Positions 1 to 64,000 of a DNA stretch of 64,000 bases are shown here, piece after piece; positions within the stretch are counted from its first letter, which is position 1, and each line of letters opens with the position of its first letter. Made by a program: the position numbers and the translations under genes. Source of the DNA: an uncultured Actinomycetes bacterium (GTDB taxonomy: Bacteria; Actinomycetota; UBA4738; HRBIN12). The notes beneath the pieces were generated by a model, which searched no databases, was not told where the DNA came from, and saw only the letters and a list, made by a program, of their open reading frames with translations. The stretch spans positions 96,001-160,000 of the forward strand of contig OY969934.1 in NCBI GenBank assembly GCA_963704725.1, read 5' to 3'.

Positions 1-354
1 GCGCTCGGCGCCCAGTGCGGCGGCGCCGGGAACATCGAGACGATCGCCCGGACCCTGCGCGACCTCGGCGCCGAGCCGTACGGGTCGAAGGTGTACGCGA
101 CGCCCGAGGAGACCTCGGCCCGGCTGGTCGCAGCGGGATTCACCGAGGTCGAGTGCTGGCTCCAGGCGGAGCCCACGCCGTTCGCGACGCGCGAGGACCT
201 CGAGACGTACCTGCGAACGATCATCCTGGGCGACCACGTCGAGGCGATGGCTCCGGACGACGCCCGCGCGTTCGCCCGCAGCGTGGCGGAGCGGATGCCG
301 GGGCTCGAGATCGACTACGTCCGGCTGAACATCCGGGCGCGTCGCCGCGGGTAG
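1..354 (+). CDS. Class I SAM-dependent methyltransferase (Tam-like), 5'-truncated by the window edge
   Basis: Frame is open from base 1 (ALGAQCGGAGNIE...) to TAG at 352-354; the QCGGxGN and C-terminal DYVRLNIRARR segments resemble trans-aconitate-methyltransferase-like proteins. Confidence 0.65.
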   Translation, partial: ALGAQCGGAGNIETIARTLRDLGAEPYGSKVYATPEETSARLVAAGFTEVECWLQAEPTPFATREDLETYLRTIILGDHVEAMAPDDARAFARSVAERMPGLEIDYVRLNIRARRRG

Positions 355-504
355 CCGCCCCCGCGGTCCCGTGGCACCGGGGACCTCCGACCCTTCCCGT
401 CGACGGTGGCGAGTGACTGGATGCGGCCGACGGCCGTCCCGCCGCGGGGAGGTGATGGGTCGGCCGGGGGCCGGTTGCGACGATCCTGGCACGGGAGGGC
501 AACC

Positions 505-864
505 ATGGACGTCGGGCTTCTGATCCGCTACGGCAAGATCGTGCCCGGCCGGGAGACCGAGGCGGTCGAGCTCTTCGCCGCCGGCGAGCGGTTCTTCAAG
601 GAGAAGCTCGCCGAGCGGGTGATCACCTACTTCGAGCCGTTCTTCCTGACGACGAGCGACCTCGAGGAGGACCTGGGCTTCCACATCATCAAGGGCCCGG
701 CCCCCGAGATCTTCAAGCTCATGGAGGACGAGGACTACCGGGCGCTCATGACCAAGATGACACTGGTCGTCGAGCACCCCCGTGCGGACATCCTCACCGT
801 GGGCGAGGCGATCTACGCACAGGTCGAGCGGTTCGCGAAGGTCCGCGTGGAGCTGGGGCTCTGA
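505..864 (+). CDS. Hypothetical protein (119 aa)
   Basis: GGAGGG RBS before ATG 505; normal globular composition and GC3-rich codons. Confidence 0.75.
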   Translation: MDVGLLIRYGKIVPGRETEAVELFAAGERFFKEKLAERVITYFEPFFLTTSDLEEDLGFHIIKGPAPEIFKLMEDEDYRALMTKMTLVVEHPRADILTVGEAIYAQVERFAKVRVELGL

Positions 865-891
865 GCGGAGGAACCGAGGGGGCAATCGAAT

Positions 892-926
892 GCGGCCGGG
901 GCGGACGCGGCGTCCGCCCCGGCCGC
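892..926. terminator. Perfect 16-bp hairpin between convergent genes; probable bidirectional terminator
   Basis: GCGGCCGGGGCGGACG-cgg-CGTCCGCCCCGGCCGC. Confidence 0.7.
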
Positions 927-935
927 CCCAACTGC

Positions 936-1502
936 TCAGATGAAGAGCTGGATCGCGCTCTCCTTCATCTCGAGCAGCGCGGTGGCGGCCCCGATGGGCT
1001 CCTCGAGCCCCTCGATGAGGTCGTCCTTCCCGATCCCCATCAGGTCCATCGTCATCTGGCACGGGATGAGGCGGACGCCCATGTCCATGGCCATCTCGAG
1101 GAGCTCGGTGGGGTGCGGCGTCTTGTAGTTCTCGGCCACCTTGCCGAGCATCCACGGCCCCATCCCGGCGAACTGGTACCGCGAGAGCTTGGCCTTGGCG
1201 GTCGAGCCCGGGTTCATCACGCCGAGCGCCTTCGTCATCCAGTCCTTGCCGGTCTTGCGTCGCCGGTCGGGTCGCACGAGCGGGAACAGGCCCCAGAACG
1301 TGAAGAACACGCCGACCTCCATGCCGGAGGCGGCGGCCGTGGTCGACAGGATGAGCGTCGGCCAGATGCGGTCGAGGTGCCCGTCCCACGCGACGATCGT
1401 GATCTTGTTCTTCTTGTTGATGCCGTCGCGCTCGGTGACCGCGCGGTCGATCAGCTCGCGAAGCGCGGTCTCGTCCACGGCGGCAGGCGTCTCATCGCCC
1501 AT
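936..1502 (-). CDS. DsrE/DsrF/DrsH-like (DsrE2-type) sulfur-relay protein
   Basis: Motifs VFFTFWGL and LIPCQMTMDLMGI; directly downstream of tusA. Confidence 0.85.
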   Translation of the reverse strand: MGDETPAAVDETALRELIDRAVTERDGINKKNKITIVAWDGHLDRIWPTLILSTTAAASGMEVGVFFTFWGLFPLVRPDRRRKTGKDWMTKALGVMNPGSTAKAKLSRYQFAGMGPWMLGKVAENYKTPHPTELLEMAMDMGVRLIPCQMTMDLMGIGKDDLIEGLEEPIGAATALLEMKESAIQLFI

Positions 1503-1505
1503 CGC

Positions 1506-1736
1506 TCAGGCCTTCCGGATCACGTACCGGAAGACGCCGGCATCCTCGCTCGCCTCGACGAGCTCGTTGCCCGAGAGCGTCGCCCAGCTCGGCACGTCGG
1601 ATCTCGAGCCGGGATCGGTCGCCAGCAGCTCGAGCAGGTCGCCGGACCGGGCCTCCTTGAGCGAGCGGTGCAGCGTGACGAGAGGCCCCGGGCAGGATTG
1701 ACCGCGGGCGTCGACGGTGGTGGAGATGACGTTCAT
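1506..1736 (-). CDS. tusA: TusA/SirA-family sulfur carrier
   Basis: 76 aa; DARGQSCPGP (CPxP) and ATDPGS motifs; GAGGAGG RBS. Confidence 0.9.
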   Translation of the reverse strand: MNVISTTVDARGQSCPGPLVTLHRSLKEARSGDLLELLATDPGSRSDVPSWATLSGNELVEASEDAGVFRYVIRKA

Positions 1737-1794
1737 GGGCGGGAGACCTCCTCGGGATCCGGTCGGGTGGGGGACGGTGCCGGTGGGGCGCGGC

Positions 1795-1881
1795 CTAGCG
1801 GCCGGCGCTCGGCACCCCGGGACAGCAGCACCGGTCGGGGATCATGGCCCCCACGAGCCCGCGGCAGCGTGTCCGGATCAT
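1795..1881 (-). CDS. Putative Cys-rich leader peptide MIRTRCRGLVGAMIPDRCCCPGVPSAGR
   Basis: Translated by hand (below the ORF-track cutoff); TGC-TGC-TGT run; lies between a TAGGAT -10 (1894-1899, minus) and tusA. Confidence 0.55.
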   Translation of the reverse strand: MIRTRCRGLVGAMIPDRCCCPGVPSAGR

Positions 1882-1895
1882 TTGCAACTGCAAAT
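1880..1895. promoter_or_regulatory. AT-rich 7-2-7 palindrome abutting the -10 of the tusA-dsrE transcript; candidate operator
   Basis: ATTTGCA-ac-TGCAAAT in a very GC-rich background. Confidence 0.5.
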
Positions 1896-2028
1896 CCTAC
1901 CGGGGATGTGCGGTTCGCGGCAAGACAGGCAGCCGAGGCGTGGACCGCGACCGGAGCCACGAACGACCGTGCGTGGAACTCGCCCCTCTAACGGGACCGC
2001 GGGCCTGCGGGCCGGTATCGTGTCGGCG

Positions 2029-3261
2029 ATGCGTTGGACCCGGCGCCTCCTCGTGACCGCGGCGGTCCTGGCCGTCGCGTCGGTGGGCCTGGCGCTGCCG
2101 GCCGCGGCCGCCTCCTGCACGTTCACGGCGCCGACCGTCACGATCGAGGTGGCGCAGGGCGAGACCGCCACGATCGCCCGCACGGGTGAGGTCATCACCC
2201 TGAACGGCACGCCGTGTGAGGCGGCGACGGTCACGACCGCGGACAGCATCGTGGTCAACGCGACGGGCGCCCCCACGGAGATCGCGATCGACGAGTCCGG
2301 CGGGCGCTTCGAGCCCGGCCTTACCCCCGAGCCGGACGGCTCGGAGATCGAGTTCACGCTCAATCTCGGGACGGCGACACCGGTGCTCCGCATCGTCGGC
2401 GGCGCGGACGCCGATTCGATCGTGGTCGGCGCCGACGGGATCAACCTCAATGCGGGCGAGACGACGGGCGACGTCGACGTGATGGTTCCCGCCGGTGGGC
2501 CCGTGATCACCGTCTTGGGCGGGGCCGGCGACGACCGGCTCTCCGTCGCGGGCGGCGCGGGAACGGGCGAGCCCAGCCCCGGGGCGACCCTGCAGGGCGA
2601 GGACGGCGCGGACCTCCTGCAGGCCGGCACCGGAGGGAGCGCGTTCGACGGTGGGGCCGGCACGGACACGATCGACTACGCGATCCTGAGCGGCGTCACG
2701 GTGGACCTGGCCGCGGGAACCGCGGGGGCCACCGGCACCGACACGGTCACCGCCGTCGAGAACGTGACCGGATCGCCGGGCAACGACACGATCACCGGCG
2801 ACGATCAGGCCAACGTGCTTGCCGGCGGGGACGGGAACGACACGATCGACGGCGGCGGAGAAGCCGACACCCTGCTCGGCGGGGAGGGGATGGACACGGC
2901 CTCGTTCGCCTCGTCCCGCGCGAGCGTCACGGTCGACCTCAAGGCGGGCACGGCCGAGGGAGACGGCGCCGACACGCTCGACGGGTTCGAGAACGTCGTG
3001 GGGAGCCGCAAGGGCGACGAGATCCGCGGCAACGGCGCCTCGAACTTCCTCGACGGCGTCAACGGGCCCGACGTGCTCAGCGGCGGCAACGGCGTCGACC
3101 AGCTGGCCGGCGGCAACGGGAACGACCGGCTGTTCGGCGGCAAGGGCAACGACACCCTCAAGGGCGAGGACGGCAAGGACCAGCTCGACGGCGGGGAGGG
3201 GAACGACCGCTGCAAGGGGGGCAACGACCCCGACGCGTTCGTCCGCTGCGAGCATCTCTAG
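2029..3261 (+). CDS. Secreted calcium-binding protein with RTX/hemolysin-type repeats
   Basis: Signal peptide MRWTRRLLVTAAVLAVASVGLALPAAA; many GGxGxDxL nonapeptide repeats; TATCGT 7 nt before ATG. Confidence 0.85.
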   Translation: MRWTRRLLVTAAVLAVASVGLALPAAAASCTFTAPTVTIEVAQGETATIARTGEVITLNGTPCEAATVTTADSIVVNATGAPTEIAIDESGGRFEPGLTPEPDGSEIEFTLNLGTATPVLRIVGGADADSIVVGADGINLNAGETTGDVDVMVPAGGPVITVLGGAGDDRLSVAGGAGTGEPSPGATLQGEDGADLLQAGTGGSAFDGGAGTDTIDYAILSGVTVDLAAGTAGATGTDTVTAVENVTGSPGNDTITGDDQANVLAGGDGNDTIDGGGEADTLLGGEGMDTASFASSRASVTVDLKAGTAEGDGADTLDGFENVVGSRKGDEIRGNGASNFLDGVNGPDVLSGGNGVDQLAGGNGNDRLFGGKGNDTLKGEDGKDQLDGGEGNDRCKGGNDPDAFVRCEHL

Positions 3262-3267
3262 GGCCGT

Positions 3268-3729
3268 TCACACGAGCCGCCGCCGGTCCGGCGGCCAGTA
3301 CACCAGCCGAACGCTCCCCTTCACGCCCGCCCGGCGCACGGGTCCGAACGCGCGGCTGTCGGTCGAGCCGTCGGCGGCATCGCCCTCCACCCAGAGCTCA
3401 TCGCCCCCCAGGACGCGGCCGTCCGGCGCGCGGTCGCCGGGGACGGCGATCACGCGTTTCACCATCTCGAAACCCGGGCGCGCCGGATGCTCCACCACCA
3501 CCACGCCGCCCCTGCGGATGCGCCCGGGCACCACCGCCAGGGCCCACTCGCCCGGCTCGAGGGCGGGACGCATCGACGAACCGACGATCTCGACCCGGAA
3601 GGGATTCCAGCGCAAGTACGTCCAGCCCGCCCCGGCAACGACCACGGCGGCCAGGAACGCCTTCCGCCAAGCTCGGGGGCGGTGGTAGGTTCGATCGAGA
3701 GGCCGTCCGTCCGAAAGGGGAAGGTTCAT
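3268..3729 (-). CDS. sodX: Nickel-SOD maturation protease (S26 family); start uncertain (ATG 3729 or GTG 3645)
   Basis: GSSMRPAL, MVKRV and VEGD...STDSRAFGPV motifs; divergent from sodN. Confidence 0.8.
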   Translation of the reverse strand: MNLPLSDGRPLDRTYHRPRAWRKAFLAAVVVAGAGWTYLRWNPFRVEIVGSSMRPALEPGEWALAVVPGRIRRGGVVVVEHPARPGFEMVKRVIAVPGDRAPDGRVLGGDELWVEGDAADGSTDSRAFGPVRRAGVKGSVRLVYWPPDRRRLV

Positions 3730-4144
3730 GCTCAAAGCTTTGCTCAGGCCCCGCCGTCTCGTCCACGCCCACTGCGACCTGCCGTGCGGCGTCTACGACC
3801 CCGCGCAGGCGCGGATCGAGGCGGAATCGGTGAAGGCGATCCAGACCCGCTACCAGGACGCGGAGAAGATGAAGTCGGCCGGCGAGACCGCCGACGACTA
3901 CCGGGCGCGGTGCCTCGGCATCAAGGAGGAGCGGGCCGACCTCGTGAAGCACCACCTGTGGGTGCTGTGGACCGACTACTTCAAGCCGGAGCACGCCGAG
4001 AAGTACCCACAGCTTCACGAGCTGTTCTGGAAGGCGACGAAGGAGGCCGGGCTCGCCAAGAAGTCCCAAGATCCCGAGCAGGGCCAGAAGCTCCTGGACG
4101 CGATCGACGAGCTCGGCAAGATCTTCTGGGAGACCAAGGCGTAG
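3728..4144 (+). CDS. sodN: Nickel superoxide dismutase
   Basis: 14-aa propeptide followed by the Ni-hook HCDLPCGVYDP; LWTDYFK motif. Confidence 0.97.
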   Translation: MLKALLRPRRLVHAHCDLPCGVYDPAQARIEAESVKAIQTRYQDAEKMKSAGETADDYRARCLGIKEERADLVKHHLWVLWTDYFKPEHAEKYPQLHELFWKATKEAGLAKKSQDPEQGQKLLDAIDELGKIFWETKA

Positions 4145-4164
4145 CCGAACCACGCGAGCACTGC

Positions 4165-4192
4165 GAGGGCGGGGCCGGGCGGCTCCGCCCTC
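4165..4192 (+). terminator. Hairpin after sodN
   Basis: 12-bp stem GAGGGCGGGGCC/GGCTCCGCCCTC with one G-U pair. Confidence 0.55.
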
Positions 4193-4240
4193 TCGCGTCC
4201 GGAGCGGATCGGCGTCGAGGCCGCTGCTAGGCTCGCCCGC

Positions 4241-5218
4241 GTGAAGGACATCGGCCTCGTCGGCGTGCCGTTCAGCGGGAAGTCGACGCTGTTCACGGCG
4301 TTGACGCGATCGGGCTCGCACGGCGGCCAGGCCAACCACGCGCTCGTGCCGGTGCCGGATCCCCGCGTCGAGGTGCTCACGGAGATGGAACGTTCCCGCA
4401 AGACGGTGCACGCGCAGGTGGGGTTCGTGGACGTCCCGGGGGGGATCGCGTCGGCCCAGGGCGTCGCCAAGCTCCGCGAGACCGATGCGCTCGCCCTCGT
4501 CGTCCGGTGCTTCGGTCCCGACGCCCGCCCGGCGGCGGAGCTCGAGGGCATCCGCGCCGACCTCCTCCTCTCGGACCAGGCGGTGATCGAACCGGCCCTG
4601 GCGAAGGCGCGCAAGCGCGCCCGCGGCGGGTCGACCTCGGAGATCGAGGCCCTGGCGCGGGCCAACGACGCCCTCGCGGCCGAGACCCCGCTCCGCGTGG
4701 CCGGCCTGTCGGACGAGGACCGGCGCGAGCTGAAGCCGATCGCGCCGCTGACCCTCAAGCCCGAGGTCGTCGTGGCCAACCTCGAGGAGGGGACGGAGAT
4801 CCCCGCCGACCTACCCCCGGGCGCGGCGGGCGTCTACGCGTCGATCGAGGCCGAGACCGCCGAGATGGACCCCGACGAGGCCCGGGCCCTCCTCGACGAG
4901 TTCGGCGTGCACGAGCCCGGGCTCGAGCGGGTGATCCGGGCGTGCTACGGCGCCCTCGACCTGATCACCTTCCTCACGACGGGCGAGGACGAGACGAGGG
5001 CGTGGGAGGTCCGCCGCGGCGCGAAGGCGCCGGAGGCGGCCGGGGTCATCCACACGGACCTCGAGCGCGGCTTCATCCGCGCCGAGGTCATCGCGTACGA
5101 CGAGCTCGTCGCCGCCGGCTCGATGGAGCAGGCCAAGGCGAAGGGCCAGGTCCGCGTCGAGGGCAAGGACTACGAGGTCCGCGAGGGCGACATCCTCCAC
5201 GTCCGCTTCGCCGTCTGA
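4241..5218 (+). CDS. ychF: YchF/Obg-like ATPase (shortened and divergent)
   Basis: GVPFSGKST P-loop, VPVPDPR, C-terminal TGS-like AAGVIHTDLERGFIRAEV...EGKDYEVREGDI. Confidence 0.85.
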   Translation: MKDIGLVGVPFSGKSTLFTALTRSGSHGGQANHALVPVPDPRVEVLTEMERSRKTVHAQVGFVDVPGGIASAQGVAKLRETDALALVVRCFGPDARPAAELEGIRADLLLSDQAVIEPALAKARKRARGGSTSEIEALARANDALAAETPLRVAGLSDEDRRELKPIAPLTLKPEVVVANLEEGTEIPADLPPGAAGVYASIEAETAEMDPDEARALLDEFGVHEPGLERVIRACYGALDLITFLTTGEDETRAWEVRRGAKAPEAAGVIHTDLERGFIRAEVIAYDELVAAGSMEQAKAKGQVRVEGKDYEVREGDILHVRFAV

Positions 5219-5284
5219 GGGTCCCATCCCCAGGTTCTCCCTCGCTTTGGTCAGAGAAACCTTGCTATCGTGCTCTGCATCCAT

Positions 5285-5674
5285 ATGGACGAGACCTATC
5301 GCATCGGCGAGGCCGCGGGGCTTCTCGGCGTGCGCGTCGAGACCCTCCGGCGCTGGGAACGCGACGGCCGGCTCGCCACGACGCGGACCGCGGGAGGGCA
5401 ACGGCTGATCCCCGCCGCCGAGGTCGCGCGCCTGCTCGCGGGGCGACGGGAGCGCCCCCGCGTGACCGCGGCGAGCGCCCGGAACCGGTTCCCCGGCGTG
5501 GTGACCGAGATCAAGCGGGACAAGCTGGCGGCGACGGTCGAGATCCTGGCCGGACCACACCGCATCCTCGCCTTCGTCACACGCGAGGCCGTCGACGAGA
5601 TGGGCCTGAAGTCGGGCATGCACGCCGTCGCCACGGTGAAGGCGACGAACGTCATGGTCGAGGTCGACGAGTGA
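5285..5674 (+). CDS. MerR-like HTH + TOBE molybdate-responsive regulator
   Basis: IGEAAGLLGVRVETLRRW HTH; SARN...VKATNVMV TOBE domain; heads the modABC operon. Confidence 0.85.
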   Translation: MDETYRIGEAAGLLGVRVETLRRWERDGRLATTRTAGGQRLIPAAEVARLLAGRRERPRVTAASARNRFPGVVTEIKRDKLAATVEILAGPHRILAFVTREAVDEMGLKSGMHAVATVKATNVMVEVDE

Positions 5675-6435
5675 GACGGGTTGGGCTCGTCGCCGCCGCG
5701 ATACTCCTCCTGCCGGCGTGCGGGACCTCCTCCGGCGCCACGGGGACGCGCGAGCTCACGGTCTCGGCCGCCGCTTCGCTCACCGACGCGTTCACCGACA
5801 TCGGATCGGCCTTCGAGGACGCCACCCCAGGGGTGACGGTCGCCCTCAACTTCGGGGCCTCGGACCAGCTCACGAGCCAGATCGAGGAGGGCGCCCCGGT
5901 CGACGTGTTCGCGTCCGCCAGCCCGGCCTGGATGGACGCCGTCGCGGACGACGGTCCCGGCGTGACCGGCCGGGCCGACTTCGCCCGGAACCGGCTGGCG
6001 ATCATCGTGCCGACGGAGAACCCGGCGGGGATCCGGGGGCTCGACGACCTGACATCGGAAGGCGTGCAGCTGGTCCTCGCGGCCGAAGGGGTCCCTGCCG
6101 GCGACTACGCTCGCCAGATCCTCGACGACGCCGGGATCGCCGACGCGGCGCTCGCAAACGTCGTCTCGAACGAGCCGGACGTTCGGGCCGTCATCGCCAA
6201 GCTGCTCTCCGGCGACGCCGACGTGGGCATGGGGTACGTCACCGACGTCACCCCCGACCTGTCCGACCGGCTCACCCTCATCTCGATCCCCGACGACGTG
6301 AACGTGACCGCGACCTATCCGATCGCGGTCGTGTCCGGCTCCCAGGAGGCTCGCCTCGCGCAGCGTTTCGTCGACTTCGTCCTCGGCGACGGGCAACGAA
6401 CCCTCGAGCGCTACGGGTTCCTCCCCGCCCCGTAG
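5671..6435 (+). CDS. modA: Molybdate ABC transporter substrate-binding lipoprotein
   Basis: GTGA overlap with the regulator; lipobox LLLPAC; AAASL, FGAS, GAPVDVFASA, VPAGDYA, YVTD motifs. Confidence 0.92.
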   Translation: MRRVGLVAAAILLLPACGTSSGATGTRELTVSAAASLTDAFTDIGSAFEDATPGVTVALNFGASDQLTSQIEEGAPVDVFASASPAWMDAVADDGPGVTGRADFARNRLAIIVPTENPAGIRGLDDLTSEGVQLVLAAEGVPAGDYARQILDDAGIADAALANVVSNEPDVRAVIAKLLSGDADVGMGYVTDVTPDLSDRLTLISIPDDVNVTATYPIAVVSGSQEARLAQRFVDFVLGDGQRTLERYGFLPAP

Positions 6436-6460
6436 GGGCCGAACGCCGGTCCCCTTCGCC

Positions 6461-7207
6461 GTGCTCGCGGCGCTCGGCGTCGCGCTCGTCGGCCTGCCCG
6501 TGGCCGGCCTGCTGATCCGCACCCCGTGGTCGCGGATCGGCGAGATCCTGGCGGGCGAGACCGCCCTGGACGCCCTGCGCCTGTCGCTCTTCGTGGCGAC
6601 GGCGGCCGGCGCCGTCTCGTTCGTCATGGGCTTCCCTCTGGCCTGGGCGCTGGCGCGGGGGTCGTTTCGGGGGAAGACCCTCGTGCGCGCGCTCGTCGTG
6701 CTCCCGCTGGTGATGCCGCCGGTCGTGGCCGGCGTCGGACTCCTCGCGGCGTTCGGGCGCCGGGGCATCGTCGGGTCGTGGTTGTTCGACTGGTTCGGGA
6801 TCCAGATCACGTTCACGACGGCCGCCGCCGTGCTGGCCGCGGCGTTCGTCTCGTTCCCGCTGGCGGTCCTCGCGATCGAGGCGGGGCTTCGCGGGCTCGA
6901 CGAACGCCTCGAGGACGCGGCCGCCACCCTCGGCGCCTCGCGCTGGTACGTCCTGCGCCGGGTCACGGTCCCCCTCCTCGGGCCGCAGCTCGCCGCGGCG
7001 TTCGTGCTGTCCTGGGCCCGGGCGCTCGGGGAGTTCGGTGCCACGATCACGTTCGCCGGCAACCTCCGCGGCCGGACGCAGACGCTCCCGCTCGCCGTCT
7101 TCGAGCGCCTGCAGACCGATCAGGATGCGGCGTTCGCGCTGTCCGTCCTGCTCATCGCCGTGGCGTTCACCGTCATCGTGGCGCTCCGCGGCCGGTTCCT
7201 GCGATGA
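6461..7207 (+). CDS. modB: Molybdate ABC transporter permease
   Basis: LPLVMPPVVAG, EAA-like loop, WARALGEFGAT motifs. Confidence 0.92.
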   Translation: MLAALGVALVGLPVAGLLIRTPWSRIGEILAGETALDALRLSLFVATAAGAVSFVMGFPLAWALARGSFRGKTLVRALVVLPLVMPPVVAGVGLLAAFGRRGIVGSWLFDWFGIQITFTTAAAVLAAAFVSFPLAVLAIEAGLRGLDERLEDAAATLGASRWYVLRRVTVPLLGPQLAAAFVLSWARALGEFGATITFAGNLRGRTQTLPLAVFERLQTDQDAAFALSVLLIAVAFTVIVALRGRFLR

Positions 7208-8358
7208 GCCCGGCGCCGTTGTCGCTCGACGTCGCGGTCCGTGCAGGGGCGTTCGAGGTCCGGGCGACGTTCGAGGCCGAGGCGGGCTCCACCGTCGGGC
7301 TGCTCGGGCCGAACGGCTCCGGCAAGTCGACGCTCGTGGCGGCGATCGCGGGTCTGCGGCCGCCGGTCTCCGGCCGGATCGCGCTCGGAGCGAACGTGCT
7401 CGACGACGCCGTCGCGAACGTCCACGTCCCGCCGGAGCGGCGACCGGTGGGCGTCGTGTTCCAGGACCTGCTGCTGTTCCCGCATCTGTCGGCGCTCGAG
7501 AACGTGGCTTTCCCCCTGCGGGCGACGGGGACGCCGAGGGCCTCGGCGCGCGACCGGGCGGGGGGGTTGCTCGAGCGCCTGGGGATGGCGGGGCGCGCGA
7601 ACGCCCGGCCTCGCGACCTCTCCGGGGGCGAGGCCCAGCGCGTGGCGCTCGCCCGTGCGCTGGTCGCCGAACCGGCGCTGCTACTGCTCGACGAGCCCCT
7701 ATCGGCGCTCGACGTCGGGGCGCGCGCCCGCGTCCGTGAGCTGGTCCGAGACGTGCTGGCCGGCTTCGACGGCGTGCGGATCCTCGTCACCCACGACCCC
7801 GTCGAGGCCTCGACGCTGGCGGATCGGCTCGTGCTCCTCGAGGAGGGCCACATCACGCAGATCGGGACGCCCGAGGAGATCCGATCCGCGCCCCGCTCCC
7901 GCTACGCGGCCGACCTCGTCGGCGTGAACGCCTTCCATGGGCGCCTCGAGCCCCTCGGCGAGGGGCTGGGGCGGATCGAGACCGGCGACGGCGAGGTCCT
8001 GGTCCCCTGGCCCACCGGCAGCCCGGGCCGGCAGGTCGTCGCGCTCCTGCGGCCCGCCGACGTGACCCTCTCGCCACGGCCGCCGGGCGGCTCCGCCCGC
8101 AACGTGTTCGAGGGGCGCATCGGCTCGGTGGCCGTGGAGGGCGAACGGGCCCGCGTCCGGATCGCGTCGTCACCCCCGCTCGTGGCCGATGTGACCCTTG
8201 GTTCGCTCGAGCGGCTCGAGCTCCGGGAGGGGATCCCGGTCTGGGCGTCGTTCAAGGCGGTCGAGGTGCAGGTCCTCGGCGATCCCGAGCCCGGCGGGCC
8301 CGGCGAGGCCCCCGGACCCCAGAGCGCGTTCGCCTCGCATCCGGAGGCCAGGCCGTAA
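7204..8358 (+). CDS. modC: Molybdate ABC transporter ATPase with TOBE domain
   Basis: GPNGSGKST, LSGGEAQR, LLLLDEP; C-terminal SARN TOBE domain. Confidence 0.9.
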   Translation: MSPAPLSLDVAVRAGAFEVRATFEAEAGSTVGLLGPNGSGKSTLVAAIAGLRPPVSGRIALGANVLDDAVANVHVPPERRPVGVVFQDLLLFPHLSALENVAFPLRATGTPRASARDRAGGLLERLGMAGRANARPRDLSGGEAQRVALARALVAEPALLLLDEPLSALDVGARARVRELVRDVLAGFDGVRILVTHDPVEASTLADRLVLLEEGHITQIGTPEEIRSAPRSRYAADLVGVNAFHGRLEPLGEGLGRIETGDGEVLVPWPTGSPGRQVVALLRPADVTLSPRPPGGSARNVFEGRIGSVAVEGERARVRIASSPPLVADVTLGSLERLELREGIPVWASFKAVEVQVLGDPEPGGPGEAPGPQSAFASHPEARP

Positions 8359-8370
8359 GCTGAGGGACCT

Positions 8371-9096
8371 ATGGCCGACACCGAGGCGCGCGGCCTCAGC
8401 ACGCCCGAAGACGCGGACGTCTCGGACCTTCCCCCGGCCGAGGCGTCGCCGGCGCCGGAGGGAGGGCCCCCGCAGGGCAAGACCGCCGGCACGCCGAGCC
8501 GCTCGAGCCGGTTCGTCGGGTCCACGCCGTTCCTGATCCTCGTGGCGATCGTGGTCGCGATCGTCGTGAAGACGTTCCTGGTCCAGGCGTTCTACATCCC
8601 CTCGGCCTCGATGGAGCCGACGCTCGACATCGGGGACCGGGTCTTCGTGAACAAGGTCGCCTACCACCTCGGCGACGTCGAGCGGGGCGACGTCATCGTC
8701 TTCTCCAACCCCAACCCGGCGGCGGCACCCGACCGGGGCGTCGTCGGCGGGTTCCTCCACTGGCTCGGCGAGGGGATCGGGTTCGCCCAGCCCGAGGACG
8801 AGGACTTCATCAAGCGCGTCGTGGGCCTGCCCGGCGAGACGATCGACATCCGGAACAACGTCGTGCTCGTGGACGGGCAGCCGATCGACGAGTCCTACCT
8901 TCCCGCCGGCGCGGCTCAGTTCAACGGCACGGGGATGCACTTCGAGGTGCCGCAGGACAGCTACTTCGTGATGGGCGACAACCGCGGCAACTCCGCCGAC
9001 AGCCGGTACGGGCTCGGGTTCGTGCCGCGAGACAAGGTCATCGGCAAGGCCTTCGTCGTGATCTGGCCGCCCTCGCACCTCGGCGGCCTCGGCTAG
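8371..9096 (+). CDS. lepB: Signal peptidase I
   Basis: IPSASMEPTL, FIKRVVGLPG, MGDNRGNSADSR. Confidence 0.93.
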   Translation: MADTEARGLSTPEDADVSDLPPAEASPAPEGGPPQGKTAGTPSRSSRFVGSTPFLILVAIVVAIVVKTFLVQAFYIPSASMEPTLDIGDRVFVNKVAYHLGDVERGDVIVFSNPNPAAAPDRGVVGGFLHWLGEGIGFAQPEDEDFIKRVVGLPGETIDIRNNVVLVDGQPIDESYLPAGAAQFNGTGMHFEVPQDSYFVMGDNRGNSADSRYGLGFVPRDKVIGKAFVVIWPPSHLGGLG

Positions 9097-9102
9097 CGGT
9101 CC

Positions 9103-11451
9103 TCAGCCCGGCGCTGCCGGCGCGCCCGGGCCGATCGGCCGCTCGGGCGGCAGGAACAGCCGCGCCAGCGACCACACGAGCGCCGCGATCCCGAACGCCG
9201 CCAGCCCCACGATCAGCGGGGGTGCGTCGAGCGCGAAGAACTTCCTGCTGGCGGGGACCACCAGCGTGAGCGCGAACAACGCCGGCATCGCCCACACCAG
9301 CGCGAGCCTCGCCCGCGTCAGGGGCGCCGCGATCACGGTCAGCACCAGGAACCCGATCCACAGCAGCACCATCGTGGCCGTGGTCTGCGCCTCGGGCAGG
9401 CTCACGCTCGGGTCGTCGCGGGCGAGCACGTAGCCGAGGAACGTCGCGACCGCCGCCAGCGTCCCGGCCGGGACCGTGAACCGGAGCACGCGGCGCAGGA
9501 ATCCCCGGCGCGCCCGCTCGTGATTCGGCGCCAGCGCCAGGAAGAACGACGGGATGCCGATCGTGAGCGCCCCGATCAGCGTGAGGTGCCGGGGCAGGAA
9601 GGGGAACGGCAGCCCGACCACGCCCACCCCGAGCGCGATGAGCATCGCGTACACGGTCTTCGTCACGTACAGGTTCGAGGTCCGCTCGATGTTGCCGAGC
9701 ACCCGGCGCCCCTCGCCCACCACCGAGGGCAGCGCGTCGAACGACGAGTCCAGGAGCACGAGCTGGGCGACCGCCCTCGTCGCCGAGCTGCCCGACCCCA
9801 TGGCGATCCCGATGTCCGAGTCCTTGAGCGCGAGCACGTCGTTCACGCCGTCGCCGGTCATCGCGACCACGTGGCCGCGGGACTGCAGGGCGCCCACCAT
9901 GGCCCGCTTCTGCTGCGGCGTAACCCGGCCGAAGATCGAGCTCGCCTCGAGGACCTCAGCAAGCGCGCGCGGATCGGTCGGCAGGGTCTTGGCATCCACG
10001 GGCGCGCCGGCGCCGGCCAGGCCGACGCGGCGGGCCACGGCGGCGACGGTCTCGGGGTGGTCACCACTGATCACCTTGACCTCGACCGACTGCCGCGCGA
10101 AGTACGCGAGGGTGTCCGACGCGGTCTCGCGGACGCGATCTCCGAGGATCACGAACGCCACCGGGACGACGCTCCCGGGGACCCGGTCCCCGGACAGGTC
10201 GGCGTCGGTCCTGGCCAGGAGCACGACGCGCCGACCCGACCCGGCGTGCTCGAGCGCCCGGCGCAGCTCGGCGTCGGCGGCGACCGCCGCGAGCAGCACG
10301 TCCGGCGCCCCGAGCACCCACGTCCCTCTCGCGCCGAACGTCGCCCCGCTCCACTTCCGCGCGGACGAGAACGGCACCACGTCGCCCGCGAGCCACCCCT
10401 CGGCGGCGTCCGGGAACGCCTCGCCGATCGCCAGCAGCGTCGCGTTCGGGTTGGGGTCGGCGGCCGCCAGCGCGGCGAGGGCGTCCCGGTGGGTCCCGTC
10501 CTCGCGCAGGATCTCGACCTCCTCCACGACGAGCCGGCCCTCGGTGAGGGTGCCGGTCTTGTCGATGCACAGCACGTCCACCCGGGCCAGGACCTCGACG
10601 GCCGGGAGCTCCTGGACGAGGACCCGCTGCCGAGCCAGCCGAACGACGCCGACGGCGAACGCGACGCTCGTGAGCAGGACGAGCCCCTCCGGCACCATGG
10701 CCACCGTGCCCGCGACGGAGCCGCGGAGGGCGTCCCGCACGCTCGCGCTCGCACGGAGCTGGCTGATCACGAGCAGGATCGCCGTCGGGACCAGCGCCCA
10801 GGTGACGATGCGCAGGATCCGGTCGATGCCGCCTCGGAGCTCGGACCGCGTCAGCGTGAACCGCCTGGCCTGCTCGGCGAGGCCGGCCGCGTAGGCCTGC
10901 GCCCCGACGCGCGTGGCGCGGAATCGACCGTCGCCGGCGGCGACGAACGACCCGGAGAGAACCTCGTCGCCGGTTCGCTTCGCGACCGGCTCCGACTCGC
11001 CGGTGAGCAACGACTCGTCGACCTCGAGGCCCCTCGCGTCGAGCACCTCACCGTCCACCACGACCTGATCGCCCGGCCGCAGCTCGAGCACGTCGCCCAG
11101 GACCACGTCGGTCACGGGGGCCTCGCCCACGGCGCCCGCCCGCACGATCCTCGCGTGCGGCGAGGTCAGCACGGCCAGCCGGTCCAGGGTCCCCTTCGCC
11201 CGGACCTCCTGGAAGATTCCGACGCTCGCGTTGGCGATCAGGACGAAGCCGAACAGCGCGTCCTGGATCGGCCCGACGATCAGGATCACGACCAGCAGCG
11301 AGCCGAGCAGCGCGTTGAACCGCGTGAAGACGTTGGCCCGCACGATCTCGGCGACCGTGCGGGAGGCGGTCGCCGGGACGTCGTTGACCTCCCCGCGCGC
11401 CCGGCGCTCGGCCACCTCGGCGAGCGTGAGGCCGTCGATGGGGGAGGACAT
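9103..11451 (-). CDS. Cation-transporting P-type ATPase (CtpE-like)
   Basis: TGES, VPEGL, DKTGTLT and TGDGVND motifs. Confidence 0.92.
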   Translation of the reverse strand: MSSPIDGLTLAEVAERRARGEVNDVPATASRTVAEIVRANVFTRFNALLGSLLVVILIVGPIQDALFGFVLIANASVGIFQEVRAKGTLDRLAVLTSPHARIVRAGAVGEAPVTDVVLGDVLELRPGDQVVVDGEVLDARGLEVDESLLTGESEPVAKRTGDEVLSGSFVAAGDGRFRATRVGAQAYAAGLAEQARRFTLTRSELRGGIDRILRIVTWALVPTAILLVISQLRASASVRDALRGSVAGTVAMVPEGLVLLTSVAFAVGVVRLARQRVLVQELPAVEVLARVDVLCIDKTGTLTEGRLVVEEVEILREDGTHRDALAALAAADPNPNATLLAIGEAFPDAAEGWLAGDVVPFSSARKWSGATFGARGTWVLGAPDVLLAAVAADAELRRALEHAGSGRRVVLLARTDADLSGDRVPGSVVPVAFVILGDRVRETASDTLAYFARQSVEVKVISGDHPETVAAVARRVGLAGAGAPVDAKTLPTDPRALAEVLEASSIFGRVTPQQKRAMVGALQSRGHVVAMTGDGVNDVLALKDSDIGIAMGSGSSATRAVAQLVLLDSSFDALPSVVGEGRRVLGNIERTSNLYVTKTVYAMLIALGVGVVGLPFPFLPRHLTLIGALTIGIPSFFLALAPNHERARRGFLRRVLRFTVPAGTLAAVATFLGYVLARDDPSVSLPEAQTTATMVLLWIGFLVLTVIAAPLTRARLALVWAMPALFALTLVVPASRKFFALDAPPLIVGLAAFGIAALVWSLARLFLPPERPIGPGAPAAPG

Positions 11452-11483
11452 GGCGTTCAGAGCCTAGCCCCGGCCGGGAGCGC

Positions 11484-12125
11484 TCAGGACTCGGAGCGCG
11501 AGCCCGACAGGGCCGCGACGGCCCCGAGCGACAGGTAGATGCCGCCGCTCACGTAGCGCTGCACCCGGCGGAACCGCGCGCTCGAGCGCAACCAGCCCCC
11601 CGCCCGCGCCGCGATGAGCGCGTACGTCCCGTCGGAGCACAGCCCGAGGGCGATGAACGTCAGGCCGAGCACGATCATCTGCAGCCAGACTGCGCCGCGG
11701 CCCGTGTCCACGAACTGCGGCAGGAACGCCAGGAAGAACAGCGCCGTCTTGGGGTTCAGCACGTTGACGACGACGCCCTGGCCGAAGATGCGCCGCAGGC
11801 TGCGGGGGGACGCCTCGGCGGCCTCCGGCTCGCGCTCTTCCCTGCCCAGGATCTTGCGGAGGCCGAGCGCGATCAGATAGGCGGCGCCGGCGTACTTCAC
11901 CACGCTGAACGCGACCGCGGACGACGCGAGGATCGCGGAGAGGCCGAGCGCGGCCCCGGCGACGTGGACGAGCGAGCCCACGTGGATCCCCGCCACCGAC
12001 ACGAACCCCGCGGTCCGCCCCTGGTCGATCGAGCGCGTCACGATGTACAGGACGGCGGGACCGGGCACCACGAGGAGCGCGAGCGCGACCGGGGCGAACA
12101 CGAGCAGCGTGTGAACGTCCGGCAT
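11484..12125 (-). CDS. LysE/RhtB-family exporter
   Basis: VPGP, KYAGAAYL and LNPKTALFFLAFLPQF motifs. Confidence 0.9.
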   Translation of the reverse strand: MPDVHTLLVFAPVALALLVVPGPAVLYIVTRSIDQGRTAGFVSVAGIHVGSLVHVAGAALGLSAILASSAVAFSVVKYAGAAYLIALGLRKILGREEREPEAAEASPRSLRRIFGQGVVVNVLNPKTALFFLAFLPQFVDTGRGAVWLQMIVLGLTFIALGLCSDGTYALIAARAGGWLRSSARFRRVQRYVSGGIYLSLGAVAALSGSRSES

Positions 12126-12153
12126 CGGCGCAGGCTAGCCGAAGCGCCGGGGC

Positions 12154-13548
12154 TCAGCCACCCCGCTGCTCGGCGGCCCACCACTCGTCGAGCAGACGGT
12201 AGGCCTCCTCGTCGTCGAGGGGACCGCGATCGAGCCGGAGCTCCATCAGGTGCTCGCGCGCCCTCCCCACGGCCGGGCCCGGTGCAAGTCCGAGGTGCTC
12301 CATGATCTGGTTGCCGTCGAGCGGCGGGCGCATCTGCTCGACGTTCTCCTCCTCGGCCAGCCGGGCGATCCGCTCCTCGAGGTCGTCCTGCAGCGCCTCG
12401 AGCTGCTTGGCCTTGAGGGGGTTCTGCGTCGTGCAGTCGGCGCGCGTGAGCTGGTTCAGCCGGTCGAGCAGCGGGCCCGCGTCGCGGACGTAGCGCCGGA
12501 CGGCGCTGTCGCTCCACTCGCTGTAGCCGTGGAAGCGCAGGTGCATCTCGACCAGGTGCACCACGTCCTCGACGACGTGCCCCGGGTAGCGCAGGGTCTG
12601 GAGCCGCTCCCGCGCCATGCGGGCACCGACCACCTCGTGGTGGTGGAAGGACACCCCGTCCGCCCCGATCTCTCGAGTGGCGGGCTTGCCGACGTCGTGC
12701 AGGAGCGCGGCCAGGCGCAGCGTGAGGTCTCGCGGATCGCACTTCTCCACGACCGCGTACGTGTGGTGCAGCACGTCCTTGTGCCGCTGCACGGGGTCCT
12801 GCTCGAGGCGGAGGGCGGGGAGCTCGGGCAGGAACTCCTCCGCCAGAGCGGTCCGCACGACGAGCTCGAGGCCCTTCGAGGGCTTCGCACCCTGGAGCAG
12901 CTTCGAGAGCTCGTCCGAGATCCGCTCGGCCGACACGATCCGCAGGCGCTCGCGCATCCGTTCGATCGCCTCGAGCACCCTCGGCGCCGGCTCCAGCTCG
13001 AGCTGCGACGCGAACCGCGCCGCCCGGAGCATCCGCAGCGGGTCGTCGCCGAAGGAGATCTCCGGGTCGAGCGGCGTGTCGAGACGCTTGGTGGCGAGAT
13101 GCTTCACGCCGCCGAAGGGATCGACGAACTCCCCCTCGGGCAGCCGCACGGCCATCGCGTTCACGGTGAAGTCGCGGCGCGACAGATCGGTCTCCACGTC
13201 CTTGCCGAACGTGACCGCGGGCTTGCGATGCTCCTCCGCGTAGACCTCCTGGCGGAAGGTCGTGATCTCGAACGTCTGATCGCCCTTGCGCGCGCCGACG
13301 GTCCCGTACTTCACGCCGACCAGGTAGTGCCGGTCCGGCCACCCGCGGAGCACGGAAAGGGTCTCGCGGGGGAGCGCGTCCGTCGCGAAGTCGAGGTCCC
13401 CGTGCGGTCGGTGGAGCAGGAGGTCGCGGACCACGCCGCCGACCAGGTAGAGCTCGTGGCCAGCCAGGCGGAAGCGTTCGCCGAGCTCCTTGGCGACGGG
13501 GGGGACCTCGAGCAGCGCGCCGTCGTCGCGGCGCGAGCGAGCGGCCAT
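12154..13548 (-). CDS. cca: CCA tRNA nucleotidyltransferase (with HD domain)
   Basis: LVGGVVRD, DLDFAT, RRDFTVNA, DDPLRMLRAARF, LLHDVGKP. Confidence 0.93.
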   Translation of the reverse strand: MAARSRRDDGALLEVPPVAKELGERFRLAGHELYLVGGVVRDLLLHRPHGDLDFATDALPRETLSVLRGWPDRHYLVGVKYGTVGARKGDQTFEITTFRQEVYAEEHRKPAVTFGKDVETDLSRRDFTVNAMAVRLPEGEFVDPFGGVKHLATKRLDTPLDPEISFGDDPLRMLRAARFASQLELEPAPRVLEAIERMRERLRIVSAERISDELSKLLQGAKPSKGLELVVRTALAEEFLPELPALRLEQDPVQRHKDVLHHTYAVVEKCDPRDLTLRLAALLHDVGKPATREIGADGVSFHHHEVVGARMARERLQTLRYPGHVVEDVVHLVEMHLRFHGYSEWSDSAVRRYVRDAGPLLDRLNQLTRADCTTQNPLKAKQLEALQDDLEERIARLAEEENVEQMRPPLDGNQIMEHLGLAPGPAVGRAREHLMELRLDRGPLDDEEAYRLLDEWWAAEQRGG

Positions 13549-13600
13549 GACCGGGTCAGGATACCCCGGGCCCTCGGGCCGACTGCGCTACCGTCCGCGC

Positions 13601-13969
13601 GTGAGCGCGCTCAAGCTGGTCGGTTTCGCCTGGACGTTGCCGAACACGCTGCTCGGCCTGGTCCTCGGCGCGCTCACGTTCCAGCGGCCGAGGCTCCACG
13701 GGGGCGCCATCGTCTTCGACCGCGGACCCCGCGGGGTGACGGCCCTCCTGAAGGCGATGCACCGCACCGCGATGACCGTGGGGTTCGTGATCCTCGGCGC
13801 GGTCCCGGTCGAGGGACGACTGCTGGTGCACGAGCGGCACCACATCCGTCAGTTCATGGCGCTGGGACCGCTGTTCATCCCGGTCTACTTCGGGCTGGCG
13901 ATCCCCTTCGGCTATCGCCGGCACCCCATGGAGCGTGCCGCTCGCCGTGCCGCGGACGAAGACGACTGA
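13601..13969 (+). CDS. Hypothetical membrane-associated protein with HExxH motif
   Basis: LLVHERHHIRQ...HPMERAA; TACCGT 6 nt before GTG. Confidence 0.7.
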   Translation: MSALKLVGFAWTLPNTLLGLVLGALTFQRPRLHGGAIVFDRGPRGVTALLKAMHRTAMTVGFVILGAVPVEGRLLVHERHHIRQFMALGPLFIPVYFGLAIPFGYRRHPMERAARRAADEDD

Positions 13970-13983
13970 GTACCCTCGTTGAC

Positions 13984-14262
13984 ATGAGCCACTACGTGAT
14001 GACCTACGAGCTGGTCGACGACTACCTGGACCGTCGCCCCGAGTTCCGCGACGACCATCTCGGTCTGGCCCGCGCGGCGCACGAGCGAGGCGACCTCGTG
14101 CTCGCCGGGGCGCTCGCGGACCCCGTCGACCGGGCCGTCCTCGTCTTCACGTCCGCCGAGGCCGCCGAGGCCTTCGCCGAGCGCGACCCGTACGTGCGGA
14201 ACGGCCTCGTCACGCGGCGGGAGATCCGAGCGTGGACCGTCGTGGTGGGCGGAGAGTCGTAG
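13984..14262 (+). CDS. YciI-like protein
   Basis: YLDRRPEFRDDHL...LAGALADP...DPYVRNGLV. Confidence 0.88.
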   Translation: MSHYVMTYELVDDYLDRRPEFRDDHLGLARAAHERGDLVLAGALADPVDRAVLVFTSAEAAEAFAERDPYVRNGLVTRREIRAWTVVVGGES

Positions 14263-14297
14263 CGAGCTCTTCCGGGAGCGAGCGTCGGGCTCGAGCC

Positions 14298-15389
14298 CTA
14301 CGGCACGCCGGCGGGCATGGTCCGCACGGTGCTCCCGTGGAGCGCCAGGACGAAGTCGTGCGGGTTCGTCGAGGCTCGACGAGCGTCCTCCTCGGTCACC
14401 AGGCCCTCGTTCACGAGCTTGACCAGGGCCTGGTCGAAGGTCTGCATGCCGTAGTACGAACCCTCGGCGATCACGTCCTTGATCTCGACGGTTGCCGACG
14501 GGTCGACGATGCGGTCGTACACGCGGCCCGTCGCGATCAGGACCTCGACGGCCGGCACCCGCCCCTTGCCGTCGGCCCGCGACAGGAGCCGCTGCGACAC
14601 GATCCCCTTGAGCGCTCCGGCGAAGGACGAGCGGACCTCCCGCTGCTGCGATGGCGGGAAGAGGTCGAGCAGCCGGTTGATCGTCTCGGTCGCGTCGATC
14701 GTGTGCAGGGTCGAGATGACCAGGTGCCCGGTCTCGGCCGCCTGGATCGCGGACAGCGCGGACTCCGGGTCCCGGATCTCGCCGACGAAGATGACGTCGG
14801 GGTCCTGACGGATCACGTGCTTGAGGGCGGCCGCGTACGAGTCGGTGTCGAGCCCGATCTCGCGCTGCTGGATGATCGAGCGGTCGTCGTCGTGCACGAC
14901 CTCGATGGGGTCCTCGACGGTGACGATGTGTGCCCGGCGCGTCCGGTTGATGTGACCGATCATCGCGGCGATCGACGTCGTCTTCCCGGTCCCCGTCGGC
15001 CCGGTGAGCAGCACCAGCCCCCGCGGCGACTCCGCCAGCTCGGCGACCACCGGCGGGAGCATGAGCTCCTCGATCGTCGGGACGTCCGAGCGCACGCGGC
15101 GGACCGCGAGCCCGACCATCCCCCGCTGGCGGAACACGTTGACCCGGAACCGGCCCACGCCCGGCATCGTGTAGCCGAAGTCGGCCTCGCTGGAGGTCTC
15201 GAACTCCTTGCGCTTGTGCTCGGGCATGATCGCGATCGCGGCGCCCGCGGTGTCGTTCGAGGACATCGCCGGGAACGGCGTCGGCTCGAGCTCGCCGTCC
15301 ACCCGGATGAAGGGAACGTTCCCGGCCTTGATGTGGAGGTCGCTTCCTCCCATCTCGACCGTGTAGCGGAGCAGGTCGGTGACGTCCAC
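14298..15389 (-). CDS. pilT: Type IV pilus retraction ATPase (PilT/PilU family)
   Basis: SDLHI, RFRVNVF, GPTGTGKTT, EDPIE, RQDPDVIFVGEIRD, AAETGHLVISTLH, GMQTFDQ. Confidence 0.9.
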   Translation of the reverse strand: MDVTDLLRYTVEMGGSDLHIKAGNVPFIRVDGELEPTPFPAMSSNDTAGAAIAIMPEHKRKEFETSSEADFGYTMPGVGRFRVNVFRQRGMVGLAVRRVRSDVPTIEELMLPPVVAELAESPRGLVLLTGPTGTGKTTSIAAMIGHINRTRRAHIVTVEDPIEVVHDDDRSIIQQREIGLDTDSYAAALKHVIRQDPDVIFVGEIRDPESALSAIQAAETGHLVISTLHTIDATETINRLLDLFPPSQQREVRSSFAGALKGIVSQRLLSRADGKGRVPAVEVLIATGRVYDRIVDPSATVEIKDVIAEGSYYGMQTFDQALVKLVNEGLVTEEDARRASTNPHDFVLALHGSTVRTMPAGVP

Positions 15390-15391
15390 CC

Positions 15392-16102
15392 CTAGTCCCT
15401 CTCTCCTTCGGGCGCCAGCCCGGGCTCCAACCCCGGGTCGAGCTCCCGCTCGCGCTCCAGCCCGGCCTCGATCGTGACGAGGTCCACTCTCCTTCTTCGG
15501 CGCGCCGCGAGGAACTTTGAGACCCCGATCGAGAAAAGCAGGACCCCCAGCAGGGCCAGGCCGAGGGGGGTCGCGTACCGCTCCCAGCGCTGGTAGGACT
15601 TCCCGAGCACGAATCCGATCACCGAGTGCAGGGTGCCCCAGATCGCCGCCCCGGCCACGTCGTAGACGAGGAACCGCCTCCAGCGCATGTGCGCCGCCCC
15701 CGCCACGATGAACCCCACGCTGCGGACCACAGGGATGAATCGGCCGAGGAACACCGTCTTGCCCCCATGGGCGGCGTAGTAGCCCTCGGCCGCGGTCAGC
15801 CGCTCCGGCGTCACGAGGACCTTCCGCCCGTGGCGCTCGAGGAAGCCCCGCCCGAACCGCCGCCCGATCCAGAAGCCGAGGTTGTCGCCGAGGACCGCGC
15901 CCACCACCGCGACGACCGCGACCGCTGGCAGCCAGAGGTCGCCTCGCCACGCATAGAATCCGCCGACGATGACGAGGGTCTCGCCCGGCACGACGACGCC
16001 CGCACCGACCGAGTTCTCCAGGAACGTGGCGAGGCCGATGATGGCGTATCCCCACGGCGCGCCGAGGTACGGGTCGAGGAACGCGAGGATGCGGTCGAGC
16101 AC
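15392..16102 (-). CDS. DedA-family membrane protein
   Basis: LENSVGAGVVVPGE, GDNLGFWIGR, GRFIPVVR. Confidence 0.9.
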   Translation of the reverse strand: MLDRILAFLDPYLGAPWGYAIIGLATFLENSVGAGVVVPGETLVIVGGFYAWRGDLWLPAVAVVAVVGAVLGDNLGFWIGRRFGRGFLERHGRKVLVTPERLTAAEGYYAAHGGKTVFLGRFIPVVRSVGFIVAGAAHMRWRRFLVYDVAGAAIWGTLHSVIGFVLGKSYQRWERYATPLGLALLGVLLFSIGVSKFLAARRRRRVDLVTIEAGLERERELDPGLEPGLAPEGERD

Positions 16103-16165
16103 TGGCGCTCAGTATAGGAAGGGGCTCTCGTGGACCCGGGACCCGAGGGACTGCCCGAGGGACTG

Positions 16166-16591
16166 ATGGAGACACGCCAGGAGGTCTCGGCCGGCGGCGT
16201 CGTGTATCGCGTCGAGGGCGGCGCCATACACGTCTGCCTCGCCGCCCGCCGGACCCGTCGCGGACAGCTCGCGTGGGGGCTTCCCAAGGGGGCGGTGGAG
16301 CTCGAGGAGACGCCGGAGGCCGCCGCGGTCCGCGAGGTCCTTGAGGAGACGGGCCTCGTCGCCGAGATCGAACACGACCTCGGGACGATCCGGTACTTCT
16401 ACGTGTGGGAGGGCGTCCGGATCCGAAAGCAGGTGCGCTTCTTCCTGATGCACGCCACCGGAGGCGACGTCGCCGACCACGACCACGAGATGGAGGAGGT
16501 TCGGTGGTTCCCGGCCGGGCGCGTCGTGAAGCGCGCGGCCTACCGTGGCGAGCGTGAGGTGCTCGCGCGAGCGGTCGGCATGCTCTCGTGA
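16166..16591 (+). CDS. NUDIX hydrolase
   Basis: Nudix box PKGAVELEETPEAAAVREVLEETG; conserved position near cca. Confidence 0.9.
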   Translation: METRQEVSAGGVVYRVEGGAIHVCLAARRTRRGQLAWGLPKGAVELEETPEAAAVREVLEETGLVAEIEHDLGTIRYFYVWEGVRIRKQVRFFLMHATGGDVADHDHEMEEVRWFPAGRVVKRAAYRGEREVLARAVGMLS

Positions 16592-17364
16592 CGCCTTGGC
16601 AGGTCCCCCTCGGCATCGCGGCGGGCTTCGTCGCCGGCGTGCTCTCGGGGTTGTTCGGCGTCGGCGGCGGCGTCGTGACGACGCCGGCGGTGAACGTCCT
16701 GCTGGGCGGGACCGCCTACCAGGCCATCGGGACGCCGCTGCCGGTGATCTTCCCTACCTCGCTCGTCGGCGCCTACACGTACTCGAAAGCGGGAGAGGTG
16801 GGGCTCCGAGCGGCGTGGTGGACGGCGATCCCCGGCGCGCCGGGGGCCTATCTGGGCGCGTCGCTGAGCGCCTACGTGAATCCCCACCTCCTGCTCATCA
16901 CCACGTCCATCCTCATGGCCTGGACGGCGGTGCGGGTGATGCGGGGACGCAGGACCCCGAGCGAGTGGCGGTTGGGGGCGACTCCCGGCTGGAAGTACGC
17001 GGTCATCGGACTCGCGGCCGGATTCATCTCAGGGATCCTCGGCGTCGGAGGAGGGATCGTGATGGTGCCGGCCTTCACGATCTTGATCGGCATGCCGATC
17101 AAGCGAGCGCTCGGCACCTCGCTCGTCGTGATCTCCGTCCTGGTCGTGCCTGCCACCCTGCGACACTGGGCGCTCGGGCACATCGACTGGGCGATCTTCC
17201 TCGTGCTCGCGATCGGCGTCGTTCCCGGGGCACGGCTCGGCTCCAAGCTCGCGCTCGGCGCCAGCGAGCGCACCTTGCGGGTGGCGGTCGGTCTCTTCCT
17301 GCTGGCGATCGCCGTCCTGTACGGGATCGACGAGCTCGTCGCTCTGGTCCAGAGCCGCGGCTAG
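16588..17364 (+). CDS. TauE/SafE-family (sulfite exporter-like) membrane protein
   Basis: Duplicated SGxxGVGGG and AxGT motifs. Confidence 0.85.
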   Translation: MTPWQVPLGIAAGFVAGVLSGLFGVGGGVVTTPAVNVLLGGTAYQAIGTPLPVIFPTSLVGAYTYSKAGEVGLRAAWWTAIPGAPGAYLGASLSAYVNPHLLLITTSILMAWTAVRVMRGRRTPSEWRLGATPGWKYAVIGLAAGFISGILGVGGGIVMVPAFTILIGMPIKRALGTSLVVISVLVVPATLRHWALGHIDWAIFLVLAIGVVPGARLGSKLALGASERTLRVAVGLFLLAIAVLYGIDELVALVQSRG

Positions 17365-17380
17365 GATGGCCCCGCCGATC

Positions 17381-19408
17381 ATGCGACGGCTCCCCGCTCT
17401 GCTCGCGGTTCTCGGCGCGCTCGCGCTGCAGCCGACGACGGCCTCAGCCCAGGAGCCCATCGAGGTGCGTCTGACGCTGCTGTCGCAGACCTCGTGGAAC
17501 TCGTCCTTCGATCCCGCGCACGGCCGCGACGTGCTCGTCGCCTTCCGCGCCGAGAACCTCGGGACCACGGTGGTCGACGAGCTCTCGATCGGCGTGACGC
17601 TCTACGGCAGGGTCATCACGCGCACCCAGTACGAGACCTCGCTCACCGCGGATCCCCCCGTGGTGATCAGCGCCGTGACGCTCACGCGCGACGGCCCCCT
17701 CCTTCCCGGCCAGCCGCGCGACTTCTCCGTCGCGTTCCCGCTGGACTCGCCGAGCATCGACCCCGTCGACTCGGGCGTCTATCCGCTGAAGGTCGACCTG
17801 CGGAGCGGCCTCGTCTCGATCGCCGCCATCCGGAGCGCGGTGATCTTCCTGGTGCGCCAGCCCGAGGTCCCCGTGGATCTGTCCTGGACGCTCGTCGTGG
17901 ACCACCCGATCGAGTTCGGGCCCGACGGGGTGTTCACGTCGACCGGACTCGAGACCGCGCTCGCGCCCGGAGGACGACTCGCCGCCGAGCTGAGCGCGCT
18001 CCTCGAGCTCGTCGCGGACCCGATACACCCGGCCGTCGACGTGGCGATCTCGCCAACGCTCCTCGGCCAGCTCGCCGACATGGCCGATGGGTACGACGTG
18101 GCCTCCGGCACCGGCGTTCGCGAGGTCGGACCCGACCAGGGGGCCGCCCTCCTCGCCGCGGAGGCCATCGACGACCTCCGCCGGATCGCACAGGCCCCCA
18201 ACGTCCGCATCAGCGCCCTGCCCTACGCCTCCCCGGAGCTGCCGTCGCTGCTCTCCGGTGGTCTGCCCCGGGACGCCGACGTCCAGATCCAGCAAGGGCG
18301 GGAGCTCGTGGGGACCTCCCTGCAGACGTCGCCCGACACGAGCGTCCTGCGGCCCCCGGGCGCCGCGCTCGACGATCCGACCGTCCGGGCCCTGCCCGGC
18401 CTCGGCGTCTCGACGATCGTGGCCGGTCCGGCCACCGTCTCTCCCTCTCCCCAGCCGCTCGGCTTCGTGGGACCGCCCACCGCCGGGCTCGGCGAGGACG
18501 GGGAGGTCACGGCCATCGTCCCCGAGCCGGGGGTCATGGCGCTCTTCCAGTCGACCGCCGCCGCAACCGACCCGGCCCTCACCGCCCAGATCGCGCTCGG
18601 CGAGCTCGCCACGATCTGGCAGGAGCAGCCGGGGCTGGAGCGCGGGGTAGCCCTCGCGCTGACCGAGGACCTTCAACTCCCGCCGGGCTTCTTCGGGACC
18701 TTCTTCCGGGACGTCGCGCGCGCCCCGTGGCTCACGCCGATGCACGCGGGGGAGTTCGCGATCCGCTACCCGCCCGACGAGCCCTCGTCGCTCACCGCGC
18801 CGGCTCCACGTCGATTCTCCACCACCTACGTCGCGGAGCTCCGGCAGGCCCGGCGCCGCGTGGCCATCTATCGCTCGATGCTCACCGAGCCGAGCGATCG
18901 CCCCGACCAGTACGACCGGATGCTGCTGCTCGCCGAGTCCCGGCAGTTCCTGTCGAACCCGAGCGAGGGCCTCGCGTTCATCACGAACGTCCGCGACTCG
19001 GTGGGTGCGGTGTTCGGCGCCATCACGGTCAACTCGCCGCCCGAGATCACCCTCACCTCGAGCCACGGCAGCGGCATCCCGGTCACCGTGAGCAACGGCG
19101 ACGACGAAGCGCTGCGCGTCACGGTTCGGCTCCAGTCCCAGAACCTCCGTGGGTCCCTCAGCACCGACCTCGAGCTCGCGCCCGGCGATTCGCAGACCGT
19201 CACGTTCCGGGTCGACGCCGTGCGCACGGGGCGGTTCCAGGCGCTCCTCCAGGTCTTCGCGCCTGCGGGGCGCCCGATCGGCGAGCCGGTGCCGCTCCTG
19301 GTGCGCTCGACGGTGTACAACCGGATCGCGCTGGCGATCACGATCGCCGCCGCCCTGGGCCTGATGGCGCTGTGGGTGAGGAGGTTCCTGCGACGTCGGA
19401 CGTCGTGA
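17381..19408 (+). CDS. DUF6049-family secreted, C-terminally anchored protein
   Basis: Signal peptide, GVYPL, ALPYA motifs and a C-terminal TM; conserved actinobacterial position before murJ. Confidence 0.75.
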   Translation: MRRLPALLAVLGALALQPTTASAQEPIEVRLTLLSQTSWNSSFDPAHGRDVLVAFRAENLGTTVVDELSIGVTLYGRVITRTQYETSLTADPPVVISAVTLTRDGPLLPGQPRDFSVAFPLDSPSIDPVDSGVYPLKVDLRSGLVSIAAIRSAVIFLVRQPEVPVDLSWTLVVDHPIEFGPDGVFTSTGLETALAPGGRLAAELSALLELVADPIHPAVDVAISPTLLGQLADMADGYDVASGTGVREVGPDQGAALLAAEAIDDLRRIAQAPNVRISALPYASPELPSLLSGGLPRDADVQIQQGRELVGTSLQTSPDTSVLRPPGAALDDPTVRALPGLGVSTIVAGPATVSPSPQPLGFVGPPTAGLGEDGEVTAIVPEPGVMALFQSTAAATDPALTAQIALGELATIWQEQPGLERGVALALTEDLQLPPGFFGTFFRDVARAPWLTPMHAGEFAIRYPPDEPSSLTAPAPRRFSTTYVAELRQARRRVAIYRSMLTEPSDRPDQYDRMLLLAESRQFLSNPSEGLAFITNVRDSVGAVFGAITVNSPPEITLTSSHGSGIPVTVSNGDDEALRVTVRLQSQNLRGSLSTDLELAPGDSQTVTFRVDAVRTGRFQALLQVFAPAGRPIGEPVPLLVRSTVYNRIALAITIAAALGLMALWVRRFLRRRTS

Positions 19409-21090
19409 CGGAGGGGGGCGCGGACGTGGGGGGTCCGCCGGGGGCTCCGCACGCCGCCGGCGAGCCGGACGACTCCGCCGGGGCCTTCGTCCGCAACACG
19501 GCCGTCATGTCCGTGGGGACGGCGCTGTCCCGCCTCACGGGCTTCCTCCGCCTCGCCGCGATGGCGTACGCGCTCGGGATCACGGAGACGCGGCTGGCCG
19601 ACGCGTACAACATCGCCAACGTCACGCCGAACATCGTCTACGAGCTCGCTCTCGGCGGGATCCTCACGTCGGTCGTCGTGCCGGTCGTGGTGGAATGGCT
19701 GCAGACGCGTGGGCGCGACGAGGCGTGGGACGTCGTGCGGCGCCTCTTCACGTTCGCCGCGGTCGCGCTGACGGCGATCGCCGCGATCGGGATCGCGCTC
19801 GCCCCGTGGATCGTGCGTCTCTACACGTCGGGCATCGCCCATGGCGCCGAGGACCGCGAGACGGTGCGCGCCTTGGCGACGTTCTTCCTGCGCTGGTTCA
19901 TGCCGCAGATCGTCTTCTACGGCATCGGCGCGGTGGCGACCGGACTGCTGAACGCGCATCGCAGGTTCGCCGCGCCGATGTTCGCCCCGATCCTGAACAA
20001 CCTGATCGTCATCGCGACGTTCGTGGCGTTCGCGACCATGCCGGGACCGGCGCGCGGATCCGGGGATCTGGCCACGACCGCCCAGCGGCTCGTGCTGGCA
20101 ATCGGCACGACCGCCGGCGTCGCCGGCATGACGCTCGTGCTGTTGCCCTTCGTCCGCGCCACGGGGTTCCGATTCGGGTGGCGTGCGGGATGGCGGCACG
20201 AGGCGGTGGCCCGGATGGCTCGCCTCGCCGCGTGGGTCTTCGTCTACGTGGTCGCGAACCAGGTCCTGGTCCTCGTCGTCATCGTGCTGTCCGGCGAGCA
20301 CCGCGGCTGGTACACGGCGTACGCGAGCGCGTTCATCCTGTTCCAGCTCCCCCACGCGATCTTCGCCGTCTCGATCTTCACGGCGCTGCTCCCCGCGATG
20401 TCCGGGCGGTGGGCGGCCGGCGACGTCGACGGGTTTCGCCACCTGCTCTCGCAGGGCCTGCGCGCGACGGCAGCGATCGTGATCCCCGCCTCGCTCGGCT
20501 ACCTGGTGCTGGCGCGCCCCATCGTCCGGCTGCTCCTGGAGCACGGCGCGACCGGGGCCGCGAGTGGCGACCTCGTCGCCGATGTGCTCGTGATGTTCGC
20601 GGTGGGCCTGTTCCCCTTCTCCGCGTGGCAGCTGCTGCTGCGCGCGTTCTACTCGATGCAGGACTCTCGGACCCCGGCCCTCGTCAACGTCGCGGCGATC
20701 GCGCTCAACGTCGCGCTCGATCTCGTCTTCTTCTTCGGGCTCGACCTCGGCGTGCAGGGGCTGGCGCTCGGGTTCGCGCTGGAGTACGTGGCCGGCGTCG
20801 TCGTGCTGGCGGCGATCATCCGGCGGCGGTTGCGGGGACTCGACGGCGACCGGCTCCTCACCAGCATCGTCCGGACGGCGGCGGCGGGCGCGGCGACGGC
20901 CGGCGTCGCATGGCTCGCAGCCCGCTGGCTCGGGCAGTCGCTCGGCACGGCGACGATCCTCGAACAGACCGTGCAGGTCCTCGGCGCCGTGGCCGCCGGG
21001 GTCGCCGTGTTCGTGGCATCGGCGACGCTGCTGCGGATCGAGGAGGTGGCGATGGTGCGGGCGCAGATGTTCAGGAGATGGCGTCGATGA
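19405..21090 (+). CDS. murJ: Lipid II flippase MurJ (MviN)
   Basis: SRLTGFLR, ADAYNIAN..PNIVYEL..GG, PQIVFYG, LRAFYSMQDSRTP. Confidence 0.93.
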   Translation: MTEGGADVGGPPGAPHAAGEPDDSAGAFVRNTAVMSVGTALSRLTGFLRLAAMAYALGITETRLADAYNIANVTPNIVYELALGGILTSVVVPVVVEWLQTRGRDEAWDVVRRLFTFAAVALTAIAAIGIALAPWIVRLYTSGIAHGAEDRETVRALATFFLRWFMPQIVFYGIGAVATGLLNAHRRFAAPMFAPILNNLIVIATFVAFATMPGPARGSGDLATTAQRLVLAIGTTAGVAGMTLVLLPFVRATGFRFGWRAGWRHEAVARMARLAAWVFVYVVANQVLVLVVIVLSGEHRGWYTAYASAFILFQLPHAIFAVSIFTALLPAMSGRWAAGDVDGFRHLLSQGLRATAAIVIPASLGYLVLARPIVRLLLEHGATGAASGDLVADVLVMFAVGLFPFSAWQLLLRAFYSMQDSRTPALVNVAAIALNVALDLVFFFGLDLGVQGLALGFALEYVAGVVVLAAIIRRRLRGLDGDRLLTSIVRTAAAGAATAGVAWLAARWLGQSLGTATILEQTVQVLGAVAAGVAVFVASATLLRIEEVAMVRAQMFRRWRR

Positions 21091-21470
21091 GGCTCCACCG
21101 AGACGAGCGCGGCCTCATCGGCAAGATCCTCGTGCTGTGGCTCGTCGTGCTCGCCCTGGTCGTGGTGGCGGCCGTCGACGGCGGCTCGATCCTGCTCGCG
21201 CACGTCCGGACCGCCGAGCTGGCCCGCGACGCCGCGTCGGCGGCGGCGCAGGAGTACGCCGACACGCGGGACCGCCAGGAGGCCCTGCGTTCGGCGCTCG
21301 CCACCGTGGCCGACGGTGGCGAGGGCGCGCAGCTCGAGAACTTCCACGTCACCCGGCGGGGCGAGGTCAGCCTGACCGTCACGGACCACGCCGGCACGGT
21401 GCTGGTCGGGCGGGTCGGCTTCCTGAAGGACCTGGCGAGGATCTCGGCCTCGGCCTCGAGCGGCGGCTGA
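21087..21470 (+). CDS. Tad/Flp pseudopilin-like membrane protein
   Basis: N-terminal RDERG followed by a hydrophobic helix and AxDAAxAAA; ATGA overlap with murJ. Confidence 0.5.
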   Translation: MRLHRDERGLIGKILVLWLVVLALVVVAAVDGGSILLAHVRTAELARDAASAAAQEYADTRDRQEALRSALATVADGGEGAQLENFHVTRRGEVSLTVTDHAGTVLVGRVGFLKDLARISASASSGG

Positions 21471-21529
21471 GCGGTCGACCCCGTCCGCGAGGCCGGGAAG
21501 AGCAGGTCAGCGGCATAGACTGACGCGTC

Positions 21530-22924
21530 GTGCAGACCCGGGACCCGACGACGGTGCTCTCCGGCCGCTACGCGCTCCAGGAGGAGCTCGGCCGCAGCGG
21601 GACCGGTATGGCCTGGCGCGCCGAGGATCGGTTGCTGCGCCGGACGGTGACGGTCAAGCTGATCCACCCGAACCTCGGCGACGACCCCGCCTTCGCCCGG
21701 CGACTCGCGGAGGAGGCGCGCCGCGTCGTGGCGCTGTCCTCGCCGGGTCTCGTGCCGCTGCTCGACACCGGGGTGGAGGACGGCGTCCCCTACCTCGTGC
21801 GCGAGCACGTCGAGGGGATGAGCGTCCGTTCGCGTCTCCGCCTGGGGGGTCCGCTCGCCCCCGCCGAGGCCGCCCGGATCGCGATCGCCGTCCTGGAGGC
21901 TCTGGCGCCCGCGCACGACGCCGGCGTCCTGCACCTGCACGTCGACACCGACGACGTCCTGCTCACACCGGACGGCGGCGTGCGGCTCACCGACCTCGGC
22001 ATCGGGCAGGTGGTGGCGGACACCCGGCCACCGGCAGAGGCCGTCGAGCTCCTCGGAGGAGCGCTCGCTCCCGAGCTCTCCGAGGAGGGGCCCGCCGATG
22101 CGCGGGCCGATCTCTTCCAGGTGGGAGCGGTCCTGTTCGAGACGGTGACCGGGGAACCGCCGGGTGGCCGCCGGTCGCCCCGGGAGGTTCGCCCGTCCGT
22201 GCCCCGGGCGCTCGACCGCGTCGTCGCGCGCGCCCTCGCCACCGATCCCGACGAGCGGTTCGAGAGCGCCGCGGGACTGGTGGCCGCGCTCCGGTCCGCC
22301 GCCGCGGAGGACCGGACGGGCGACGGCGGGCATCGGGGCGTGCTGGGTGCGTGGCTCGGCGTGCCGCTCGCGATCGCGGTGGTCGCCGCGGCGGCGATCG
22401 CGGCCGGGCTGTGGCTCGGACGCATCGAGCTGGGCGGCCCGCTGGGGATCCGCCCCGCCGAGGACTCCCCCAGCCCGGCGGCGGCCGCACCGCCCACCAC
22501 CCTGCGTCCCACCTCGGTCGCGGTGTTCGATCCCTTCGGCACCCTCGGCGAGAACGACGCCTCCGCTCCGCTCGCGATCGACGGTGACGAGGCGACGTCG
22601 TGGCGATCGGAGAACTACTTCGACGGGCGACTGAACAAGCCGGGCGTCGGGCTCGTGTTCGATCTCGGCGACCGGCGCGACGTCGTGGGGTTCCGGATGC
22701 GGACGCCGCATCCCGGCTTCACGTTCCAGGTCGCCGTGGGAGACGACCCGCAGGTGCTCCTGGACGGGGTCGGCTCGTCGTACACGGCCCTGGCCGACAC
22801 CCGGGGGGAGCTCTCGGCCTCGGGGCGGTACGTGCTCGTCTGGATCACCAGCGTGGTGCCCGTCGAGGACGGCCACCGGGCCGAGGTCGGCGAGTTCGAC
22901 GTGGTGGTCGCGCCCCGTGCCTGA
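21530..22924 (+). CDS. Ser/Thr-kinase-like protein (probable pseudokinase) with TM and extracellular discoidin-like domain
   Basis: Kinase fold with HLHVDTDDVLL in place of HRDxKPxN; AIDGDEATSWRS C-terminal domain. Confidence 0.8.
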   Translation: MQTRDPTTVLSGRYALQEELGRSGTGMAWRAEDRLLRRTVTVKLIHPNLGDDPAFARRLAEEARRVVALSSPGLVPLLDTGVEDGVPYLVREHVEGMSVRSRLRLGGPLAPAEAARIAIAVLEALAPAHDAGVLHLHVDTDDVLLTPDGGVRLTDLGIGQVVADTRPPAEAVELLGGALAPELSEEGPADARADLFQVGAVLFETVTGEPPGGRRSPREVRPSVPRALDRVVARALATDPDERFESAAGLVAALRSAAAEDRTGDGGHRGVLGAWLGVPLAIAVVAAAAIAAGLWLGRIELGGPLGIRPAEDSPSPAAAAPPTTLRPTSVAVFDPFGTLGENDASAPLAIDGDEATSWRSENYFDGRLNKPGVGLVFDLGDRRDVVGFRMRTPHPGFTFQVAVGDDPQVLLDGVGSSYTALADTRGELSASGRYVLVWITSVVPVEDGHRAEVGEFDVVVAPRA

Positions 22925-23513
22925 GCCGGGCGACCGGGACGAGGACCTCGTCCGCCGATACCTGTCCGGCGACCGGGGCGCGTTCGCCGTGCTGGTCGAG
23001 CGGCACGAGCGGCGGGTCTACAACCTCGCGCTGCGGATGACGGGCAAGGAGGAGGACGCCCGCGACGCCGCGCAGGACGCGTTCCTCACCGCGCTCCGCA
23101 AGCTGTCCTCGTTCCGGGGCGAGGCGGCCTTCACCACGTGGCTCCATCGCGTCACCGTCAACGCGTGCTACGACCTGCTGCGCAAACGTCAGCGTCAGCC
23201 GCTGCTCGATCGCGGCGGGGACGATCTCCCTCGCCCGGAGCCGCCGCCGGCCCCCGACCACGCCGACGACACCATCCTGTCGATCGACGTGCAACGCGCC
23301 CTGCTCGAGGTGCCCGAGGACTTCCGCGCCGCGATGATCCTGCACGACGTGCAGGATCTGCCGCAGGAGGAGGTGGCGGCGATCCTGGGCGTCCCGGTCG
23401 GCACCGTGAAGTCGCGTCTGCATCGGGGGCGGGTGGCCCTGGCTCGGGCCCTGCACGTCGAGCGGGAACGCCGGGGTGCGTCCGGTCCGTCTGACGGGAC
23501 GGTGATCCGATGA
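22917..23513 (+). CDS. sigM: ECF sigma factor SigM-like
   Basis: DAAQDAFL, FTTWLHRVTVNACYD, GTVKSRLHRGR; conserved position. Confidence 0.85.
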   Translation: MPEPGDRDEDLVRRYLSGDRGAFAVLVERHERRVYNLALRMTGKEEDARDAAQDAFLTALRKLSSFRGEAAFTTWLHRVTVNACYDLLRKRQRQPLLDRGGDDLPRPEPPPAPDHADDTILSIDVQRALLEVPEDFRAAMILHDVQDLPQEEVAAILGVPVGTVKSRLHRGRVALARALHVERERRGASGPSDGTVIR

Positions 23514-24277
23514 CCCACCCTGAGGACCTCCTCGCCGACTACGTCGACGGCTCGCTCCGAGACCAGGAGCGCGCCGCCGTCGACGCGCACCTCGAGACGT
23601 GCCCGGTCTGCCGGGAGGAGATCGAGCTGGCCAGGGCGGCCGTGACGGCGCTCGCCACGCTCGAGGAGGTGCCCGTGCCCCTCGGCGTGACCGGGCCGAT
23701 CCTGGCGGAGTCGGGGAAGCGATTCGAGCGGCGGCGGGTGGTCGCGTGGCGGCGACTGCAGTGGGCGGCCGGAGCGGCGGCCGCGGCGGCGCTCGTCCTC
23801 GTGGTCGGCCTGAACCTGACCGACCTGGGGTCGGGCGACGGCGCGAACCGTGCCACCGTCGAGGCGGCCGGCGGGGGCTCGGCCGCCTCGGGTCCGGCGG
23901 CCGAGCTGGCCGCCCCCCAGGCCGCCCTGCCGTCGCCCGGCCTCCAGCGGCAGCCGGACGTGAACTACGACGACGCTGGGGTTCGCTCCCTGGCCGAGGA
24001 CGCCGCGAAGGAGAGGTCGACTGCGGGGGCGTCCGCGGACACCGCGCTCGCCGCTTCCACCGACGCGCTCAGATGCCTCAGGGCGTCGGGCGCGCCGGTC
24101 GGCCAGCCCGACTACCAGCTCGTCCGCCTGGTCGAGGCGAAGTTCAAGGGGACGCCGGCCTTCTTCGGCGTCTTCCTGCAGAGCCCCGGGGCCGGCCAGC
24201 CCGCCGACCACGCTATCGTCTGGGTCTCTGCCACGAACGACTGCCGGATCCTGGACCAGGCCTCGCTCCCCATCTGA
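23510..24277 (+). CDS. Zinc-finger (ZAS) anti-sigma factor
   Basis: HLETCPVC (HxxxCxxC) plus TM; coupled to the sigma gene. Confidence 0.85.
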   Translation: MTHPEDLLADYVDGSLRDQERAAVDAHLETCPVCREEIELARAAVTALATLEEVPVPLGVTGPILAESGKRFERRRVVAWRRLQWAAGAAAAAALVLVVGLNLTDLGSGDGANRATVEAAGGGSAASGPAAELAAPQAALPSPGLQRQPDVNYDDAGVRSLAEDAAKERSTAGASADTALAASTDALRCLRASGAPVGQPDYQLVRLVEAKFKGTPAFFGVFLQSPGAGQPADHAIVWVSATNDCRILDQASLPI

Positions 24278-24319
24278 CGCCGCGGCGCTTGGAAGGTTCG
24301 AGCGCGCACTCGTAGAGTT

Positions 24320-25024
24320 GTGGCTGTGAGGTATCGCGTCGAGCAGCTGGCGGCCGCGTGCGACGTCTCCGTCGACACCGTCCGGTACTACCAGTCCCGA
24401 GGGCTGCTCGCCCCGCCCCGGCGCGAGGGCCGGGTCGCGTGGTACGAGGTCGAGCACGCCGCGCGGATCCGCGAGATCCGGACGCTGCAACGCAAGGGCC
24501 TGACGCTCGCGGCGATCGAGCGCGTGCTCCGCGGCGAGCTCGGTCGCCCCGACGCCGACCTCGCCGCCGCCGTCCACGCCGCTCAGGGCGACGGCGACCG
24601 GGAGGAGCTCCTTCCGCTCGAGGAGTTCGCCGCCCGCAGCGGCGTCCCCGCATCGCTGATCCAGGCCGTTGAGCGCGAGGGCATCAAGCTCGGACGCACC
24701 GCCGGCGGCGAGGAGCGATATACGGCGTCCGACATCGAGATGGTCCGGGGCGCGCTGCGGTTGCTGGAGTTCGGCCTGCCGCTCGGCGAGCTCCTCGCCC
24801 TGGCGCGCGAGACGAACGAGGCGATGGTGAAGCTGGCGGACCGCGCCGTCGAGCTGTTCGACGAGCACGTTCGCAAGCCGATCCGCGACACGGCCGGATC
24901 GGACGCGGCGGCCGCCGCGCAGCTGGTGGAGGCGTTCGACACGCTGCTGCCGGCCGTGACGAACCTCGTCGCCAACCACTTCCGCCGCGTGCTCTTGGCC
25001 GAGGCCGAGGAGCGGCTCCCGTGA
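24320..25024 (+). CDS. MerR-family transcriptional regulator (two HTH-like units)
   Basis: VSVDTVRYYQSRGLL and a second LEEFAARSGV unit. Confidence 0.85.
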   Translation: MAVRYRVEQLAAACDVSVDTVRYYQSRGLLAPPRREGRVAWYEVEHAARIREIRTLQRKGLTLAAIERVLRGELGRPDADLAAAVHAAQGDGDREELLPLEEFAARSGVPASLIQAVEREGIKLGRTAGGEERYTASDIEMVRGALRLLEFGLPLGELLALARETNEAMVKLADRAVELFDEHVRKPIRDTAGSDAAAAAQLVEAFDTLLPAVTNLVANHFRRVLLAEAEERLP

Positions 25025-25710
25025 GCTCGGCGGACCTTCCCCGAGGGGACGAGAAGGCGCGGACGGTGCGCGGCATGTTCGATGCCATCGCCGGCCGCTA
25101 CGACCTGGTGAACCGCGTGATGACGTTCGGGCTCGACGTCGGATGGCGCCGCCGCGCGGTCACCGAGCTGCGTCTGCCCGGCGGGTCCCTCGTCGCCGAC
25201 CTCGCGTGCGGCACGGGAGACCTGTGCAACGAGCTGACGAGGGCCGGCTACCGGGCCGCGGGGTTCGACTTCTCGATCGGCATGCTGGCCAACGCGACGA
25301 CCGCGGCCCCGCTCGCCCAGGCGGACGTGCTCGCGCTGCCGCTCGGGCCGGCGAGCGTCGACGGGGCGACGTGCGGGTTCGCCCTACGCAACGTGGTCGA
25401 CCTCGGCGCGCTGTTCGCGGAGATCGCTCGGGTCGTGCGCCCGGGGGGCCGGGTGGCGCTGCTCGAGGCCGGGCGGCCGGACGGACGGGTCCTGCGTGCG
25501 GGACACTGGGTGTACTTCGGGAAGGTGGTGCCGTTGATCGGCGGCGCGTTGTCGGACCGGCGAGCGTACCGGTACCTGCCACGGTCGATGGCGTACCTGC
25601 CGCCCCCGCACGAGCTCGTCGCGATGCTCGGAACCGCCGGGTTCGCCGACGCCGCCCGGACGTTGCTGGCCGGGGGCGCGGCGCAGCTGCTGACGGGAAC
25701 TCGGAGATGA
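25021..25710 (+). CDS. menG: Demethylmenaquinone methyltransferase (UbiE/MenG)
   Basis: MFDAIAGRYDLVNRVMTFG, DLACGTGD, FALRNV. Confidence 0.88.
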   Translation: MSSADLPRGDEKARTVRGMFDAIAGRYDLVNRVMTFGLDVGWRRRAVTELRLPGGSLVADLACGTGDLCNELTRAGYRAAGFDFSIGMLANATTAAPLAQADVLALPLGPASVDGATCGFALRNVVDLGALFAEIARVVRPGGRVALLEAGRPDGRVLRAGHWVYFGKVVPLIGGALSDRRAYRYLPRSMAYLPPPHELVAMLGTAGFADAARTLLAGGAAQLLTGTRR

Positions 25711-26966
25711 GCCGCCCGCCGTTCACCGTCCACGCGTCCCGGCTCGGCCCGGCCTTCGACCTCCTCGCGGGCTACCACCCCGGCGGCTTCTTCTTCGAGC
25801 GCTCGGGGCTCGGCGTGTCCGCATCCGGCATCGCCGAGACCGTCTCGGCCGGCGAGGGAGCCGAGCGCATCCTGCGCCTCTCGCGGATGCTCGCCGAGGC
25901 GCTCGCCGAGGTGAAGGGGCCCGAGGACGGGCCGCCCCCGGTCGCGGTGGCCTCGATCCCGTTCTCCGACCAGGCACCGGCCGAGGCGACGATCCCGGCT
26001 CGGACGGCGATCCGCCGCTCGGCGGGCGAGACGTGGCGGCTCGACGTGTGGGCGGAGGGGCTCGGCGCCCCGGACGACCTGGGCGAGCGATGGACGGGCC
26101 GCGCCACGCCGCACGACGCGTTCGAGGACATGCAGCTGTGGCCAGAGCCCGAGCCCGAGGAGTACGCGGCCGCGGTCGAGCGGGCCACGGCGAAGATCCG
26201 GAGCGGCGGCCTGCGCAAGGTGGTGCTGGCCCGATCCCTCCTCGTCGACGCGGACCGCGAGCTCGACGCCAAGCAGCTCCTGTGGCGCCTGCGCGCCGTC
26301 GACCCCGACTGCTACGCGTTCGCGACGCCGGGGTTCGGCGACGCCCGTCGGGGCGTGTTGGTCGGCGCCACGCCGGAGCTGCTCGTGCGCAAGCGCGGCC
26401 GTCTCGTCGAGGCGACGCCGCTGGCGGGCTCGGCCCAGCGGTTCGGGGACCCGGTGCGCGACCGCGCCTCGGCCGATCGACTGTTCCGATCGGCCAAGGA
26501 CCGGGAGGAGCACGCCGTGGTGGTCGAGGACGTCGCGCACGTGCTCGAGGCCTACTGCGACGACCTCGTCCACCCGCACGAGCCGGAGCTGCTCGGCACC
26601 GCGAACGTCTGGCACCTGGCCACGGCCTTCCGCGGCAAGCTCCATCGAACCGGGACCTCCGTCCTCGAGCTCGTCGCGGCCCTGCACCCCACCGCGGCCG
26701 TGTGCGGCACCCCCCGTGAGGCCGCCCGGGAGACCCTGGCCGACCTCGAGCCCATCGACCGGGGCGCCTACGCCGGGCCGGTGGGCTGGGTCGACGCAGC
26801 GGGGGACGGTGAGTGGGCGATCGCGCTCCGGTGCGCCGAGATCACCGGGAAGACGGCCCGGCTGTTCGCCGGCGCCGGGATCGTGGCCGACTCCGAGCCG
26901 GAGGCCGAGGTCGACGAGACCGAGCGGAAGTTCCGCGCCCTGCTCGACGCGCTCCGGTGGGGCTGA
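25707..26966 (+). CDS. menF: Isochorismate synthase
   Basis: KVVLAR, GATPELL, PLAGS, KDREEH, LHPTAAVCG, AGAGIV. Confidence 0.88.
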   Translation: MSRPPFTVHASRLGPAFDLLAGYHPGGFFFERSGLGVSASGIAETVSAGEGAERILRLSRMLAEALAEVKGPEDGPPPVAVASIPFSDQAPAEATIPARTAIRRSAGETWRLDVWAEGLGAPDDLGERWTGRATPHDAFEDMQLWPEPEPEEYAAAVERATAKIRSGGLRKVVLARSLLVDADRELDAKQLLWRLRAVDPDCYAFATPGFGDARRGVLVGATPELLVRKRGRLVEATPLAGSAQRFGDPVRDRASADRLFRSAKDREEHAVVVEDVAHVLEAYCDDLVHPHEPELLGTANVWHLATAFRGKLHRTGTSVLELVAALHPTAAVCGTPREAARETLADLEPIDRGAYAGPVGWVDAAGDGEWAIALRCAEITGKTARLFAGAGIVADSEPEAEVDETERKFRALLDALRWG

Positions 26967-27449
26967 TCAGTCCCCGGCGATCCCCAGCCACATCCAGGCG
27001 CCTCCGGGACCGAACCCCGCCCGTTCGTAGAACGACACGGACCGCGGGCTCGGCCACAGCAGGACGCCGTCGGCCTCCTTCGACCCGGCGAACGCCACCG
27101 CGACGTCGAGCAGCTCGCGGCCGAGCCCGGCGCCCCGCCGTTCGGGCTCGAGGTACATGTTCGTGACGTAGGCGATGGGGCGCTGCCACCGGGCGCGGTT
27201 GGGGTGCGGCACCTTCTCGACGAGCTGTAGCCACACGCAGCCGACGAGGCGGCCGCCGTCCTCGGCCACCCACACGCGCCACGCCCCGCCCTCCGCCAGG
27301 GCGTCCGCCACGAACGACCGCATCTCCTGGTCGAAACGCGCACGATCCAGGCCGGGCGGGGTTCCGTCCTCGATCCGGAACTCCCAGCGCAGGCGGGCCA
27401 GCTCCTCCGTGTCGGCGACGGTCGCGACGCGGATCGACGATCTCGTCAT
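26967..27449 (-). CDS. GNAT-family acetyltransferase
   Basis: NMYLEPERRGAGLGRELL and FYERAGF; ATGA overlap with menD. Confidence 0.85.
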   Translation of the reverse strand: MTRSSIRVATVADTEELARLRWEFRIEDGTPPGLDRARFDQEMRSFVADALAEGGAWRVWVAEDGGRLVGCVWLQLVEKVPHPNRARWQRPIAYVTNMYLEPERRGAGLGRELLDVAVAFAGSKEADGVLLWPSPRSVSFYERAGFGPGGAWMWLGIAGD

Positions 27450-29146
27450 GGGGCCGAGCGTACGGCCGCCGACACCGCGGCGTGGACCTCGGCGTGGCGC
27501 CGGACGTTCGCCTCGGGGTCGATGGGGACCTCGACCACCCGAACCCCGCCCGACGCGCGCGCCCGCTCGACGGCCGGGACCAGTTCGTTCGCCCGCTCCA
27601 CGCGCGTGTGGCCCGCGCCGGCCGCCGCGCAGACCGCGGCGAGATCGAGTCCATGGGGCGTGGTGAACAGCTCTCGAAGCTCGGGCAGCGTGCGCTGTTC
27701 GAGGAACGAGAAGATCACGCCGCCGCCGTTGTTCGGCACGACGAACACCGCGTCGAGACCTCGCCGTGCGCTCCACATCAGCGACCCCACGTCGTGCAGC
27801 AGCGTCAGGTCTCCGCACAGCGCCGCCGTCGGCGCGCCGTCGGCCGCCGCGCCCAGGGCGGTCGAGACGAACCCGTCGATCCCGCTGGCCCCCCGGTTCG
27901 CCAGCACACGGAGACCGTGGCGCGGCAGCATGTACGCGTCGAGATCCCGCACCGGCATGCTGGACCCGACGAGGAGCGCGGACCCGTCGGGGAGCGATGC
28001 GGCGAGATCGCGCGCCACCCGGCCCTCGAACGGCTCGTCCCACGATCCGATCGTCCCGTCCACGGCCCGCCGGGCCCGATCGTCGGCCTCGCGCCACGCC
28101 GCGAGCCACGTCCCCTCCTCGCGAGGCGCGATCTGCTCGGCCGCCGTGTGCAGCACGTGCTCGCCGTGGACGGCGAAGCGGCGCTCCGTCCGCCGGTTCG
28201 GGTCCCCAACCACCAGGTCCGGATCGACGATCACGAGCCGTTCGGCCGAGCGGGCCAGGGCCAGCGCCGGGCGGGACGTCGGCGCGGCGCCGACCTGCAG
28301 GAGCACGTCCGGGAGGTGGCCGGCTCGGAACGCCTCGTCCGCGAGCAGGAGCTGCCCCGCCTCGAGGACGCCCGGGATCCGGGTGCCGGAGGTCGGCTCG
28401 GCGACCACCGGCCAGCCGAGCCGCGCGGCGAGCTCCAGCGCCCCCGGGACCGGCGCCCGCTGCGACCCGAGGTAGACGAGCCCCCGAACGCCCTTCACCA
28501 TCGACGTCGCGAGCTCGGTCACCTCGCCGTCGGTAGCCCGGCGCCCTTCACCGATCCCAACGTGCCCCAGCGCGAGGACGGTCTCCTCGCCGAGATCGAC
28601 CGGCGCTCCCGCCGGGACGAGCCCGTCGCCGAACGGCAGGTTCACGTGGACGGGCCCCGGCGAGCAGGCCCGTCGGTACGACTCGAGCCCCAGCTCCGTC
28701 CACGTCCGGAACGCGTCCGGCGCCTCGGCCGGGAGCGGCGCGTCAACGAACCACCGGACGTACCGGCCGAAGAGCTCGAGCTGGTCGATCGTCTGGTTCG
28801 CCCCCGTGCCGCGGAGCGCGGGCGGCCGATCGGCCGTGAGCGCGATGAGAGGCGCCCGTGACATCGACGCCTCGACGACCGCGGGGAACAGGTTCGCGGC
28901 GGCCGTGCCGCTCGTGCAGACGACGACGACCGGGCGGTTCGACGCCTTCGCCAGGCCGAGCGCGAAGAAGGCCGAGGATCGCTCGTCGAGATGGACGTGC
29001 ACGCGGATCCGGTCGTCCCGCGCCAGCGCGAGCGCGATCGGCGTCGAGCGCGAACCCGGCGAGATGCACGCGTCGCGCAGCCCCATGACGGCGAGGGTGC
29101 CCACGAACGCCGAGGCGCACGCGAGCGCGACGTCGCCTTCACTCAT
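27446..29146 (-). CDS. menD: SEPHCHC synthase
   Basis: SPGSRSTP, DERSSAFFALG, TSGTA, NRGASGIDG, NNGGG. Confidence 0.95.
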   Translation of the reverse strand: MSEGDVALACASAFVGTLAVMGLRDACISPGSRSTPIALALARDDRIRVHVHLDERSSAFFALGLAKASNRPVVVVCTSGTAAANLFPAVVEASMSRAPLIALTADRPPALRGTGANQTIDQLELFGRYVRWFVDAPLPAEAPDAFRTWTELGLESYRRACSPGPVHVNLPFGDGLVPAGAPVDLGEETVLALGHVGIGEGRRATDGEVTELATSMVKGVRGLVYLGSQRAPVPGALELAARLGWPVVAEPTSGTRIPGVLEAGQLLLADEAFRAGHLPDVLLQVGAAPTSRPALALARSAERLVIVDPDLVVGDPNRRTERRFAVHGEHVLHTAAEQIAPREEGTWLAAWREADDRARRAVDGTIGSWDEPFEGRVARDLAASLPDGSALLVGSSMPVRDLDAYMLPRHGLRVLANRGASGIDGFVSTALGAAADGAPTAALCGDLTLLHDVGSLMWSARRGLDAVFVVPNNGGGVIFSFLEQRTLPELRELFTTPHGLDLAAVCAAAGAGHTRVERANELVPAVERARASGGVRVVEVPIDPEANVRRHAEVHAAVSAAVRSAP

Positions 29147-30048
29147 GACGCCCGAACCCCGGCGATCCACAGTCCGAGCGAGAGCAGGCCCCCGAACGTG
29201 ACCTGGAGGAGTCCCGTTCCGACGAGGACGGGGACGAGGGCTCGGCCCCGAGCGGTCCCGACCTCGACGAGGGGCCGGATCGCGAGCGGCGCCGCCCCGA
29301 GCGCCAGGAGGGACCACCCACCGAGGCCCGCCGCCGGGTCGATCGCCGCCGTCGCGGCGGCCCCGGCGACGACGATCACGAAGGCCCCGACCACGCAGGC
29401 CCGATACGTCGTCCTCGTCCGGTCCTCGCCGAGCCGGACCGCCAGCGTCCGCTTGCCGGACGCGGCGTCCGTCGGGATGTCCCGCAGGTTGTTCGCGACC
29501 AGGATCGCCACCGCCAGCAGCCCCATCGTCGCGCTCGACCACCACGCGGAGGCCGAGACGGTCTCGGCCTGGACGTACGCCGTTCCCGCCGTGGCCATCA
29601 CCCCGAAGAACAGGAACACCATCACCTCGCCGAGGCCCAGCTCCGCGTAGGGCCTCGGCCCGCCGCTGTAGAGCCACAGCGCGAGCATCGCGACCGCACC
29701 GAGCGGGACGAGCCACCATGTCGTCGCGGCGGCGAGCGCCAGCCCGGCGATGCCGGCCACGGCGATCGCGGCCAACGAGGCGAACAGGACCGATCTCGGC
29801 GAGGTCATCCCCGACGACGTGAGCCGGGGCGGTCCCAAGCGCTCGGCGGTGTCGACGCCGCGGACGCCGTCGTGGAAGTCGTTCGCGTAGTTCACGCCGA
29901 CCTGCAGCCCGAGCCCGACGAGCAGCGCGGCGACGAAGCGCCAGGGCTCGGCGTGCCCGGCCGCGGCCGTGCCCACGACGACGGGCGTCACGCTCGCGCC
30001 GAGCGTTCGGGGCCGGGCGCCGTGGACCCAGACGCCGAGTCGGCTCAC
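29143..30048 (-). CDS. menA: DHNA polyprenyltransferase
   Basis: [24 protein letters not shown]...KRTLAV. Confidence 0.93.
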
Positions 30049-30857
30049 GGACGCTTGGGGAACCGCGTGAAGTCCGGATCGCGCCGCTCGACGAAGGCGT
30101 CCCGGCCCTCCTGCGCTTCCTCGGTCATGTAGTACAGGAGCGTCGCGTCGCCGGCGAGGTGCTGCACGCCGGCCAGGCCGTCGACGCCGGCGTTGTAGCC
30201 GGACTTGAGGAGCCGGAGCGCGAGTGGGCTCATCCGGAGCATCTCGCGGCACCACCGGACGGTCTCGGCCTCGAGCTCGTCAAGCGGCACGACCGCGTTC
30301 ACGAGGCCCCAGGCGAGCGCGGTCGCCGCGTCGACCTGCCGGCACAGGAACCAGATCTCCTTGGCCCGCTTCTCGCCGACCTGCCGAGCCAGGAGGTGGA
30401 TGCCGTACCCGCCGTCGAACGAGCCGACCCTCGGCCCCGTCTGCCCGAACCGGGCGTTGTCCGCGGCGATCGTGAGGTCGCAGCAGACGTGGAGCACGTG
30501 CCCGCCGCCGATCGCGTAGCCGGCCACCATGGCGACGACGGGCTTGGGGAGCCGGCGGATCTGGATCTGCAGGTCGAGGACGTTCAGGCGCGAGGTCCCG
30601 GCCTCGTCGAGGTACCCGTCGTCGCCCCGGATGCGCTGATCCCCTCCGCTACAGAACGCGTCGGGGCCCTCGCCGGTCAGGATCACGACCCCCACCGCAG
30701 GGTCGTCCCGCGCCGCCTCGAAGGCGCGCGAGAGCTCGCGCACGGTGAGCGGGCGGAACGCGTTGCGCACCTCGGGCCGCGCGATCGTGATCTTCGCGAT
30801 GCCCTCGTCCGTCTCGTATCGGATGTCTCGGTACTCGCCCGACGGCGTCCAGTTCAT
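30045..30857 (-). CDS. menB: DHNA-CoA (naphthoate) synthase
   Basis: [30 protein letters not shown]. Confidence 0.95.
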
Positions 30858-30912
30858 TCGACCGTTCACTCCGAGAGCGGCCACTCACAAGGTCTGGGCT
30901 AGCCTACCGGAT

Positions 30913-32121
30913 GTGAGCCGGACGCTCTGGGGCTCGGGCGGCATCCGCGAGGGGGACCTGGTGGCGGTCGCGCTCACCCCGGGGCCGGGGTGGATGGACC
31001 TGGTCCGCGAGGTGTGGGCGGCCGGGGCGGCGCTCATGCCGATCGATCCCCGACTGCCGTATGCCGAGGTGGGCACCCTGTTGCACCTGGCCCGGCCGAC
31101 CGCCCTCATCTCGGACGTCGATGGCGCCCCGGACCTCGATCGCCGGCCCGAGGGCGTTCCCGTCGATGAGGGAGTGACCCTCGTCATCCCCACATCCGGC
31201 ACGGCCGGGGACCCGAAGCTGGTCCAGTTCGACCGAGGGGCGATCGACGGCGCCGTCGCCGCCTCGACGTTCGCCCTCGAGGCCACCCCCCGCGACCCGT
31301 GGATCTGTTGTCTGCCCCTGGCCCACGTCGGAGGGATCCTCGTCCTCCTTCGCGGGGTGCTGCTGGGGGCGCCCGTGACGGTCCACCGGTCGTTCGACCC
31401 GGCGTTCATCCGCGCCGAGCCCGACGTCGCGTTCATGTCGCTGGTCCCGACGATGCTCGGCCGCCTCCTCGTCGCGGGCGTGGACCTGGCGCGCTTCCGG
31501 GCGATCCTGGTGGGAGGCGCGCACTTGACCCCCGACCTCCGTGCCCGTGCCGAGCGCGCAGGCGCCCGCGTGATCGAGACCTACGGCCTGACCGAGTCGT
31601 GCGGCGGCGTGGTCTACGACGGCCTGCCGCTGCCGGGGGTCGAGATGCGGGTGAACGAGGACGGCGGGATCGAGCTCCGGGGGCCGATGCTGATGCTGGG
31701 GTATCGGTTCGACGTCGAGGCGACGAAGCGCGCGTTCACCCAGGACGGGTGGCTGAAACCGGGCGACGCCGGCGAGATCGACGCCGAGGGACACCTGCAC
31801 GTCGTCGGTCGGATCGACGACCTCATCAACACCGGCGGCGAGAAGGTGTGGCCGGAGGAGGTCGAGGCCGCGATGCGCGAGCACGCCCTCGTCGCGGAGG
31901 TGGGCGTGGGTGGCCGGCTCGACCCGGAGTGGGGGCAGCGGGTCGTGGCGTTCGTCGTGCCGTCCGATCCGGACCGGCCTCCCACGCTCGCGGAGCTGCG
32001 GGACTTCGTCGCCGATCGGATCGGGAGGCACAAGGCGCCCCGCGAGCTCGAGATCGTGCCCGAGCTGCCGCGGACGGTCTCCGGCAAGCTCCGCCGGGCC
32101 GCCCTCCCCGAGGTGGAATAG
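30913..32121 (+). CDS. menE: O-succinylbenzoate-CoA ligase
   Basis: TSGTAGDPK, LPLAHVGG, TYGLTE, GRIDDLINTGGEKV; adjacent to menB. Confidence 0.85.
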   Translation: MSRTLWGSGGIREGDLVAVALTPGPGWMDLVREVWAAGAALMPIDPRLPYAEVGTLLHLARPTALISDVDGAPDLDRRPEGVPVDEGVTLVIPTSGTAGDPKLVQFDRGAIDGAVAASTFALEATPRDPWICCLPLAHVGGILVLLRGVLLGAPVTVHRSFDPAFIRAEPDVAFMSLVPTMLGRLLVAGVDLARFRAILVGGAHLTPDLRARAERAGARVIETYGLTESCGGVVYDGLPLPGVEMRVNEDGGIELRGPMLMLGYRFDVEATKRAFTQDGWLKPGDAGEIDAEGHLHVVGRIDDLINTGGEKVWPEEVEAAMREHALVAEVGVGGRLDPEWGQRVVAFVVPSDPDRPPTLAELRDFVADRIGRHKAPRELEIVPELPRTVSGKLRRAALPEVE

Positions 32122-32153
32122 GCGCGGGTTATCCTCGTTGGGAGGCCGTTGAG

Positions 32154-33122
32154 ATGACCGAGACGCGCGACGTGGTGATCCTGGGCTCGGGGCCGGCCGG
32201 CTACACGGCGGCCCTGTACGCGGCCCGGGCCAACCTCCGGCCGCTCCTGCTGAAGGGGCTCGAGGCCGGGGGCCAGCTCATGCTCACCACCGACGTCGAG
32301 AACTACCCGGGCTTCGCCGACGGCATCCTCGGCCCCGAGCTCATGGACGCGATGGAGAAGCAGGCGGCTCGGTTCGAGGCGGAGGTCGTGGCGCAGAGCG
32401 CCACCCGGATCGACCTGTCCGAGCGTCCGTTCCGCGTCTGGGCCGGCGACGAGGAGTGGCGGGGCCGCACGCTGATCGTCGCCACCGGGGCGAGCGCGAA
32501 GTGGCTCGGCGTCCCCGGCGAGGAGCGGCTCCGGGGCCGGGGCGTCTCGGCCTGTGCGACGTGCGACGGCTTCTTCTTCCGCGACCGGCGGCTCGTCGTG
32601 GTCGGCGGAGGGGACACGGCGATGGAGGAAGCGACCTTCCTCACCAAGTTCGCCAGCGACGTCACGATCGTGCATCGGCGTGACGAGTTCCGCGCGTCGA
32701 AGATCATGCAGGAGCGCGCCCTTTCCAACCCGAAGATCTCGGTCGTGTGGGACAGCGCCGTGCAGGAGATCCTCGGCGACGGCGCGGTGACGGGCGTTCG
32801 GCTCGAGAACCTGCGGACCGGCGAGGTCCGCGGGGTGGACACCGACGGGGTGTTCGTGGCGATCGGCCACACGCCCAACACGTCCCTGCTCCAGGGACAG
32901 CTCGAGCTCACCGAGAGCGGCTACCTCGTCGTCGAGGAGCCCACGACCCGGACGAGCGTTCCAGGCGTGTTCGCGGCGGGAGACGTCACCGACCGGATCT
33001 ATCGTCAGGCGGTGACGGCGGCGGGCCAGGGCTGCAAGGCAGCGATCGACGCCGAGCGGTTCCTCGAGGCCGAGGGTCACAGGGTCCCGGCCACCGAGTT
33101 GAGCCGCGAGGCGATCGGGTAA
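32154..33122 (+). CDS. trxB: Thioredoxin reductase
   Basis: GSGPAG, CATC, GGGDTAMEEA. Confidence 0.97.
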   Translation: MTETRDVVILGSGPAGYTAALYAARANLRPLLLKGLEAGGQLMLTTDVENYPGFADGILGPELMDAMEKQAARFEAEVVAQSATRIDLSERPFRVWAGDEEWRGRTLIVATGASAKWLGVPGEERLRGRGVSACATCDGFFFRDRRLVVVGGGDTAMEEATFLTKFASDVTIVHRRDEFRASKIMQERALSNPKISVVWDSAVQEILGDGAVTGVRLENLRTGEVRGVDTDGVFVAIGHTPNTSLLQGQLELTESGYLVVEEPTTRTSVPGVFAAGDVTDRIYRQAVTAAGQGCKAAIDAERFLEAEGHRVPATELSREAIG

Positions 33123-33159
33123 CGACACCATCGGATCGACGAGGGAAAGGACCGAGGAC

Positions 33160-33492
33160 GTGGCGCTGATGGGTGCGGTGACTGACGGGGACTTCGAGGA
33201 GCTGGTGCTCCGGTCGGACACGCCGGTGCTGGTGGACTTCTGGGCCGAGTGGTGCGTGCCCTGCCACATGGTCTCGCCGGTGGTCGAGGAGATCGGGCGC
33301 GACAAGGGCTCGACCCTGCAGGTGGCGAAGCTGAACATCGACGAGAACCCCGAGGTCACGCGGAAGTACGGCGTCATGAGTATCCCCACGCTGATGCTGT
33401 TCAAGGATGGCGCGGAGGCGGCCCGCGTGGTCGGCGCTCGCGGCAAGGACGCGCTCCTTCGCGAGATCGACCCGCACCTCGTGGCGGTCTGA
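33160..33492 (+). CDS. trxA: Thioredoxin
   Basis: DFWAEWCVPC, SIPTL. Confidence 0.95.
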   Translation: MALMGAVTDGDFEELVLRSDTPVLVDFWAEWCVPCHMVSPVVEEIGRDKGSTLQVAKLNIDENPEVTRKYGVMSIPTLMLFKDGAEAARVVGARGKDALLREIDPHLVAV

Positions 33493-33541
33493 GCCCGACC
33501 GCCGGTTGCCGTCCCGGTTCGCCTGCCGGGACACTGCGTGC

Positions 33542-34630
33542 GTGGACCTGATCCGCAAGGGCAACCGGGGCGAGGCCGTGCGCGACGTCCAGCACCGACT
33601 CCTGGCGGCCGGGCTGCGCGTCGACGCCGACGAGCTCGACGGGACGTTCGGAGCCTCGACCGAGCGCGCGGTCCAGGAGTTCCAGCGCCGGCGCGGCCTT
33701 CCGCCGGACGGGCTGGTCGGCCTCGACACCTGGAACCAGCTCGTCGAGGCCGGCTACCGGATCGGCGACCGCACCCTGTACCTGCGCTCCCCCGCCTTCC
33801 GCGGCGACGACGTCCGGGAGCTGCAGCGCATGCTGAACGCCCTGGGATTCGACGCCGGCAAGGAGGACGGGATCCTCGGCGCCCAGACGTCGGGAGCGGT
33901 CCGGGACTTCCAGCACAACGTGGGAGCCAGGATCGACGGCATCGTCGGGCTCGACACCGTCCGCTCCCTGGAGGGCATGCGCCCGCCACTCGGAGCTCCC
34001 GGGCGGGCCGTGGTCCGCGAGGCAGAGGCGGCCCGCCACATGGGCGCCACCCTGTCGGGATCCGTGGTCGCGGTGGATCCGGGTCACGGCTCGGGCGACC
34101 CGGGGCTCGTCGCGAACGGGGTCGTCGAGTCCGAGCTGACGTGGCGCGTGAGCGAGGCACTCGCGGCGGAGCTGGGCCGGCGAGGCGCCCGCGCCCTCCT
34201 CCTGCGAGCGCGAGACGAGAACCCCGAGGTGAGCGACCGCGCTCGCCGCGCCAACGCCGCCGAGGCGATCCTGTGCGTCTCGATCCATCTCGGCGGGGGC
34301 GAGCTCACCCCGTCCGGCGGCGTGTGCTGCTACTACGGCACGCCCACGACCCACTCCCCCATGGGCCTGCACCTGGCCGAATCGATCCGCGCGGAGCTGG
34401 CCCGGATGGCCCTGCCCGACGGCGGCGTGCGGCCGCTCGCGATCGCGATCCTGCGCGAGACGCGCATGCCGGCCGTCCAGATCGAGCTCGCGGTGGTGGC
34501 CGATCCGAAGGAGGCCGCTCGGATCCGTGAACCGACCTTCGACCAACAAGCCGGGGGCGCGATCGCCGAGGGCATCGAGCGGTTCCTCGGCGCCGGGCGT
34601 CCCTCGCAGACGCGGGCCGCGTCAGGCTGA
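33542..34630 (+). CDS. cwlM: CwlM-like N-acetylmuramoyl-L-alanine amidase with two peptidoglycan-binding domains
   Basis: Two PG_binding_1 repeats plus Amidase_3 (DPGHG, SIH, LRETRMPAVQIE); follows trxA. Confidence 0.85.
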   Translation: MDLIRKGNRGEAVRDVQHRLLAAGLRVDADELDGTFGASTERAVQEFQRRRGLPPDGLVGLDTWNQLVEAGYRIGDRTLYLRSPAFRGDDVRELQRMLNALGFDAGKEDGILGAQTSGAVRDFQHNVGARIDGIVGLDTVRSLEGMRPPLGAPGRAVVREAEAARHMGATLSGSVVAVDPGHGSGDPGLVANGVVESELTWRVSEALAAELGRRGARALLLRARDENPEVSDRARRANAAEAILCVSIHLGGGELTPSGGVCCYYGTPTTHSPMGLHLAESIRAELARMALPDGGVRPLAIAILRETRMPAVQIELAVVADPKEAARIREPTFDQQAGGAIAEGIERFLGAGRPSQTRAASG

Positions 34631-34750
34631 GCGTCGGGTCGCCGGCGGGCGCGATCGGCGCGAGAGGAACAGGAGCAGCACCCCCAGGAGCGCGCCCAGG
34701 CCGACCGCCTTGCCGGCGCGCCGAACCTCGTCCGGGGAGAGGCGGTTCAC
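34622..34750 (-). CDS. Small membrane protein (42 aa)
   Basis: MNRLSPDEVRRAGKAVGLGALLGVLLLFLSRR...; TACGAT 6 nt before GTG (leaderless pattern). Confidence 0.55.
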   Translation of the reverse strand: MNRLSPDEVRRAGKAVGLGALLGVLLLFLSRRSRPPATRRSA

Positions 34751-34783
34751 CTCGGTATCGTAGCCAGCCCGACCCGGAGGGAG

Positions 34784-35737
34784 ATGCCCGTGCGGTTCAG
34801 CCTGATGCTGGAGGGGCAGGAGGGCGTGTCGTGGCCGCAGTGGCTCGCGATCGCGCAGGCCTGCGAGCGGCTCGGGTTCGAGGGCCTGTTCACCTCCGAC
34901 CACTACCTCTCGGTCGTGCCCGAGCCCGGCTCGAACGACGCGTGGACGCTGCTCGGCGCCCTGGCCGCGCGGACCCAGACGCTTCGCCTGGGCACGATGG
35001 TCTCCCCCGTGACGTTCCGGCTTCCGGCCGTCCTGGCCAAGGCCGCCACGACGGTCGACCGGATCTCGGGGGGCCGGGTGGACGTCGGGATGGGCGCGGG
35101 CTGGTGGGAGCAGGAGCACCGGACCCACGGCTTCCCGTTCCCCCCCGTCGGCGAGCGCCTGGAGATGCTCGAGGAGCAGCTGGAGATCGTCCACGGTCTG
35201 TGGACCGAGGAGGAGCTCTCCTTCGCCGGCCGCCACTACACGATCGAAGGGGGACGCTTCGAGCCCAAGCCGGTGCAGCGGCCGCACCCGCCGATCATCG
35301 TCGGCGGCAAGGGCGGACCGGCCATCGCCCGGCTCGCCGCCCGGTGGGCGGACGAGTTCAACCGGGTGGGCGGCACGCCCGAGGACGTGCGCGAGGCGTT
35401 CGAACGCGTTCGCGCGGCCGTCGGCGCAGCGGACCGGGATCAGGCGTCGTTCACGACGTCGTTCATGACCTGGGTCTTCGTGGGCCGGACGGAGGACGAA
35501 TGGCGTGCCCGGGCCGACCGCGCGCGTTCGCTCGACCCCACGGCGGGCCCGCTCGACGCGTACCTGGAGGACGTCTCGCGGGACTGCATCGTCGGCACCG
35601 TCGATCGGGCCATCGATCGCATGAACGCGTATGCCGACGCGGGCGTGCAACGCTTCGTCCTGAACCACGAGCTGTTCGACGACCTCGAGCACATCGAGCT
35701 CATCGCCACGGAGATCCTCCCCCACGTCGTGGCGTGA
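34784..35737 (+). CDS. LLM-class (probably F420-dependent) oxidoreductase
   Basis: FTSDHY, TVDRISGGR...GMGAGW, PKPVQRPHPPIIVGG. Confidence 0.88.
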   Translation: MPVRFSLMLEGQEGVSWPQWLAIAQACERLGFEGLFTSDHYLSVVPEPGSNDAWTLLGALAARTQTLRLGTMVSPVTFRLPAVLAKAATTVDRISGGRVDVGMGAGWWEQEHRTHGFPFPPVGERLEMLEEQLEIVHGLWTEEELSFAGRHYTIEGGRFEPKPVQRPHPPIIVGGKGGPAIARLAARWADEFNRVGGTPEDVREAFERVRAAVGAADRDQASFTTSFMTWVFVGRTEDEWRARADRARSLDPTAGPLDAYLEDVSRDCIVGTVDRAIDRMNAYADAGVQRFVLNHELFDDLEHIELIATEILPHVVA

Positions 35738-35784
35738 GCTCGCCCGCGTGACCCAGGCCGAACACGCGATAGCATCGTCGGCCC

Positions 35785-37011
35785 ATGGCCGAGTTCAACG
35801 TCGACCCGTTCTCCGACCGCTACGCGCGCCGCGCGGCCGGGATGTCCGCGTCCGAGGTGCGCGCGCTGTTCGCGGTGGCCTCGCGACCCGACGTCGTGTC
35901 CCTGGCCGGCGGCATGCCGTTCGTGCAGGCCCTGCCCACCGAGCACGTGCTGGAGGTCGTGGAGGCGGTCCTGATGGAGCGGGCCGACGTCGCGCTGCAG
36001 TACGGCGCGGGGCAGGGGTCGCCCCACCTTCGCGAGCGGTTGGCGATGCTCATGGCCGAGGAGGTGACGCCGGCCGACCCGGAGGACCTCGTGGTCACGA
36101 CGGGGGCCCAGCAGGCACTCGACCTCGTCGGCAAGATCCTCATCGACCCCGGGGACACGATCGTGGTCGAGGCGCCGGCGTACGTGGGGGCCCTGTCGGC
36201 GTTCAGCGCCTACGAGCCCCGCTACCTCCAGATCGACCTGGACGACGACGGCATGGTCGTCGACCAGCTCGAGGAGGCGCTCCTGCACGGCGAGCGCCCG
36301 AAGTTCGTGTACACGGTCCCCAACTTCCACAACCCCGCCGGCGTGACGATGTCCCGACGCAGGCGCGAGCAGCTCGTCGCGCTCTGCCGAGAGGCCCGCG
36401 TCCCCATCGTCGAGGACAACCCGTACGGCCTCCTGCGCTTCGAGGGCGCGCCGGAGCCGACGCTCCGCTCGCTCGACCCGCACAACGTCATCTACCTCGG
36501 GACGGTGTCGAAGGTCTTCGCTCCGGGCGTTCGCGTCGGGTGGGCGGTGGCCGAACCCGGTGTGCTGCAACGGTTGGTGCTCGCGAAGGAGGCTGCCGAC
36601 CTGTGCGGCAGCCAGTTCACGATGCTCGTGACCGAGCGGTACTTCGACGGCGAGCTGTGGCGGAGCACCCTGGCGAAGCTGGTCGAGACCTACCGCAGCC
36701 GGCGCGACGTGATGCTCGCATCGCTGGCCGAGCGCTTCCCGACCGACGCCACGTGGACGAGTCCGTCGGGCGGCTTCTACGTCTGGGTGACCCTCCCCGA
36801 GTACTTCGACACGCCGACGTTGCTCGCCGCCGCGGTGGACCGCAAGGTCGCCTACGTTCCCGGAACCGCGTTCTACCCGGACGGCCGCGGCCGGCGGCAG
36901 ATGCGGCTGTCCTTCTGCTATCCGACGGAGGACCGCATCGAAGAGGGGGTGCGGCGTCTCGGCGAGCTCCTCGCGGATGAGGAGGAGCTGTACCGGTCGC
37001 TGTCCCAATGA
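35785..37011 (+). CDS. PLP-dependent aminotransferase class I/II (LysN/MocR-like)
   Basis: SLAGGMP, NFHNPAG, EDNPYG, SKVFAPGVRVGW. Confidence 0.9.
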   Translation: MAEFNVDPFSDRYARRAAGMSASEVRALFAVASRPDVVSLAGGMPFVQALPTEHVLEVVEAVLMERADVALQYGAGQGSPHLRERLAMLMAEEVTPADPEDLVVTTGAQQALDLVGKILIDPGDTIVVEAPAYVGALSAFSAYEPRYLQIDLDDDGMVVDQLEEALLHGERPKFVYTVPNFHNPAGVTMSRRRREQLVALCREARVPIVEDNPYGLLRFEGAPEPTLRSLDPHNVIYLGTVSKVFAPGVRVGWAVAEPGVLQRLVLAKEAADLCGSQFTMLVTERYFDGELWRSTLAKLVETYRSRRDVMLASLAERFPTDATWTSPSGGFYVWVTLPEYFDTPTLLAAAVDRKVAYVPGTAFYPDGRGRRQMRLSFCYPTEDRIEEGVRRLGELLADEEELYRSLSQ

Positions 37012-37946
37012 GGCGGATCTCGGTCCTCGCCGGCGGTCGCTCCCCCGAGCGCGAGGTCTCCCTGCGCTCGGGCCATCGGGTCGCGTCGGCGCTGCAGGGG
37101 CGCGGCCTCGAGGCCGTGCTCCTCGACCCGTCGGAGGGGCCCTTCGTCGAGAACCTCTCCGCCGCAACGGTTTCGGCGTGTTACGTCGCGCTCCACGGGA
37201 AGGAGGGGGAGGACGGAACGGTCCAGCGGCTGCTCGATCTCCTGGGGATCGCGTACACGGGGAGCGAGCCCCGAGCCTGCCAGCTCGCATTCGACAAGGT
37301 GCTGGCGAAGGAATCCCTCGACGCGGCCGGGGTTCCGACGCCCGCCTGGGCCGGAATCCAGGCCTCGGCCCTTCGGGATCTCCAGGCGGGCCACGCCCTG
37401 CACTCGGTCGTCGAGCGGCTCGGACTCCCCCTGGTCGTGAAGCCGTCCCGCGCCGGGTCGGCCATGGGGCTGACCTTCGTCGGCCACGAGCGCGATCTTC
37501 CGGGCGCGGTCATGACTGCGCTGTCCTTCGCCGACACCGCCGTCATCGAGCGCCGGATCGAGGGCGTCGAGGTCGCGGCCGGACTCCTGGCGGGCGCCGA
37601 GGCCCTCCCCCTCGTCGAGATCGTCCCCAAGTCCGGGGTGTTCGACTACGCCGCGAGGTACACGGCCGGCTCGACGGAGTACTTCGCGCCGGCTCGAGTG
37701 GACCTCGACGTCGCGACGGCCGCGCAGGCCGCCGCGGCCCGAGCCTTCGAGGTCCTCGGGCTGCGCGACGTGGGGCGCGTCGACGTCATGATCGACGGAT
37801 CCGGTTCGCCCTGGGTGGTCGACGTCAACGTCTCGCCCGGGATGACCGACACCAGCCTGCTGCCGATGGCCGCCCTGGCGGCCGGCATCGCCTTCGACGA
37901 GCTGTGCGATCGCGTCCTGCAGCTGGCGCTCGAACGGGAGCCGTGA
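37008..37946 (+). CDS. ddl: D-alanine--D-alanine ligase family protein
   Basis: GGRSPEREVSLRSG, LHGKEGEDG, FDYAARY, NVSPGMT. Confidence 0.88.
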   Translation: MRRISVLAGGRSPEREVSLRSGHRVASALQGRGLEAVLLDPSEGPFVENLSAATVSACYVALHGKEGEDGTVQRLLDLLGIAYTGSEPRACQLAFDKVLAKESLDAAGVPTPAWAGIQASALRDLQAGHALHSVVERLGLPLVVKPSRAGSAMGLTFVGHERDLPGAVMTALSFADTAVIERRIEGVEVAAGLLAGAEALPLVEIVPKSGVFDYAARYTAGSTEYFAPARVDLDVATAAQAAAARAFEVLGLRDVGRVDVMIDGSGSPWVVDVNVSPGMTDTSLLPMAALAAGIAFDELCDRVLQLALEREP

Positions 37947-37991
37947 TCGCCTAAGAGCGTTGCACCACAAGGAGTTACGAGAGTCCGCTTG

Positions 37992-38885
37992 CTACTCTGG
38001 CGCGAGGCCCGGCCCGGACCCGATGATCTCCGAGACGATGCGGTCCAGATCGTCCGCCGAGCCGAACTCGATCACGACCTTGCCCCGACGCCGCCCCATC
38101 TGGATCGTGACCCGCGTCGCCAGCTGCTCCGAGAGCAGCTCCTCGACCTCGGCCAGCGGGTTGGCCGTGGGCTCGTCGGGAACGGCCTGGAGTGCCGCCT
38201 TCGGCGCAGCCCCGGCCGGATGCTCGAGGTAGTTCCGCACCAGCTCCTCGACCTCACGGACGGTGAGGTCCTCCGCGGCGATGCGCACGGCCAGGGTGCC
38301 CTGCGCCTCGCCGTCGGCGAGCGAGAGGAGGGCGCGCCCGTGCCCCGCCTGGATCCTCCCCTGCGCCAGGAGGCGCTGGACGTCGGGGGGGAGCTGCAGG
38401 AGCCGGATCGTGTTCGCGATGTGCGATCGCGACATGCCGAGGCGCTCGGCGAGGGTCTCCTGCTTCAACCCGAGCTCCTCGAGCAGCTCCCGGAACGCCT
38501 CGGCCAGCTCTACGGGGTTGAGGTCCTCACGGTGGATGTTCTCGATCAGCGCCTCGCGGAGGGACTCGGCATCGTCGCTGTCGCGGATCACGGCCGGGAT
38601 GGTGGCCAGGCCGGCCTTCTTGGCCGCCCGGAGCCGGCGTTCGCCGGCGATGAGCTCGAACCCGCTCGCCGCCTTGCGCACGACGATCGGCTGGAGCACG
38701 CCGACCTCTTGGATCGACAGCGCGAGGGCGTCCAGGGAGTCGTCCTCGAACGTCGTTCGAGGCTGCCTGGGATTGGGCGCCACCGCGTTCACGGGGATCT
38801 CGAGGAGCCCGGCCCCGGCTCCCTCCTCCACCGCTCCCGGGATCAGGGCCGAGAGCCCCCGCCCCAGCCCACCTCGCTTCGTCAT
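37992..38885 (-). CDS. parB: Chromosome partitioning protein ParB
   Basis: GLGRGLSAL, PNPRQPR, IAGERRLRA, ENIHREDL. Confidence 0.97.
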   Translation of the reverse strand: MTKRGGLGRGLSALIPGAVEEGAGAGLLEIPVNAVAPNPRQPRTTFEDDSLDALALSIQEVGVLQPIVVRKAASGFELIAGERRLRAAKKAGLATIPAVIRDSDDAESLREALIENIHREDLNPVELAEAFRELLEELGLKQETLAERLGMSRSHIANTIRLLQLPPDVQRLLAQGRIQAGHGRALLSLADGEAQGTLAVRIAAEDLTVREVEELVRNYLEHPAGAAPKAALQAVPDEPTANPLAEVEELLSEQLATRVTIQMGRRRGKVVIEFGSADDLDRIVSEIIGSGPGLAPE

Positions 38886-40393
38886 CGGTCCCCCCCTCGT
38901 CGGAACAGGCTCCACCGCTTCTTCGGGGTCGCCTCCGGCTCCGGTTGAACCGTCTCGGCGAGCTCCTCGGCGTCCGCGCTCGAGGCGTCCTCGATCACGA
39001 CCACCCGGCCGACGTCGAGGCCGGCCTCTTCCGCACGTTCACCGTCCGAGGCGGCATCCGACCTCCGCCGTGAGCCGTCGGCGTTGCCAAGGGTCTCCGA
39101 CTCTACGACGGGTCGACCCTGTTGGGTGCTCGACGGATCAGGGACCGGTTCGCCGGCATCCTCGACCTCAGCCTGCTCCTCCGTCTCGGTGGTCTCGATC
39201 AGCGGTTGGGCATCCTCCTGTGGCATCGTGCCCGGTGTCGGGTTCGGCTCCACCTTCGGTGCGACGTCGACCTCCGCCTCGGCCGGCGCTTCCGCTTCCG
39301 AAGACCCCCCGGAGTCCACCTCGAGGTCCGGGGGAGCGTCCGCCTCCTCGATCGTCTCCTCGAGGTCGGCCTCTTCGCGCACGAGAGGCCGAGGGGCGCG
39401 AACCGGCACCGGCTCGGGGGGCGGGATGACCACGGTGGGAAGGTCCTCGATCACCGGGAGCGGGCCCTCCTGCGGCAGCTTGTCGACGACCTCCTTGGCC
39501 AGGTCGCGATATCGCTGGGCCCCGCGCGAGCGGGGGTCGTACACGGTGATCGGTTGCCCGAAGCCCGGAGCCTCGGAGAGACGCACCGTGCGCGGGATGA
39601 TGGTGTCGTACACACGATCGCCGAAGTACCGCCGAACCTCCTGCACCACCTGCTCGGAGAGCCTCGTCCGGGGGTCGAACATCGTCATCACGATCCCGGT
39701 CAGCCTGAGCTGCTGGTTCACGTTCTGCTGGACGAGACGAACGTTCCGAAGGAGCTGTCCGAGGCCCTCCAGGGCGTAGTACTCGCACTGGATCGGGACG
39801 ATGAGCTCCTCGGCCGCCGCCAGAGCGTTCACCGTGAGCAGCCCGAGGGAGGGCGGGCAGTCCAGCAGGATGAAGTCGAACTCACCCTCCCTGAGGGGAT
39901 CCAGGGCCCGGCGGAGCCTCATCTCGCGTGAGAACTGGCTGACCAGCTCGATCTCGGCGCCGGCCAGGTCGATCGTGGACGGGATCGCGTACAGGTTCTC
40001 GATCGGCGTCTGGACGATAGCGCCCTCGATCGGTGCCTCCGCCGCCAGGACGTCGTACACGGTCACCTCGCGGGCCTCGTGTCGGATCCCCAGCCCGGTC
40101 GAGGCGTTGCCCTGCGGGTCGAGGTCCACGACCAGGACGCGCTTGCCGATCTCGGCCAGGGCGGCGCCCAGGCTCACCGCTGTGGTGCTCTTGCCGACGC
40201 CGCCCTTCTGGTTGGCGACCGCGATGACGCGCGCGTGGAGATTCGGCACGGTAGGGGTTCTGCGATTCCTCGTGTCGGGGTCCTGGACGGCCGATCCGGA
40301 CGGTCTCGAGGCCTTCCGAGCGCCCCGGCGCCTCCCGTTCGGGGCCTTGGAAGGGGTCGCGGGAGGTACCCGAGGTGCGGTGCGCTCGGCCAC
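38882..40393 (-). CDS. parA: ParA ATPase with N-terminal extension and long acidic C-terminal tail
   Basis: NQKGGVGKST, DLDPQGN, DCPPSLG, QCEYYALEG, EAPGFG. Confidence 0.95.
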   Translation of the reverse strand: MAERTAPRVPPATPSKAPNGRRRGARKASRPSGSAVQDPDTRNRRTPTVPNLHARVIAVANQKGGVGKSTTAVSLGAALAEIGKRVLVVDLDPQGNASTGLGIRHEAREVTVYDVLAAEAPIEGAIVQTPIENLYAIPSTIDLAGAEIELVSQFSREMRLRRALDPLREGEFDFILLDCPPSLGLLTVNALAAAEELIVPIQCEYYALEGLGQLLRNVRLVQQNVNQQLRLTGIVMTMFDPRTRLSEQVVQEVRRYFGDRVYDTIIPRTVRLSEAPGFGQPITVYDPRSRGAQRYRDLAKEVVDKLPQEGPLPVIEDLPTVVIPPPEPVPVRAPRPLVREEADLEETIEEADAPPDLEVDSGGSSEAEAPAEAEVDVAPKVEPNPTPGTMPQEDAQPLIETTETEEQAEVEDAGEPVPDPSSTQQGRPVVESETLGNADGSRRRSDAASDGERAEEAGLDVGRVVVIEDASSADAEELAETVQPEPEATPKKRWSLFRRGGDR

Positions 40394-41004
40394 TACCGGG
40401 TCATGATAGTGAGCGGACCGGAGCTTGCAAGCAAGGGTGTCTCGAGCACGCCGACCTTGGTCGCCCCCTCAAGCAGAGCAAGCGGTTCACGGGTCGGGCC
40501 GGAGAAGTACACCAGCCGCCCTCCGGGGCGAAGTCGGAGACGGGCCACCGACCACGCCGCGGGAAGGGGAGCGAACGCCCTCGCGAAGCACAGGTCGACG
40601 GGTTCTGCCACGTCCTCGATGCGGGAGTGCAGGACGAACGCGTTGGCGAGCTCGAGGCGCTCCACGACCAGCTCCAGGAAGGCGGCCCGGCTCCGCCGTG
40701 GCTCGACGAGCCGGACGACGAGCCCGGGCCTCGCCACAGCCACCACGACCCCGGGGAGTCCCGCCCCCGAGCCGATGTCGTAGGCATCGGCGTCCGAAGC
40801 ACTGACGGCGACAGCCGCTCGAAGACAATCGAGCACGTGACGGCGGCGGATCCGGGACAGATCCGAGGCAGCGACGATCCCAAGGGGCACGGCCCATTCC
40901 CGGAGCAGCCCCTCGAATGCCTCCAATCGGTCAGGCGCCTCTTCCGGCACCTCGACCCCGAAACGGGCGATCACAGGACGGATGGACGACTCCACGTGTT
41001 TCAC
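40393..41004 (-). CDS. rsmG: 16S rRNA m7G527 methyltransferase
   Basis: RHVLDCL, DIGSGAGLPG, ARAFAPL; conserved position. Confidence 0.9.
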   Translation of the reverse strand: MKHVESSIRPVIARFGVEVPEEAPDRLEAFEGLLREWAVPLGIVAASDLSRIRRRHVLDCLRAAVAVSASDADAYDIGSGAGLPGVVVAVARPGLVVRLVEPRRSRAAFLELVVERLELANAFVLHSRIEDVAEPVDLCFARAFAPLPAAWSVARLRLRPGGRLVYFSGPTREPLALLEGATKVGVLETPLLASSGPLTIMTR

Positions 41005-41012
41005 GTGAAACA
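40997..41012. promoter_or_regulatory. parS: parS centromere site
   Basis: Perfect consensus palindrome TGTTTCACGTGAAACA next to parAB. Confidence 0.95.
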
Positions 41013-41124
41013 GAACCTTGAGGGATCTCGGATCACCGTCCGAGGATACCCCCGCGACGATCCCCCAGGAACACGGGCCGACGAGGGCGCCTCGAGACGA
41101 CCTGAGGTCGAGCTGAAGGGGGGG

Positions 41125-41787
41125 TCAGGAGGGGAAGATGACGACCCTGCGCTCGGGGTCCTCGCCTCGGCTCGAGCTCCGTGCTCCGCTGACGTTGGCC
41201 ACGGCATCGTGGACCACCTTGCGCTCGAACGGGTTCATCGGCTCGAGCTCCTCCTCGCGCCCCGATCGAGCCACCCGCTTGGCGATCTCACGGGCCCGGG
41301 CCTCGAGCCGCTCGCGTTGGCGCCGCTTGTACTCCTCGACGTCCACGACGATCCTCGCTCGCATCCCGGTCCGCTGCCCCACCGCCACGCGCGTCAGCTC
41401 CTGGAGGGCGTCGAGGGTCTGGCCGTGGCGCCCGATCAGCAGGCCCATGTCCTCGTCGTCGGGCCCCCGCCCCAGCACGTCCACGTACATGGTGCCGCCC
41501 TCCATCGTCGGCTCGACGTCCGCGGTGACTCCCATGCGCTCCAGCAGTCCCTCGAGGAACTCGGCCCCCACGTCCCCCTGCTCCTCGAGATCCTCCTCGG
41601 AGAGCTCCTCGGCTCGTCTGCGGACGCGCACCAGCACCTCGGCGGCCTGCGATCCGATCCCGAGGATCCCCTGACGCGGCTCCTGCAGGACGGTGACGTC
41701 CACCTCCTGCTCGCTCACGCCCAGCTCGGCGAGGGCCGCCTCGACGGCCTCCTCAACGCTTGGGGCGCTTCTTTGGATCTCCTCCAC
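41125..41787 (-). CDS. jag: Jag/KhpB (EloR) RNA-binding protein
   Basis: Jag_N domain, KH LIGRHGQTLDALQ, R3H ERKVVH. Confidence 0.93.
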   Translation of the reverse strand: MEEIQRSAPSVEEAVEAALAELGVSEQEVDVTVLQEPRQGILGIGSQAAEVLVRVRRRAEELSEEDLEEQGDVGAEFLEGLLERMGVTADVEPTMEGGTMYVDVLGRGPDDEDMGLLIGRHGQTLDALQELTRVAVGQRTGMRARIVVDVEEYKRRQRERLEARAREIAKRVARSGREEELEPMNPFERKVVHDAVANVSGARSSSRGEDPERRVVIFPS

Positions 41788-42877
41788 CAGAGCCTCCGGA
41801 ACCGGGCTTCTTGGGCTGACCGGGACGCGTGCCCGGCTTGGGCGTGCCCGGCTTGGGCGTGCCCGGGCGCCGGGTGGCCGAACCGGGCCGAGTGGTCGCC
41901 CGGCGCTTCCGCTCCATCTCCGCTCGATCGGACATCGAGGCGAAGAACCCCTTCTTGGACGAGCTCTCGTCCTTCTTGCCGTCCGCGGCCGCGGCGGCCA
42001 GCGTCTCGGCGGTGGGGCGCGTGCGGAGCATGTAGTACTGCTGGCCGATCTGCCACGCGTTCGACGTCGTCCAGTAGATCACCAGACCCGCGGGGAAGAA
42101 GATCCCGAACACGCCGAACATGATCGGCATGACCTTCATCAGCGTCTGCTGCTGCGACGACGCCGCGCCCGGGGGGCTGGCCTTTTGCATCTGCCGCTGC
42201 TGGTAGAAGGTCGTGCCGAACATCAGCGCGGCGAAGACGTAGTAGGGCACCCGGTTGACCGCCTTGCCGCAGTCGACCTGGTACTGGGGGTTCTTCCCGT
42301 TCTGGAACTTGATGCGGGTGTCCGAGATGGTCGCATCCTGGTTGCCGGCCTGCATCGCCGAGCACAGCAGGTTCATCCCGAGGAAGGACGTCCCTCCGGA
42401 GTCGCCGGGACCCTGGGCGTCGATCTGCGCCTGCGAGGTGACCGGCTGACCGTCGATGCTCTGCGGGATCTGCGCCACGACCGCGGCGTACAGCTTCGTG
42501 TCCGTCGGGACGTGGATGGGGTGCTGGGGGAAGCGCACCACCGAGTACATCGCGATGAGGATCGGGAACTGAAGCAGGACCGGCCAGCAGCCGGAGAACG
42601 GGTTCACCCCGTACTCCTTGTACAGCTTCATGATCTCTTCCTGTTGACGCTGCTTGTTCCCCTTGAACTTCTGCTGGATCTGCTTCACCTTCGGCTGGAT
42701 GATCTGCATGTGCTGCATCGACCGAACCTGGCGGATCCCGAGCGGGAGCAACACGACTCGGATGAGGATCGTGAGCACGATGATCGTGACCCCGAAGTTG
42801 GGGATCACCTCGTAGAGCCGGCCGACGACCCATCCCAGTCCGTCGAGCAGCGCCTGCCAGGCGCCCAGCGCGATCAT
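41753..42877 (-). CDS. yidC: Membrane protein insertase YidC
   Basis: [39 protein letters not shown]. Confidence 0.95.
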
Positions 42878-43179
42878 GACGCCGTACTCTGCTGTATGAC
42901 GTGGTCATACACGTCGCGCCGAGCTCGCGGCGGGACGTGATCGACGCCACCGGCGGTGAACGGGCCGCATCGGGCGATCCTCCATGCGGCCATGAGCGAA
43001 CCGCGAACCGCGCCGTGGATCCGGACCGCGTCCTCGGCGTAGTGAGAGCACGTTGGGTAGAAGCGGCACTGCCCGCCCAGCCACCCCGACAGGGACAGGC
43101 GATACAGGCGGATCAGGAAGACCAACGCGAGGCGTGCCGGCGCTCCGACCACCCAGACGGCGCGGCGGAGAGCGGTCAC
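42874..43179 (-). CDS. yidD: Membrane protein insertion efficiency factor
   Basis: [11 protein letters not shown]...[14 protein letters not shown]. Confidence 0.93.
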
Positions 43180-43460
43180 GACGGGATCACGTTCGCACGC
43201 GAGAGCAACCCCTCCACCTCCGGCACCAGGTCGGGCGTTCGGGCCCCGCGGATCGTTCCTCGGGCAACCAATGCGACGTCGTATCCCTCTCGGACCTTGG
43301 GCGCGAGCTCCCGCCACGCGGCCCGGAGGATCCGCCGGGCCCGGTTGCGGACAACCGCATCGCCGACACGGCGGCCGGCCACGAACGCGACCACCCCCGA
43401 GCCAGGCGCGACAAACACTACCATCCGGTCTCCATGGAATGCCCGGCCGGTGGACAGCAC
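43176..43460 (-). CDS. rnpA: RNase P protein component (short; start uncertain)
   Basis: RNR motif [15 protein letters not shown]; lies between rpmH and yidD. Confidence 0.88.
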
Positions 43461-43490
43461 GCGACCGACGTCTTCCCTGCTCGTGGCCGG

Positions 43491-43628
43491 TTACGCCGAC
43501 AGCCGGGTGCGGCCCTTGGCCCGCCGGCGCGCCAGGATGGCGCGCCCCGCACGGGTCCGCATCCGGATGCGAAAACCGTGGCGCTTGGCCCGCCTGCGGT
43601 TGTTCGGCTGATAGGTCCGCTTCGACAT
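43491..43628 (-). CDS. rpmH: 50S ribosomal protein L34
   Basis: [23 protein letters not shown]. Confidence 0.98.
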
Positions 43629-43835
43629 CGCTCCGCCCTCGGTAGGCGATCGCCCGCTCGTCGCCGTGATCGTCTCGGGCCGACGAAAGCCGGCCGTTCG
43701 GCCGGCCGCGGAAGTATAGCGGGTGGCTCGGGGAGGGCGAGATTCGAGGACGGCGGTCGGTCCCCGCGATCCGAGCGGGGAAAGGAGAAAGTGCGCCAAA
43801 AGGCCTCGCTCCGCGAGCGATGGGGAAAAGCCTGG

Positions 43836-43938
43836 TGCTATATTCCCGCCGCGCATCCCCCGGCGCCCGCACTCCCCGCGGGTGGCCTCCGCCCTTCCCC
43901 CAAGGGTTTCCACATATGTGGAAAGGTTCTGTGGATAG
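43836..43938 (+). promoter_or_regulatory. dnaA promoter region with DnaA boxes
   Basis: Extended -10 TGcTATATT (43836-43844); inverted box pair TTTCCACATATGTGGAAA (43907-43924); TGTGGATAG (43930-43938). Confidence 0.7.
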
Positions 43939-43942
43939 AGGC

Positions 43943-45322
43943 ATGGCCGTCGCATCCTTCGAGGAAGCCGCCGCAACCACCTGGACACACGTCGTCGAGC
44001 GGGCGCGACGCGAGCTCTCGGAGAGCTCGTTCTCGATGTGGTTTCAGGAGGTCCGGGCCACCACCTTGCACGACGGCGTCCTCGAGGTCCTGGCGCCCTC
44101 CGAGTACGTCAAGGACTGGCTGGCCAAGCACTACCTCGGCCTGATCCAGTCGGCCGCCACCGAGGCCGCCGGCCTCCCAGTCCGGATCCGGCTCGACGCC
44201 GACCGCTCCGAGAACATTGCACCGCAACGCATTCCTGACACACCGCCACCGGAACGAGCTCCCATCGACCGGCCGGCCATGGGGGCTCCCGGCCTCCCGT
44301 TCCCGGCGTACACGTTCGAGGCGTTCGTCCCGGGCCCGTCCAATCGGTTCGCCCACGCCGCCGCCATGGCCGTGGCCGAGACCCCACCCTCCAAGGCGTA
44401 CAACCCGCTGTTCATCTACGGCGGCGTCGGGCTGGGCAAGACGCACCTCCTCGTGGCGATCGGGCACCACATGCACCGGCTCTCCCCGCGGCTCCACGTC
44501 AAGTACGTGACGAGCGAGAGCTTCATGGCGGAGTTCATCAAGGCGGTTCGTGAGCGCCAGGGCTACCAGTTCGCCGCCCGCTACCGAGACGTCGACGTGC
44601 TCCTCGTCGACGACATCCAGTTCCTGGCCAAACGCGAGGAGACGCAGACCGAGTTCTTCCACACGTTCAACGCGCTCCACGAGAAGGAGCGCCAGATCGT
44701 CATCGCGTCGGACCGCCCACCCCAGGAGCTCGGCATGGAGGAGCGCCTGCAGTCTCGCTTCCGGCTCGGCCTGTGCGTGGACGTCCAGCCTCCCGACCTG
44801 GAGACGCGCATCGCGATCCTGCAGCTCAAGGCCCAGCGCGAGCACGTCCACGTTCCCGACGACGTGATCGAGTTCATCGCGAGCAAGTTCGACCAGAACA
44901 TCCGCGAGCTGGAGGGCGCCCTGGTGCGCGTCGTCGCCTGGTCGGACCTCACCGGCCACCCCATCACGACCGAGCTCGCCGAGCACGCGCTCGAGGACCT
45001 CCTGCCCCAGGCGGAGGCGGAGATCCCACCCCTGCTGATCCTGGAGGAGAGCGCCAAGTACTTCGGGCTCTCGGTCGACGACCTGGTCAGCCCCAACCGC
45101 TCACGGCCGCTCACGACCGCCCGCCACGTCGCCATGTACCTCATGCGCGAGTGCAGCGGCCAGAGCCTGGTCAAGATCGGCGAGACCTTCGGGGGGCGTG
45201 ACCACACCACCGCGCGCCACGGGATCTTGAAGATCGAGCGCGACATCCGGGCCCGTACCACCACCTACCGCCAGGTCCAGGACCTCTCCCGCATCATCCG
45301 GGACCGGGCGAGGAGCGCATGA
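43943..45322 (+). CDS. dnaA: Chromosomal replication initiator DnaA
   Basis: [39 protein letters not shown]. Confidence 0.98.
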
Positions 45323-45535
45323 CCGGCCCGGTGCAGACGCGTGGGACAACCCGGGAACGGGCTGGGAGCGAGAGGGACATCCGAGCGGGTCGTGCACCGT
45401 TTCCCACAGCCCGTCCCCATGTCCTAGGGGCACGGTACGCTCGGGTTTTGGGGGGGTTATCCCGTTTTCCCCAGCCCCTACCACTACTAAGAGAGATATA
45501 CGGAAGCCGGTAGAAGCAGTGAGGAGGGTGAAACC
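45323..45535. other. oriC: oriC (dnaA-dnaN intergenic region) with DnaA boxes and DnaA-trios
   Basis: Tandem degenerate boxes TTATCCCGT/TTTTCCCCA (45457-45473), GCCC spacer, CTA-CCA-CTA-CTA trios (45478-45489), then an A-rich stretch. Confidence 0.85.
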
Positions 45536-46639
45536 GTGAAGTTCCGGTGCGACCGCGATGCGCTCTCCGAGGCGCTCCAGACCGTCCAGCGAGGCGTCTC
45601 GTCCCGTCCCGGCATCCCGGCCCTGACCGGGGTGCTCATCGAGGCATCGACGGACGGAACGCTCACGCTCACGACCACCGATCTCGAGGTGTCGGCGCAG
45701 CTCTCGATCGAGGTCCAGGTGTCGGAGGAGGGGATCGCGCTGGTGCCGGCCCGGCTCCTCGGCGACACGGTCAAGAGCCTGTCGGACGCGCCGGTGGACC
45801 TCGAGGCGGACCGGGCCCAGGCGCGGATCCGCTGCGCGGCCTACGAGGGGGCCCTCCGACTGCTCCCGGCCGAGGACTTCCCGGCGTTGCAGCCGCCGAC
45901 CGGGACCCGCGTGGTGGTCGAGGCGGCGCGGTTCGCGGAGGCGGTGGGGCAGGTGGCGCGAGCGGCCTCGCGCGACGAGGCCCGGCCGGTGCTCACCGGC
46001 GTCCTCCTCGAGGTGAGCCGGGAGGGCCTGACGCTCGTCGCGACCGACTCGTACCGGCTGGCGGTGCGCGAGCTCGTCGCGACCGCCGGCGGGGAGTCGA
46101 AGGCGATCGTGCCGGAGCGGGCGCTGGCCGAGGCGGGCCGCGCCTCGCAGGCGATCGAGAAGGGTGACGTCGAGCTGTTCCTCGACGAGAGCCAGGTCTC
46201 GTTCCACCTGGGGGGCCTCACGCTGACCTCGCGCCTCATCGAGGGCGAGTTTCCCAACTACCGGGCGCTGCTGCCCGAGCAGTACGAGAGCCGGCTCACG
46301 GTCTCGAGACAGCAGCTCATGGACGCCGTCCGCCGGGTGGGGCTCCTGGCGCGGGACACGTCGCCCGTCCGGCTGGAGTTCAACGCGCTCGGTGTGAAGC
46401 TGTCCTCGTCGTCCCCGGACCTGGGGCAGGCCGTCGAAGCGGTCGAGGCACGGTTCGAGGGCGAGGACCTCACCGCCGCGTTCAACCCGACCTATCTGGC
46501 GGACGGGCTCGGGGCGGCGACGGGGGAGATGGTGCGCCTCGAGGTGCGGGACGGGCTGAAGCCGGGCATCGTGCGCGGTGACTCGGACGATTTCACCTAT
46601 CTCGTGATGCCGGTCCGGCTCCCCACGCCCGTCGGATAG
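45536..46639 (+). CDS. dnaN: DNA polymerase III beta clamp
   Basis: TTTDLE, ARPVLTGV, VATDSYRL, LIEGEFPNY, YLVMPVR. Confidence 0.97.
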   Translation: MKFRCDRDALSEALQTVQRGVSSRPGIPALTGVLIEASTDGTLTLTTTDLEVSAQLSIEVQVSEEGIALVPARLLGDTVKSLSDAPVDLEADRAQARIRCAAYEGALRLLPAEDFPALQPPTGTRVVVEAARFAEAVGQVARAASRDEARPVLTGVLLEVSREGLTLVATDSYRLAVRELVATAGGESKAIVPERALAEAGRASQAIEKGDVELFLDESQVSFHLGGLTLTSRLIEGEFPNYRALLPEQYESRLTVSRQQLMDAVRRVGLLARDTSPVRLEFNALGVKLSSSSPDLGQAVEAVEARFEGEDLTAAFNPTYLADGLGAATGEMVRLEVRDGLKPGIVRGDSDDFTYLVMPVRLPTPVG

Positions 46640-46649
46640 CGCCGACGGC

Positions 46650-47750
46650 GTGCGCCTGTCCTGGGTCGAGCTCCGGGACTTCCGCAACCACGCGGAGACG
46701 AGGCTCGAGGAGATCCCCGAAGGCCTCGTCGTGGCCGTGGGCCCGAACGGGGAGGGCAAGACCAACCTCCTCGAGGGGATCGCCTTCCTGTTCCTGCTCC
46801 AGTCGCCTCGTACGTCCTCGACCGAGCCGATCGTCCGCCGGAGCGCCGAGGCGGCCTACGCGCGCGGCGAGACCGAGACGGAGAACGGCCGGATGCTGGT
46901 GGAGGTCGAGATCCCCGGTCGAGGAGCCAACCGCGTACAGCTCAATCGGTCGCCCGTCCGGCGCAAGCGCGACGTCCGACGCCAGGTCCGCGGGGTGTTC
47001 TTCGGTCCGGACGACCTCGTCGTGGTGATCGGCGACCCGTCGCGCCGCCGAGACTTCATGGACGAGGCCGTGCGAACGCTGTGGCCGCTCAAGGAGGGCG
47101 CGATCACCGCCTACGACCGGGCCCTGCGCCAGCGGAACCGGCTGCTGAAGGAATGGGAGGGACGGGGCGCGCCGGCGGACCTCGAGGCGTGGGACGCCGA
47201 GCTCACCGAGGCGGGGTGCGCGCTGGTCCGGCTCCGCCGCGAAGCCATCGAGCGACTGGCGCCGCCCGCGAGCGAGGAGTACCGGCATCTGGCCGGATAC
47301 GGGCTCGCGTGCACGTACGCGCCCAACGTCGGCGAGGAGCCTCTCGAGGCGGCGTTCGCCGAACGGCTGGCGGCCCGCCGCGAGGACGAGGTCGTTCGCC
47401 GGACCACGCTGGTCGGTCCGCACCGAGACGACGTCGCGCTGGCGGTCCGCGACCTGGGCGCCCGGAGCTTCGCCAGTCACGGTGAGGGATGGGCGGCGGC
47501 GCTGTGCCTGCGCCTCGGGCTGGCCGCGGCCGTGACCGAGGAGGTCCGCGAGCGGCCGGTGCTGCTGCTCGACGACCCCTTCTCGGCGCTCGACCCCCGC
47601 CGGCAGCAACGGGTCGCGGAGCGGCTCGTGGATCGGGGTCAGGTGTTCGTCAGCGTGGCGGATGAGTCCCACGTCCCGCAGGACGCGGCTCGGGTGTGGG
47701 ACGTGGCCGGCGGGGCGGTCTCCGAGCGCGGAACCTCGGGGGCGCCCTGA
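46650..47750 (+). CDS. recF: DNA replication/repair protein RecF
   Basis: DFRNH, GPNGEGKTNLLE, GPHRDD, LLLDD. Confidence 0.95.
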   Translation: MRLSWVELRDFRNHAETRLEEIPEGLVVAVGPNGEGKTNLLEGIAFLFLLQSPRTSSTEPIVRRSAEAAYARGETETENGRMLVEVEIPGRGANRVQLNRSPVRRKRDVRRQVRGVFFGPDDLVVVIGDPSRRRDFMDEAVRTLWPLKEGAITAYDRALRQRNRLLKEWEGRGAPADLEAWDAELTEAGCALVRLRREAIERLAPPASEEYRHLAGYGLACTYAPNVGEEPLEAAFAERLAARREDEVVRRTTLVGPHRDDVALAVRDLGARSFASHGEGWAAALCLRLGLAAAVTEEVRERPVLLLDDPFSALDPRRQQRVAERLVDRGQVFVSVADESHVPQDAARVWDVAGGAVSERGTSGAP

Positions 47751-48103
47751 TGCCGCACAGCAAGGGATGGCGGGGCCGCAAGGACGAGCGCACGCTCCGA
47801 GAGACGACGATCGGAGACATCGTCGACGGCCTGATGCGCGAGCGAGCGTTCGCCCGAGGGGTCCCGATCGGCCAGCTCGCGGCCTCGTGGAGCGCGATCG
47901 TTGGGGAGCGCCTGGCCGGCGAGTCCGCGCCGCTCAGCCTGGAGGGAGGCGTGCTCGTGGTCGCCACGACCGACGGACCGTGGGGGGCGCAGGTCCGCTT
48001 CCTCGCCGCCGAGATCCGAAAGAAGGCCAACGAGGCGCTCGGCTCCGCCGCGGTTCGCCGCGTCCAGGTCGTCGTCCGCGAGCCTCGCTCGAGACCGTTG
48101 TAG
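47750..48103 (+). CDS. DUF721/DciA-family helicase-loader-like protein
   Basis: WSAIVGERLA...LVVAT...WGAQVR; recF-gyrB position. Confidence 0.8.
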   Translation: MPHSKGWRGRKDERTLRETTIGDIVDGLMRERAFARGVPIGQLAASWSAIVGERLAGESAPLSLEGGVLVVATTDGPWGAQVRFLAAEIRKKANEALGSAAVRRVQVVVREPRSRPL

Positions 48104-50221
<2,118 letters not shown>

Positions 50222-50235
50222 GCAGCGAGGCCTAG

Positions 50236-52683
50236 ATGTCGGAGAATCTCTTTCAGGGACGGATCGAGGACGTCCAGCTCGAGGACCAGATCCAGACCTC
50301 GTACCTCGACTACTCGATGTCCGTCATCGTCGGGCGCGCTCTGCCCGACGTCCGCGACGGATTGAAGCCCGTCCACCGCCGGATCCTGTGGTCGATGCTC
50401 GAGGGCGGCCTGCGCCCGGACCGCCCCCACCGCAAGTCGGCCTGGGCGGTCGGCGAGGTCGTGAAGAAGTACCACCCACACGGGCTCGAGGCCGTGTACG
50501 ACTCGTTGGTGCGGATGGCGCAGGACTTCTCGCTCCGGCATCCGCTGGTGGACCCGCACGGCAACTTCGGCTCGGTCGACGGCGACCCGCCTGCGGCCAT
50601 GCGGTATACCGAGGCGCGCCTGGCGCCCATCGCGCTCGAGCTCCTGCGCGACATCGACGCCGAGACGGTCGACTTCGTCCCCAACTACGACGGCTACGAG
50701 CAGCAGCCCACGGTGCTGCCGTCGCGCTTCCCCAACCTGCTCGTGAACGGCTCCGGCGGGATCGCCGTCGGCATGGCCACGAACATCCCCCCGCACAACC
50801 TCGGCGAGGTGATCGACGGCGTCGTGCACTTCATCGACCATCCCGAAGCCACGCCGGCGGACCTCATGAAGTTCATCAAGGGTCCGGACTTCCCGACCGG
50901 CGGCATCGTGATGGGCCGGGACGGGATCAAGGACGCCTTCGAGACCGGCCGAGGCTCCGTCAAGGTGCGGGCGGTGTGCACGATCGAGGAGTCCGCACGC
51001 GGGACCCAGCAGATCGTCGTGACCGAGCTGCCGTACCAGGTGAACAAGGCGCGGCTCGCGGCCAAGATCGCCGAGCTCTTCCACGCCGGTCGGGTGAAGG
51101 ACATCGCGAACATCAGCGACCATTCGAGCGGCCGCAACGGCATGCGGCTCGTGATCTCGTTGAAGCGGGGCGCCAACCCCCAGGTGGTCCTGAACCAGCT
51201 CTACAAGCACACCCAGCTGCAGGACAACTTCGGCGTCATCATGCTCTCGCTCGTCGACGGAGTCCCCCGGACGCTGAACCTGGCGGAGATGGTCGGGTAC
51301 TACGTCGACCACCAGGTCGACGTCGTGACCCGGCGCACGCGCTACCAGCTGAGGCGCGCCGAGGAGCGCGACCACATCGTCCTGGGGCTGCTGATCGCCC
51401 TGGACAACCTCGACGCCGTGATCCGGGTCATCCGCGGGTCGCAGGACGCCGAGGAGGCCCGGACCAAGCTGATGAAGCAGTTCAAGCTCAGCGAGATCCA
51501 GGCCAACCACATCCTGGACATGCCGCTGCGCCGCCTGACGAGGCTGGCGCGCGCCGAGCTCGACCAGGAGCACAAGGAGCTCCTGGCTCGGATCCGGTAC
51601 CTGAAGGGGCTGCTCCGCGACCCCAAGAAGATCCGCGGCGTCATCAAGGAGGAGCTCCTCGAGATCAAGCAGAGGTACGCGAACCCCCGTCGCTCCCAGC
51701 TCAAGGCGGACGAGGGCGAGCTCGACGTCGAGGATCTCATCGCCGAGGAGGACGTGGTCATCACGGTCAGCCGCGCCGGCTACGTGAAGCGCCAGCCGAT
51801 CGAGAACTTCCGGCGGCAGGGTCGGGGGGGCAAGGGCGTTCGGGGACAGAACCTGAAGGAGGAGGACGTCGTCCGCGGCGTCTTCACGACGACGACCCAC
51901 CACTGGCTGCTCTTCTTCACGAGCAAGGGCAAGGTGTACCGGGTCAAGGTCCACGAGGTCCCTGAGGCCTCGCGCACCGCGCGAGGGACCTACGCCGCCA
52001 ACCTTCCCGGCGTGGCGATCTCGGGCGACGAGCGCGTCCAGGCCGTCATCGACCTCAAGGAGTACGAGGACGGCCGGTACCTGCTCTTCGCCACGCGCAA
52101 GGGCATGGTCAAGAAGACCACGCTGCCCGAGTACGACTCGCCGCGCACGGGGTTGGCGGCGATCAACCTCCACCCGGGCGACGAGCTCATCGACGTCCGC
52201 CTGACCGACGGCAAGGACGACGTCCTCCTGATCTCGCGGAAGGGACAGACGATCCGGTTCCGCGAGGGCGCGGTTCGTCCCATGGGGCGCCAGACGGCCG
52301 GCGTGATCGGGATGCGGCTGGCCGAGGACGACGAGGTCATCGCGCTCGGCATCGCGTCCGAGGGCGAGGAGGTCATCAGCGTCACGCACCAGGGGTACGG
52401 CAAGCGGACGCCGTTGAGGGACTACCCGGTCAAGGGCCGCAGCGGCAAGGGCGTGATCGGTCACACGCTGACGCGCAAGACCGGGCTGCTGGCCGGGGCG
52501 TTCGTCGGCTCCAAGGACCAGGACATGTTCGTGATCTCCTCGTCGGGGATCGTGATCCGCGTGGCGGCCGGCGACATCCGCCGGGTGGGACGGGCCTCTC
52601 AGGGCGTGCGGACGATGCGCGTCGAGGAGGGCGCCACCGTCGTGGCGCTCGCGCCCGTCATCGCGCAGGCCGAGGAGGAGTAG
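50236..52683 (+). CDS. gyrA: DNA gyrase subunit A
   Basis: [19 protein letters not shown], GyrA-box QGRGGKG. Confidence 0.97.
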
Positions 52684-53896
52684 CCGCCCCACCCTCCTCG
52701 GGCAGCGGGACGTGGCGGAAGGCCCGGAACAGCAGCAGGTCGTAGACCACCTTCAGCGTGCCCGCGATCACGAACGGCGCGCCGAGCGCCACCCGCTCCA
52801 TCACCACGCCTGCGCTCGCGGCGCCGAAGGGTCGCGCCACGTATCGGGCGGTGTTGGTGTACGCCGCGGCCGCGACGCGCTCCTGCGGATCGACCATCGA
52901 CACGACGTAGGCCTGCCGTGCGGGGACGTCCATCTGCGACAGGATCGAGCGCAGCAGCAGCATGGCGACGGCCGTTCCCAGCCCCGGCATGGCGGGGATC
53001 AGCGCGAGGAAGACGTTCGACGGCAGGTGGGTGAACACCATGGTGTTCAGCAGACCGATCCGGCCCGCGAGCCTCCCGGAGGCGATCGAGGATCCGGCCT
53101 GCAGGAGCCCCACGGCGAACAGGACGACCCCCATCGTCGCCGCGGTCGCGCCGAACCTTCGGGAGAACCAGAACGCGACGAACGTCGTCACCACGAACCC
53201 ACCCGCTCCCGCGTCCAGCCCGAAGAGGACGGCGAGCCGGGCGACGGTCGTTCGCGAGCGTTGCAGCGGGCGCCCGGGCGTGGTCGAGCCGTGCTCGACG
53301 GCGCTCGACAGGCGCCTCGCGATCGCCACGCAGGCCGCGGCGGCGAGGGGGAACACGAGCAGCCATCGCTGGTTCGGAGGGATCCACGGCAGCGACCGGC
53401 GGAGCAGGGCCGGCCCCCCGCCGGCGAGAGCACCGCACGCCCCGGCGACGTACGCCACGGCGTTGTACCTCCCGAACACCCTGGCACGGAGCGCCGGCGG
53501 CGAGCCCCCCATCATCGCCTGCTCGATCGACGTGATGGGACCGGACTCGTTCGGGTCGGTGGAGAGCGTCCCGCTGAGGGCCACGGCCATGAGCACCGGA
53601 AGGGCGTCGGCGTACGCGTAGACGAGCCCGGCGGCGCCCATCACGGCGAGGAGCAGGGCGTAGAGGTGCCGGCGCCCCGTGCGATCCGCGACGCTCCCCA
53701 CCGCCACCGAGACGAGCGCGTTGCCGGCGAGCATCGAGGTGAACACGAGCCCGACCTGTGTATCGGACAGCCCGCCGTCCGCGAGGGAGGTGCCCAGGAT
53801 CACGCTCGCGAAGCCGTACACGAAGGCGCGGATGGCCTGCACGGCCAGGATCGCGCGCAGGTCGTGCTCGGTGGCATCGGAGCCGCTCGGTCGCAT
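52658..53896 (-). CDS. MFS transporter
   Basis: ADRTGRR motif A, MVFTHLPSN, SQMDVPARQAY; convergent with gyrA and overlapping its 3' end. Confidence 0.85.
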   Translation of the reverse strand: MRPSGSDATEHDLRAILAVQAIRAFVYGFASVILGTSLADGGLSDTQVGLVFTSMLAGNALVSVAVGSVADRTGRRHLYALLLAVMGAAGLVYAYADALPVLMAVALSGTLSTDPNESGPITSIEQAMMGGSPPALRARVFGRYNAVAYVAGACGALAGGGPALLRRSLPWIPPNQRWLLVFPLAAAACVAIARRLSSAVEHGSTTPGRPLQRSRTTVARLAVLFGLDAGAGGFVVTTFVAFWFSRRFGATAATMGVVLFAVGLLQAGSSIASGRLAGRIGLLNTMVFTHLPSNVFLALIPAMPGLGTAVAMLLLRSILSQMDVPARQAYVVSMVDPQERVAAAAYTNTARYVARPFGAASAGVVMERVALGAPFVIAGTLKVVYDLLLFRAFRHVPLPEEGGAATPPRPAR

Positions 53897-53918
53897 CAGC
53901 CTCGGCGATAATCCCATC

Positions 53919-54170
53919 GTGGGCGAGGGGATCGCGCTGATCGGCGGGGGAACCGTGCTCGGACTCGGCGTCGCTCTGTTGGCTTGGCGGCGCCTGTCCC
54001 CGGCGCTTGCCCTCGGCATGCTCGCCGCGGCCGGGGCGATCGTCGGCTCGGGCGCCCTGCTGGTCCAGGATCGGGCGAGCGGGGCCGATTGGGCCCTCAC
54101 GCTGGTGATGCTGGGAGGACTCACCCCGCTGCACGCGTGGCTGCTGTTCGGCCGCTCGCGAGAGCCCTGA
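53919..54170 (+). CDS. Small hypothetical membrane protein (83 aa)
   Basis: Three hydrophobic segments; GATAAT 6 nt before GTG. Confidence 0.6.
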   Translation: MGEGIALIGGGTVLGLGVALLAWRRLSPALALGMLAAAGAIVGSGALLVQDRASGADWALTLVMLGGLTPLHAWLLFGRSREP

Positions 54171-54225
54171 TCAGCCGGGCATGGTTGCCGTGGCCTCCGC
54201 CGCCGCGTAGAAATGGGCGGAACCG

Positions 54226-54684
54226 ATGAGCGAGCCGGCAGGTCCGATCCCCGTGGCCACCACCCAGACGCGCCCGCGCGTCGAGGCCGACGCGCCGCAG
54301 AAGGCGCCGAAGCCCAAGCGCTTGCGCCGCCCGAAGGCTCGTCAGGCTCGGGTCGTCATCCGCAAGGTGGGCCCGTGGTCGGTGCTGAAGCTCTCGTTCC
54401 TGTTCTACCTCTGCGTCATGGTGGTGATCCTCGGCGCGCTGGTGATCCTGTACGGCGTGCTCGACGCGATCGGCGCCCTGAAGTCGGTGACGGACCTGAT
54501 CCGGGACCTGTTCGCGGACCAGCAGTTCGTCATCCACGGCGACTGGCTCTTCACGCGCGCGGTCCTGATCGGGCTGGCCATGGTCGTCATCTGGTCGCTC
54601 ATCAACGTGTTCGTCGCGTTCCTGTACAACCTGATCTCCGACATCGTCGGCGGAGTGGAGGTCACGCTCTCCGAGCGGCGGTGA
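54226..54684 (+). CDS. DUF3566-domain membrane protein
   Basis: PWSVLKLS...FLYNLISDIVGGVEVTL; actinobacterial position after gyrA. Confidence 0.9.
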   Translation: MSEPAGPIPVATTQTRPRVEADAPQKAPKPKRLRRPKARQARVVIRKVGPWSVLKLSFLFYLCVMVVILGALVILYGVLDAIGALKSVTDLIRDLFADQQFVIHGDWLFTRAVLIGLAMVVIWSLINVFVAFLYNLISDIVGGVEVTLSERR

Positions 54685-54708
54685 CGTTTGTGCTGCTCAT
54701 CGACGTGA

Positions 54709-54738
54709 TTGACACGGTTTCGAGGGCGCGCGTACGCT
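54709..54738 (+). promoter_or_regulatory. Housekeeping-sigma promoter of tRNA-Ile
   Basis: TTGACA-18 nt-TACGCT. Confidence 0.7.
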
Positions 54739-54778
54739 TGGCCGCGGGCCGGGTCGATGGCCCCCGCGGTTTCGTTCC

Positions 54779-54853
54779 GGGCCTGTAGCTCAGCTCGGTT
54801 AGAGCGCATCCCTGATAAGGATGAGGTCGTTGGTTCAAGTCCAACCAGGCCCA
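54779..54853 (+). tRNA. tRNA-Ile (GAT), CCA not encoded
   Basis: Acceptor stem GGGCCTG/CAGGCCC; anticodon arm CATCC-CTGATAA-GGATG; T-loop TTCAAGT. Confidence 0.97.
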
Positions 54854-54875
54854 CGCTGAGAAGAGGAGGGCGGCC

Positions 54876-55049
54876 ATGGCCGAGGACACTGCAGAGGGCA
54901 AGAAGAAGCGAGGGTTCTTCGGCAGACTCATGCGGTTCGCGTTCATCGCGGCGATCGTCGGCGCGGTCGTCGCCGTGTTCAAACGCCGGCGCGGCAAGGA
55001 TCTCGAAGAGGACGAGTGGCAGGAGATCCCGCCACCAGCGGGCGGCTGA
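54876..55049 (+). CDS. Small membrane protein (57 aa), DLW-39-like position
   Basis: GAGGAGG RBS; MAEDTAEGKKKRGFFGRLMRFAFIAAIVGAVVAVFKRRRGKDLEEDEWQEIPPPAGG; absent from the ORF track. Confidence 0.75.
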   Translation: MAEDTAEGKKKRGFFGRLMRFAFIAAIVGAVVAVFKRRRGKDLEEDEWQEIPPPAGG

Positions 55050-55071
55050 CCGACTGAGTCTCCGGATCCAC

Positions 55072-55101
55072 CCGAGGGCCCGTGGCGACACGGGCTCTCG
55101 G
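55072..55101 (+). terminator. Hairpin ending the tRNA/small-protein transcript
   Basis: 13-bp stem with GCGA tetraloop. Confidence 0.6.
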
Positions 55102-55136
55102 CATGTTCCGACCCGTCCGGCGTTAGGCTCGCGGCC

Positions 55137-55961
55137 GTGAGCAGCGAAGCCTGGGCGCTCGCCAACCGGGCCGCCGCCGTTGCCGGCGTGACCCTGCGTG
55201 CCCTGTCCTCCCTGGAGGACGCCGATCGCATCGCGGGCGTCCTCGTCGCGACGTGGGGGGAGGAGCAGGTCGTGCCCCGCGAGATGCTCCGTGCCCTCGC
55301 CGAGAGCGGGAACGAGCCGTACGGAGCGTTCGCCGGTGAGGAGCTCGTCGGGTACGTCCTGGGCTGGGCGGGGGTGGACCCGGGAGAAGGCGTCCACGTC
55401 CACTCGCACATGCTCGCGGCGCTCCCGGCGTGCCGGCACCGAGGCGTGGGGTACGCGCTGAAGCTCGCCCAGCGAGCCCAGGCCCTCGAGCGAGGGATCC
55501 GCACCGTTCGGTGGACCTTCGACCCGCTCGTGGCGCGCAACGCCTACTTCAACCTGAGCAAGCTGGGCGCCGTCGCGGATCGGCTGGAGCGGAGCTTCTA
55601 CGGAGAGATGACCGACTCGGTCAACCGCGGCGACCGAAGCGACCGGCTCGTCGTGCGCTGGGACCTGGAGCGGGAGCCGGGATCTCGGGCGACCGGCGCG
55701 CCGGGATTCCAGGACGCGATCTCGATCGGACGGGAAGGCCCGCATCGCTCGGATCCCTCGGTCGACGGTGCCGCTCGCGTCTTCGTGCAGATCCCTGAGG
55801 AATACCACGCCCTGCGCGAGGCGGACCCGTCGGCCGCGGGCCGCTGGCGGGACGTGGTGGCCGAAGCCCTCGAGGCGTGCTTCGGCGCCGGCCTGCACGC
55901 GACGGGATTCCGTCGCACCGAGGCCGTGAGCGGCTACCTCATGACCCGAGACGCGTCGTGA
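55137..55961 (+). CDS. GNAT-family acyltransferase (putative D-amino acid N-succinyltransferase)
   Basis: HSHML, LKLAQR, WTFDPL..RNAYFNL.KLG; coupled to an NSAR/OSBS gene. Confidence 0.8.
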   Translation: MSSEAWALANRAAAVAGVTLRALSSLEDADRIAGVLVATWGEEQVVPREMLRALAESGNEPYGAFAGEELVGYVLGWAGVDPGEGVHVHSHMLAALPACRHRGVGYALKLAQRAQALERGIRTVRWTFDPLVARNAYFNLSKLGAVADRLERSFYGEMTDSVNRGDRSDRLVVRWDLEREPGSRATGAPGFQDAISIGREGPHRSDPSVDGAARVFVQIPEEYHALREADPSAAGRWRDVVAEALEACFGAGLHATGFRRTEAVSGYLMTRDAS

Positions 55962-57070
55962 CGAGAGTCCGGTCGGTCGAGCTGCGGTTGGTCGGCCTCC
56001 CGCTCGTCCGTCCCTTCCGGACGAGCTTCGGCGAGATGACGCGCAAGGAGTGCGTCCTCGCGCGCGTGGAGACCGACGCGGCGGTCGGCTGGGGCGAGTG
56101 CGTCGCCGGGGTCGAGCCGGACTTCTCCGGCGAATGGAACGAGGGAGCCTGGCTCGTGCTGCGCGACTTCCTGATCCCCGCCCTGTTCGGCGCGGGGGAC
56201 GTTTCGCCGCACGATCTGGGGCCGGCGTTCGCGTTCGTGCGAGGTCACCCGATGGCCAAGGCGACCCTCGTCGACGCCTTCCTCGACGCGGCGTTGCGGG
56301 CCGAGGGCCGTTCCCTCGCGACGTTCCTCGGCGCCGAACGGGAGCGCGTGACGTGCGGCGTGTCGGTGGGCATCGCGCCGACGACGGAGCGGCTGCTCGA
56401 GCAGGTGGGTGGCTACCTCGCCGAGGGCTATCGCCGGATCAAGCTGAAGATCGAGCCCGGCACCGACGTCGAGCGCGTCCGCGCCGTCCGCGAGGCCCAC
56501 CCCGGCATCGTGCTCTCGGTCGACGCGAACGCCGCGTACACGCTGGAGGACGTGAAGGTCTTCCGGGACCTCGACGAGCTCGACCTGCTCATGGTGGAGC
56601 AGCCGCTCCACCATGAGGATCTGGTGCAGCACGCGAAGTTGCAGTCCGAGATCGAGACCGCGGTGTGCCTCGATGAGTCGATCCGCTCGCCGGCCGACGC
56701 CGCCGCCGCGATCGAGCTGGGCGCCTGCCGGATCGTCAACGTGAAGCAGGGGAGGGTGGGCGGCGTGCTCGAGGCCAGGCGTGTGCACGATGTGTGTGCG
56801 TCGCAGGGGGTGCCGGTGTGGTGCGGGGGCATGCTGGAGACCGGGATCGGTCGCGCCACGAACGTGGCGCTCTCGGCCATGCCGGGCTTCACGCTGCCCG
56901 GGGACACCAGCGCGAGCGCGCGGTACTTCCCCGAGGACCTCACGACGCCGTTCGAGCTCTCGCCGGACGGGACGATGGCGGTGCCCGGCGGTCCGGGCAT
57001 CGGGGTGGATCCGATCCCGGAGCGTCTCGAGGCCTGCACCCTGCGGCTCGAGCGGTTGGAGAAAGAGTGA
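55958..57070 (+). CDS. menC: o-succinylbenzoate synthase / N-succinylamino acid racemase (enolase superfamily)
   Basis: PFRTSFG, RIKLKIEP, VDANAAY, EQP, LDESI, WCGGMLETGIGR, GDTSAS. Confidence 0.88.
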   Translation: MTRVRSVELRLVGLPLVRPFRTSFGEMTRKECVLARVETDAAVGWGECVAGVEPDFSGEWNEGAWLVLRDFLIPALFGAGDVSPHDLGPAFAFVRGHPMAKATLVDAFLDAALRAEGRSLATFLGAERERVTCGVSVGIAPTTERLLEQVGGYLAEGYRRIKLKIEPGTDVERVRAVREAHPGIVLSVDANAAYTLEDVKVFRDLDELDLLMVEQPLHHEDLVQHAKLQSEIETAVCLDESIRSPADAAAAIELGACRIVNVKQGRVGGVLEARRVHDVCASQGVPVWCGGMLETGIGRATNVALSAMPGFTLPGDTSASARYFPEDLTTPFELSPDGTMAVPGGPGIGVDPIPERLEACTLRLERLEKE

Positions 57071-57126
57071 CAAAAGCGCGGGGTCCGGCTTGACCGCGGC
57101 CGGCGCGAGCCCGTACTGTGCGCGAT

Positions 57127-57164
57127 GAGAGACCGCTGCGACCCTCGGGTTGCGGCGGTTTCTC
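57127..57164 (+). terminator. 17-bp hairpin (terminator or part of a structured leader)
   Basis: GAGAGACCGCTGCGACC-ctcg-GGTTGCGGCGGTTTCTC with 3 G-U pairs, favouring the plus strand. Confidence 0.55.
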
Positions 57165-57287
57165 GCATCTGGGGTGCAATCCAACGGTTCCCGTCTCCGC
57201 GGCACATCCGGCGCCGAATGACCGCGTCGGCGTGCCCGGCCGTCCTAGACTGCGCAAGGCACGCGCGTGAACGATGAGGGGCGGTCC

Positions 57288-57983
57288 ATGAGGAAACGGG
57301 TCATCCGGGCGGGCGAGATCGAGATCGAGGACTCGGAGGGCAGGGTCCGCGCCCGCTTCGGGGTGACGAACGAGGACCTCCCGTTCCTGTCGTTCTACGG
57401 AGCGGACGAGAAGCTCCGGGCCCGGTACGGCGTCCAGCCGGACGGCTCGGCCGGGCTCGCCATCGCCGACGAGGAGGGAAAGGTCCGAGCCACCTTCGGG
57501 CTCTTCTCGGACGGCTCGGCCAGCATGGCGATGGTGGACCGCAACGGGAAGGTGCGTGCCAAGTTCGGCCTGGGCTCCGAGGGCTCGCCGACGCTGGCGC
57601 TGCGGAACAAGGACGGTGAGCTCGGCTTCGTGTACTCGCTTGCCCAGCAAGGGTCTCCGACGATCTCGCTGCAGGACGAGGACGGGAAGGTGCGCGCCCG
57701 GCTCGGCCTGGCGGCGGAGGGATCTCCGATCCTGCGGCTCCTGAACAAGGACGGCGAGCTCCGCGCCATCATGGGGCTCACCGGCGACGGCGCACCGGTC
57801 CTGCAGTTCCTCGGCAAGGACGGGGACCCCACGTGGACCGCCCCGAGCTCGTTCGCGGGCCCGGCCTCCGACGAGGGACCCGCCGCCAAGACCGGACGAT
57901 CGTCGAGGAAGGATCCCGTCACCGAGGATGCCCCCGCCGCGTCACCAGCCCCGGCCGAGCCGGAGGCCTCGGAGGGGAGCTGA
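57288..57983 (+). CDS. Hypothetical tandem-repeat protein (about 7.5 x 23-aa repeats)
   Basis: Consensus LxLxDxDGKxRAxFGLxxDGSPx; acidic/Pro tail. Confidence 0.8.
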   Translation: MRKRVIRAGEIEIEDSEGRVRARFGVTNEDLPFLSFYGADEKLRARYGVQPDGSAGLAIADEEGKVRATFGLFSDGSASMAMVDRNGKVRAKFGLGSEGSPTLALRNKDGELGFVYSLAQQGSPTISLQDEDGKVRARLGLAAEGSPILRLLNKDGELRAIMGLTGDGAPVLQFLGKDGDPTWTAPSSFAGPASDEGPAAKTGRSSRKDPVTEDAPAASPAPAEPEASEGS

Positions 57984-57989
57984 AGCCGC

Positions 57990-58499
57990 CTGACGGGGTG
58001 GTGGGTCGCGGCCTTCGTCGTGCAGTGGATCCTGCTCGCGGTGCTCACCGTCGTCGTGGTGGCGCTGGCGCGGCAGATCGGCGTGCTGCACCTGCGGCTG
58101 GACCCGCTGGGGGCGCTCGAGGTGGACGACGAGGGCCCCCCGATCGGTGAGGCGCCGCCCGAACGCACCTCGCGGACCCGCGACGGCACGCCGGTGCTCG
58201 TTGGGGGACCGGGGCCGATGCGGCTCCTGGCCTTCGTCTCCGAGACGTGCCCCATCTGCGAGCGTGTGCTGCCCTCGCTGCCCGCGGCCGCCGCCGCCGC
58301 CGGGCTGATCCCCCAGGTGGTGTCGGACCCCGAGCTCGAGGCGGTCTACCGGGTGCCGGGCGTGCCGTTCCTGGTCGTGTTGGACGAGCTCGGCGTGGTG
58401 CGCTCGAAGGGGACCGTCAACTCGCTCGAGCAGATCGAGGGCCTCGTCGACACAGCGCGGCGGCGCATCGACGACGACGCGCGGGTTCGGACCGGCTGA
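57990..58499 (+). CDS. MauD-like membrane-anchored thioredoxin-fold protein (probable CTG start; first canonical start GTG 58020)
   Basis: TM helix, LARQIGVLHxRL.P.GAL, GPPIGE, CPIC, GVPF (cis-Pro), KGTVNS - the MauD motif pattern. Confidence 0.8.
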   Translation: MTGWWVAAFVVQWILLAVLTVVVVALARQIGVLHLRLDPLGALEVDDEGPPIGEAPPERTSRTRDGTPVLVGGPGPMRLLAFVSETCPICERVLPSLPAAAAAAGLIPQVVSDPELEAVYRVPGVPFLVVLDELGVVRSKGTVNSLEQIEGLVDTARRRIDDDARVRTG

Positions 58500-59023
58500 T
58501 GGGAGCGGTGGCCCGTGCGGAGACCGAGCTCGCCCGCCGGACGAGCCGGCGATCGTTCCTGGGGAAGGTGGGACGCGCCGTCGTCGCGCTCGCCGGCGGG
58601 CCCATGGTCGCGGTAGCGCTGGCGCCGGAGCGGGCCGAGGCCAACCACATCTGCGGGCACACGTACACGACGGGCTCCTGTCCCCACCCGTACGCGCCGC
58701 TCTCGCGGACCGACGCCTACGGCTTCCCGATCCATCCGCACTTCGGCTACCCGGTCGACGACAACGGCTTCATCTACCTCTCCTCGCGACAGCCGCGCCG
58801 CAAGGTGTGCCAGACCGTGGTGCCCGAGCACTACCCGTTCGTCCATCACCCCCGATACGGCGGTGGATGGAGCCGATGCTGCAACGGCCGGGTCCGTCAC
58901 ATCCAGGACTGCTGCTCGTCATCGCGGACGCGGATCAACGGCGACGGCTCGGTCCGGGGGTACTGCGCCCGGAGCCTCCGCGTGTTCTGCATCACGTACC
59001 GTGAGCTGGACGTCCGGTGCTGA
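58499..59023 (+). CDS. Tat-exported Cys-rich protein, distantly MauA (MADH light chain)-like
   Basis: SRRSFLG Tat motif, AEA cleavage site, 10 Cys, W..CC...DCC...YC...C pattern; TGATG coupling to the mauD-like gene. Confidence 0.75.
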   Translation: MGAVARAETELARRTSRRSFLGKVGRAVVALAGGPMVAVALAPERAEANHICGHTYTTGSCPHPYAPLSRTDAYGFPIHPHFGYPVDDNGFIYLSSRQPRRKVCQTVVPEHYPFVHHPRYGGGWSRCCNGRVRHIQDCCSSSRTRINGDGSVRGYCARSLRVFCITYRELDVRC

Positions 59024-60234
59024 GCGAGCCGCTCGTCGCGGCGGTGGTCGCCGCGTCGGTCGTCGCCGGGATCACGGCGCTGTTCGGCCCCTGAGGGCTC
59101 TCGATGGTGGAGACCATCACCCCCGTGGTGCACGGGGGCCGGCGGAGCAGGTGGGCGACGTTCCTCGCCCTGCACGTCGCCGGCGCCACGCTGGCGGCCG
59201 TGGCGTTCGGCGCCCTGCTCGGCGAGGCCGGCGCGCTGCTCGGCGCGCCGTGGGGGAGTGCGGGCGTCGCGCTCGTCGCCGGGTCGGCGGTCCTGTACCT
59301 GGCGCGGGAGACGGTCGGCCTGCGGATCCCGGTTCCCCAGCTCCGCCGCCAGGTCCCCGACTGGTGGCGGACGTTCTTCGGGTTCGGGCCGGCGTCCTTC
59401 CTCTACGGGCTCGGGCTCGGGGTGGGGTTCCTCACGTTCCTGTCCGGCGGCACGCTCGTGGTGGTGGTGGTGGCGGCCGTCGCCGGGGGCCGGCCGGCGC
59501 TCGGGGCGATGCTGATGGGGCCCTTCGGGCTGGCGCGGGGGATGACCGCGCTGGTCGCGATGCGCGCCCGGACGCCGGAGGGCGGCTCCGAGCTCGTCGG
59601 GCGGATCGCCCGGTCTGCGGGCCGTCCCGGATGGCGGGTGGTGCGCTCGGCGGCGCTCGCGGCCGTCGCCGTCGCCGGGCTCGCGGCCGGAGGTCGGCTC
59701 GAGGGCCGGCAGCTGGGAGCCGTTGCGGCGGCGGTCGTCGCCGTGGCGTTCGCCGCGGCCGGCGTGGCCAAGCTGGCGGATCTTCGCTCGTGGCGTCGGG
59801 GCCTCGGCGCGTACGTGCTCCCCCGCCCCGTGGAGCGCGCCGCCTCGGTCGTGGTCCCGGGCGCCGAGCTCGTGGTGGCGACACTGCCGTTCCTCGGACT
59901 GCGCTCGACGGCGGGGCTCGTCGCCCTCGTGGCCCTGGCGGCCTTTTCCGCGGCGACGGTTCGCGCCCGGATCCGGGGCGGCAGCCGGCTTGCGTGCGGC
60001 TGCTTCGGATCGGCGACGCCGCGCGACTACCGGCTCCTGCTCCTTCGCAACGCGCTCCTGGCCGTGGCGGCGATCTCGGCCTGGCGAGGCGGGGGGGATG
60101 CGCCGGTCGCCGCGCTCCGGATGCCGGCGGGATCGGAGCTCCTGCCGGCTGCCATCGTCGCGACCGGGCTGGGGCTCGCCGTGTGGGCCGGGGCGCAGAC
60201 CGCGATCGCCGTTCGGCGCGGGGCCCGGCAATGA
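59017..60234 (+). CDS. MauF-like/MauE fusion membrane protein with in-frame TGA at codon 26 (candidate selenoprotein)
   Basis: GTG 59017 overlaps the upstream stop; TM helix, then F-G-P-[TGA]-G-L-S-M; C-terminal MauE features AGVAKL, PGAEL, CGCFG, LLRN. Confidence 0.7.
59095..59138 (+). promoter_or_regulatory. Candidate bacterial SECIS element
   Basis: Hairpins GATGGT-ggag-ACCATC (59103-59118) and CCCCCGTG-gtg-CACGGGGG (59120-59138) just 3' of the TGA; both loops begin with G. Confidence 0.5.
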
Positions 60235-60827
60235 AGCGGATCGCGCTCGCGGTCGCCGGGATGGCCGCCGTAGCCGTGGCGGCCCTCGCGCTTCCGGCCG
60301 GGGCGACACACACGAACCAGACGGACCCGAACGATACGCCCGGCCGCCTCGACGTTCGCGGGGTCGTGCTGGCTCACGACGAGACGCCGCGGTGGCGCAT
60401 CTCCACGTTCGCCTCGTGGACGACGCGGCAGCTCTGGGACGCGGGCGGGCTCGTCGTCGAGCTCGACACGACGGGCGAGGCCGGGATCGACCACCTCATT
60501 GTCGTCCGATCGGACGGCCGGAAGCTCGTCGCCACCCTCTTCCGGGTTCGGGCCGACGGCTCCGAGCGCCGGGTCGCCAACCTGCACGCCGCCAAGGACG
60601 GCCGGGCGGGGGTCGCGGTCTCGGTCGCGCTGCACCGGCTGACGATCGGCTCCGAGCGAACCTCGTACTTCTGGTCGGTGCTCTCGATGTTCACGGGCGC
60701 GGCGTGTCCCCAGACCTGCCTCGACCACGTGCCCGACGAGGGCATGATCGAGCAGCCGCTGCCCGGGATCACGCCGTCGCCCACACCCACGACGACACCG
60801 AGCCCGACGCCCGGTCTCGGCGGTTGA
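60231..60827 (+). CDS. Secreted hypothetical protein with CxxxC motif and Pro/Thr tail
   Basis: ATGA overlap; signal peptide MKRIALAVAGMAAVAVAALALPAGA; CPQTC; TPSPTPTTTPSPTP. Confidence 0.75.
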   Translation: MKRIALAVAGMAAVAVAALALPAGATHTNQTDPNDTPGRLDVRGVVLAHDETPRWRISTFASWTTRQLWDAGGLVVELDTTGEAGIDHLIVVRSDGRKLVATLFRVRADGSERRVANLHAAKDGRAGVAVSVALHRLTIGSERTSYFWSVLSMFTGAACPQTCLDHVPDEGMIEQPLPGITPSPTPTTTPSPTPGLGG

Positions 60828-60879
60828 GGGGTCGGTCGCCCGCTTCCCAACCCTCCGGGGGCCGTGGGAGTATCCGTCC

Positions 60880-62745
60880 ATGTCCGCCGACGCCCTGATC
60901 ACCAACGCCAACGGGCGTCGCCCCGGGCTCGGCCGGGGGCGGGAGCCGGCGGCCGCGCTCACCGCGGTGGTCGAGGACCTCGCGGGCGAGCTGTCGCTCC
61001 GCCCGCTCCTCGAGCGGATCCTCCTGCACTCGACCGAGCTGCTCGGGTGCGACGCCGGATCGATCTGCCTCGTCGACGAGTCCGCCGGTGTCTACCGCAA
61101 GGAGGCGGACATCGGGGTGGCCTGCCAATCGGGACGCGTCTTCCCCCTGACGGAGGGCGTGACCGGCGCGGTCGTGAAGCGTCGGGGCCCGGTCATCTTC
61201 GCCGACTACGCCGAGGTGCCGGGCGGCCACGTCCGGCCGGAGGACCGCGCGTCGCTGCGCGGCGTGATCGGGGTCCCGATCTGGTGGCGTGGCGAGATCG
61301 TGGGGTCCTGCGTGGTGTTCTCCCGAGACCCCGGGCGCACGTTCTCCCTGCAGGACGCCGAGCTGCTCGGGCTGTTCGCGAAGCACGCCGCCATCGCCGT
61401 GACGAACGCGCGCCTGCACGAGGCCTCGGAGGCCAACGCGAGGGCGGAGGCGACCGCGGCCGAGAGGGAGCGCATCGCGCGGGAGGTGCACGACACCGTG
61501 GCGCAGGGGCTGGTTTCGGTCCTGCTCCAGCTCCGGGCCGCCGACGGCGCGGTCGCCGAGGGGCGGTCCGAGGACGCCGTGGCCGCGCTCCGCGAGGCGC
61601 GCGCGACCGCAGAGGCCGCCTTCGAGGAGACCCGCCGCAGCGTGCTCGGCCTGGCGCCGTCGCCGCTCGAGGGCCGCTCGCTGGAGGAGGCGCTGGAGCT
61701 CGAGGTCGACTGGGCGAACCGGATCGGCGTGGCGGACCTGCGGCTGGTGACGGCGGGACCGCAAGTACCGTTGCCGGCTGAGCTGGCGCTCACGCTCTTC
61801 CGCATCGCGCAGGAGGCGCTCACGAACGCGCTCCGCCACGCGCGGGCACGATCGGTGCGGTTCGGGCTCGTGTACGGGCCGGCCGACGTCACGCTGCTCG
61901 TCCAGGACGACGGGGCGGGGTTCGACCAAGCGCAGATCGATCAGGCCGGCGAGCTCGGGCACGGGGGCCTCCGGGGGATGGCCGAGCGGGCGCACCTTCT
62001 CGGAGGCACGCTCGAGCTCGACTCGACCCCAGGATGGGGAACGCGCGTCCGCGCCTCGATCCCCCTCCCGCTGGCTTCGCCCGCCGATGCCGAGCCGCTG
62101 GTCGGTCCCGTCCGGGTGCTCGTGGTCGACGACCACGCGATCGCCCGGGCGGGGATCGTCCGGCTCCTGTCCTCGGCGGGCGCGGCGGGGAGCGACCCCG
62201 CGCTTCGGATCGTCGGCGAGGCCTCCTCGGGCGAGGAGGCGGTGGCGGCCTGGCGCCAGCTTCGGCCGGACGTGGTCCTCATGGACCTCCGGATGCCGGG
62301 CGGTGACGGGATCGACGCGATCGCGCGGATCCGTCGCGAGGACCCGCAGGCTCGCATCGTGGCGCTCACGGCGTTCACGAACGACGATCTGGTCGCCGGC
62401 GCGATCCGAGCCGGCGCGCGCGGCTACGTCGGCAAGAGCGCAACGGTCGCGGAGCTCGTCGGCGCAGTGCTGAGCGCCTCGCGCGGCGACACAGTGCTGT
62501 CGGGTGCGGCGGCGGACCGTCTCCGCTCGCACCTGAATGGGTCGGGCGGCTACCTGGCCCTCACCGACCGCGAGCGCGAGGTGGTTCGCTACCTCGAACG
62601 CGGAACGCCAGATCGGGAGATCGCCGCGGCGCTGCATATCTCGATCAAAACGGTCGAGAAGCACGTCGGCTCCATCCTGCGCAAGACCGGCAGCCAGAAC
62701 CGCACGCAGGTTGCCGCGTTGGCGCGTGAGTACACTCGCGCCTAG
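60880..62745 (+). CDS. Hybrid GAF-histidine kinase-receiver-LuxR HTH transcription factor
   Basis: GAF domain, ERERIAREVHD (HisKA_3), QEALTNALRH/DDGAGF, VLVVDDH/DVVLMD, LTDREREV...KTVEKHV. Confidence 0.9.
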   Translation: MSADALITNANGRRPGLGRGREPAAALTAVVEDLAGELSLRPLLERILLHSTELLGCDAGSICLVDESAGVYRKEADIGVACQSGRVFPLTEGVTGAVVKRRGPVIFADYAEVPGGHVRPEDRASLRGVIGVPIWWRGEIVGSCVVFSRDPGRTFSLQDAELLGLFAKHAAIAVTNARLHEASEANARAEATAAERERIAREVHDTVAQGLVSVLLQLRAADGAVAEGRSEDAVAALREARATAEAAFEETRRSVLGLAPSPLEGRSLEEALELEVDWANRIGVADLRLVTAGPQVPLPAELALTLFRIAQEALTNALRHARARSVRFGLVYGPADVTLLVQDDGAGFDQAQIDQAGELGHGGLRGMAERAHLLGGTLELDSTPGWGTRVRASIPLPLASPADAEPLVGPVRVLVVDDHAIARAGIVRLLSSAGAAGSDPALRIVGEASSGEEAVAAWRQLRPDVVLMDLRMPGGDGIDAIARIRREDPQARIVALTAFTNDDLVAGAIRAGARGYVGKSATVAELVGAVLSASRGDTVLSGAAADRLRSHLNGSGGYLALTDREREVVRYLERGTPDREIAAALHISIKTVEKHVGSILRKTGSQNRTQVAALAREYTRA

Positions 62746-62846
62746 GGGAAACCCCGGCCCTCGGGACGGGTGATCCCCCCGATGCCGGGGCATCGTCCAT
62801 CCACCTAGCCTGTGCTCGCGTTCGCGAGCCAACGGAGGTGATTGGG

Positions 62847-63707
62847 ATGCCCGTCGTCCCGTTCAAGGACATCATCGACCGCGCCTACAAGGACCGCTAC
62901 GGCGTCGCGGCCTTCAACATCGTCAACGACCTCACGCTCGAGGCCGTGCTGGCGGCGGCGGTGGAGCAGCGCGCGCCGCTGATCGTCCAGACCTCGGTCA
63001 AGACGGTGAAGTCGATCGGGCGAGACGTCCTGTTCGGGATGTGGAAGACGATGACGGCCGGGATCGAGGTCCCCGTCACCCTGCATCTCGACCACTGTCC
63101 CGAGCGCGAGGTCATCACCTCGTGCCTCGAGGCCGGCTGGAACTCCGTGCTGTTCGACGGGTCGTCGCTTCCCGTGCAGGAGAACCTGAAGCAGGCCAAG
63201 GAGGTCGTCGAGGAGGCGCGCCGCTACGGCGCCCACGTCGAGGGCGAGATCGAGCCGTTCAAGGGCGTGGAGGACGACCTGGGCTCGGATGAGGAGTCCG
63301 ACCGCCAGTCGCTCGAGGTGGCGCTCGACTTCATCCGGTCGACCGGGGTCGACTGCTACGCGCCGGCGATCGGGAACGCGCACGGGTGGTACTCGAGCGA
63401 GCCCAAGCTCGACGCGCAGCGCGTGTCGGACATCGAGGCCGCCGAGCCGATCCCGATCGCGCTGCACGGCGGGAGCGGGATGACCGACGCGCAGTTCACC
63501 GACCTGATCGCGCGCGGCTGCGCGAAGGTGAACATCTCGACCGCGCTCAAGCGGCGGTTCATGAAGTCCAACCTGGAGTTCCTGCGCGACGCGGAGGCCA
63601 AGGACAAATGGGATCCGCCGTCCCTCTTCAAGCACGTCCGGGCCGAGATCGTCGAGTTGACCGCGGATCACATCAAGCGTTTCGGCAGCGTGGGCAAGGC
63701 CTGGTGA
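62847..63707 (+). CDS. fba: Class II fructose/tagatose-bisphosphate aldolase
   Basis: GVAAFN, LHLDH, IGNAHG, ALHGGSG, KVNIST; GGAGGTG RBS. Confidence 0.9.
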   Translation: MPVVPFKDIIDRAYKDRYGVAAFNIVNDLTLEAVLAAAVEQRAPLIVQTSVKTVKSIGRDVLFGMWKTMTAGIEVPVTLHLDHCPEREVITSCLEAGWNSVLFDGSSLPVQENLKQAKEVVEEARRYGAHVEGEIEPFKGVEDDLGSDEESDRQSLEVALDFIRSTGVDCYAPAIGNAHGWYSSEPKLDAQRVSDIEAAEPIPIALHGGSGMTDAQFTDLIARGCAKVNISTALKRRFMKSNLEFLRDAEAKDKWDPPSLFKHVRAEIVELTADHIKRFGSVGKAW

Positions 63708-64000
63708 GCACCCTCATCTTCGACTGCGACGGCGTGCTGGCCGACACCGAGCGGTACGGCCACCTCGTCGCATTCAACCAGACGTTCGAGGAGTTCGGCC
63801 TGCCCGTGCGCTGGTCCGAGGAGGAATACGGCCGCAAGCTCGCGATCGCCGGCGGCAAGGAGCGCATGAAGAGCCTGCTCACCGAGGACTTCGTCGCGGA
63901 GGCGGGGCTCCCGGCCGATCCGGAGGGTCAGAAGGCGATGCTCGCCGACTGGCATCGCCGGAAGACCGCGATCTACACGGAGCTCGTGGCGGCGGGCAAG
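63704..64000 (+). CDS. CbbY-like HAD-IA phosphatase, 3'-truncated by the window edge
   Basis: GTGA overlap; LIFDCDGVLADTERYGHLVAFN...GGKERM. Confidence 0.85.
   Translation, partial: MSTLIFDCDGVLADTERYGHLVAFNQTFEEFGLPVRWSEEEYGRKLAIAGGKERMKSLLTEDFVAEAGLPADPEGQKAMLADWHRRKTAIYTELVAAGK

Follow-up and report, generated by a model that had tools for sequence, protein, structure and literature searches.

Taken together, our analyses suggest that the small cysteine-rich protein encoded by the open reading frame at 58499-59023 (+) of the 64,000-nucleotide stretch of actinomycete DNA analysed here (the window) is a dedicated disulfide-folding client of a Mau-type cassette rather than part of an amine dehydrogenase, and a remote relative of the MauA/AauA small subunits, a reading that we consider fairly probable. 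As such a relative, the client would have kept the leader of the TTQ subunits and their three helper genes, mauD, mauE and mauF, together with a still recognisable part of their fold.

Organisation of the client gene and its neighbours

The client gene encodes a 174-aa precursor. Its likely start, ATG 58499, shares the letters ATGA with the TGA stop of the upstream gene and coincides with the starts of homologues. Residues 1-48 (58499..58642, +) form a twin-arginine leader with RR at 17-18 and A-E-A at 46-48, followed by a mature ten-cysteine domain of 126 aa plus the stop codon (58643..59023, +). A script count placed the ten Cys of the precursor at residues 52, 61, 104, 127, 128, 138, 139, 156, 164 and 174, nine His at 50, 54, 63, 79, 81, 111, 116, 117 and 134, and a single Trp at W124, confirming the His and Trp counts given in an initial annotation of this DNA. 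The motif order read there was likewise found: GGW-SRCC (W124), IQDCC (D137), GYC (Y155) and VFCIT (C164). The mature N-terminus predicted there, NHICGH, directly follows A-E-A, with the cleavage site placed by eye only. The codons of the invariant residues lie on the plus strand at 58868-58870 (W124), 58907-58909 (D137), 58961-58963 (Y155) and 58658-58660 (H54).

Immediately upstream, with a stop that overlaps the client start, lies a gene for a 159-aa MauD-like, membrane-anchored thioredoxin-fold protein (58020..58499, +), which carries a CPIC motif at residues 77-80 (58248-58259) and a membrane anchor recognised by eye. This protein matched the MauD model TIGR02661 (87.4 bits, E 7.9e-25) without reaching its equivalog cut-off of 188.6 bits, and a tblastn search against plasmids returned 29 records; among the 25 listed, 16 were annotated mauD, with identities of 32-39%. 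On the other side, GTG 59017 overlaps the client stop and opens a gene of 405 codons for a MauF-MauE fusion membrane protein (59017..60234, +). The stop of the fusion gene is in turn overlapped by the ATG of a gene for a 198-aa secreted protein with a signal peptide (60231..60827, +), an invariant D-x-x-D-x-x-G-x-x-D, one C-x3-C pair and a Pro/Thr-rich tail. By tblastn, the secreted protein was found in 64 of 80 loci, in 47 of those on the same strand; no Pfam family matched it, its atlas neighbours were unnamed actinobacterial clusters, and it is a possible candidate for a partner of the client. Further upstream is a 238-aa tandem-repeat protein (57267..57983, +) with repeats of ~20 aa (D-x-x-G-K-V-R-A-x-x-G-L), which matched no Pfam or NCBIfam family above cut-off and which tblastn placed upstream, in the same orientation, at 55 of 80 related loci. 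Only clients of the short subfamily have it as a conserved upstream neighbour, so that its assignment to the operon is uncertain. Between 57000 and 61200, neither a sigma-70-like promoter nor an intrinsic terminator was detected.

Helper genes accompany the client across the family. Among 80 close loci searched by tblastn, a MauD-like gene lay upstream in all 80 and a MauE-like gene downstream in 73. At ten further loci, a MauD-like gene was adjacent to the client in all ten and a MauF-like gene in eight; in tblastn at the client-adjacent gene, P. denitrificans MauF gave matches at six of these ten and the MauF domain of the fusion at eight. All four distant loci examined had a MauE-MauD fusion upstream, and the resulting order, mauE-mauD-client, is that of mauE-mauD-mauA in P. 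denitrificans.

A MauA-type leader

Sequence comparison indicates that the leader of the small protein is MauA-type. The initial annotation had called the protein a Tat substrate, and this prediction held: the twin-arginine signal model TIGR01409 matched residues 15-41 with 18.9 bits (cut-off 16.7), and the genome encodes TatC (210.9 bits). Among full-family NCBIfam models, only TIGR02659 (MauA) had any match on the small protein, and it touched the leader only (residues 9-45, 15.2 bits vs a cut-off of 196.85). Alignment of the client family with the MauA family using hhalign gave, over the leader, a probability of 97.4% and an E value of 1.4e-11. In a column-shuffle control, the real alignment scored 66.3 and 99 of 100 shuffles scored at most 19.4, with one outlier of 128.3 over 14 columns. 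This control cannot tell generic Tat similarity from MauA-specific similarity, whereas a ranking of the genome by a MauA-leader HMM can. In that ranking the small ORF came first of 27,916 genome ORFs, with 26.1 bits against 13.8 for the runner-up.

The mature domain and the TTQ small subunits

The mature domain had been proposed, from a by-eye alignment, to resemble MauA. As a pattern the parallel is real, because P. denitrificans MauA holds the four motifs ASWVASC, YRDCCG, IIWCFG and YHCTIS in the same order. At the level of sequence profiles, an hhalign comparison of the mature domains, run in local and global mode and with alternative alignments, returned a DCC fragment each time: only QDCCSSS was aligned with RDCCGYN (7 columns, E 0.072, probability 0.8%), a weak match that sets D137 on Asp76 of MauA. 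PF02975 had no match in the small protein (Pfam) and 0 matches in a whole-genome search, while neither a single-sequence nor a family-profile search of PDB sequences (the profile to E<=10) matched MADH. When a mature-MauA HMM was run against the genome ORFs, the small ORF was absent from the 234 rows at E<=1000.

The AF2 model of the mature domain had a pLDDT of 92.1 and a pTM of 0.85. Foldseek searches of the PDB with the full and mature models returned nothing at E<=0.001. In VIA-align the full-length model matched through the signal helix alone, and the mature part was therefore modelled by itself. A structure search against 48,161 PDB representatives gave 30 matches at Z>=2, headed by the AADH small subunit 2agl_D (Z 3.6, rmsd 2.9, 73 aligned residues) and the MADH light chain 3c75_M (Z 3.4, rmsd 3.3, 74 aligned). 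A second search, of 920 chains, yielded three matches at Z>=2, all of them TTQ small subunits (2iur_D, Z 4.0; 2agy_H, Z 3.9; 1mda_L, Z 3.4). The Z values of 3.4-4.0 lie in the range that the tool calls weak, with 72-74 of the 126 residues aligned, and the structure-based identity to TTQ subunits was 15-17% over 72-73 residues. A language-model search with the mature part alone placed the PF02975 cluster first (0.76, a lead only). The predicted fold thus appears to resemble MauA weakly but specifically. Likeness to MauA is seen in the leader, the gene context and, weakly, the predicted fold, and the sequence profiles of the mature domains leave the two families unlinked.

Family distribution, invariant residues and missing enzyme components

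The small protein is the founding member of a large family from uncultured Actinomycetota that carries no name, with at least 588 relatives in species genomes and representatives in 48 of 401 sampled genomes of the host phylum. Among the matches listed, all relatives were annotated as 'hypothetical' or 'Tat signal domain-containing', and a search of literature outside subscription journals found no printed description of the client family or of a selenoprotein MauF.

W124, D137 and Y155 were invariant in unfiltered relatives (121/121 and 120/120). The position proposed to correspond to Trp108 of MauA, an equivalence by motif order, was Tyr in 121/121 and 120/120 relatives, and canonical TTQ therefore cannot form, a conclusion that the initial annotation had drawn from the single Trp. 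The presence of only one Trp applies to the short subfamily and fails for the family as a whole, in which 129 of 245 motif-filtered members have 2-5 Trp in the mature domain. Ten Cys were present in 242 of these 245. Within the short subfamily, His was found at position 50 in 121, at 54 in 121, at 63 in 120, at 79 in 121 and at 134 in 114 of 121 members; across both subfamilies, H54 alone of the nine His is invariant. In the filtered set (n=245), H50 is replaced by G in 76 members, H63 by S, G or A in 107, H79 by R in 114 and H134 by K or R in 129. Residue 49 varies as well (H 80, Y 23, N 8 and F 8 of 121), and on the ground of this variability (H in 80/121) a histidine brace or N-terminal copper site was rejected.

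We also searched for the rest of the enzyme. In the host genome, which is 95% complete, MauB (PF06433) and MauG (PF03150) had 0 matches each; as a positive control, the MauB search obtained a match on the P. denitrificans plasmid. Of 47 other carriers of the client, none had MauB and two had MauG, far from the client gene. No oxidase, flavoprotein or radical-SAM gene was conserved beside the client at the further loci and the four distant loci, and no metal transporter or chaperone was conserved near it in related loci. Lacking a heavy chain, MauG and a second Trp alike, the protein is therefore not an amine dehydrogenase subunit and would not carry TTQ.

A probable selenocysteine in the MauF-MauE fusion

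The MauF part of the fusion was recognised by BLASTP, with residues 79-174 being 33% identical to residues 134-229 of P. denitrificans MauF over 96 ungapped residues (E 9e-6); no Pfam or NCBIfam model matched either this part or P. denitrificans MauF. The MauE part matched PF07291 on residues 233-355 (E 1.3e-20; 74.5 bits vs a cut-off of 27). Its CXC motif, CGCFG from residue 327 (59995-60009), agrees with the MauE active-site logo in a preprint (10.64898/2026.03.05.709764).

Codon 26 of the fusion gene is an in-frame TGA (59092..59094, +), located at the Cys of MauF's SPCG motif; in P. denitrificans MauF this position is Cys, within TWSPCGYS. The TGA recurs at this position in 70 of 81 sources, the pattern not being found in the other 11. 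The codon is instead TGC or TGT in the long-subfamily loci L099-L103, some of which reappear as L128, L129 and L131. Starting 25 nt after the TGA is a SECIS-like hairpin, CCCCCGT-GGTGC-ACGGGGG (59120..59138, +). RNAalifold on 20 loci kept its 7 pairs in 15-20 of the 20, with changes on both sides in only two pairs, a covariation count confounded by conservation of the encoded peptide. The genome encodes selenocysteine machinery, namely a tRNA-Sec (75.1 bits, anticodon TCA) and selA, selB and selD above their cut-offs. The conserved TGA, the Cys codons of the long subfamily, the Cys of P. denitrificans MauF and the machinery in the genome suggest that UGA codon 26 of MauF-MauE is probably selenocysteine. 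Annotation pipelines now truncate the gene at this UGA and leave the client unnamed.

To our knowledge, MauF has no known function, and for ~30 years MauD, MauE and MauF have been described solely as 'needed for the MADH small subunit'. The probable replacement of Cys by Sec here marks the single conserved Cys of MauF as the reactive residue. More generally, hundreds of genomes hold a compact client accompanied by its helpers alone, in which the roles of MauD, MauE and MauF could be dissected far more simply.

Discussion

Under the reading of the small protein as a disulfide-folding client, the four genes for the MauD-like protein, the small protein, the MauF-MauE fusion and the secreted protein would be translationally coupled, and the MauA-type leader would export the precursor. 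The MauE domain, DsbB-like with a quinone-linked CXC centre, would oxidise the membrane-anchored MauD-like thioredoxin at its CPIC motif, and this protein would then put five disulfides into the client. The MauF domain, with Sec in place of its single conserved Cys, may then contribute thiol/selenol chemistry of its own as a second step, for example in disulfide shuffling or in release. The product would be a compact, five-disulfide extracytoplasmic protein comprising the mature 126 aa, with disulfides expected as its sole modification. Once folded, it may act as a redox or ligand-binding module, either stand-alone or bound to a small partner, with a site possibly formed by the invariant polar cluster of H54, W124, R126, R133, D137, R145, N147, D149, Y155 and Y167. 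We infer these roles of MauD, MauE and MauF at the client locus from homology. In the preprint (10.64898/2026.03.05.709764), MauE acts in the manner of DsbB, through a CXC active site, with MauD as its DsbA-like intermediary; the accessible part mentions neither MauF nor selenocysteine. Passage of a disulfide-rich client along the Tat route, a carrier of folded proteins, is a puzzle for this pathway, as it likewise is for MauA.

Is the mature domain related to MauA at all? It could be unrelated, with the fold match and the W/D/Y pattern due to coincidence or convergence. Only the leader and helpers would then be shared, as parts of a MauDEF cassette that folds a range of cysteine-rich proteins of separate origin; we regard this as possible, though unlikely. 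The missing sequence-level link between the mature domains and structural Z values of only 3.4-4.0 would fit such a scenario, as would the statement in the preprint that MauE is far more widespread than MauA (10.64898/2026.03.05.709764). Against it, TTQ small subunits hold ranks 1-2 of 48,161 structures and are all three matches at Z>=2 among 920 chains, and a language-model search free of the leader places PF02975 first. The two domains also share DCC after a Trp-bearing beta-hairpin and, in our own comparison, an equal 10-residue spacing from the last aligned Cys to the C-terminus. A different function was suggested by the initial annotation, that of a metal-binding disulfide scaffold. In such a scaffold, a rigid cystine frame would carry a site for Cu, Zn or Ni made up of H50, H54, H63, H79 and H134. 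We consider this distinctly unlikely: these five His are nearly invariant within the short subfamily (114-121 of 121) and the client has nine His in all, but H54 alone is invariant across both subfamilies, so a family-wide function cannot rest on the short-subfamily set, and the neighbourhood holds no conserved gene for a metal transporter or chaperone.

That W124, D137 and Y155 never vary argues that their role goes beyond structure, a point that a client modified by disulfides only leaves unexplained. Their invariance would be accommodated by a small quinoprotein with a new W124-based redox cofactor, formed independently of MauG either through self-processing or through an enzyme that has escaped recognition. 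Candidates are a quinone cross-linked as Trp-Tyr (W124-Y155) or Cys-Trp, and a tryptophylquinone with no cross-link. Cofactor proteins typically use Tat export. The invariance in all 121 and all 120 unfiltered matches, the placement of D137 on Asp76 in the local profile alignment, the TTQ subunits at the top of the structure matches and a structural identity of 15-17%, as would be expected if a core of Cys, Trp and Asp aligns, all point in the same direction. We nevertheless judge a new cofactor to be quite improbable. No MauG family member exists in the genome, and the two found among the 47 carriers are far from the gene; no flavoprotein, radical-SAM enzyme or oxidase is conserved beside the module in the four distant loci; and, in our motif alignment, V162 and I165 occupy the places of Tyr119 and Thr122, active-site residues of MADH that are left without counterparts. 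Moreover, the accessible part of a 2025 review of protein-derived cofactors (PMC11951088) gives CTQ, LTQ, PQQ, TPQ and TTQ as quinone cofactors and does not include 'Trp-Tyr'. The novel quinocofactor put forward by the initial annotation was thus not supported, as neither MauG nor MauB is in the genome and no maturation enzyme is conserved beside the gene. A more specific version, which we consider very improbable, would have the protein as a heavy-chain-free descendant of a TTQ light chain, with a W124 cofactor cross-linked to Tyr155 or a nearby Cys, Asp137 as catalytic base, and MauG-free maturation involving the Sec-containing MauF. If true, soil Actinomycetota would hold, in hundreds of cases, a quinone or cross-link cofactor of a sixth kind. 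The invariant Trp-Asp-Tyr set provides a direct and cheap test for a new protein-derived cofactor.

If, as we favour, the protein is a disulfide-folding client remotely related to MauA, the family would show a TTQ light chain without its enzyme, and may be either an ancestor or a stripped-down descendant.

Comparison with known systems

QhpC, the CTQ-bearing gamma subunit of quinohemoprotein amine dehydrogenase, is matured with the requirement of a radical-SAM enzyme, a flavoprotein and a protease. Like the client as envisaged in a cofactor reading, it is a small cross-linked subunit with a Trp-derived quinone, of the Cys-Trp type that W124 with C127 or C128 might imitate. However, it was not among the 30 chains at Z>=2 against the client model, and its maturation genes are not conserved at the four distant client loci. 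A reading as a QHNDH gamma-subunit-like protein was rejected on its absence from the structural matches.

Comparison with the MauE/MauD disulfide pathway shows a MauE with C-G-C-F-G and a thioredoxin-fold CxxC partner in both. MauE-thioredoxin fusions, which make up 8.2% of InterPro MauE entries according to the preprint (10.64898/2026.03.05.709764), also occur at distant loci of the client family. Here, in contrast, MauE is fused to MauF (to MauD in the distant relatives) and tied to one conserved client. With P. denitrificans MauF, the fusion has in common a conserved S/G-P-C/U-G motif where the first membrane helix ends; the residue is Cys in P. denitrificans and, in the short subfamily, probably Sec (TGA). 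Unlike P. denitrificans MauF, the MauF domain here is fused to MauE.

The closest comparison is with MauA and AauA. Like the client, they adjoin mauD, mauE and mauF, have a long twin-arginine leader of the pattern A-x-x-T-S-R-R-S-F-L-G-x-x-G, and are small, disulfide-dense domains of mostly beta and coil structure, in which D-C-C comes after a beta-hairpin that bears a Trp and, in our comparison, 10 residues separate the last aligned Cys from the C-terminus. They differ in having 12 Cys, forming six disulfides in MauA according to the preprint (10.64898/2026.03.05.709764), as against 10 Cys in the client. The client's hairpin and the loop that follows are shorter, and its N-terminal half is ~40 residues longer. 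MauA and AauA are found in Pseudomonadota, whereas the client is found in Actinomycetota, where it is accompanied by its helpers and not by MauB, MauG, amicyanin or MauJ.

Client ORF, export signal and family

The gene for the client, a small MauA-like protein, occupies 58499–59023 on the + strand (174 codons). A single A serves both its ATG and the TGA stop codon of the gene before it, and the same start position is found in the 120 closest client homologues. A script count bore out the composition given in the initial annotation, namely a single Trp (W124), nine His and ten Cys, together with the motif order GGW-SRCC, IQDCC, GYC, VFCIT. Its assignment as a Tat substrate is probably also correct, with a twin-arginine signal at the N-terminus (TIGR01409, 18.9 bits versus a cut-off of 16.7) and TatC encoded in the window's genome. 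Cleavage after A-E-A (46–48; site placed by eye) would yield a mature N-terminus of NHICGH.

We found 611 client relatives at E ≤ 0.001 in a word-indexed protein search, and 652 in a second search that used a distant member with a 20-residue insert as the query. No match listed in either search carried a Pfam domain, and the only names among the listed matches were “hypothetical protein” and [quoted passage not shown]. A scan of species genomes matched at least 594 stretches, 588 of which encode a client relative; the 80 loci kept from it all belong to uncultured Actinomycetota. When the phylum was sampled evenly, the family was present in 48 of 401 genomes, a tally that takes in eight genomes flagged as unpublished (G120, G174, G391, G001, G226, G048, G239 and G018). 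Carriers were bunched in a few taxonomic families (24/26 genomes in f6, 10/22 in f1 and 3/7 in f19), and a named member, Miltoncostaea marina (P0310), extends the family to the Thermoleophilia. No printed description of the client family or its operon was found in the searchable literature.

The family has a short form, found in the window, and a distant long form. W124, D137, Y155 and each of the ten Cys did not vary across 121 short-form sequences used without filtering, and the equivalents of H54, W124, D137 and Y155 were present in 120/120 unfiltered long-form matches, so that the conservation of the W/D/Y residues highlighted in the initial annotation holds in counts that are not circular for W.RCC and DCC. 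The 48-sequence alignment of both forms is circular for these motifs, since its representatives came from a set filtered on them, and so are counts in the filtered 245-member set; further invariant positions in the alignment are G53, H54, T57, T58, P64, R70, R100, R126, R133, R145, N147, D149 and Y167.

Mau-type neighbours and a likely selenocysteine

The upstream gene (58020–58499, +) is MauD-like, with a CPIC motif and a TIGR02661 match (E 7.9e-25) below the equivalog cut-off; used as a query against 72,556 plasmids it matched 29 records, with a mauD annotation on 16 of the 25 listed. The downstream gene (59017–60234, +) encodes a MauF-MauE fusion. The N-terminal half of its product is 33% identical to Paracoccus denitrificans MauF over 96 ungapped residues (E 9e-6), and its MauE domain bears a C-G-C-F-G motif. 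The GTG start at 59017 overlaps the client stop and lies 87 nt ahead of the ORF caller's start; standard ORF calling truncates the gene, and what it shows as a “MauE-like” gene is this fusion.

The fusion gene contains an in-frame TGA (59092–59094), which we consider a likely selenocysteine codon because the TGA is conserved, homologues have Cys codons, a predicted hairpin lies downstream and the Sec machinery is present. The TGA was retained, with coding conservation on either side, in 70 of 81 sources, and the pattern was not found in the other 11. Long-subfamily loci have TGC or TGT at this position (four of the scanned loci are from unpublished genomes), and Paracoccus MauF has the cysteine of its SPCG motif there. 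A predicted hairpin, GC-rich and conserved, begins 25 nt beyond the TGA, and the window's genome contains tRNA-Sec, selA, selB and selD. This position is likely to be the active residue of MauF, whose role may possibly be disulfide shuffling, reduction of wrong pairs or release of a mixed intermediate.

Gene order is mauD, client, mauF-mauE fusion in the short subfamily, and mauE-mauD fusion, client (two copies in locus L131), mauF in the long subfamily, the latter corresponding to the mauE-mauD-mauA order of the Paracoccus mau cluster. The single fused MauE-MauD protein is ~260–300 aa long (L126 9851–10720, L128 8178–9062, L129 9582–10358, L131 9873–10769). In one distant genome, mauF and the gene for the MauE-MauD fusion flank a tandem pair of client genes (L131 8667–9898, - strand). 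L128 and L129 encode a MauF-like protein of ~500 aa, the C-terminal half of which is unassigned.

With P. denitrificans MauB, MauG, MauJ and amicyanin as queries, no match was found within ~9 kb at ten further loci, distant ones included, and genes outside the module vary by locus (for example, VanW, DsbA and SSB at one; an ABC transporter, GH31 and PrpD at another). Hence MauE, MauD, the client and MauF make up the conserved unit. Next in 64/80 loci of the short subfamily comes a gene (60231–60827), coupled translationally to the MauF-MauE gene through ATGA, for a 198-aa secreted protein whose actinobacterial family has no name. This protein has an invariant D32-x-x-D35-x-x-G38-x-x-D41, a C159-x3-C163 pair and a Pro/Thr-rich tail, and may be a partner of the client. 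Directly upstream of the module in 55/80 close loci is a gene for a 238-aa tandem-repeat protein (57267–57983; ~20-residue repeats of the G-K-V-R-A-x-F-G-L-x-x-D-G-S type) with no family match.

Folding, cofactor and metal

The window's genome, one contig that is 95% complete, contained no MauB, MauG-family protein or canonical MauA. Among the 47 other carriers MauB was found in none and MauG in two, in each of which it lies hundreds of kb away from the client; the P. denitrificans plasmid, the positive control for the MauB search, was detected. Our combined findings suggest that the client belongs, as a compact orphan, to the TTQ-light-chain lineage and is a substrate of a Mau-type oxidative-folding cassette with a probable selenoprotein. 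In a 2026 preprint, two MauE proteins are reported to substitute for DsbB in Escherichia coli, with the MauE CXC motif required, and MauD is argued to act, like DsbA, as the intermediary in forming MauA's six disulfides (10.64898/2026.03.05.709764). By analogy with that system, the MauE domain would oxidise MauD, which in turn would oxidise the exported client at its ten Cys, and the MauF domain would contribute one reactive, TGA-encoded residue. The window's genome has two more MauE genes without an adjoining client or mauF (2594031–2594411 and 3291746–3292114 on its contig), and a thioredoxin-like gene comes after the second. The dedicated, client-linked MauE pathway thus seems to exist there alongside a general one.

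TTQ is reported to be made by MauG from Trp57 and Trp108 (PMC11951088). Canonical TTQ can be excluded in the client, as the initial annotation had anticipated, because the proposed second position (Y155) is always Tyr and the TTQ-making enzyme is absent from the genome. That W124, D137 and Y155 are invariant without exception demands an explanation in terms of function. A different Trp-derived cofactor would, in the absence of any conserved candidate for a modifying enzyme, need to arise spontaneously or with the aid of the Mau helpers, and we regard it as improbable. The suggestion of a metal-binding scaffold fares differently in the two subfamilies: a metal site is possible in the short one, in which five His are nearly invariant, but it cannot be a family-wide function, because only H54 is common to both.

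A probable remote relationship to MauA

One likeness of the client to MauA lies in its leader. The MauA model TIGR02659 was the only full-family model among 18,950 NCBIfam models to touch the client (residues 9–45), and in hhalign the leaders of the client-family alignment and of a 41-sequence MauA alignment (built from the P. denitrificans mau cluster and 220 MauA relatives) aligned with a probability of 97.4% (E 1.4e-11). When the columns of the leader alignment were shuffled 100 times, a single shuffle scored 128 over 14 columns, versus 66 for the real alignment; we set this score aside as a presumed artefact of columns rich in gaps. Of the 27,916 genome frames of at least 60 aa, the client ORF scored highest with an HMM restricted to the MauA leader (26.1 bits; runner-up, 13.8 bits), a ranking that rules out generic Tat similarity as the explanation.

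No sequence method used linked the mature domain to MauA, and Foldseek with the client model gave no match at E ≤ 0.001. The mature domain was modelled with a pLDDT of 92.1 and a pTM of 0.85, and only 30 chains among 48,161 PDB representatives reached Z ≥ 2 in VIA-align, headed by the AADH small subunit 2agl_D (Z 3.6, rmsd 2.9 Å, 73 residues, 15% identity) and the MADH light chain 3c75_M (Z 3.4, rmsd 3.3 Å, 74 residues). Three of Foldseek's best 920 chains had Z ≥ 2, all of them TTQ small subunits (2iur_D 4.0, 2agy_H 3.9, 1mda_L 3.4). These Z-scores are low, and the predicted fold resembles a TTQ small subunit weakly but specifically. When only the mature part was used as the query for a protein-language-model search, a PF02975 cluster came first, with a score (0.76) that is lead-level only. 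The MADH-light-chain likeness proposed by eye thus stands for the leader, the neighbours and, through weak matches to the model (Z 3.4–4.0), the fold, but not for the mature sequences. With the language-model search, these are four independent lines, and we read the relationship as real but very remote.

We further read the two proteins as having a common C-terminal core, consisting of a Trp-bearing beta-hairpin, then D-C-C, then Y/W-C and then the last strand, with the N-terminal half of the client being new. The spacing fits such a core: in our comparison, the hairpin is 6 residues shorter in the client than in MauA and the D-to-Y/W loop 14 residues shorter, and in both proteins 10 residues separate the VFC/YHC Cys from the C-terminus.

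Follow-up and report, generated by a model that had tools for sequence, protein, structure and literature searches.

Probable selenocysteine at an in-frame TGA of a CcdA-like/MauE fusion membrane protein

An in-frame TGA codon in a gene for a membrane protein of an uncultured Actinomycetes bacterium is almost certainly decoded as selenocysteine (Sec). The gene lies in a window of 64,000 nucleotides, which is the whole stretch of DNA that was analysed (contig OY969934.1, positions 96,001 to 160,000). Overall, the best explanation, and in our judgement a very probable one, is that the gene encodes a 405-residue polytopic membrane selenoprotein that arises by UGA recoding and in which a CcdA/DsbD-type domain and a MauE domain would form a relay. 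The in-frame TGA identifies a large family of proteins that are truncated at the Sec codon in public annotation. The initial annotation had likewise preferred Sec at residue 26 of a 405-residue membrane protein to a nonsense change followed by a restart at ATG 59104. This proposal is supported by the presence of the Sec machinery, by a column that holds either TGA or Cys, by upstream codons that are kept as protein, and by a covarying structure of the SECIS type.

The window sequence bears out all coordinates given earlier for the gene, from its GTG start and in-frame TGA to the ATG at 59104 and the stop codon at 60232–60234. Between the GTG and the TGA lie 25 sense codons, and the ATG and the stop are in the same frame. 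When TGA is translated as U, the product has 405 residues with U26; the mechanical list of open reading frames takes the ATG as start and gives 376 amino acids. A GTG or ATG is found at the aligned start position in 16 of 19 relatives. As regards expression, none of the listed sequencing runs was recorded as RNA; four DNA runs each contained 5–7% of the sampled words. The features of the locus are listed in Table 1.

Table 1. Features of the locus, with positions in the window.
Feature	Position	Strand	Description
238-aa repeat protein	57267..57983	+	no Pfam family; co-conserved 5' of the MauD-like gene
MauD-like membrane-anchored thioredoxin-fold protein	58020..58499	+	C-P-I-C motif; co-conserved in operon
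Secreted Cys-rich protein	58499..59023	+	twin-arginine signal, 10 invariant Cys
Whole gene	59017..60234	+	405 codons + stop, codon 26 probably Sec; CcdA-like N-terminal domain fused to MauE domain
N-terminal membrane domain, residues 1–218	59017..59670	+	putative divergent CcdA/DsbD superfamily member with a single Sec
GTG start codon	59017..59019	+	overlaps the upstream gene's stop TGA at 59021–59023 (GTGCTGA)
TGA, almost certainly read as selenocysteine (U26)	59092..59094	+	motif F-G-P-U-G-L-S-M; column invariant as TGA or Cys
Hairpin 1	59103..59118	+	6-bp stem, GGAG loop, begins 8 nt past TGA
Hairpin 2, best bSECIS candidate	59120..59138	+	8-bp G+C-rich stem, GUG loop, -14.5 kcal/mol
MauE domain PF07291, residues 233–355	59713..60081	+	E 1.3e-20, 74.5 bits, cut-off 27
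C327-G-C329 motif of MauE domain	59995..60003	+	invariant in 13 fused proteins and 17 MauE-domain sequences
198-aa downstream protein	60231..60827	+	ATG overlaps the membrane gene's stop (ATGA); signal-peptide-like N-terminus by eye

Relatives carry the TGA at the same position. It occupies the same alignment column in all 19 relatives' loci in which the N-terminus is covered (18 of 18 when the unpublished G011 is left out), and full-length homologues with a single internal TGA include relatives down to 43–47% identity. In a phylum-wide sample of 60 loci, column 26 was TGA in 46 (Sec forms) and Cys in 12 (Cys forms), and two had no HSP over the column; as related genomes are not independent of one another, such counts of Sec and Cys forms are higher than the number of events that happened independently. 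Homologues of both kinds had been named as support in the initial annotation, and the TGA is clearly not unique to this assembly. Since it recurs at one column in both the relatives and the phylum sample, the in-frame TGA cannot be attributed to chance. Among 53 sequences, P25, C/U26 and G27 do not vary, and Q112, W117 and R174 are invariant residues of the family as well. The stretch 5' of the TGA is conserved as protein, which had also been named as support: the 20 upstream codons evolve as coding sequence, with entropies of 0.84, 0.51 and 1.22 at the three successive codon positions among 36 close Sec forms.

The genome itself contains the machinery for Sec, another point on which the initial annotation had called for a check. 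A tRNA-Sec was found at 75.1 bits (cut-off 47), called by ARAGORN as SeC with anticodon tca. The genes selB (292.7 bits) and selA (472.1 bits), which lie next to each other, and selD (376.3 bits) all score above their curated cut-offs. The genome also has an FdhA-like gene with a TGA in the context ...T-U-H-A-P... (U-H-x-P). Across the family, selA above the cut-off was present in 35 of 38 Sec-form genomes, as against 4 of 12 Cys-form genomes. Among the remaining Sec-form genomes, selA was not matched in one that is 98% complete (G270), and it was matched only as fragments in two others. The SelA/SelB/SelC/SelD system of the genome would recode the TGA as Sec, guided by a putative signal just 3' of it that consists of the 6-bp hairpin followed by the 8-bp G+C-rich hairpin, whose loop starts with an invariant G.

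Both hairpins show a pattern specific to the Sec forms. According to section 5 of a 2026 review (PMC13188914), a bSECIS element has a loop of 3–9 nt, a stem of 4–16 bp, a G among the first two loop bases, a spacing of 16–37 nt and a minimum free energy of at most -7.5 kcal/mol. Hairpin 2 agrees with all four constraints quoted there, and its loop lies 33 nt from the TGA. The first base of this loop is G in 52 of 52 Sec forms, the loop start being GU or GG in all 52, and changes on both sides of the stem occur at 7 of its 8 pairs. It reaches -7.5 kcal/mol or lower in 48 of 52 Sec forms versus 4 of 12 Cys forms, and is weak in register in 4 of 52 Sec forms. Hairpin 1 sits 14 nt from the TGA, which is below the 16–37 nt quoted for the published model. 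Five or six of its six pairs can form in 51 of the 52 Sec forms, as against four or fewer in 11 of 12 Cys forms; of 51 distinct sequences, 38 have GC and 12 have CG at its pair 16–23. The hairpins covary over the 52 Sec forms and are degraded in the 12 Cys forms. Taken together, pairing in the two hairpins holds in 92.0% of cells compared to 81.3% in shuffles, with slid controls at 36–61%. Both-side changes occur at 10 of 14 pairs, and none of 500 shuffles reached any of the five measures. Moreover, synonymous sites are frozen at codons +3 to +14, where TCG, ACC, ATC and CCC are each found in 36 of 36 sequences.

Other readings of the TGA fit these data less well. Reassignment of the genetic code was ruled out, because TGA terminates neighbouring genes. 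The same ordinary stops would suit an alternative in which this TGA is also a true stop, separating a 25-residue hydrophobic peptide that starts at GTG 59017 from a 376-aa MauE-family protein that starts at ATG 59104. This ATG is in frame and conserved. In line with public annotation, the gene-caller products of all of the best 120 database relatives are 355–385 aa long, and all of these lack helix 1 and the active residue. Yet, we consider a true stop very improbable. Cys forms run uninterrupted through column 26 with TGC or TGT, and Met30 is a conserved internal residue in them, and hence not a genuine start. Translation from Met30 would leave out the greater part of transmembrane helix 1 together with the one redox residue that is invariant in the domain. 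A true stop would also leave the covarying hairpins that are peculiar to the TGA forms, and the co-occurrence with selA, without explanation. Alternatively, the gene might be broken, either by an assembly error or by a nonsense mutation that recently turned TGC into TGA; a single base separates TGA from a Cys codon. The chance of this is practically negligible, given that the same TGA occurs at 46 loci, with identities as low as ~27%, in genomes that come from many families and were assembled independently, and that purifying selection acts on either side of it.

Shortened gene models are common in this family. A profile search retrieved 5758 clusters (50% identity) from public data at E ≤ 0.001. 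Among the best 150 of the 5758 representatives, 96 are full-length with Cys, 53 start just past position 26, and one reads the TGA as W. The start of the shortened representatives is exactly Met30 in 52 of the 53, the other (P0175) using a nearby start. The CcdA-like/MauE family is absent from the table of 119 families in the 2026 review (PMC13188914), and we found no earlier report of such a selenoprotein family in the text of open-access papers. A search of NCBIfam, including NF045694, gave no match for the window protein (E ≤ 0.01) or for 11 family members (E ≤ 1).

Sequence comparisons support the N-terminal domain as a putative divergent member of the CcdA/DsbD superfamily, which would have kept the Pro-Cys of TM1 as Pro-Sec and lost the Cys of TM4. 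The copy in the window is covered by no Pfam or NCBIfam model, and it has no PF02683 or PF13386 match at E ≤ 1. Among 53 family members, PF13386 was matched by 13 (best E 3.8e-8) and PF02683 by 11 (best E 1.2e-6). An hhalign comparison with CcdA of the same clade gave E 1.8e-4 over 163 columns, with a probability of only 48%. This alignment places U26 on the TM1 Cys of CcdA, with P25-U26 against S-P-C. The second Pro-Cys site, in TM4, is absent: T-P-C-I-G-P of CcdA aligns with L-T-F-L-S-G, which puts the Cys on F141, and the 53 sequences have no second invariant Cys column. The earlier description of the protein as DsbD-like is thus supported at the level of the superfamily, through the Pfam matches of family members and the alignment to CcdA. 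Its other claim, that Sec26 is the only redox residue of the domain, agrees with our results as well, since the domain in the window is devoid of Cys and column 26 is the sole invariant Cys/Sec column in 53 members. The genome also encodes a separate canonical CcdA.

In the AF2 model (pLDDT 95.3, pTM 0.91), helix 1 is broken at residue 24 (H4–23, H25–33). Structure searches gave weak results. With the domain model as query, Foldseek gave no PDB match at E ≤ 0.001, and CcdA (5vkv) ranked fourth with E 0.5 and TMq 0.36. The wide search with VIA was topped by NqrE (Z 6.2), RnfA (5.9) and RnfE (5.5), all within the range that this tool treats as noise for helical bundles, and CcdA 5vkv was not among the 50 matches listed. 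A profile of the domain searched against PDB sequences returned a chance match at E 3.6 only, and tblastn of the domain against a plasmid collection gave no match.

The C-terminal MauE domain and the neighbouring genes provide the context of the protein. The 13 fused proteins have no Cys/Sec columns other than U26, C327 and C329, and none of these three varies. A Pfam scan found a MauE gene nearby in 8 of 16 unfused loci. Sec and Cys forms alike are flanked by the MauD-like and Cys-rich genes. The MauD-like gene matches TIGR02661 (MauD) with E 7.9e-25 and 87.4 bits, which is under the equivalog cut-off of 188.6, and Thioredoxin_3 with E 2.9e-4. The Cys-rich protein is likely a client of the redox system. 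Weak leads only link it to TTQ amine-dehydrogenase light chains: VIA gave the AADH small subunit (light chain) at Z 3.1 and the MADH light chain at Z 2.6, and an Atlas neighbour cluster has PF02975 in 17% of its members. Pfam scans of 40 individual Cys-rich homologues gave no PF02975 match at E ≤ 1, phmmer and profile searches against PDB sequences found no amine-dehydrogenase light chain, and Foldseek, which ranked the AADH small subunit 32nd, had no match with E ≤ 0.001. An amine-dehydrogenase heavy-chain gene was not recognised near the locus. Downstream, the 198-aa protein has no family match in Pfam or NCBIfam and is co-conserved in most fused-type loci. The 238-aa repeat protein may belong to the operon.

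These associations suggest that the protein probably plays a thiol/selenol redox role together with MauE and MauD. A plausible prediction is that Sec26 and C327-G-C329 constitute a membrane redox relay that serves the MauD-like thioredoxin and the secreted Cys-rich protein. Sec26 would sit at the Pro-induced break of transmembrane helix 1, which is the site of the first catalytic Cys of CcdA, and could be linked transiently, as a selenylsulfide, to the invariant C327-G-C329 motif in the fused MauE domain. The MauE half would correspond to the separate neighbouring MauE gene of other lineages, and the CcdA-like domain and MauE together would act as an intramembrane redox relay. This relay might exchange reducing equivalents, in either direction, with the MauD-like thioredoxin-fold protein two genes upstream. 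That protein in turn may make or rearrange the five disulfides in the adjoining twin-arginine-exported Cys-rich protein. We see an appreciable chance, although short of even, that a CcdA-type scaffold minus its second cysteine became a one-selenol transmembrane redox wire, which forms a membrane selenylsulfide with the C-G-C of MauE, is dedicated to maturing the Cys-rich family, and is widespread. The clients of such a wire would be secreted small Cys-rich proteins of Actinomycetota, which possibly bear a quinone cofactor. For the direction of electron flow, we favour, with considerable doubt, a reductive or isomerase role by analogy with transfer from CcdA to ResA/TlpA.

The same parts might also work in reverse, with the C-G-C of MauE and Sec26 forming a DsbB/VKOR-like oxidase that takes electrons from the MauD-like protein while the latter oxidises the client, and passes them to a quinone. 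The client must gain five disulfides from its 10 invariant Cys, which would suit an oxidase, and MauE is grouped with the DoxX-like membrane proteins, a group with some quinone-linked members. However, the nearest relatives of the N-terminal domain, CcdA and DsbD, are reductant importers, and MauD resembles reductases of the TlpA/ResA type, so that we regard the oxidase direction as unlikely. Still less likely, in our view, is that Sec26 is real but takes no part in a thiol-disulfide relay, its selenol instead binding or carrying a soft metal or chalcogen (Cu, Hg, Se or S species) or ligating an intramembrane cofactor, with MauE and MauD as accessories. NqrE and RnfA/E, in which the membrane Cys are ligands of an Fe-S centre, are the best structural neighbours (Z 5.5–6.2, within noise). 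The domain has one redox residue only, as opposed to the defining pair of CcdA, and the invariant polar Q112, W117 and R174 could line a binding site. Moreover, transporters occur among known membrane selenoproteins, such as MerT-like, YeeE/YedE, SO_0444 and SaoP (PMC13188914, Table 1). Nevertheless, the ties by fusion and neighbourhood to MauE, to the thioredoxin-fold MauD-like protein and to a secreted protein with 10 Cys fit disulfide chemistry better, no metal-handling genes were recognised in the loci scanned, and the structural Z-scores are under the level that the tool treats as meaningful for helical bundles.

If the redox selenoprotein reading is correct, a large family would be added to the prokaryotic selenoproteome, perhaps among the most widespread of those missed by standard annotation pipelines, and a systematic annotation error would be corrected. 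Because sister lineages hold both Sec and Cys forms, a Sec that lies within a transmembrane helix of a scaffold for electron transfer would offer a natural experiment on Sec versus Cys in the membrane. The protein would also connect MauE/DoxX-type proteins, whose chemistry is little understood, with a defined partner and three defined redox residues.

Several known systems resemble this protein in part. It shares the location of Sec in or near membrane segments of redox or transport proteins with the selenoproteins TsoB, MerT-like, YeeE/YedE, SaoP and SO_0444, as far as these are described in Table 1 of the 2026 review (PMC13188914). There, TsoB (NF045694) is described as rhodanese/DsbD fusion-like. 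TsoB, however, has two Sec in a UxxxxU motif and other partners, whereas the window protein has a single Sec in G-P-U-G.

Like the clusters for methylamine dehydrogenase (mau), the locus combines a C-terminal PF07291 MauE domain with an upstream MauD-like gene and an adjoining small secreted twin-arginine Cys-rich protein. A twin-arginine signal is also carried by MauA. In contrast to mau clusters, the MauD-like protein falls below the TIGR02661 cut-off, the Cys-rich protein gave no match to PF02975 or to PDB sequences, and a heavy-subunit gene was not recognised nearby. The CcdA/DsbD transmembrane domain (PF02683 DsbD_TM, PF13386 DsbD_2) is likewise polytopic and helical, with Pro-(Cys/Sec) at the break of TM1, and CcdA-ResA/TlpA pairs similarly have an extracytoplasmic thioredoxin-fold partner. 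Unlike CcdA, the window protein has no second catalytic Cys; it has Sec in place of Cys, its own invariant Q112, W117 and R174, and a MauE that is fused or linked to it.

The reading frame of the membrane gene was as the initial annotation had described it, with the GTG start, the in-frame TGA, the ATG and the stop codon all at the coordinates it had assigned to them. Translation of the TGA as selenocysteine (U) yields 405 residues, with U26 placed within F-G-P-U-G-L-S-M. The mechanical ORF list shows only a 376-aa portion, starting from ATG 59104.

Coordinates of the membrane gene, its candidate SECIS hairpins and other features; G000 is the window's own genome
Feature	Sequence	Coordinates	Strand	Description
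238-aa repeat protein	window	57267-57983		~22-residue repeats of G-K-V-R-A-x-F-G-L type
Secreted Cys-rich protein	window	58499-59023		twin-arginine signal; 10 invariant Cys
Start codon GTG	window	59017-59019	+	overlaps upstream gene's stop 59021-59023 (GTGCTGA)
In-frame TGA	window	59092-59094	+	preceded by 25 sense codons after GTG
Hairpin 1	window	59103-59118	+	6 bp, GGAG loop, 14 nt from TGA
Hairpin 2	window	59120-59138	+	8 bp, GUG loop, -14.5 kcal/mol
Stop codon	window	60232-60234	+	one frame from TGA via ATG 59104
621-aa ORF	window	60880-62745		directly downstream of operon
Formate-dehydrogenase-like gene	G000 contig C1 (outside window)	~1791429 (L103 position 1609)		in-frame TGA
Canonical CcdA	G000 contig C1	3046170-3046802	-	PF02683, 56.4 bits

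The TGA recurs across the family. A six-frame search found the protein in 27 of 41 related genomes, with one internal TGA in every full-length match at identities down to 43–47%. The TGA stood at the identical column in all 19 loci with extracted N-termini (18/18 leaving out the unpublished genome G011), within the near-invariant surroundings L-F-G-P-U-G-L-S-M-V-E-T-I-T-P-V-V-H-G-G. In an even sample of the window's own phylum, to which the genome searches were confined, 84 of 401 genomes (a tally with nine unpublished genomes) had matches to the N-terminal domain (N-domain), mostly with one TGA. The initial annotation had proposed homologues with TGA or Cys at this column as support, and tblastn found both: among 60 loci, column 26 was TGA in 46 (5 of them from unpublished genomes) and TGC or TGT in 12, while two gave no alignment over the column. 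The family-wide motif is (W/F)-(S/G)-P-[U/C]-G-x-S-M, and P25, C/U26, G27, Q112, W117, G131, G135 and R174 are invariant in an alignment of 53 sequences.

The segment before the TGA also bears the marks of a protein, as the same annotation had anticipated. In 36 close Sec forms, the 20 codons that precede the TGA showed entropies of 0.84, 0.51 and 1.22 at the first, second and third codon positions, and conserved Ala, Ser and Gly columns used four codons each. Such a pattern points to coding sequence under purifying selection. In the Cys forms, the residue equivalent to Met30 (ATG 59104) lies inside the protein and hardly varies; in the Sec forms it would merely have the appearance of a start codon.

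Reassignment of the genetic code could also place a TGA inside a gene, and was ruled out because neighbouring genes in the window stop at TGA. The genome, a single contig of 3.45 Mb, contains the Sec machinery on which the proposal depended: tRNA-Sec (RF01852 at 75.1 bits against a cut-off of 47; called SeC with anticodon tca by ARAGORN), selB (292.7 bits) immediately adjoining selA (472.1 bits), and selD (376.3 bits), all above their curated cut-offs. Judged from these genes, the organism should be able to decode UGA as Sec. A formate-dehydrogenase-like molybdopterin oxidoreductase is likely a second selenoprotein of this genome, with its TGA in the context S-C-N-R-T-U-H-A-P-S, followed by a stem-loop; the T-U-H-A-P agrees with the UHxP motif given for FdhA in Table 1 of a 2026 review of prokaryotic selenoproteins (PMC13188914).

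Across genomes, selA scored above the cut-off in 35 of 38 with the TGA form vs. 4 of 12 with the Cys form. Because related genomes are not independent, this comparison serves to check consistency and is not a statistical result. Of the three TGA-form exceptions, one has selA in pieces (G255), one has a fragment only (G035), and in one that is 98% complete (G270) the search for selA gave no match. In genome G198, selA lies ~2 kb from a stand-alone Sec-form N-domain gene, on the opposite strand (contig C1 1777798-1781675).

Downstream of the TGA, the third positions of the first two codons vary freely among the 36 close Sec forms, whereas codons +3 to +14 are frozen at synonymous sites (for instance, TCG, ACC, ATC and CCC in 36/36 each, and GGG in 35/36). 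Two hairpins fall here, and we scored them on a gap-free alignment of 52 Sec forms (51 distinct). Paired cells amounted to 92.0% vs. 81.3% in shuffles, both-sided changes occurred in 10 of 14 pairs, and none of 500 shuffles equalled the observed value on any of five measures. As a control, sliding the 3' partners lowered pairing to 36–61%. The distant Sec subgroup encodes other amino acids (M-L-A-S-I-T-P-L-G-E-R-G) and retains both hairpins via compensatory changes, such as those at pair 16-23 (GC 38, CG 12) and pair 34-42 (GC 34, CG 10, AU 3). Both hairpin structures are lost in the 12 Cys forms. Hairpin 1 keeps at least 5 of 6 pairs in 51/52 Sec forms vs. at most 4 of 6 in 11/12 Cys forms, and hairpin 2 reaches -7.5 kcal/mol or lower in 48/52 Sec forms vs. 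4/12 Cys forms. The bacterial SECIS model in the review specifies a loop of 3–9 nt, a stem of 4–16 bp, a spacing of 16–37 nt, a G within the first two loop positions and a minimum free energy of at most -7.5 kcal/mol (PMC13188914). Hairpin 2 satisfies all four constraints published there, while the 14-nt spacing of hairpin 1 is slightly below that range (PMC13188914). In 52/52 Sec forms the loop of hairpin 2 opens with G, followed by U or G. Either hairpin may be the element bound by SelB.

Public gene calls mostly cut off the N-terminus of the Sec forms. Searched with a profile, 1.84 billion representatives yielded 5758 clusters at E <= 0.001; tightening the threshold left 3704 at <= 1e-10 and 678 at <= 1e-30. 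Among the best 150 of the 5758, 96 were full-length with Cys, 53 started just past the TGA position (52 exactly at the Met30 equivalent, one close by) and one had the TGA translated as W. In the public gene call P0201, the Sec TGA was read as W and the Cys-rich and membrane genes were joined as one 481-aa product, which probably arose because the gene caller applied a code with TGA=Trp. All 120 top-ranking database relatives were 355–385 aa long, cut short at the TGA, and named 'MauE/DoxX family redox-associated membrane protein', 'methylamine utilization protein MauE', 'uncharacterized membrane protein YphA (DoxX/SURF4 family)', 'hypothetical protein' or nothing. The Cys forms looked up were nameless or 'hypothetical', except for one 'MFS family permease'.

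The window's N-domain itself matched no Pfam or NCBIfam model. Scanned one by one against Pfam, 13 of 53 family members matched PF13386 DsbD_2 (best E 3.8e-8) and 11 matched PF02683 DsbD_TM (best E 1.2e-6), and any other family was matched by one member at most. Aligned profile to profile with 13 canonical CcdA of the same clade, the family matched over 163 columns (E 1.8e-4, probability 48%); P25-U26 fell on the S-P-C of CcdA helix 1, and the second catalytic Cys of CcdA (T-P-C-I-G-P) fell on F141, where the family lacks Cys. An AF2 model on the family alignment (pLDDT 95.3, pTM 0.91 overall) predicted the segment before the TGA as a helix at pLDDT 92–98, with helix 1 broken at residue 24 (H4-23, then H25-33). 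Foldseek ranked CcdA 5vkv fourth (E 0.5), and the best VIA Z-scores (5.5–6.2; NqrE, RnfA/E) were inside helical-bundle noise. On sequence comparison, we therefore place the N-domain in the CcdA/DsbD superfamily, where it forms a divergent branch. We do not class it as a CcdA, since of the Cys pair that defines CcdA it has the Pro-Cys/Sec site of helix 1 but lacks the second catalytic Cys. Since the genome also encodes a canonical CcdA, the Sec domain would be an addition to this housekeeping protein, not a replacement.

A MauE domain (PF07291, E 1.3e-20) makes up the C-terminal half, and U26, C327 and C329 are the only Cys/Sec columns in 13 fused proteins, all invariant. Stand-alone N-domain genes encode ~215–230 aa; of 16 such loci scanned with Pfam, 8 had a MauE gene no more than ~2.6 kb away, and in other loci it was at the locus edges. 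That the N-domain and MauE are fused in one lineage and linked in operons elsewhere supports their being a functional pair. Throughout the close group the gene order is repeat protein, MauD-like protein, Cys-rich TAT protein, N-domain (fused or unfused) and 198-aa secreted protein; in several Cys-form loci this is reduced to the MauD-like and Cys-rich genes adjoining the N-domain. The MauD-like protein matched TIGR02661 (E 7.9e-25) without reaching the equivalog cut-off. In most close relatives the gene for the repeat protein is conserved together with the MauD-like gene, directly upstream of it; the protein matched no Pfam family. The 621-aa ORF has GAF, HisKA_3, HATPase, receiver and LuxR-type GerE domains.

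Other architectures occur. Cys forms at L073, L075, L079 and related loci (~476–516 aa) carry a ~280-aa C-terminal extension without a match in Pfam or NCBIfam, and the Sec form at L068 is fused to a different extracytoplasmic extension of ~290 aa. In distant Sec forms (L086, L091, L095, L097), a ~160–180-aa gene directly follows and overlaps the stand-alone N-domain gene; its product matched no Pfam family and may represent a different client or partner set. At L091 and L095, an LGFP-repeat protein comes next.

The Cys-rich protein has an invariant motif, G-x-W-x-R-C-C (G122, W124, R126, C127 and C128 in the window's copy). Sequence searches against Pfam and PDB gave no match, and no amine-dehydrogenase light chain. 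PF02975 occurs in 17% of members of one Atlas neighbour cluster, and VIA, with only 15 chains at Z >= 2, placed the AADH small subunit best (Z 3.1) and the MADH light chain third (Z 2.6). These leads converge and weakly suggest a relation to TTQ amine-dehydrogenase light chains. Possibly, the protein represents a family of small subunits, similar to those of quinoproteins, that has so far gone unrecognised.

Through its TM1/TM4 Cys pair, CcdA passes two electrons from one side of the membrane to ResA/TlpA-type thioredoxins on the other. By analogy, Sec26 would lie within the bilayer at the helix break. Since the N-domain lacks an internal partner, Sec26 would most plausibly exchange a selenylsulfide with the MauE C-G-C, and this pair would link the cytoplasm to the MauD-like thioredoxin, which in turn would act on the 10-Cys secreted protein as its putative client. 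Alternatively, electrons might flow in the oxidase, DsbB-like direction, or the lone membrane selenol might bind a metal or chalcogen.

Table 1 of the review lists 119 prokaryotic selenoprotein families or subfamilies, and none of these entries is a MauE or CcdA-type protein of this kind (PMC13188914). The nearest is TsoB, a rhodanese/DsbD fusion-like protein (NF045694) with a UxxxxU motif (PMC13188914). Family members matched no NCBIfam model, NF045694 included, and we found no prior report of the CcdA-like/MauE family among openly available papers; subscription journals or supplementary tables could hold one. Sec/Cys pairs combined with N-terminal truncation are the standard logic of selenoprotein discovery, and membrane selenoproteins are already known. 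The family is therefore a variation on a known selenoprotein theme rather than a categorically new one.
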